Origin: an uncultured archaeon
GTDB lineage: Archaea; Asgardarchaeota; Lokiarchaeia; Sigyniarchaeales; SOKP01
NCBI GenBank assembly: GCA_964632315.1
Contig: CAZWEM010000065.1
Coordinates: 1-14,291 of the forward strand
Length of the DNA stretch: 14,291 nucleotides
Direction of reading: 5' to 3'
The notes under the pieces were generated by a model that was given only the letters and a program-made list of their open reading frames with translations, made no database searches and was not told where the DNA came from. The translations under genes and the position numbers were made by a program. Position 1 is the first letter of the stretch; each line of letters starts with the position of its first letter. Shown in pieces: positions 1-14,291 of this stretch.

Positions 1-965
1 AATCTGTTCCAGAAGTTTATTTGATTTAGTAATTCTTTCTTTTTTCTCTTGGTTTTCATTATAACTTGAGATACCTTGGTCCTAAATTTAAACAATTTTT
101 TTATATATTCATAAAAATCGATATTATATCTTTTTGTAATTAGATCTGAATTCAATAAAGGAACAGATAATGAATTTTGTACTGTATGTTTATTAATATG
201 CATTGCATGATCACCAATAGAATAGGAAAAAGTTATGGATTTTAAAACAGAATCAAAAGACTGAAATTTTCCAAGAGTTCTTGGTTCTTGAGTAAAATAT
301 CCATGCAGCAACGTATCAGTTCCTTTATAGACATTATTTTCATATTCTGAAATAATTATTGACTCGAATTCACCGGGGTGATGTCTTTTTATATTGAATC
401 TTTCACTTACTAGCAAAATAGCTTGGTTAGCCCTATGGCAGACCGTGTAACACCATTTTAAAAAAAATTCAAGAAATTTTTTGGATTTAAAATTATAATA
501 GTAAAAATCAGGATTAAATAAGATTGGAAATCCAAAACCCCTTGATGTAGAAAATATAAATTGATAAACGTTTCTCGTTTTCTCACCTTTTATAATTCCT
601 GGAAATCGATAATGTAATACCAATTTTGGATAAAGCGCTTTAAATCCCATATCCATCCATGCTTCAAATAAAATAATACCATCGGGAAACTTAAAGGAGT
701 CTTTTTTCGTTGTAAAATCTTCATTAAGAGCAAGTAAAGCAGAAGGAATGGAGTGCAACCAATCACCACTGGATTGTAGCAATTTCACACCTTCTTTAAA
801 TTTAAGTAATAAGTATGGCTTGATCTGCTCTTGTATTTCACTCTTTTTATGATAATAGTTGTTCATTACTCTTATTAAGGATAAGATTTCCATTATTTGC
901 CTTTGAACATCATGTGAGACATTAACACGAGATGATTCAGTATCAATTGGTTTGGAGCCCTTCAA
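1..965 (-). CDS. Hypothetical protein, 3'-truncated by the window edge (about 321 aa visible from TTG 965; alternative start ATG 893)
   Basis: My manual translation is stop-free from 998 to the window start (…MEILSLIRVMNNYYHKKSEIQEQIKPYLLLKFKEGVKLLQSSGDWLHSIPSALL…KKELLNQINFWNR). It is missing from the ORF track, presumably because its stop lies outside the window. No recognisable motif, and the start codon is uncertain. Confidence 0.8.
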   Translation of the reverse strand, partial: MKGSKPIDTESSRVNVSHDVQRQIMEILSLIRVMNNYYHKKSEIQEQIKPYLLLKFKEGVKLLQSSGDWLHSIPSALLALNEDFTTKKDSFKFPDGIILFEAWMDMGFKALYPKLVLHYRFPGIIKGEKTRNVYQFIFSTSRGFGFPILFNPDFYYYNFKSKKFLEFFLKWCYTVCHRANQAILLVSERFNIKRHHPGEFESIIISEYENNVYKGTDTLLHGYFTQEPRTLGKFQSFDSVLKSITFSYSIGDHAMHINKHTVQNSLSVPLLNSDLITKRYNIDFYEYIKKLFKFRTKVSQVIMKTKRKKKELLNQINFWNR

Positions 966-1091
966 TGCTTTAAACCAGAAAATATTAATAGATAAGATCT
1001 AATATTTTTTTTCATTTGAATCTTATCATATATCTCCTTAGATGAATAATAATAAAATTAGAAGGTAAAGCAAGTAAATTCGATTAGAATT

Positions 1092-1565
1092 TTAACCTTG
1101 ATTTTGCCTTTTGGCAAATAAAGTTTTTAACTCGCTCATTATTGCGCCTCTCAAACTAACTGGACTCGCGGGACGTACTGCACCTGGAGCACCCGGTCCT
1201 GGTGGTGGACCTCCTGGTGGACCTCCTGGTGGCGGTGGTGGACCTCCTGGTGGACCTCCGGGCGGAGGAGGTGGAGCATTTGATGGTGTTGGAGCACTAT
1301 TGGGTGCACTGGGGGCTGAAACAATGGGAGCTGATGAAGAGGATCGTGATTTAATTGCGGTAAGGTCGCTATTAACTGCATTCAACCTTGTTTCTAATGA
1401 TGTGAGTTTTTGGTTTATAGTTAATAATGATTGGTCCACTAGATCGGGGATCCTAAGGATCATTGACATCATTTTTTCGACGATATCCCCGAAAGCATTT
1501 ACTTTATCTTCAATAGGTGACTTTCGAGCCTTGTCCAAGAAGCTTGAAAATTCTTCAGCACACAT
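1092..1565 (-). CDS. Coiled-coil + polyproline + C-terminal amphipathic basic helix protein (Ena/VASP- or WASP-family-like candidate actin regulator)
   Basis: ATG start, 157 aa. Heptad-like segment INQKLTSLETRLNAVNSDLTAIK, then a Ser/Pro/Ala linker, then APPPPPGGPPGGPPPPPGGPPGGPPP, then C-terminal RGAIMSELKTLFAKRQ. Same strand as all neighbours. The CDS is well supported; the function is inferred. Confidence 0.7.
   Translation of the reverse strand: MCAEEFSSFLDKARKSPIEDKVNAFGDIVEKMMSMILRIPDLVDQSLLTINQKLTSLETRLNAVNSDLTAIKSRSSSSAPIVSAPSAPNSAPTPSNAPPPPPGGPPGGPPPPPGGPPGGPPPGPGAPGAVRPASPVSLRGAIMSELKTLFAKRQNQG
1201..1266. repeat. 33-bp tandem duplication built from 12-bp ggtggacctcct subunits, encoding the repeated PPPPPGGPPGG unit
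   Basis: 1201-1233 and 1234-1266 match at 30/33 positions. The three differences are synonymous third positions of Pro codons in the minus-strand ORF. Confidence 0.9.
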
Positions 1566-1651
1566 TTTTTACACGTTAAGGTTAACTAATTCTAATAATT
1601 ATATATTTGAACTATTTAATAAATTTAAGCAGAAATTGATTTCTTTCTTTT

Positions 1652-1676
1652 AAAAAAATTGGAAAGAAATTAAGAA
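1652..1676 (-). terminator. Putative archaeal oligo-T terminator after the BAR-like gene
   Basis: Minus strand reads TTCTTAATTTCTTTCCAATTTTTTT directly after the TAA stop at 1677. Confidence 0.4.
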
Positions 1677-2297
1677 TTAACTCATTTTTGATACTGAATC
1701 TTTCACTTTCATCCATAAACTGTCTACTTCATCTCTTTCTTGTAAAAATTGGTTGAGGCTTTTTATCATAACATCTCTTGCTCTATCAAATTCTCTTTGA
1801 ATATCATTAAATTCAGATTCTAATATTTTCATTTTCTCTCCCTCAATTAAGTCATTTTTCTTTTTTTCTACCGATAATGCCTTTTTTATCACTGTACTCC
1901 TCCTTTGAGCGACATCATTCAAGGCATTTGCAAATTCTTGCTTCTTTTCTACAAAATATTCTTTTTTAAGAGTCAGATTCTTAATTGCATCAATATATTT
2001 TTTAGTATTTTCAATATAATTATCATTTTGATGGATTATTTCCTGAAATAAATTGACTTCTTCATCTTTAATATTAGATCTCTTTTCCCTTACTAAGGTT
2101 TGCATTTGTTTTAAAACATCTCTAAAGGTTCTATTAAGCATTTCGCGAGCAAGGTTTGCTTTAGTAAGGTTTTCAGCATACTTTTGTTGAGAATTTATTA
2201 ATACGGTTTGAGCTCTAGAATGTTTTTTTATTTGTTTTACTAATTCTTGTTCAGTTTTTGCTAATTCAAGTTCATCTTCATGGGTTATAATTGGCAT
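1677..2297 (-). CDS. All-helical 206-aa coiled-coil protein, putative BAR-domain (SNX-BAR/Vps5-C-like) protein
   Basis: I prefer ATG 2297 over the track's TTG 2321 because TAAGGTGATT (archaeal SD) lies just upstream. Nearly free of Pro/Gly, BAR-sized, with a basic patch (RRSTVIKKALSVEKKK) before a last helix EKMKILESEFNDIQREFDRARDVMIKSLNQFLQER that resembles SNX-BAR helix 3. The CDS is solid; the BAR call is tentative. Confidence 0.55.
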   Translation of the reverse strand: MPIITHEDELELAKTEQELVKQIKKHSRAQTVLINSQQKYAENLTKANLAREMLNRTFRDVLKQMQTLVREKRSNIKDEEVNLFQEIIHQNDNYIENTKKYIDAIKNLTLKKEYFVEKKQEFANALNDVAQRRSTVIKKALSVEKKKNDLIEGEKMKILESEFNDIQREFDRARDVMIKSLNQFLQERDEVDSLWMKVKDSVSKMS

Positions 2298-2302
2298 TTT
2301 AA

Positions 2303-2370
2303 TCACCTTAGATTGGTACAATCTATTTTATAATATTATCACTATAGCAATTCAATATTATAATTTTTAG
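2303..2370 (-). promoter_or_regulatory. RBS (AAGGTGA, 2309-2303) and TATA-like promoter region containing a 10-bp inverted repeat
   Basis: ttataatatt (2328-2337) and aatattataa (2354-2363) are exact reverse complements with a 16-bp spacer. The minus strand reads AAAAATTATAATAT, which is BRE/TATA-like. Confidence 0.45.
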
Positions 2371-2387
2371 GTTTTTATAATTTCAAA

Positions 2388-3446
2388 TTATCTATAAGGA
2401 AAAAAGGCAGTTATTATATTATCTCTATAATTAGCTTTTATTATTTTTGCTTTTACAACTTGCCCTAGCAATTGTTCAGAGTAGGAAAATGGCTTGTTAA
2501 GTAGTAATTTAATTCCTTGCTTTTCATTAATTTTTGCAATGCATTCCCTGTCCCATCGCCCTTTAGATACAATTTTTATGTCTACAAGATCACCTTTTTT
2601 TAAAGATGTTAGCTGAATGGATTTTCTTTTGTGAATTCCAAAGTCTTGAGGCCCAAGTTTTAGTTTTAAATCATACTTCCTTTCTAATTTTGATAATTGA
2701 TGATAAAAATAGCTCCATGATTTTGGTCTAACGTTTTTTAATTTCCTTCCCGTTTTGTATAGTAAATATTTTTGGATTCCTATACCAATTTTTTCTTGGG
2801 AATATTTTGCATTTCTAAATTCGACCACTAATTTTATTATGTCTTGAATATCCTTATCATTTTTTCCAGGAAACCATACTGGTGCAAGTAAAACATTTAT
2901 TTTTGATTTTAAAAGCAATTTGATGTTGCTCAAGAGGGAATTTAAATCATAATTCGTACAATTACACAAGTTATTTGCTAAATTGGCATTTAATGTGTTC
3001 AAACTTAGATTTAACCTTGTAAGATTCAGTTCATCCAATTTGCTAATTACTTTTTCATTTAGCAACAATCCATTACTCTGCATTGAGATGATTTTTACTC
3101 CCTTTAAAGCCCATAATCTTTCCAATAGTTCATATAATTCACCATATAATAATATCTCCCCATATGGTGCGATATGAATTTCAATATCATTCTCTCCTTT
3201 TACTTGTATGACTTCTTTAACTTTTTCAACTAGACTTTCAGCACTAACGATAAAATTTGTGGAATAATCTCCAGCACTGACAAAACAGTATCTACATTTG
3301 AGATTACAGAGAGTAAGCGGTTTTATTTCTATGATATTGGTTCCTCGATCAATAATACCTAAGAAATCTATGCCAAATAATGGGATATTTGATTCATTAT
3401 TCACGTAAATTAGGTCTTGATGCATGTTTACTTCTCTATCTATCAT
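2388..3446 (-). CDS. Radical SAM protein with C-terminal TRAM-like domain (archaeal COG2100-like)
   Basis: CxxxCxxC motif CNLKCRYC preceded by IDRGTNIIEIKP; GE and SMQSNG motifs; beta-rich basic C-terminus (KKGDLVDIKIV…GQVVKAKIIKA). ATGA overlap with the pelota stop. Confidence 0.85.
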   Translation of the reverse strand: MIDREVNMHQDLIYVNNESNIPLFGIDFLGIIDRGTNIIEIKPLTLCNLKCRYCFVSAGDYSTNFIVSAESLVEKVKEVIQVKGENDIEIHIAPYGEILLYGELYELLERLWALKGVKIISMQSNGLLLNEKVISKLDELNLTRLNLSLNTLNANLANNLCNCTNYDLNSLLSNIKLLLKSKINVLLAPVWFPGKNDKDIQDIIKLVVEFRNAKYSQEKIGIGIQKYLLYKTGRKLKNVRPKSWSYFYHQLSKLERKYDLKLKLGPQDFGIHKRKSIQLTSLKKGDLVDIKIVSKGRWDRECIAKINEKQGIKLLLNKPFSYSEQLLGQVVKAKIIKANYRDNIITAFFPYR

Positions 3447-4516
3447 AATTTATAATGTAAAATGGCTACAAGAGCACCCAAATCATCAATTTGCTTTCCA
3501 GTAGGATGTTCGCTGCTTAAAATGTTAACTTTTCCTTGAGCTTTTTCAACTTTAATTATTATATCCTCGATACGGAGTTTATGATCTTTTGAAGCTCCTC
3601 TAATAAGGGAATCCACTATGAAGAGTTCTTTAATGGCCTTATGTGTAGCTGCTTTTTCAACTTCTTCAAAGCCTATGGCAATTAAATCAGGATCTGATGC
3701 AAATAATTGAAAAATTTCTTCAATTTTCTGAGTTTCTTGAATTATTTTCACATTTGATTTTATTTGAATTAATTCCTTTGATTTTAGTATCTCGTTAATA
3801 GCACTCTCAGTACCGGAACTAGCATGAAAACTCTTCACTTTTTGCATCTCGCTAAATTTTATTTTTTCTCGTAAATAATTGGAAAAATGATCTCGTATAT
3901 TTCCAGGTCCACATACAATTATTATGTCAATTTCGGTTTTCTCCATATTTTGCACGAGAACTTTTGCTATTTGATCATAAAAATCATTATATGCTTTATT
4001 TCGATGTGACTGTTCATATCTCTTACCAGGAATATTTTTTTTAATCGTCGCAATATGATTATGACTGTAATTGGTTACTAAAGAAATCGTTGCTAAACCT
4101 GTTTCAATGGCAATTATTAACATATTAAATTTATCTTCAAACTTAGAAGCTTCTTTAAGTCGATTCAGCTCACTTTTTAACCATTTCTCTTTCTTAATTG
4201 ATAATATATTTCCAATTTCGATATTAAAGGTATGATATGTTCCATAACTTACTAGATCTTCTGGACCTTCTAAGATGGTTCCCTTAATCCTTAAGCGATT
4301 TGAAAATTCATGGAATCCTACTGATTCTACCCGTAACTTTAAACTCATTGTTTTGCGCTCTCCTTTCGTTCCTTCTTTTAATACTACTCTTCTTTGAGTC
4401 CGACTTGTAATCTCATCATCTTTGGAAATGACATTATAGAGAGACCAAAGATCATTTAAAGTTTCTACTTTAATTGTAAATTCTTCGAGATTTTTGTCTG
4501 ATTCTAATATCTTCAA
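3443..4516 (-). CDS. pelA: Archaeal pelota (Dom34) ribosome rescue factor
   Basis: ETLNDLWSLYNVI, FHEFSNRLRIKGTI, GTYHTFNIEIG, IPGKR, CGPG and SSEHPTGKQIDDLGALVAIL motifs; 357 aa; TTG start. Confidence 0.96.
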   Translation of the reverse strand: MKILESDKNLEEFTIKVETLNDLWSLYNVISKDDEITSRTQRRVVLKEGTKGERKTMSLKLRVESVGFHEFSNRLRIKGTILEGPEDLVSYGTYHTFNIEIGNILSIKKEKWLKSELNRLKEASKFEDKFNMLIIAIETGLATISLVTNYSHNHIATIKKNIPGKRYEQSHRNKAYNDFYDQIAKVLVQNMEKTEIDIIIVCGPGNIRDHFSNYLREKIKFSEMQKVKSFHASSGTESAINEILKSKELIQIKSNVKIIQETQKIEEIFQLFASDPDLIAIGFEEVEKAATHKAIKELFIVDSLIRGASKDHKLRIEDIIIKVEKAQGKVNILSSEHPTGKQIDDLGALVAILHYKL

Positions 4517-4617
4517 GATTTATTGATCTAACTCCGAAAATAATTGCTTGATTGAACAAGGATGGTAGGATCTGAAATGTGTGTTATCCAATAAATTTAA
4601 TCATTAATAAAAGGATT

Positions 4618-4640
4618 AAAAAAAAGAAAAATACAAAAAA
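4618..4640 (-). terminator. Putative oligo-T terminator of the WH2 microprotein gene
   Basis: Minus strand reads TTTTTTGTATTTTTCTTTTTTTT starting 3 nt after the TAA stop. Confidence 0.6.
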
Positions 4641-4643
4641 TGC

Positions 4644-4796
4644 TTATTGTTCTCCTAAGGCTTCTTTAATTTTCTCCAGTTCTGCCATACGTTTCTTTTT
4701 TTCTTCTTCGCGTTTCTTCATATCTTCTTCATCCACCTTTTGGAGAGATACTCCTTTCTTGATCTCGTTTTGTAATTCCTTATCGATTGGAGTCAA
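4644..4796 (-). CDS. 50-aa stand-alone WH2-motif microprotein (putative G-actin-binding peptide)
   Basis: Manual translation: MTPIDKELQNEIKKGVSLQKVDEEDMKKREEEKKKRMAELEKIKEALGEQ*. TTG start with AAGGTG about 10 nt upstream, an in-frame stop just upstream (4805-4803) that fixes the start, and a T-tract downstream. It fills an otherwise empty 440-bp gap. LxxEIKKGVSLQKV fits the WH2 consensus LLxxIRxGxxL(K/R)KV. Confidence 0.78.
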   Translation of the reverse strand: MTPIDKELQNEIKKGVSLQKVDEEDMKKREEEKKKRMAELEKIKEALGEQ

Positions 4797-4806
4797 CTTA
4801 ATTTAA

Positions 4807-4875
4807 CACCTTGGTTTAAAAAATAGTTCGATATTTTATACAGATATTATAATACTTTTTCTATATAAGTTTTAG
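4807..4875 (-). promoter_or_regulatory. RBS and BRE/TATA-like promoter for the WH2 microprotein gene
   Basis: AAGGTG at 4812-4807. Upstream minus-strand AAAAAGTATTATAATAT and AAAACTTATATAG are A-rich BRE + TATA-like boxes. Confidence 0.5.
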
Positions 4876-4954
4876 TTTATAGAAAATCGAGATTTAGGAT
4901 GTTTTAGACCATTTTCTCCTTTTTTTTCAACTGAAAATTAAAGGTCTTTTTTTA

Positions 4955-6097
4955 TCACTTTATTCCCAATTCTTCTTTAAAGACATCAATTGGAGTCTTT
5001 TCAGTAATTTGTCGATATTTAGTTTCCATAAAAGGTGTTGTTTCCATAATATATATTTTCATATCGTGGTTTAGGGCAAACTCTTGAAAATCATTATTTA
5101 AAGCAATATCAACTGGGAAATTTATTTCGTCATTTCTTATTTCAAACAATTTTTGGGGTAGTCTCATTTCAGAAATGAAATAATTTTTAATGAATTCCAA
5201 TCCTCGTTGATTTCCCTCTACAGAGGCAAAAATGAGGAGCCCTTCCTCTGTGATTTCTTCAAAAGATTTTTTAATTGATTTAGCTCGTCGGTTATATCTC
5301 TTACTCAACTGCCAAAAATCTTTTGTTAGCACAGTGCATAAATGTATCTTCAATTGTACTTTATCGGCTACTCTTTGAATTAGTTTAAGCGCCAACTCTT
5401 TACTGTTTTTCACGGAAGCAATTGATCCATCTTGTAAAAAATATCCTCTAACTTTTAAGTACTCACTATTGGGCATACAATATTCGAATTCATTAAAATT
5501 AATGAAATCTGCCCCAATCTCTTCTAAAAAGTATATAAGGTCTTCTAATTCTTTGATGTGGAATGTATCTGGAATAGCTGGTACTTCAGCTCCGACCTTC
5601 ATTCCCTTATTTAATGCAAACTTGATATTATTCCAAATTTCTCGAGGAGGGTTAAATCGAATCTCATCTAATCCCGCATCTGCCAATTTTTGAGCAATAT
5701 GTTCATTGAAATTCAATCCATTAGTATATAAATGGACATGAAATCGTTTTCCCTTTTTCTGCTTGATAAAGTTGATGTAATCAATCGTTTTTTTAACATT
5801 TGGCTCAAACAGAGGATCACCTCCCGTAATACTAATCCCAGTTGATCTTGATGTGTTTATTTCTTGAAGTAAATCTAATTTGGTGATTAGAGGAATTTCG
5901 TTGGTGAAACTGAATTTTTTATTTTTTCTCTCTTCAGATATAGGACAATACCAAAAGCAATGTTGAGGATTTTGACATACGCCGTTTAGGAATAAAACCG
6001 TTTTTTTACCTTGTAGACATAATTTACATCCTTTTGGGATGCCTCTTCCCTTAATATAATAAGAATTCCTTTTTGATTGGACGATTCTTTTTTTCAC
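4955..6097 (-). CDS. Radical SAM protein (archaeal COG2108-like) with extra N-terminal CxxC
   Basis: PKGCKLCLQGKKTVLF, cluster motif CQNPQHCFWYCP, GISITGGDP, HVHLYTNG, AGLDEIRF and GAEVPAIP motifs. GTG start overlaps the upstream TGA (GTGA). Confidence 0.88.
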   Translation of the reverse strand: MKKRIVQSKRNSYYIKGRGIPKGCKLCLQGKKTVLFLNGVCQNPQHCFWYCPISEERKNKKFSFTNEIPLITKLDLLQEINTSRSTGISITGGDPLFEPNVKKTIDYINFIKQKKGKRFHVHLYTNGLNFNEHIAQKLADAGLDEIRFNPPREIWNNIKFALNKGMKVGAEVPAIPDTFHIKELEDLIYFLEEIGADFINFNEFEYCMPNSEYLKVRGYFLQDGSIASVKNSKELALKLIQRVADKVQLKIHLCTVLTKDFWQLSKRYNRRAKSIKKSFEEITEEGLLIFASVEGNQRGLEFIKNYFISEMRLPQKLFEIRNDEINFPVDIALNNDFQEFALNHDMKIYIMETTPFMETKYRQITEKTPIDVFKEELGIK

Positions 6098-6801
6098 GGT
6101 TTCTGCAACTTCTTTCTTACTATTCTTTTATTTCTTGCTAATTTTTTTAAAGCATCTTCCGAGGACTCTCCTATTTCTATTTGCTTTTTGATAAATACAC
6201 CAGTTCTGCCCATCTTCTCCCTTTTTAGTAAAACTTTTTCACGTTCTAATACTGTATCAAGGCCCACATTCACTTTTTTTGCTACGAGGTTTTCATTTCC
6301 GATAATTGAAGTTTCATGATGTCCATTATCTAAAGGTTCAATAAGAACTAATCTTTTATCTATTCCAGGTAATCTAATACCTTGTTTTAGCTGCTTATAA
6401 TTAACTTTTCCTCCAAAGTTGTAAAATTCCAATGATTTCTTGTCTAATTTTGAAAGTGGAAAAGATATACTCTCTAATTCACTTAGATAAATGTACATCT
6501 TTAATGAATCATTTGGAGTAGCCATTATTATTTCTCGAAAGTAATTTTCAAACCCATTAAGCGATAAAATATATTCTATCTTAAATGGCGATAAAACATA
6601 GGGAAAAATAAGGTCGATATCACTGTCTCTATGAACATCTCCTCGAGCAATACTCCCAATTACAAACGGGTTTAGGCCTTCCCTAATGAACATCTTTAGC
6701 AGTATTTTAGCTCGTATTCTCTTTTCTTTTAATGTAGTCCAATCTTGATCTGTATATTCTACAACTTTATCATAAGCTCTTAAGATTTTAAGATTAGTCA
6801 T
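6094..6801 (-). CDS. Pol-beta-superfamily nucleotidyltransferase domain protein (archaeal COG2413-like)
   Basis: GSIARGDVHRDSDIDL (hG[GS]…DhD) motif, plus EFYNFGG, PGIDKRL and REKMGRTGVF. I prefer ATG 6801 over the track's TTG 6825. Confidence 0.85.
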   Translation of the reverse strand: MTNLKILRAYDKVVEYTDQDWTTLKEKRIRAKILLKMFIREGLNPFVIGSIARGDVHRDSDIDLIFPYVLSPFKIEYILSLNGFENYFREIIMATPNDSLKMYIYLSELESISFPLSKLDKKSLEFYNFGGKVNYKQLKQGIRLPGIDKRLVLIEPLDNGHHETSIIGNENLVAKKVNVGLDTVLEREKVLLKREKMGRTGVFIKKQIEIGESSEDALKKLARNKRIVRKKLQKP

Positions 6802-6831
6802 ATTTCTCTCAATAATTATATTCAATTTCTT

Positions 6832-7596
6832 TTAAATGATTAATTCCATTAGAGCACCGAATAACAAAGTTTCATAATGCTTGAATTTGTGAGTTGATTT
6901 TTGAATTAGAGTAAGATTGGATGAGAATTCTTGATTATTTTTAATAATATGTCTATACCAGCGACTTTTGATGAATTTTAACGAGTATTCACTAATTAAT
7001 AAATGATAATTAGAGTTTGAACTCAAATTAGAGATTAGCGCATTACTATTCATTTGAGAGAATTTAGGGTTAATAACTATTTGAAGTTTACAATCTGCCT
7101 CATTAATGAGGGTGTTTACTCGTTTTTCTCTTAATGTGAGGATTAAATAGTTTTTATTTGTCTCTTGATCTATATAGTTTAAAATCGAATGAATTAGCTC
7201 ACTCAAATCCTCTAATATATCATTTTCAGTTCTCTCTTTGATTAGGATTTCTAATTTTACATCTATAACATTCATTCCATAGCTGACAATTCCTTCGATC
7301 AAAGCATGTAAAAGTCTACTTTTTCTTTTGGTTCGAAGTATTAGTAAATACGGTAATTGATTTTTTTTGATATCATCAGTTTGAATACAACTCCAATAAT
7401 TGACTTTAATCTTTTGACTATTCAATGATGGAAGATTACCATTAAACTTAGACTGATGAATTTTTTCATTTGTAAATGAATGACGCCATCTAGTTAGGTG
7501 CTTGACGACTTTAACAGCAATTAAAATGAGAATTAAAGCAATAATGATAATACTATCTACGGTTATCCAATCAACTCGAAATATATCAAAAGACAA
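6832..7596 (-). CDS. N-terminally membrane-anchored hypothetical protein, possibly a degenerate alpha/beta-hydrolase-like fold
   Basis: TM segment IIIIALILILIAVKVV; alternating beta/alpha pattern (YLLIL…IVSYGMNVIDV…YLILTL…LTLIQKSTHKF); no GxSxG motif. Confidence 0.6.
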   Translation of the reverse strand: MSFDIFRVDWITVDSIIIIALILILIAVKVVKHLTRWRHSFTNEKIHQSKFNGNLPSLNSQKIKVNYWSCIQTDDIKKNQLPYLLILRTKRKSRLLHALIEGIVSYGMNVIDVKLEILIKERTENDILEDLSELIHSILNYIDQETNKNYLILTLREKRVNTLINEADCKLQIVINPKFSQMNSNALISNLSSNSNYHLLISEYSLKFIKSRWYRHIIKNNQEFSSNLTLIQKSTHKFKHYETLLFGALMELII

Positions 7597-7611
7597 GAAA
7601 AATCAAGCTCT

Positions 7612-7926
7612 TTATTTTGTGTTATCTTCTATCCAATCTAAATATTTCTCTGAGCCTTTAGCAATGGGAAATGCAATACACTCTGGAATCTCGTAACTAT
7701 GGAGTTCATTAATCCTTTTAATGATTAAATTGATCTTAGCTTCACTTGTTTTAATGATTAATAACTGTTCTTCATCCACTTCGACCTTGCCTTTCCAACG
7801 ATATGTCGAAATTAAATTTCTCACAACATTGACACAAGCTGCTAATCTTTCACCTACTAATTTATCAGCAATTCTTTTCGCTTCTTCCATATTCGGAACC
7901 GTAACAAAAAACACGTAAAATTGCAT
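7612..7926 (-). CDS. cutA: Divalent-cation tolerance protein CutA
   Basis: VTVP…EAKRIA..LV.ERLAACVN, STYRWKGKVE.DEE.LLIIKT, HSYEIPECI and GSEKYLDWI motifs. Confidence 0.96.
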   Translation of the reverse strand: MQFYVFFVTVPNMEEAKRIADKLVGERLAACVNVVRNLISTYRWKGKVEVDEEQLLIIKTSEAKINLIIKRINELHSYEIPECIAFPIAKGSEKYLDWIEDNTK

Positions 7927-8035
7927 AAAAATCTACATTTATTTATTGTTTATATCTAGTTCTAAATTAAATTCAAACTTTTTGCTTAGAAAGTGAAATT
8001 AAAAATATGTTTTTTAATTTAATCCTAATATAGTA
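7927..8035. promoter_or_regulatory. Divergent promoter region between cutA and the GHMP kinase gene
   Basis: 109-bp AT-rich intergenic region between divergently oriented genes, with TTTATAT and TTTAATTTAA TATA-like elements. Confidence 0.45.
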
Positions 8036-8980
8036 ATGACAGAAAATTATTCATTTGAAGTTCCTGGAAGGATATGTATTTTAGGGGATAAAGTGGATCT
8101 CTTAGAAAAACCAGTTATCGCAGCAGCAATAGATTTAATGATGAGCTTTGAACTTCAAAAGAAAGATGATTCAAATGTCATTTTTTATAGCCAAGATACC
8201 GGAGAAAAGATAGAGTTCAAACTCGGTGAAAATCCTCCTATTGATATTAATCTTGGTTATTGGAGTGTGTTATATGAAAGGTTAAAGGATCAAATTGATG
8301 TTGGGTTTTCTTTAAGTGTAAGATCAGACATTCCAATTGGACGTGGATTATCTACATCTGCAGCACTTTCAATAGGGTTTTTAAGAGCAATGAATTTAGC
8401 TTATGATTTAAAATTGTCTGCCCGTAAGATCGCAGAACTTGCCTATAAAGGAGAAAATCATGATCTTGGAATCCAGTGTGGAAGGATGGATCAGTATAGT
8501 ATTGCTTATGGAGGAGTTACTTTCATTTACACAGATGCTAACCCTAAAGTTGAACAAATGAACATATCTGCAATACCAATTGTCGTGGGAGATTCTCTTG
8601 AAAACAGGAAAGCAAGTTCGGTATTAAATAGAATAAAGTCTCAGATTCGAGAAGGAAATGAAAATGTTTTAAGAGCTTTTAAAATAATTGAAGAATGTGT
8701 TTATGAAGGAAGATTTGCATTAATTAACAAAGATTTTATACAATTAGGAAAACTAATGGATAAACAACAAGAACAAGAAATAAATTTAGAAGCAAATACC
8801 CAAATGATTAACAAGTTATGCACCGCTTCAAAACAGGCTGGGGCATTTGGAGCAAAGCAAATGGGTGCGGGAGGAGGAGGATGCATGCTTGCATTGTGCC
8901 CAGGAAAGCAAGAAGAAGTAGCAAATGCTATAGAAAAAGCCGGAGGAAAAGCATGGGTCTTCAATATATACAACTACTGA
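8036..8980 (+). CDS. GHMP-family kinase, probably a sugar (galactokinase-like) kinase
   Basis: PGRICILGDKVD (motif I), IPIGRGLSTSAA (ATP-binding motif II), CGRMDQY and KQMGAGGGG (motif III). Confidence 0.88.
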   Translation: MTENYSFEVPGRICILGDKVDLLEKPVIAAAIDLMMSFELQKKDDSNVIFYSQDTGEKIEFKLGENPPIDINLGYWSVLYERLKDQIDVGFSLSVRSDIPIGRGLSTSAALSIGFLRAMNLAYDLKLSARKIAELAYKGENHDLGIQCGRMDQYSIAYGGVTFIYTDANPKVEQMNISAIPIVVGDSLENRKASSVLNRIKSQIREGNENVLRAFKIIEECVYEGRFALINKDFIQLGKLMDKQQEQEINLEANTQMINKLCTASKQAGAFGAKQMGAGGGGCMLALCPGKQEEVANAIEKAGGKAWVFNIYNY

Positions 8981-8997
8981 ATTGATTAGTAAAAATT

Positions 8998-9735
8998 ATG
9001 AAAGCCATAATATTGTGTGCAGGTTATGGAACACGGATGGAACCTTACACCAATGAATATCAAAAAGTTATGATTCCACTCCACGGTAAACCGATTCTTG
9101 AATATTTAATCCAATCAATAAAGAAAGCAGGAATGCAAGACTTCATAATTGTAGTTGGTTATAGAAAGGAACAAATTATAGATTACTTTAATGAAGGGAA
9201 AGATCTAGGAGTTCATATTGAATATGTTCACCAAGATAACCTAAATGGTACTGGTGGAGCACTATTATTATGTGAACCATTGCTAAGTGAAAATTCTTTT
9301 TTTTTAACTTGGGGAGACACCTTAGTCATTCCAGAAATATATGAAAAAGTTATACAAATGGGGAATCAGGAAAAGGAAAAATTTGTTTTAGTTGCAAATT
9401 ATGTTATTGATCCCTTCAGGGGAGCTGCGATATATCTTGATGGAGACTATTGTAAAATGATAATAGAAAAACCCAAAAAAGGTACATCCACTACTAATCT
9501 CAATAATGCAGGAATTTTTGTATTGGATCATCAGATCTTTAAAGTTCTGAAAACACAAAAACCTTCTGAAAGAGGAGAAATAGAAGTTCCAGAAACTATA
9601 AGCTTTGGGATTAAACACCTAAATTGGAAATTTCGTGTAATTAGAATGAAAGAAAGCGATTTCTATGCTGATTTTGGGGATAAAGAATCGTATGAAAAAC
9701 TTAAAAAGGATACTAGTTGGTTAGAGCTGCTTTAA
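8998..9735 (+). CDS. NDP-sugar pyrophosphorylase / sugar-1-phosphate nucleotidyltransferase
   Basis: KAIILCAGYGTRMEPYT…QKVMIPLHGKPIL, GTGGAL, WGD, IIEKP, NAGIFV and SERGEIE motifs. No C-terminal hexapeptide domain. Confidence 0.92.
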   Translation: MKAIILCAGYGTRMEPYTNEYQKVMIPLHGKPILEYLIQSIKKAGMQDFIIVVGYRKEQIIDYFNEGKDLGVHIEYVHQDNLNGTGGALLLCEPLLSENSFFLTWGDTLVIPEIYEKVIQMGNQEKEKFVLVANYVIDPFRGAAIYLDGDYCKMIIEKPKKGTSTTNLNNAGIFVLDHQIFKVLKTQKPSERGEIEVPETISFGIKHLNWKFRVIRMKESDFYADFGDKESYEKLKKDTSWLELL

Positions 9736-9838
9736 AAGTCTATTATAGAATTTTTAAGACAAGATGATTTCGAGATTAAATCATAGTCGAACTAGGATTT
9801 TTGTTCTTTAAATAATCTTGTACTAAATTTATATTGAT

Positions 9839-10192
9839 ATGGATAAAAACTCAAAATATTTGAAGATAGTAAAGGGATTAACCTTTTTAGGTGGTATGAT
9901 TAATTTCTTGTACTGCCTGTTTTACTTGCTTAACATCGATGACGTTGATCAATGGGTTCTTACATTTGGTGTCAGTGATATTGTCTTTATGATGATAGGG
10001 ATGGTGATCTCAGGACTTTCAATTCTTGTAGCCGTGAAACCACACGATCCTATACCTCTTAATTGGATGGTATTAGTCATTTTCACGGTTTTATTGATGA
10101 TCTTTTCATTTATGGGAGGAGCATTATTGATATTAGTAGCTACGGTATTTGATGTTATTGATACGGCTAAATCAGATGACAAAATCGAGTAA
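9839..10192 (+). CDS. Small integral membrane protein (3-4 TM helices), function unknown
   Basis: 117 aa with hydrophobic segments LTFLGGMINFLYCLFYLL, IVFMMIGMVISGLSILVAV and WMVLVIFTVLLMIFSFMGGALLILVATVF. Confidence 0.8.
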   Translation: MDKNSKYLKIVKGLTFLGGMINFLYCLFYLLNIDDVDQWVLTFGVSDIVFMMIGMVISGLSILVAVKPHDPIPLNWMVLVIFTVLLMIFSFMGGALLILVATVFDVIDTAKSDDKIE

Positions 10193-10310
10193 AAAAATTA
10201 TCTCTGATAAAATTAGTCTTGAAAAGAAGGGCAATAAAAAATAATAAATCTTTTGTTTTTTAAAAAGGATGGGCGAGATTTGTATTTAAAATGTTCTAAA
10301 ACTGATCTCA

Positions 10311-13300
10311 ATGAAAAAAATTAATACCAATAAAATGGGTCTTATCATTTGGATTATATTCTTGATGCTTTCACCTACAATACAAACCCGAGAAGGAGGA
10401 ATTAATTCGAATTTAATGCTTAAAACTAATGAGCTCAATGAAAATAATTTCAATGATGAAGAAGTTAAAGATTCTTCTTCAAACAATAACTATGAGCTAT
10501 TACAAGCCATTATGGACCAGAAATGCGCGGATTATCAATATCTAGGATATTATCCACAAATCTTTGAGTCTTCACTCCAAGCTACGTATTATGGACTCTA
10601 TATTTTGGAATCTTTAGATCGATTGGACTATATTAACGCAACGATATTAGAAAATTTCATAATGTCTAAATATTTAGAAAACAAGCATTACTTTATTGAT
10701 TCATATGCATATCGCTATCTTGATTGTGACTACTATTCTCTCTGGCCTTGGCACTCCCTCTTGGAAGTTAACTGTTATGCAATCTTATCCTTACAAATTT
10801 TAGAGAAATTAGAATTAATTGATAAGCAACAGTTCGTCAATTTCATATGGAGTTGCTACAATCCCATGACTAGTGGCTTTATCGGAAAACCCTTTAATCC
10901 CGACTTACCCTCCTATTTTCAACTTTCCACTCTTGATAACACGTATTTTGCGATTAAAACCTTGAATACATTGATGGATGATTGGAGCGCTTACACGTCA
11001 GTTATATCTGAATTAACCATATTCATGAACAGTTTGCAATCTTATGGAATAAATGGCGGATTCTTAAATGATGACAACTTCACCATTGGTTCCCTTTGTA
11101 TATGCGAGCCAAACATTATATCCACCTATTATGCTGTAAAAAGTCTTGAGACAATTGGGATGCTTGAAACGATTCGTACTCCAGATCTCCACGAAAATCT
11201 AGCAAATTTATATCACGATGACAAGTATTTCGATATTTCGTGGTATCCAATAGTCAATAATGAAAGTAATCTTGTTGCATCGGCTATTGGCTTGGATATC
11301 TCTAACCTAAGCAATTTTGAAGCGGTTAATTATCAAAATATCATTAAATTCTTGAGGGATAATCGTAATATTCACGGAGGGTGGGATAGTTCTACTAATT
11401 TTGATTATCACGAATTAATCGATACATTTCAAATCATCAGATCATTACGGGAAAGCGGTTATATTTGCAACCTGAGCAGTAATGAAAAAAATGAGATCGC
11501 CGTTTCGCTCGATATTTTCGAATTCAATGGATTATTTTCATTGATGCCTGAGGATTACTGTTCTTTAACGTTATTAAATACTATTGCGAGCAGTTTTCAT
11601 TATTTTGGAAGGATCTCTAATTTGCGATTACAAGAAATATATGATCAATTTCTTAAAATCCTAATTTACCATCCAGGGATTAACATCTATGAATTTGGAG
11701 CTTGTTGGGGCATTAACCCCCTCTACTGTTCTTTTCGTTCTATTCCTATTGAATTCGTAGGGTCCACCTTTCATGAACACTTTAACGGTACTGAATCAAT
11801 GCGGAGTCATAAATGGAATTTTCTCGCGCTTGATGCACTATTAAAATGTTATAAGCTAGATGATCTCCAATATGATTTAGATCTTGAATTAATAGTAAAT
11901 GAAACACTTGAATCGCAATTCTTAGACCCTACCTATGAAAATTACGGTGCATTTATTCAAGCGCCATCTTACATGGGATTTAGCAGAAAATACCAAATTC
12001 GAAATTCTTTTTTCGAATACACGTTCTACGCTATAAAAACTCTAGAATTATTGTCAAGTTTCCTCAGTTTGGGTAATTTGACTGATCTTGATTTCGATAA
12101 AATCGCATTGAGCAACTATATTTTTCGAAATGTTATTGAAACTGACTCTTACCTTTATTTCAATCCCGGTTTTACTGAGGACAAAAACATCATATTGAAA
12201 TATACTTATTACATGGCTTATGTTCTAAACGCTTTAGGTGAAAAAGTGAACAACATCCAAAAAGTCCAAAATTTTGTAATGGAATCGCTTGATTATTCAA
12301 ACATCGAAAATATCTATTATTGTTATAAACTCTCAGAAGTTTTAGACTTGGAAATCCAGTTTGATTATGAAAATATTCAAAAATTGATATCTTTACTCTA
12401 TGACCCAGAGATTCACGAATTTTATCTTGACTCAACACGAACAACGGTCTCACAAGAAGCATTTGGTTGGATTTGCGAGATAGCTAAAAATTCTAAGATG
12501 ATTTTTTACCCCCAATTCGATTCCCCTTTATATTTAGGAACAACGTGTCGGCTAGAACTCACCTTCGAAAATATGGTCTTAGATCAACTGGGGGCGAGTG
12601 GGCGCGTCTGGTTTGCCAGTGAACAATTCGGAACGATTCCGCTTTCATATCAGCCAGGAGATGTATATCAAACTAACTTTTTTATTCCATTTGAACCCGA
12701 ATTTTTTCCGATAATCGAAGGAGAAATTCAAGTTTACGAGTTAGGCTACTTCATCGATCAAGTACCAATTATCTTGCAGACCGAAATCAATCATGATATT
12801 TCGAATAAGACCATTGTCACCAATGAGGATATTCAATTTCAAGTAAACATTTCACGTTTCATTAGCGGGATTCCAAATCCATTAAACGACTCTGAAATTT
12901 TTATCGAGGTTTCTAGCAATGATACTATTACAGATATCATCGCCATGGATAAGGATGATTTCCAAGAATACTCTTTATATCATGTAGATTATGAATTCGA
13001 TCAAAAAACTCAATACAAGTTTAGGGCAGTTCTTTTAGACGACTATTACCCTCAAGGCATGTTTCTCTTTTCAAAATCTCTCAATCCAAAGCCCGTACTT
13101 CCTCTTATACTCCCTCCAATGAACTTAAATGGAACTGTACTTGCCATTATCGGCCTTAGTTTCTCAGTTTTTATTCCAGGTTTATTAGTGGGAGTCAATA
13201 CGAAACTTAAGAAGAAAAAGAAGCATGAAACACCCAAATTAAAAGATAAATCGAAAAGCCAGCAAGTCCCAACCGATGAAAATATACTAGAAGAAATTAA

Positions 13301-13322
13301 ACAAAAATACTTCGACGATTAA
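10311..13322 (+). CDS. Large secreted, C-terminally membrane-anchored glycoprotein with prenyltransferase/terpene-cyclase-like (alpha/alpha) barrel repeats
   Basis: Signal peptide MKKINTNKMGLIIWIIFLMLSP; about 12 repeats of the type (GGF)…TYYAxxxLxxLG; beta-rich region near aa 735-925; TM helix VLAIIGLSFSVFIPGLLVGV followed by KLKKKKK; at least 13 N-x-S/T sequons. Confidence 0.8.
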   Translation: MKKINTNKMGLIIWIIFLMLSPTIQTREGGINSNLMLKTNELNENNFNDEEVKDSSSNNNYELLQAIMDQKCADYQYLGYYPQIFESSLQATYYGLYILESLDRLDYINATILENFIMSKYLENKHYFIDSYAYRYLDCDYYSLWPWHSLLEVNCYAILSLQILEKLELIDKQQFVNFIWSCYNPMTSGFIGKPFNPDLPSYFQLSTLDNTYFAIKTLNTLMDDWSAYTSVISELTIFMNSLQSYGINGGFLNDDNFTIGSLCICEPNIISTYYAVKSLETIGMLETIRTPDLHENLANLYHDDKYFDISWYPIVNNESNLVASAIGLDISNLSNFEAVNYQNIIKFLRDNRNIHGGWDSSTNFDYHELIDTFQIIRSLRESGYICNLSSNEKNEIAVSLDIFEFNGLFSLMPEDYCSLTLLNTIASSFHYFGRISNLRLQEIYDQFLKILIYHPGINIYEFGACWGINPLYCSFRSIPIEFVGSTFHEHFNGTESMRSHKWNFLALDALLKCYKLDDLQYDLDLELIVNETLESQFLDPTYENYGAFIQAPSYMGFSRKYQIRNSFFEYTFYAIKTLELLSSFLSLGNLTDLDFDKIALSNYIFRNVIETDSYLYFNPGFTEDKNIILKYTYYMAYVLNALGEKVNNIQKVQNFVMESLDYSNIENIYYCYKLSEVLDLEIQFDYENIQKLISLLYDPEIHEFYLDSTRTTVSQEAFGWICEIAKNSKMIFYPQFDSPLYLGTTCRLELTFENMVLDQLGASGRVWFASEQFGTIPLSYQPGDVYQTNFFIPFEPEFFPIIEGEIQVYELGYFIDQVPIILQTEINHDISNKTIVTNEDIQFQVNISRFISGIPNPLNDSEIFIEVSSNDTITDIIAMDKDDFQEYSLYHVDYEFDQKTQYKFRAVLLDDYYPQGMFLFSKSLNPKPVLPLILPPMNLNGTVLAIIGLSFSVFIPGLLVGVNTKLKKKKKHETPKLKDKSKSQQVPTDENILEEIKQKYFDD

Positions 13323-13323
13323 A

Positions 13324-13390
13324 TTCTTTTTTTTCTATTCCTAATTTCTTTATTATTATTCTCTTATTATTCCATGTTTTTGTTTTAGTC
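13324..13390 (+). terminator. T-rich terminator region between convergent genes
   Basis: ttcttttttttctattcctaatttctttattattatt… follows the TAA at 13322. Confidence 0.45.
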
Positions 13391-13433
13391 TTTCCGCATA
13401 CCTCAAACTATTATCAGTCTAAGGTAATAATCG

Positions 13434-14291
13434 TCAAGTAGGATCTAAGATATAAGGTATAATCGCTTGCTCTTCCAAAATTTCATAAATTTTAAAATGA
13501 GACTCTATTCCAAGAGCTAACGATATGATTGTATTTGCATCGTACAGTTTTATAATATTTATGAAACCTAGGTAGTACTCAAGAGAGTCTACCGCATTAA
13601 ATATATCTACTGCTCTGCCAAATTTTTTATGAACTCCTGATATTGGCTTAGACTCCTCCTGATTTTCGATGATTCCTAAATTGACCAAGAGACGACGGAT
13701 AAGATGAGAAGAGCCCACTAAGCTTTTAAAACCATTTTCACGATATCGCGAGTAAAATTTATTTTCTATTTGTCGATGGACTGTACTCATGCTACATCCA
13801 AAATGGGTACATGCTCTTGCAACTTTAATTACTGGGTGTATATCCGATAAAATTGCGAGACTCACGCAGACGGCAGCGATTACCGAATCTTTTGTAGATT
13901 TAAGGGTCTCCCAAAAATGCATGACTATCTTACGAGTACAATAATAAAAGTCTAATCCAAGACCAAACTCCTCACAACAACTCCAAATTGAACGTAACAC
14001 CATTTCTCTGCGATTTCGAGAATAATAATCGGGAAAATATTGACCCAATTGCAACAAAAATTTGCGAAAATCCTTAGCCGAAATTTTTGATACGTTTAAC
14101 AATGCTTCCTTTTGGAAAACAATCGATTCCATTCTCAGATGCAGGTACAGACAAATAGGGACTAATTTTTCTACACTGCGATATTTCGTACCCGGTTGGA
14201 GGAGCCTGTATATATGCCAAAATTTCTTATATATGGCATCTTCATGCGTGAGTGAAAGATGCATTGCTGACAAAATTCGTAGTATCTCTTC
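13434..14291 (-). CDS. Divergent TFB/TFIIB-like (two cyclin-fold repeats) protein, probably 5'-truncated by the window edge
   Basis: The frame stays open past the track's TTG 14273 to the window end (EEILRILSAMHL…). Repeat 1: KYRSVEKLVPICLYLHLR…ALLNVSKISAKDFRK. Repeat 2: STKDSVIAAVCVSLAI…VARACTHFGCSMSTVHRQI. These parallel the TFB patterns GRS..S..AACLYIACR and GKSP..IAAA.IY…IA...GV...TIR. Confidence 0.65.
   Translation of the reverse strand, partial: EEILRILSAMHLSLTHEDAIYKKFWHIYRLLQPGTKYRSVEKLVPICLYLHLRMESIVFQKEALLNVSKISAKDFRKFLLQLGQYFPDYYSRNRREMVLRSIWSCCEEFGLGLDFYYCTRKIVMHFWETLKSTKDSVIAAVCVSLAILSDIHPVIKVARACTHFGCSMSTVHRQIENKFYSRYRENGFKSLVGSSHLIRRLLVNLGIIENQEESKPISGVHKKFGRAVDIFNAVDSLEYYLGFINIIKLYDANTIISLALGIESHFKIYEILEEQAIIPYILDPT

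What the first reader, a model, noticed from the sequence alone, without database searches (positions are those of the whole stretch)
1092..1565. Minimal Ena/VASP-like architecture: oligomerising coiled coil, GPPPPP tracts and an FAB-like terminal helix
Seen in the sequence: coiled coil (about aa 20-73), disordered linker, two PPPPP tracts (APPPPP and GPPPPP), then GAIMSELKTLFAKRQ. Established (sequences recalled from memory): GPPPPP is the profilin-recruiting motif of VASP, and the Ena/VASP F-actin-binding helix reads [15 protein letters not shown] in VASP and [15 protein letters not shown] in EVL. The archaeal helix aligns without gaps as G-x-[IL]-M-x-E-[LM]-x-x-[LM]-[FL]-A-[KR]-R. It also resembles the WASP 'C' helix and the first half of a WH2. 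It has no LKKT motif, no EVH1 domain and no acidic Trp tail, so it is not a complete WASP or VASP. Inference: an oligomeric profilin-actin delivery, elongation or bundling factor. Polyproline binding is reported to differ among Asgard profilins, so the partner could be another proline-binding protein.
Basis: partly seen in the sequence, partly recalled or inferred. Interest (0 to 1): 0.82.

Follow-up and report, generated by a model that had tools for sequence, protein, structure and literature searches.

The report
Asgard coiled-coil, polyproline, docking-helix protein
This is a real, expressed and widely conserved small Asgard-archaeal protein whose layout recalls eukaryotic actin-assembly factors such as VASP, MIM and WAVE, but it belongs to none of those families and nothing here shows that it binds actin.

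Summary
Window 1092-1565 (-) encodes a 157-aa protein with four parts: a short N-terminal helix, a 59-residue helix with a heptad pattern (AF2 pLDDT above 90), a disordered Pro/Gly linker with two PPPPP runs, and a terminal helix.

The family is widespread: over 180 proteins, with matches in 225 of 400 Asgard genomes across several classes. The peptide RPxsPxSLRGAIMxELKxLFaKR is almost invariant, including polar residues, while linker length and composition drift.

New here:
- The whole coil-linker-helix module also sits at the C-terminus of Arf-like GTPases, including one in this genome.
- The adjacent conserved gene folds like a BAR domain.
- The probable L. ossiferum orthologue is present in a published proteome.

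Membership tests fail. There is no EVH1, no WH2 or LKKT, no Pfam hit, and the coil is at the wrong end for VASP. The resemblance to the VASP FAB helix is unusual (about 1e-4 against a genome null) but far below family level. The BRICK1 likeness is weak.

The orthologue was not seen in the stored part of a Lokiactin co-IP, and the co-IP's 'Arf' lacks the module.

Best reading: an oligomeric adaptor carrying a portable docking helix. Actin is the leading candidate ligand but is unproven, with membrane or another protein as rivals. First readers flagged this family on other genomes.

The parts
1092..1565 (-). Whole gene, 157 aa plus stop codon (1092-1094); protein P0001
   Evidence: Homologues. 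Genome match at G000:C65:1098-1565, E 3e-73.
1521..1562 (-). N-terminal short helix (residues 2-15) with the invariant AEEFxxF motif, followed by K15 and P17
   Evidence: Invariant columns A3 E4 E5 F6 F9 K15 P17. AF2 helix 2-15.
1338..1514 (-). Long helix and coiled coil (residues 18-76). The conserved block FGDIVEKMM..L.IPDLVD is followed by regular a/d heptads from V43 to I71. This is the presumed oligomerisation element.
   Evidence: AF2 helix 18-76, pLDDT 90-97. The profile hits parallel trimeric coiled coils in the PDB at E 3e-4 to 1e-2. The heptad register was read directly from the sequence.
1176..1337 (-). Disordered Ser/Ala/Pro then Pro/Gly linker (residues 77-130) with two PPPPP runs. 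Its length varies among homologues.
   Evidence: pLDDT below 50. Gapped, variable columns. Tandem DNA repeat at 1201-1275. 116 of 165 members have a run of 5 or more prolines.
1107..1175 (-). Nearly invariant C-terminal module RPASPVSLRGAIMSELKTLFAKR (residues 131-153), with the helix at 138-155. The same module ends Arf-like GTPase fusions.
   Evidence: Invariant R131 P135 L138 R139 G140 A141 I142 E145 L146 K147 L149 F150. Kept in members of only 25-37% overall identity and in fusions P0192, P0194 and P0175. AF2 helix with pLDDT about 84.
1677..2297 (-). Adjacent upstream gene on the same strand (206 aa from the conserved MPIITHED start): a BAR-like three-helix protein, a conserved neighbour within this family of genomes
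   Evidence: AF2 pLDDT 91, pTM 0.78, helices 6-70, 78-148 and 153-205. Foldseek hits are almost all BAR domains: arfaptin, IRSp53, PinkBAR, FAM92A, endophilin; probability about 1.0, TM 0.5-0.62, E 4e-3 to 8e-2. Adjacency shown and by consecutive NCBI locus tags in five more genomes.

Best explanation
The gene encodes a small Asgard-specific adaptor protein. Its N-terminal helix and roughly 60-residue coiled coil assemble it into a parallel oligomer; three or four chains are plausible but the number is undetermined. From this stalk, each chain extends a flexible Pro/Gly arm of variable length, and each arm ends in a nearly invariant docking peptide (RPxsPxSLRGAIMxELKxLFaKR). That peptide is a portable protein-binding module, because evolution has also attached the whole coil-linker-helix unit to the C-terminus of Arf-like GTPases. 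The most likely ligand is Lokiactin. The helix would bind as WH2-type or VASP-FAB-type helices do. The oligomer would then cluster several actin subunits or filaments (nucleation, elongation or bundling), possibly helped by profilin on the polyproline tracts, at membranes shaped by the BAR-like protein encoded next door and under small-GTPase control. Shown here: the architecture, the conservation pattern, the fusions, the BAR-like fold of the neighbour, and probable expression. Inferred: oligomeric state, actin as ligand, any role for profilin, and cooperation with the BAR-like protein.
For: - **Architecture and disorder:**
- **Helix conservation:** the terminal helix is the most conserved part and includes polar residues R139, E145 and K147. 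Its ELKxLF core survives in members that share only 25-37% identity elsewhere. This pattern is typical of a specific protein contact.
- **Matching conservation of the candidate ligand:** Lokiactin is 97-100% identical in the 80 best-matching loci, which include Loki, Thor, Hod, Hermod and Odin MAGs.
- **Portable module:** it sits behind Arf-type GTPase domains in P0192, P0194 and P0175 and in this genome at C25:10610-11905. A Rab-like fusion to the N-terminal block exists (P0155). An Arf gene lies two genes downstream of distant member P0185.
- **Neighbour:** a BAR-like fold, adjacent in eight genomes.
- **FAB likeness:** p about 1e-5 to 5e-5 per window against a genome null, with the VASP FAB sequence verified.
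- **Polyproline:** 116 of 165 members have a run of 5 or more prolines.
- **Expression:** the probable orthologue GNAMCCOK_02219 appears in 16 of 16 L. ossiferum proteome samples.
- **Open niche:** the literature held names only profilins and gelsolins as Asgard actin regulators.
Against: - **No profile-level similarity** to WH2, Ena/VASP or any actin-binding family, and no LKKT motif.
- **Co-IP:** the probable L. ossiferum orthologue is absent from the stored (truncated) part of the Lokiactin co-IP table, although it is detectable in the total proteome.
- **The co-IP 'Arf'** (38.1 kDa, L094:1183-2169) lacks this module, so that published link to actin does not transfer.
- **Profilin:** Loki and Odin profilins reportedly do not bind the VASP polyproline peptide.
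- **Linker:** distant members have Pro/Thr/Ala linkers without polyproline.
- **Distribution:** no match was found in 175 of 400 Asgard genomes sampled, including whole families. Lokiactin is reported in virtually all Asgard genomes, though the two were not cross-tabulated here.
- **Synteny:** adjacency to the BAR-like gene is lost in L. ossiferum.
- **Hydrophobic moment:** the helix's value also fits a membrane-targeting sequence.
Confidence: 0.35

Rival explanations
1. The C-terminal helix is a membrane-targeting amphipathic helix of the MinD or FtsA type, or like the polybasic tails of small GTPases. The protein would be a membrane-anchored coiled-coil scaffold or tether, and the same anchor would attach the Arf-like fusion GTPases to membranes, since they lack the usual N-terminal Arf helix.
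For: The helix is at the extreme C-terminus and is followed by K/R residues; AKR, SKR or NKR follow it in most members. The own-genome Arf fusion ends ...ELKQLFDKKKKLDLP. The 11-residue hydrophobic moment is 0.57-0.75, in the range of the MinD (0.48) and Arf1 (0.70) membrane helices. Context is membrane-related: a BAR-like neighbour, a VTT-domain neighbour in a distant member, and a PAP2 lipid phosphatase next to the Arf fusion.
Against: Membrane amphipathic helices usually conserve physico-chemical character rather than sequence. Here R139, G140, E145 and K147 are invariant, and ELKxLF persists across the whole family. Over 18 residues the moment is low (0.25 on the Fauchere-Pliska scale, 0.085 on Eisenberg), because R139, E145, K152 and R153 fall inside the hydrophobic sector. 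An invariant extended RPxxPxS segment precedes the helix, which a lipid anchor would not need. Some orthologues add acidic tails, such as DDDDDD in L. ossiferum, and these would repel anionic lipids.
Confidence: 0.22
2. The helix docks onto a conserved protein other than actin, for example the BAR-like neighbour, a small GTPase or its regulator, or an unknown Asgard protein. The protein would then be a multivalent adaptor in an Arf-like GTPase pathway, and the Pro/Gly region would be only a spacer.
For: Rosetta-stone fusions to Arf-like and Rab-like GTPases. An Arf gene lies near a distant member. Linker composition is not conserved. The conserved neighbour has arfaptin, an Arf/Rac-binding BAR, as its best fold match. 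The orthologue is absent from the stored co-IP list.
Against: No candidate partner co-occurs consistently. The BAR-like gene is not adjacent in L. ossiferum, and distant loci lack it. The neighbourhood of the Arf fusion is uninformative. No direct test was possible.
Confidence: 0.28
3. The N-terminal coil is homologous to BRICK1/HSPC300 and CCDC53, the seed helices of the WAVE and WASH complexes. The protein would then be a relic of a pre-eukaryotic WAVE/WASH-type nucleation-promoting factor: coil, then proline-rich region, then a V/C-like helix.
For: The Pfam CCDC53 model is the top hit for P0001 (E 0.035). BRICK1 appears in PDB searches (E 1.9 and 0.65). hhalign of the family N-terminus against a BRICK1 alignment gives probability 62% and score 27.1 over 42 columns, above reversed controls (21.7-22.8) and heptad-preserving shuffles (14.8 +/- 2.8, maximum 19.1, 0 of 25 reaching it). 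A BRICK1 HMM ranks this protein 4th of 30,774 ORFs in the genome. The L. ossiferum orthologue adds a poly-Asp tail after the helix.
Against: Nothing is significant. Only 3 of 36 members hit CCDC53. Generic trimeric coiled coils outrank BRICK1. The reciprocal HMM gives E 0.19 over about 23 residues. The hhalign alignment needs a 7-residue gap, and the BRICK1 alignment was shallow (metazoan only). There is no Trp in the acidic tail and no LKKT. Acidic tails occur in only 11 of 165 members.
Confidence: 0.1

Closest known systems
Ena/VASP proteins (EVH1, PRR, EVH2 = GAB + FAB + tetramerisation coil)
   Same: An oligomer that carries GPPPPP-type tracts and a short basic helix. The helix aligns without gaps to the VASP FAB ([15 protein letters not shown] against GAIMSELKTLFAKRQ). 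This match is unusual against a genome-wide null.
   Different: There is no EVH1 domain and no WH2-like GAB. The coiled coil is N-terminal and has a heptad pattern, whereas VASP's is a C-terminal right-handed tetramer coil. No profile-level similarity exists. The protein is about 150 aa instead of about 380.
MIM/MTSS1 and ABBA (I-BAR/IMD, Ser/Pro-rich region, C-terminal WH2)
   Same: The order of parts matches: an N-terminal helical self-association domain, then a proline-rich region, then an actin-binding-type helix at the extreme C-terminus. A BAR-like protein is also associated, and the neighbour's fold matches IRSp53, MIM and PinkBAR I-BARs.
   Different: Here the BAR-like domain is a separate adjacent gene. 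The terminal helix lacks LKKT and does not match the Pfam WH2 model. No sequence homology was detected.
WASP-family nucleation-promoting factors WAVE and WASH with their BRICK1 or CCDC53 partner helices
   Same: An N-terminal coiled coil, then a proline-rich region, then a C-terminal short helix. The coil shows weak BRICK1/CCDC53-like similarity. A link to small GTPases is present. A few orthologues carry an acidic tail.
   Different: There is no WH2 with LKKT and no acidic-Trp motif. No Arp2/3-related feature was found or tested. The BRICK1 similarity is below significance.
C-terminal membrane-targeting amphipathic helices (MinD, FtsA)
   Same: A short basic helix at the extreme C-terminus with a comparable 11-residue hydrophobic moment.
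   Different: The sequence is nearly invariant, including polar positions. It is preceded by a conserved proline-containing extended segment, and some orthologues follow it with acidic tails.

Membership tests
Ena/VASP | N-terminal EVH1 (WH1) domain | tested here: not met
   No Pfam hit in P0001 or in any of 36 members. The N-terminus is a helix followed by a coiled coil.
Ena/VASP | Proline-rich region with GPPPPP-type profilin-binding tracts | tested here: met
   APPPPP and GPPPPP are present. 116 of 165 members have a run of 5 or more prolines. Binding to profilin was not tested.
Ena/VASP | EVH2: WH2-like GAB with a KLRK motif | tested here: not met
   No such motif is in the sequence. The Pfam WH2 model finds nothing.
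Ena/VASP | EVH2: FAB helix ([15 protein letters not shown]) | tested here: inconclusive
   Ungapped resemblance. The family PSSM scores VASP FAB at 6.3 bits and the recalled EVL FAB at 9.8 bits, reached by 4.9e-5 and 1.2e-5 of null windows, while the protein's own helix scores 48.7. The VASP sequence was verified in PMC10340426.
Ena/VASP | C-terminal tetramerisation coiled coil | tested here: not met
   The coil is N-terminal (residues 18-76). No VASP_tetra hit was listed for P0001 or among the 25 families most often hit by the 36 members.
WH2 domain (Pfam PF02205) | Amphipathic helix followed by an LKKT/V motif; match to the family HMM | tested here: not met
   No match in the whole genome at E <= 10. 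Six isolated C-terminal segments give no hit. The helix is followed by AKRQ instead of LKKT.
WASP/WAVE/WASH VCA | Acidic tail with a conserved Trp after the V and C helices | tested here: not met
   No Trp is present. Acidic tails occur in only 11 of 165 members, for example DDDDDD in the L. ossiferum orthologue. The N-WASP C helix does not resemble the family helix.
BRICK1/HSPC300 and CCDC53 | Significant profile similarity of the roughly 50-residue coil | tested here: inconclusive
   hhalign probability 62%, score 27.1, against 21.7-22.8 for reversed controls and 14.8 +/- 2.8 for shuffles. The BRICK1 HMM gives E 0.19, rank 4 of 30,774 ORFs. CCDC53 is hit by 3 of 36 members.
Membrane-targeting amphipathic helix (MinD/FtsA type) | Terminal amphipathic basic helix in which physico-chemical character, not sequence, is conserved | tested here: inconclusive
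   Position and the 11-residue moment fit. The 18-residue moment is low, and the polar residues are invariant. Lipid binding cannot be tested here.
BAR domain (for the adjacent gene 1677-2297) | Elongated three-helix bundle monomer that forms a crescent-shaped dimer | tested here: inconclusive
   The monomer fold matches BAR domains almost exclusively (probability about 1.0, TM 0.5-0.62), but E is 4e-3 to 8e-2. There is no Pfam hit. Dimerisation was not tested.

The most novel reading that the evidence does not exclude
The family is a surviving pre-eukaryotic actin-assembly factor. On this reading, a BRICK1-like oligomeric coil carries polyproline arms and a V/C- or FAB-like actin-binding helix. 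It is wired to Arf-like GTPases through gene fusions and to a BAR-like membrane sculptor through gene adjacency. The small-GTPase, BAR and proline-rich actin-binder logic of WAVE, WASH, VASP and MIM would therefore predate eukaryotes.
Probability: 0.08. Interest if true: 0.95.

Novelty: new variant of a known kind. Interest (0 to 1): 0.62.

Why it matters
Asgard archaea build dynamic, actin-filled protrusions and crawl, yet the only regulators named in the literature held here are profilins and gelsolins. What nucleates or elongates Lokiactin at membranes is an open question. This family is abundant, conserved, probably expressed and small enough to purify. Its docking helix is a defined 23-residue peptide. 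A few bench assays could therefore decide whether it is the missing assembly factor, a membrane tether or an adaptor for Arf-like GTPases. Any of the three would add a new component to Asgard cell biology. The first would push the design logic of eukaryotic actin-assembly factors back before eukaryogenesis.

Tried and rejected
- **Complex prediction:** The tool judged actin to be eukaryote-like. The job was counted, no verdict exists, and no other route was tried.
- **The published Lokiactin co-IP 'Arf' as support:** rejected. GNAMCCOK_04696 (38.1 kDa) maps to L094:1183-2169, a 329-aa, 38.12-kDa protein whose C-terminal domain is different and lacks the module.
- **The co-IP 'Bar1' or 'Bar2' as the neighbour's orthologue:** rejected. 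The neighbour's L. ossiferum homologue is 23.9 kDa at 3.02 Mb, and neither its size nor its expected locus tag fits.
- **Language-model atlas search with residues 1-80:** no usable hit.
- **Hydrophobic moment to separate a membrane helix from an actin-binding helix:** not discriminating.
- **MIM1-type (MIT-interacting) motif:** considered by eye only. The spacing (D/E)xxLxxRLxxL(K/R) does not fit ...IMxELKxLFaKR.
- **SH3 class I ligand RxxPxxP in RPASPVS:** does not fit.
- **Oligomer number from core residues:** P0001 has Leu at the a positions and Val/Ile at most d positions, but these positions vary across the family, so no call was made. The PDB profile hits to trimeric coils may reflect composition only.
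- **Searching the proteomics table by molecular weight:** swamped by intensity values.
- **Genomic context of the own-genome Arf fusion:** uninformative.

Full report
**1. Observation**

The minus-strand ORF at 1092-1565 encodes 157 aa.

AF2 with a 36-sequence alignment (model m785ba2cb5e9a) gives:
- helices at residues 2-15 and 18-76 (pLDDT 90-97 over residues 21-70);
- no structure over residues 78-135 (pLDDT below 50);
- a terminal helix at 138-155 (pLDDT about 84).

The Pro/Gly tract is encoded by a GC-rich 12/33-nt tandem repeat at 1201-1275, inside a genome of 33% GC.

**2. The family**

It is a real, conserved gene family.
- A word-indexed search found 188 proteins, mostly 142-157 aa. 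All named ones come from Asgard MAGs: Promethearchaeota/Lokiarchaeota, Thor-, Hod- and Hermodarchaeota.
- An exhaustive HMMER search of 1.8 billion representatives found 104 clusters, down to 25-37% identity.
- Across 400 genomes of the phylum, 225 have a match. That includes 123 of 134 in the window's own family and full-length matches in several other classes. Several families have none.

The alignment (A1) shows three conservation regimes:
- an invariant N-terminal block (A3 E4 E5 F6 F9 K15 P17 ... F25 G26 E30 M33 L37 I39 P40);
- a linker that varies in length and composition;
- a nearly invariant C-terminal peptide (R131 P135 L138 R139 G140 A141 I142 E145 L146 K147 L149 F150).

Distant members keep the layout and the ELKxLF core, but some have Pro/Thr/Ala linkers without polyproline. 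Of 165 small members, 116 have a run of 5 or more prolines and 35 have no run of 4 or more.

**3. What the parts look like**

From V43 to I71 the hydrophobic residues follow a clean a/d heptad. The invariant IPDLVD sits at a register shift. The family profile hits parallel trimeric coiled coils in the PDB (autotransporter adhesin stalks, Lpp, viral fusion cores) at E 3e-4 to 1e-2. Because the core residues vary across the family, I do not call the oligomer number.

No Pfam family is significant for P0001 or for any of the 36 members.

**4. New finding: the module is portable**

Three longer proteins (P0192, P0194, P0175; 399-464 aa) consist of a helix-hairpin-helix-like N-terminus and an Arf/Rag-type GTPase domain (Pfam Arf E 5e-19 to 6e-24). 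These are followed by the same coiled coil, linker and terminal helix (SLRGEIMGELKELFAKRR, TVRQAIMDELRVLFAKRR, NIRTTMMDELKAIFAKKR).

HMMs built from the family found the equivalent protein in the window's own genome, at C25:10610-11905 (-). It has a GLDNAGKS P-loop, a coil, and the ending ...SRLKVLDELKQLFDKKKKLDLP. P0155 fuses a Rab-like GTPase to the N-terminal block. In the locus of distant member P0185, an Arf-family GTPase lies two genes downstream.

The two papers on Asgard Arf GTPases held in the library do not mention such C-terminal modules.

**5. Neighbourhood**

In Lokiarchaeial genomes the gene order is conserved (and this window): nucleotidyltransferase, radical SAM, (acetyltransferase), a roughly 50-aa ORF, Pelota, radical SAM, a 207-aa helical protein, this gene, then a 551-583-aa unknown. 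Consecutive NCBI locus tags show the 207-aa gene and this gene adjacent in five more genomes.

The 207-aa protein folds confidently (pLDDT 91, pTM 0.78) into three long helices. Foldseek matches are almost exclusively BAR domains: arfaptin first, then IRSp53, PinkBAR, FAM92A, endophilin, amphiphysin and MIM. Probabilities are about 1.0 and TM-scores 0.5-0.62, but E-values are only 4e-3 to 8e-2. So the protein is BAR-like in fold; homology is not shown.

The pair is not universal. In the closed 6,035,313-bp genome G138 the two genes lie 0.39 Mb apart, and distant members lack the neighbour.

**6. Published experimental data**

A 2026 Nature paper and its preprint report a Lokiactin co-immunoprecipitation in L. 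ossiferum. It enriched a profilin, five gelsolins and an 'ARF GTPase', with two BAR proteins below significance.

I mapped locus tags onto G138 using the preprint's tables:
- The 'Arf' (GNAMCCOK_04696, 38.1 kDa) corresponds to L094:1183-2169 (329 aa, 38.12 kDa). It lacks the coil-linker-helix module, so that result cannot be borrowed.
- The family's orthologue in G138 is L098:3300-3755 (152 aa). It ends SLRGSIMDELKTLFSKRRTDDDDDD.
- The gene just upstream, an Elf1-type zinc-ribbon protein of 24.03 kDa, fits GNAMCCOK_02218 (24.01 kDa in the table, the same 0.018-kDa offset as for the Arf). That makes the orthologue GNAMCCOK_02219 by inference.
- GNAMCCOK_02219 is quantified in all 16 total-proteome samples (mean log2 intensity 18.47). 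It does not occur in the stored part of the co-IP sheet, and the file was cut on storage.

This indicates expression and is mild evidence against a stable, abundant actin complex.

**7. Membership tests**

- *WH2:* the Pfam model finds nothing in the genome at E <= 10. Six isolated C-terminal segments hit nothing relevant. There is no LKKT motif.
- *Ena/VASP:* there is no EVH1 and no GAB, and the coil is at the wrong end. The FAB resemblance is real but modest. A PSSM of the 16 helix columns scores VASP FAB at 6.3 bits and the recalled EVL FAB at 9.8 bits, reached by 4.9e-5 and 1.2e-5 of 1.43 million windows from this genome. The family's own helix scores 48.7. The WASP WH2 scores 1.4 bits (4e-4), and the N-WASP C helix is not similar. 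The VASP FAB sequence was verified in PMC10340426. The other peptides are from memory.
- *BRICK1/CCDC53:* the recalled human BRICK1 sequence was verified by its hits. hhalign against the family's N-terminus gives probability 62% and score 27.1. Reversed controls give 21.7-22.8 and heptad-preserving shuffles 14.8 +/- 2.8. The reciprocal BRICK1 HMM ranks the protein 4th of 30,774 ORFs, but at E 0.19 over about 23 residues. This is a weak lead and no more.

**8. Weighing the mechanism**

The pattern to explain is an invariant terminal peptide, polar positions included, on a variable flexible arm attached to an oligomerising stalk. That pattern points to a multivalent adaptor whose business end docks on a highly conserved protein.

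Lokiactin fits as the ligand for three reasons: it is 97-100% identical across the loci retrieved, the helix resembles FAB- and WH2-start-type helices, and the BAR-like and small-GTPase context matches eukaryotic actin-membrane modules.

Against it stand the negative profile tests, the co-IP absence, the reported failure of Loki profilins to bind a VASP polyproline peptide, and the family's absence from many Asgard genomes.

A membrane-anchor role for the helix is a serious rival, particularly for the Arf-like fusions. The hydrophobic moment does not discriminate between the two, but the sequence invariance and the occasional acidic tails argue against it. A third option is docking to another protein.

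My estimates: actin ligand about 0.35, other protein about 0.28, membrane about 0.22. BRICK1-type ancestry, about 0.1, is a separate question that is compatible with the first.

**9. Novelty**

The papers held in the library do not describe this family. Reviews and the 2026 motility paper name only profilins and gelsolins as Asgard actin regulators. First readers of this scan flagged the same family on at least six other genomes, and one follow-up report exists for a related locus. The fusion to Arf-like GTPases, the mapping onto the proteome and co-IP tables, and the controlled BRICK1 and FAB tests do not appear in the notes I was shown.

Noticed in passing
window 4644-4796 (-): A 50-aa ORF (TTG start) reads ...KELQNEIKKGVSLQKVDEEDMKK..., which by eye fits the WH2/thymosin pattern LLxxIxxGxxLKKV better than the finding's own helix. 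Genes of 50-51 aa sit at the same syntenic position, just upstream of Pelota, in L008 (2418-2570) and L009 (2716-2871). The Pfam WH2 model nevertheless finds nothing in the genome at E <= 10.
   Followed up: partly
G000:C25:10610-11905 (-), = L007:4611-5852: This genome's own 414-aa Arf-like GTPase fusion: a helix-hairpin-helix-like N-terminus, a GLDNAGKS GTPase, a coiled coil, a short linker without polyproline, and the terminal helix ...LKVLDELKQLFDKKKK. Its neighbours are an acetyl-CoA hydrolase, a PHP protein, a PAP2 lipid phosphatase, TFIIB and a TPR protein.
   Followed up: partly
L098:3300-3755 (+) (G138, closed 6,035,313-bp genome, probably L. ossiferum): The orthologue ends with the helix followed by KRRT and six aspartates, an acidic tail reminiscent of the A region of VCA domains but without Trp. 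Acidic tails occur in 11 of 165 family members.
   Followed up: partly
L098:2537-3154 (+): The Elf1-type zinc-ribbon protein (206 aa, 24.03 kDa) next to the orthologue appears to be GNAMCCOK_02218. That entry is significantly enriched in the published Lokiactin co-IP (log2FC 1.36, adjusted p 0.034). Elf1-type genes also lie two genes downstream of family members in L008 and L009.
   Followed up: no
window 3-965 (-), runs off the window; full-length relatives at L008:6659-8410 and L009:6630-8285: The gene immediately downstream of the finding is a conserved syntenic protein of 551-583 aa with no Pfam match. It could belong to the same module.
   Followed up: no
proteins P0155, P0151, P0145: The N-terminal conserved block plus coiled coil, without the terminal helix, is fused to other domains: a Rab-like GTPase with a zinc ribbon (P0155), a long C-terminal extension (P0151), and a winged-helix protein (P0145). 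The coil therefore appears to be reused on its own as well.
   Followed up: no
L094-L097 and further hits in G138: The L. ossiferum-like genome has 21 matches to the GTPase part of the fusion query, 18 of them in open frames of about 300-520 aa. The four read (318-434 aa) have C-terminal domains unlike this module. One of them is the Arf that co-purifies with Lokiactin.
   Followed up: partly
window 10311-13322 (+): A 1003-aa ORF with a hydrophobic N-terminal segment, a hydrophobic segment near the C-terminus and a lysine-rich tail, probably a large surface protein. It was not examined.
   Followed up: no

What the first reader, a model, noticed from the sequence alone, without database searches (positions are those of the whole stretch)
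4644..4796. Unannotated 50-aa stand-alone WH2 / beta-thymosin-like peptide with its own expression signals
Seen in the sequence: an ORF absent from the supplied track (whose shortest entry is 61 aa), MTPIDKELQNEIKKGVSLQKVDEEDMKKREEEKKKRMAELEKIKEALGEQ, flanked by an RBS, TATA-like boxes and a long T-tract. Established: WH2 is an amphipathic helix followed by an LKKV/LKKT-type motif, as in WAVE LLEAIRKGIQLRKVEE (recalled from memory). LQNEIKKGVSLQKVDE aligns to this without gaps, sharing L, I, KG, L and KV. The tail is an E/K/R-rich, probably single-alpha-helix segment. Inference: a monomer-sequestering or monomer-delivering actin-binding peptide comparable in size to beta-thymosins, and easily missed by gene callers because of its length and TTG start.
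Basis: partly seen in the sequence, partly recalled or inferred. Interest (0 to 1): 0.88.

Follow-up and report, generated by a model that had tools for sequence, protein, structure and literature searches.

The report
Lokiarchaeal WH2-like actin-binding microprotein gene
A real, strongly conserved 50-residue protein of one order of Loki-type Asgard archaea resembles the short WH2/beta-thymosin peptides that hold actin monomers in eukaryotes; relatives are fused to profilin and a ten-repeat relative co-purifies with Asgard actin in published data, but actin binding by this peptide itself is untested.

Summary
The ORF at 4644-4796 (-) exists as described. It is a real gene: median dN/dS is 0.06 across 30 orthologues, and a promoter-like box, an AAGGTG ribosome site and T-tracts are conserved.

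It occurs in 142 of 153 other genomes of one Lokiarchaeia-type order and was not found elsewhere in the phylum.

Pfam WH2 and Thymosin models do not reach threshold. Three independent comparisons still point the same way:
- Family profiles rank WH2 peptides co-crystallised with actin (N-WASP, Spire, MIM) at the top of the PDB.
- A Loki-only profile retrieves a genuine 6xWH2 protein from 1.84 billion proteins.
- Language-model features place it next to thymosin clusters.

AlphaFold gives a short helix, an extended LQKV linker and a long helix.

The same module occurs as arrays of about 10 repeats, after bona fide Asgard profilin domains (1, 2 or 4 copies), and in LRR, Ras and RHH proteins. In published Lokiarchaeum ossiferum co-IP data, the ten-repeat protein is enriched with Lokiactin as strongly as actin itself. 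The stand-alone relative is expressed but not significantly enriched.

Best reading (about 0.55): a WH2/beta-thymosin-like Lokiactin monomer binder.

This scan has flagged the same family before on other DNA.

The parts
4644..4796 (-). Coding sequence of the 50-residue protein (TTG start, TAA stop)
   Evidence: dN/dS 0.06; 114 homologous clusters of 48-52 aa
4755..4781 (-). Residues 6-14: short N-terminal amphipathic helix (L8, I12 on one face), the WH2-helix equivalent
   Evidence: AlphaFold2 helix 6-14; L8 at least 90% conserved and I12 invariant; aligned ungapped to the N-WASP and Spire WH2 helix
4734..4745 (-). Residues 18-21, LQKV: the LKKV/LKKT-type motif inside the extended linker (residues 15-22)
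   Evidence: L18 is the only invariant column across all module forms; K20 at least 90% conserved; the linker is predicted non-helical
4650..4730 (-). Residues 23-49: long charged C-terminal helix with a terminal hydrophobic stripe; the most conserved part of the protein
   Evidence: AlphaFold2 helix 23-49, pLDDT 92-95; R29, E30-32, K33-35, R36, E39, L40, K42, K44, A46, L47 and G48 at least 90% conserved
4807..4812 (-). Shine-Dalgarno-like AAGGTG, 10 nt upstream of the start
   Evidence: (A)AGGTG is kept at the same distance in most orthologous loci
4846..4873 (-). Conserved promoter-like box (BRE/TATA-like AAACTTATA..., then TATTATAAT), about 50-75 nt upstream of the start
   Evidence: Nearly identical element in about 30 loci of two genera although synonymous sites are saturated. 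Function as a promoter is inferred
4618..4640 (-). T-tracts directly after the stop codon (archaeal terminator-like)
   Evidence: T-rich tracts follow the stop in all loci printed. Termination is inferred
3443..4516 (-). Downstream neighbour: pelota (eRF1 domains 1-3). A conserved neighbour, not shown to be a functional partner
   Evidence: Pfam. Adjacency holds in 29 of 29 loci of the first set, in further loci of the same family, and in two other families where pelota is only 39-42% identical. It is absent in a fourth family and in G138
4955..6097 (-). Upstream neighbour: radical SAM protein (conserved neighbour within the family only)
   Evidence: Pfam; synteny

Best explanation
The gene encodes a stand-alone WH2/beta-thymosin-like module that binds monomeric Lokiactin.

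Proposed mechanism (inferred by analogy):
- The extended segment G15-D22 runs up the actin face. The invariant L18 sits in a hydrophobic pocket, and K20 pairs with the acidic pair that corresponds to rabbit actin D24/D25.
- The 27-residue charged helix reaches towards the pointed face, as the C-terminal helix of thymosin beta-4 does. It thereby buffers or sequesters monomers. If it is only loosely attached, it would instead hand monomers to barbed ends.

Shown here: the gene is real and strongly constrained; the motif, its spacing and the secondary-structure layout fit; the module is fused to profilin; a tandem-repeat relative associates with Lokiactin.

Inferred: direct binding by this peptide, the binding mode, and whether the effect is sequestering or delivering.
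For: 1. Family-only profiles searched against 177,635 distinct PDB sequences put WH2 peptides solved on actin at the top.
- A1: N-WASP 3xWH2 first (E 0.0026); MIM and N-WASP also in the top 7.
- A4: Spire DDD (E 0.022), N-WASP (0.04), Spire (0.34), N-WASP (0.88), which is 4 of the top 6.
- All these alignments are ungapped over the helix-G-LxKV stretch.

2. The A4 profile searched against 1.84 billion proteins gave 89 hits at E <= 1e-3. These were family members plus one protein (P0196, E 3.7e-4, six stretches on profile positions 4-24) that Pfam calls WH2 x6 (E 5e-25). Pfam WH2 is in turn the best Pfam hit of the Loki tandem protein P0117 (E 0.0055, below cut-off).

3. The ESM-feature neighbours among named clusters are thymosin (PF01290) clusters, scores 0.88 and 0.86.

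4. AlphaFold2 predicts helix 6-14, extended 15-22, helix 23-49, mean pLDDT 88.

5. The module follows Asgard profilin domains in 1, 2 or 4 copies. The L041 N-terminal domain matches solved Asgard profilins 5zza, 5zzb, 5yed and 7pbh at E 6.5e-10 to 1e-5.

6. The module forms tandem arrays of about 10 repeats.

7. In the L. ossiferum Lokiactin co-IP (bioRxiv 10.1101/2025.11.30.690169, Supplementary Table 2), entry GNAMCCOK_04085 has 56.41 kDa, 44 peptides, log2 ratio 4.53 and adjusted p 0.002. Actin itself is 4.44 and 2DGel1 is 3.97. I assign this entry to the 488-aa tandem-repeat ORF by gene-index interpolation from three mapped genes (predicted 4083-4085) and by mass (56.45 kDa).

8. The peptide is 76-86% identical where pelota is 57-67% and the radical SAM protein 48-56%; dN/dS is 0.06.

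9. The cleft-forming stretches of Lokiactin are invariant across Asgard actins. Asgard gelsolins carry WH2-like linkers that contact actin D25 (PMC9433394).
Against: - Pfam WH2 (PF02205) finds nothing in the six-frame genome at E <= 10. It matches only 2 of 49 module sequences at E < 0.1.
- Pfam Thymosin is not hit.
- Each single WH2 domain scores only 5-14 bits against the family profiles. The significant E-values come from summing near-identical repeats. One unrelated repeat protein (P0198) passed in the same way.
- hhalign against one WH2 stretch gives P 0.0024 but only 12% probability.
- The stand-alone relative in L. ossiferum (assigned to GNAMCCOK_02436, 8.24 kDa) is detected but only weakly enriched with actin: log2 0.57, adjusted p 0.105.
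- The module also sits in LRR, Ras, RHH, zinc-ribbon and hexapeptide-transferase proteins with no obvious actin link.
- Divergent family members lose the glycine or change the helix-to-motif spacing.
- Adjacency to pelota is conserved across three families.
Confidence: 0.55

Rival explanations
1. The module is a general charged-helix adaptor or oligomerisation and linker element with no direct actin contact. On this view the WH2 resemblance of about 17 residues is chance or convergence of a simple pattern, and the tandem protein's co-IP is indirect or due to stickiness of a K/E-rich protein.
For: - The module is promiscuous: it sits between LRR or Ras domains and RHH or zinc-ribbon domains, and before a hexapeptide transferase.
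- The tail, not the WH2-like half, is the most conserved part.
- Its hydrophobic a/d-type stripe could drive coiled-coil pairing (inference).
- 13 of 49 modules weakly match DUF3006 through the K/E helix.
- Single-domain WH2 scores are at noise level.
Against: - The only invariant column across all forms is the Leu of the LxKV motif, not a tail residue.
- Unbiased searches pick WH2 proteins specifically.
- The module is repeatedly fused to profilin.
- Co-IP enrichment equals that of actin itself, with 70% sequence coverage.
Confidence: 0.22
2. The peptide binds filamentous rather than monomeric Lokiactin (side binding, stabilising or bundling). The tandem-repeat relatives would act as nebulin-like rulers or as Spire/Cobl-like nucleators.
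For: - The ten-repeat protein is pulled down with actin far more strongly than the stand-alone form or profilin. This fits avidity along a filament.
- The repeat period is about 45 residues.
Against: - The motif type and the profilin fusions are typical of monomer binders.
- No assay here distinguishes G-actin from F-actin.
Confidence: 0.13
3. The peptide works with pelota or the translation machinery (ribosome rescue, aEF1-alpha), as suggested by its conserved position just upstream of pelota.
For: - The peptide-then-pelota order is kept in three families, down to 39% pelota identity.
- There is a weak profile hit to an archaeal EF-1beta segment (1gh8_A, E 0.17-0.58).
Against: - The gene has its own conserved promoter-like box and T-tract terminators, and about 130 nt separate it from pelota.
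- Adjacency is lost in a fourth family and in G138, while the peptide persists.
- This organism's own EF-1beta lacks the motif.
- None of the fused partners is a translation factor.
Confidence: 0.07
4. The ORF is not a gene (a chance ORF or the shadow of the opposite strand).
For: It is short, starts with TTG, and a 75-codon ORF overlaps it on the plus strand.
Against: - dN/dS is 0.06 with variation concentrated at third codon positions.
- It occurs in about 150 genomes.
- Peptides of the L. ossiferum relative are detected by mass spectrometry, with 43.5% coverage.
Confidence: 0.01

Closest known systems
Eukaryotic WH2 domain (Pfam PF02205; N-WASP, WAVE, WIP, MIM, Spire, Cordon-bleu)
   Same: - A short amphipathic helix, a Gly-containing linker and an L-x-K-V motif at the same spacing; HMMER alignments to N-WASP and Spire are ungapped.
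- The Leu is invariant.
- It occurs in tandem arrays and next to actin-regulator domains.
   Different: - It is below Pfam thresholds.
- Gln replaces the first basic residue.
- A long, highly conserved charged helix always follows.
- The gene is stand-alone.
- It is confined to one archaeal order.
- Homology versus convergence is unresolved.
Beta-thymosins and beta-thymosin/WH2 repeat proteins (thymosin beta-4, ciboulot, actobindin; Pfam PF01290)
   Same: - Size of about 45-50 residues and free-standing.
- N-terminal helix, extended LKKT-type segment and C-terminal helix layout.
- Nearest named ESM-feature clusters are thymosin clusters.
- Some family members begin with a thymosin-like N-terminus (the thymosin sequence is from memory).
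   Different: - No Pfam Thymosin match.
- The motif is LQKVDE, not LKKTET.
- The C-terminal helix is longer and far more charged.
WH2-like LKKT-type linkers inside Asgard two-domain gelsolins (PMC9433394; bioRxiv 10.1101/2025.11.30.690169)
   Same: Archaeal proteins in which a four-residue L-x-x-V motif runs along the actin face and contacts D25.
   Different: In the gelsolins the motif is a linker after a gelsolin domain that fills the cleft. Here a free peptide, or a repeat, supplies its own helix.
Arcadin-2 C-terminal peptide of Pyrobaculum (PMC5173319)
   Same: A short archaeal helix that binds the hydrophobic groove of an archaeal actin and sequesters it; described as a functional analogue of thymosin beta-4.
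   Different: - Unrelated sequence, and reversed orientation in the groove.
- Part of a larger protein in the arcade cluster.
- Its target is crenactin.
Trypanosomatid profilin with a WH2-like insertion (PMC10907219), and tandem-WH2 nucleators (Spire, Cobl, VopL/VopF)
   Same: Precedents for profilin combined with a WH2-like element (title and abstract only) and for arrays of WH2 repeats. Both architectures occur in the Loki family.
   Different: - In the Loki proteins the module follows profilin in 1-4 copies and ends in an unknown C-terminal domain.
- The repeat period is about 45 residues, not 30-35 (the latter figure is from memory).

Membership tests
WH2 domain (Pfam PF02205) | Match to the Pfam WH2 model at or above the gathering score (23.1 bits) | tested here: not met
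   There is no WH2 hit for the peptide at E <= 1 or E <= 10. There is no match in the six-frame genome at E <= 10. Only 2 of 49 modules match, best E 0.088. The best Loki protein, P0117, scores 16.8 bits.
WH2 domain (Pfam PF02205) | Short N-terminal amphipathic helix, then an extended linker carrying an L-[KR]-[KR]-[VT]-type motif with a conserved Leu | tested here: met
   AlphaFold2 predicts helix 6-14 and an extended segment 15-22. L8 is at least 90% conserved, and I12, G15 and L18 are invariant within the family. L18 is invariant across all module forms. The second motif position is Gln, not basic.
WH2 domain (Pfam PF02205) | Sequence similarity to accepted WH2 domains beyond chance | tested here: inconclusive
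   Rank-based support is strong. WH2 chains are 3 of the top 7 (A1) and 4 of the top 6 (A4) among 177,635 PDB sequences. A Pfam-positive 6xWH2 protein is retrieved at E 3.7e-4 from 1.84 billion proteins. However, single domains score only 5-14 bits, and hhalign gives 12% probability.
WH2 domain (Pfam PF02205) | Direct binding to actin in the cleft between subdomains 1 and 3 | not testable with these tools
Only indirect evidence exists: the ten-repeat relative co-immunoprecipitates with Lokiactin, while the stand-alone relative is not significantly enriched.
WH2 domain (Pfam PF02205) | Occurrence in actin-regulatory architectures (tandem arrays, next to profilin-recruiting or actin-binding domains) | tested here: met
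   Arrays of about 10 repeats exist. Profilin is followed by 1, 2 or 4 modules. The module also occurs in LRR, Ras and RHH proteins with no known actin link.
Beta-thymosin (Pfam PF01290) | Match to the Pfam Thymosin model | tested here: not met
   No hit. The only link is ESM-feature neighbours with PF01290 in 52% and 26% of members, at scores below 0.9.
Beta-thymosin (Pfam PF01290) | Free-standing peptide of about 40-50 residues with an N-helix, an LKKT-type segment and a C-helix | tested here: met
   The protein has 50 residues and is monocistronic by its signals. The predicted layout matches.
Beta-thymosin (Pfam PF01290) | Conserved LKKTET hexapeptide | tested here: not met
   The family consensus is LQKVDE.

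The most novel reading that the evidence does not exclude
Lokiarchaeia of this order have a whole toolkit built on one WH2/beta-thymosin-type actin-monomer-binding module. This would be a third class of Asgard actin regulators beside profilin and gelsolin. It would be deployed in four ways:
- as an abundant free peptide (thymosin-like buffer);
- as ten-repeat arrays (nucleator or filament ruler);
- as profilin-(module)n fusions (monomer delivery);
- in GTPase, LRR and RHH proteins, which could couple actin state to signalling or transcription in an MRTF-like way.

In the strongest form, the module is homologous to eukaryotic WH2, so this regulator type predates eukaryotes or was exchanged with them.
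Probability: 0.18. Interest if true: 0.9.

Novelty: new variant of a known kind. Interest (0 to 1): 0.72.

Why it matters
[quoted passage not shown] A conserved WH2/beta-thymosin-like module in free, tandem and profilin-fused forms would add a third regulator class. One member already tops a published Lokiactin co-IP list without comment in the passages of that paper read here.

It also gives a cheap, direct experiment (a 50-residue synthetic peptide) on how eukaryote-like actin-monomer control arose. Because the family is limited to one order, it also tests whether WH2-type motifs arise easily by convergence.

Tried and rejected
- **Complex prediction of the peptide (A3) with its own Lokiactin (A2).** I got no verdict and did not attempt it by another route.
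- **Search for longer fused forms with the search for homologous proteins (A3, 'longer').** Nothing at E <= 1e-3; low-complexity words crowd the candidates. Fused forms were found through genome and representative searches instead.
- **Foldseek of the peptide model against the PDB.** No match.
- **Sequencing runs.** No RNA holder is listed; the DNA holders are salt-marsh and marsh metagenomes.
- **Bacterial-type promoter and terminator scan.** Not informative for an archaeon.
- **Gene neighbours of the tandem-repeat and profilin-fusion genes.** No actin-related context.
- **EF-1beta hit (1gh8_A).** Rejected as chance, because this organism's own EF-1beta lacks the motif.
- **P0198.** A repeat-protein false positive of the profile search.
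- **Profile-profile test against a diverse WH2 alignment.** Not done. The only tool-supplied WH2 protein (P0196) has near-identical repeats.

Full report
**Observation.** It lies between a radical SAM gene (4955-6097) and a pelota gene (3443-4516), all on the minus strand. The window is 29-35% G+C. It is contig C65 of a 4.45-Mb, 119-contig Asgard genome that carries two 381-residue Lokiactin paralogues and three further actin-family genes.

**It is a real gene.** A word-indexed search found 114 clusters of 48-52-residue proteins at 70-100% identity. All are unnamed or 'hypothetical', and they come from Promethearchaeota/Lokiarchaeota-type MAGs.

In 30 orthologous loci, nucleotide diversity at codon positions 1/2/3 is 0.106/0.056/0.374. 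Median dN/dS is 0.06 at dS of about 1.

The peptide is 76-86% identical where the flanking pelota is 57-67% and the radical SAM protein 48-56%.

Three non-coding elements are kept across about 35 loci although synonymous sites are saturated:
- an upstream A/T-rich box with two TATA-like elements (window 4846-4873);
- AAGGTG close upstream of the start (4807-4812 in the window);
- T-tracts after the stop (4618-4640).

Their function is inferred.

**Distribution.** With profile A1, 150 of 400 genomes of the phylum have a match. Excluding the window's own genome, the counts are 125/134, 1/1, 12/14 and 4/4 in the four families of the window's order. In other orders and classes there are only E of about 1e-3 noise hits. 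The own genome has a single copy.

**Is it WH2-like?** The formal Pfam test fails:
- The peptide gets no WH2 or Thymosin hit.
- PF02205 finds nothing in the six-frame genome at E <= 10.
- Only 2 of 49 module sequences reach E < 0.1.

Three unbiased comparisons nevertheless converge.

(i) Profiles built only from the archaeal family, searched against all 177,635 distinct PDB sequences, put WH2 peptides crystallised on actin at the top. With A1, N-WASP 3xWH2 is first (E 0.0026), with MIM and N-WASP also in the top 7. With the broad profile A4, the hits are Spire DDD (0.022), N-WASP (0.04), Spire (0.34) and N-WASP (0.88), which is 4 of the top 6. These alignments are ungapped across helix, Gly and LxKV.

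(ii) A4 against 1.84 billion representatives gave 89 proteins at E <= 1e-3. Of the 16 hits whose sequences I fetched, all are family members except two repeat proteins. One of these, P0196, is matched six times on profile positions 4-24, and Pfam calls it WH2 x6 at E 5e-25. The other, P0198, is unrelated. Conversely, WH2 is the best Pfam hit of the Loki tandem protein P0117 (E 0.0055, below cut-off).

(iii) ESM-feature neighbours among named clusters are thymosin (PF01290) clusters, at scores of 0.88 and 0.86, which count as leads only.

There are caveats. Single WH2 domains score only 5-14 bits. The significant E-values sum near-identical repeats. hhalign against one WH2 stretch gives P 0.0024 but 12% probability. 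One comparable hit, to an archaeal EF-1beta, is chance, because this organism's own EF-1beta lacks the motif.

**Anatomy.** AlphaFold2 with the family alignment (mean pLDDT 88) gives helix 6-14, an extended segment 15-22 that carries LQKV, and helix 23-49. This is the beta-thymosin/WH2 layout.

I12, K14, G15 and L18 are invariant, and L8, K13, V16 and K20 are nearly so. Across all module forms the only invariant column is L18, the Leu of the LxKV motif.

The tail is not a composition-only single alpha helix. R29 to G48 is the most conserved stretch, and it ends in a hydrophobic stripe at M37, L40, I44 and L47.

**Larger proteins with the same module.** Genome and representative searches show the module in several architectures:
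- as about 10 tandem repeats with a period of about 45 residues, in proteins of about 480-490 residues (L037, L038, P0115-P0122);
- after a profilin domain in 1, 2 or 4 copies, followed by a small unknown C-terminal domain (L040-L042, P0138, P0143, P0123);
- after LRR or Ras-family GTPase domains, and next to RHH or zinc-ribbon domains.

The profilin assignment is solid for L041. Its N-terminal domain matches the solved Asgard profilins 5zza, 5zzb, 5yed and 7pbh at E 6.5e-10 to 1e-5.

**Experimental link to actin.** This was a lead from an earlier scan note, and I checked it here. G138 is a single 6,035,313-bp contig.

Its two 2DGel gelsolin genes (3.040 and 4.784 Mb) and its Lokiactin gene (3.925 Mb) can be paired with GNAMCCOK_02589, 04136 and 03343 of Supplementary Table 3 of bioRxiv 10.1101/2025.11.30.690169. 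This gives about 850-920 genes per Mb.

The tandem-repeat ORF at 4.727 Mb is thus predicted to be gene 4083-4085. Its 488-residue product weighs 56.45 kDa.

The paper's Lokiactin co-IP sheet lists GNAMCCOK_04085 with 56.41 kDa, 44 peptides, 70.5% coverage, log2(actin/IgG) 4.53 and adjusted p 0.0021. That is above actin itself (4.44) and 2DGel1 (3.97). The passages of the paper I read do not mention it.

The divergent stand-alone relative in G138 (L104:2713-2919:+) has 69 residues from a GTG start and weighs 8.24 kDa. Its predicted gene index is about 2437-2443. It matches GNAMCCOK_02436 (8.24 kDa), which has 5 peptides, 43.5% coverage, log2 0.57, P 0.042 and adjusted p 0.105.

That protein is therefore expressed: its proteome mean is 18.4, above the profilin Pro2 at 17.4. 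It is not significantly enriched with actin. For scale, Pro2, a bona fide monomer binder, reaches only log2 1.07.

The identification of both entries rests on gene order and mass, not on sequence.

**Target site.** The Lokiactin stretches that form the barbed-face cleft are invariant across 22 Asgard actins. By my mapping to rabbit actin (whose sequence is from memory), Y143, G146, T148, E334, I341, I345, L346, L349, T351 and M355 are identical, D24/D25 are E/D, and Y169 is F. Published structures show that Asgard gelsolins use WH2-like linkers contacting actin D25, which is conserved in Loki actins (PMC9433394).

**Rivals.** The peptide-then-pelota order is kept in three families, down to 39% pelota identity. 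However:
- the gene has its own signals;
- the adjacency is lost in a fourth family and in G138;
- no fusion partner is a translation factor.

A generic charged-helix adaptor remains the main rival, because of the promiscuous fusions and the highly conserved tail. F-actin rather than G-actin binding cannot be excluded.

**Comparison with what is known.** The literature held here reports only WH2-like four-residue linkers inside Asgard gelsolins and arcadin-2 as a thymosin-like sequesterer of crenactin. No stand-alone or tandem WH2/thymosin-like archaeal protein is described.

I file the module as WH2/beta-thymosin-like in how it probably works. I do not file it as a member of PF02205 or PF01290, since their models are not met.

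This scan has flagged the same family repeatedly on other DNA, with similar follow-up verdicts.

**Verdict.**
- Observation: confirmed.
- Interpretation: partly supported.
- Confidence that the module binds Lokiactin in a WH2-like manner: about 0.55.
- Novelty: a new variant of a known kind.
- Interest: 0.72.

Noticed in passing
window:1092-1565 (-): A 157-residue protein with a helical N-half (weak Pfam CCDC53/WASH-subunit hit, E 0.035), long Pro/Gly tracts and a C-terminal amphipathic helix. That helix carries the same L-R-x-A-[IV]-M-S-E-[LI]-K pattern that immediately precedes the module in LRR-, GTPase- and RHH-fused proteins (L039, L045, P0169, P0190). It lacks the LxKxDE motif and the charged helix.
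   Followed up: partly
L043:777-1844 (+), L044:1289-2257 (-), L045:1054-1590 (+), L047:934-1290 (-): The module is joined to ribbon-helix-helix (DUF6290/NikA-like) DNA-binding domains, sometimes after a Ras-family GTPase. If the module binds actin, these could couple actin state to transcription. This is speculative.
   Followed up: no
L041:725-1531 (+), L042:1301-2065 (-), L040:948-1790 (+): Profilin-module proteins end in a conserved domain of about 55 residues and unknown family. The same domain also follows the module in a protein with a hydrophobic N-terminus, which may be membrane-spanning (P0142).
   Followed up: no
L038:1864-3327 (-): In the published Lokiactin co-IP table, several unannotated L. 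ossiferum proteins (GNAMCCOK_00333, 02751, 04250) are enriched more than actin itself. A 4.41-kDa microprotein (GNAMCCOK_03085) is enriched at log2 2.66.
   Followed up: no
window:3443-6097 (-): The gene order radical SAM, then peptide, then pelota is conserved in all 29 loci of the first set, and the order holds in further loci of that family. The peptide-pelota pair persists in two further families.
   Followed up: yes
window:10311-13322 (+): A 1003-residue protein with hydrophobic segments near both ends (possibly a signal peptide and a C-terminal membrane anchor; judged by eye) and a prenyltransferase-type alpha-alpha toroid domain.
   Followed up: no
L003:1495-2640 (-), L004:1471-2616 (+): The genome has two Lokiactin paralogues that are 82% identical to each other. 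Orthologues of the first are 97-99% identical across genera of the family.
   Followed up: partly
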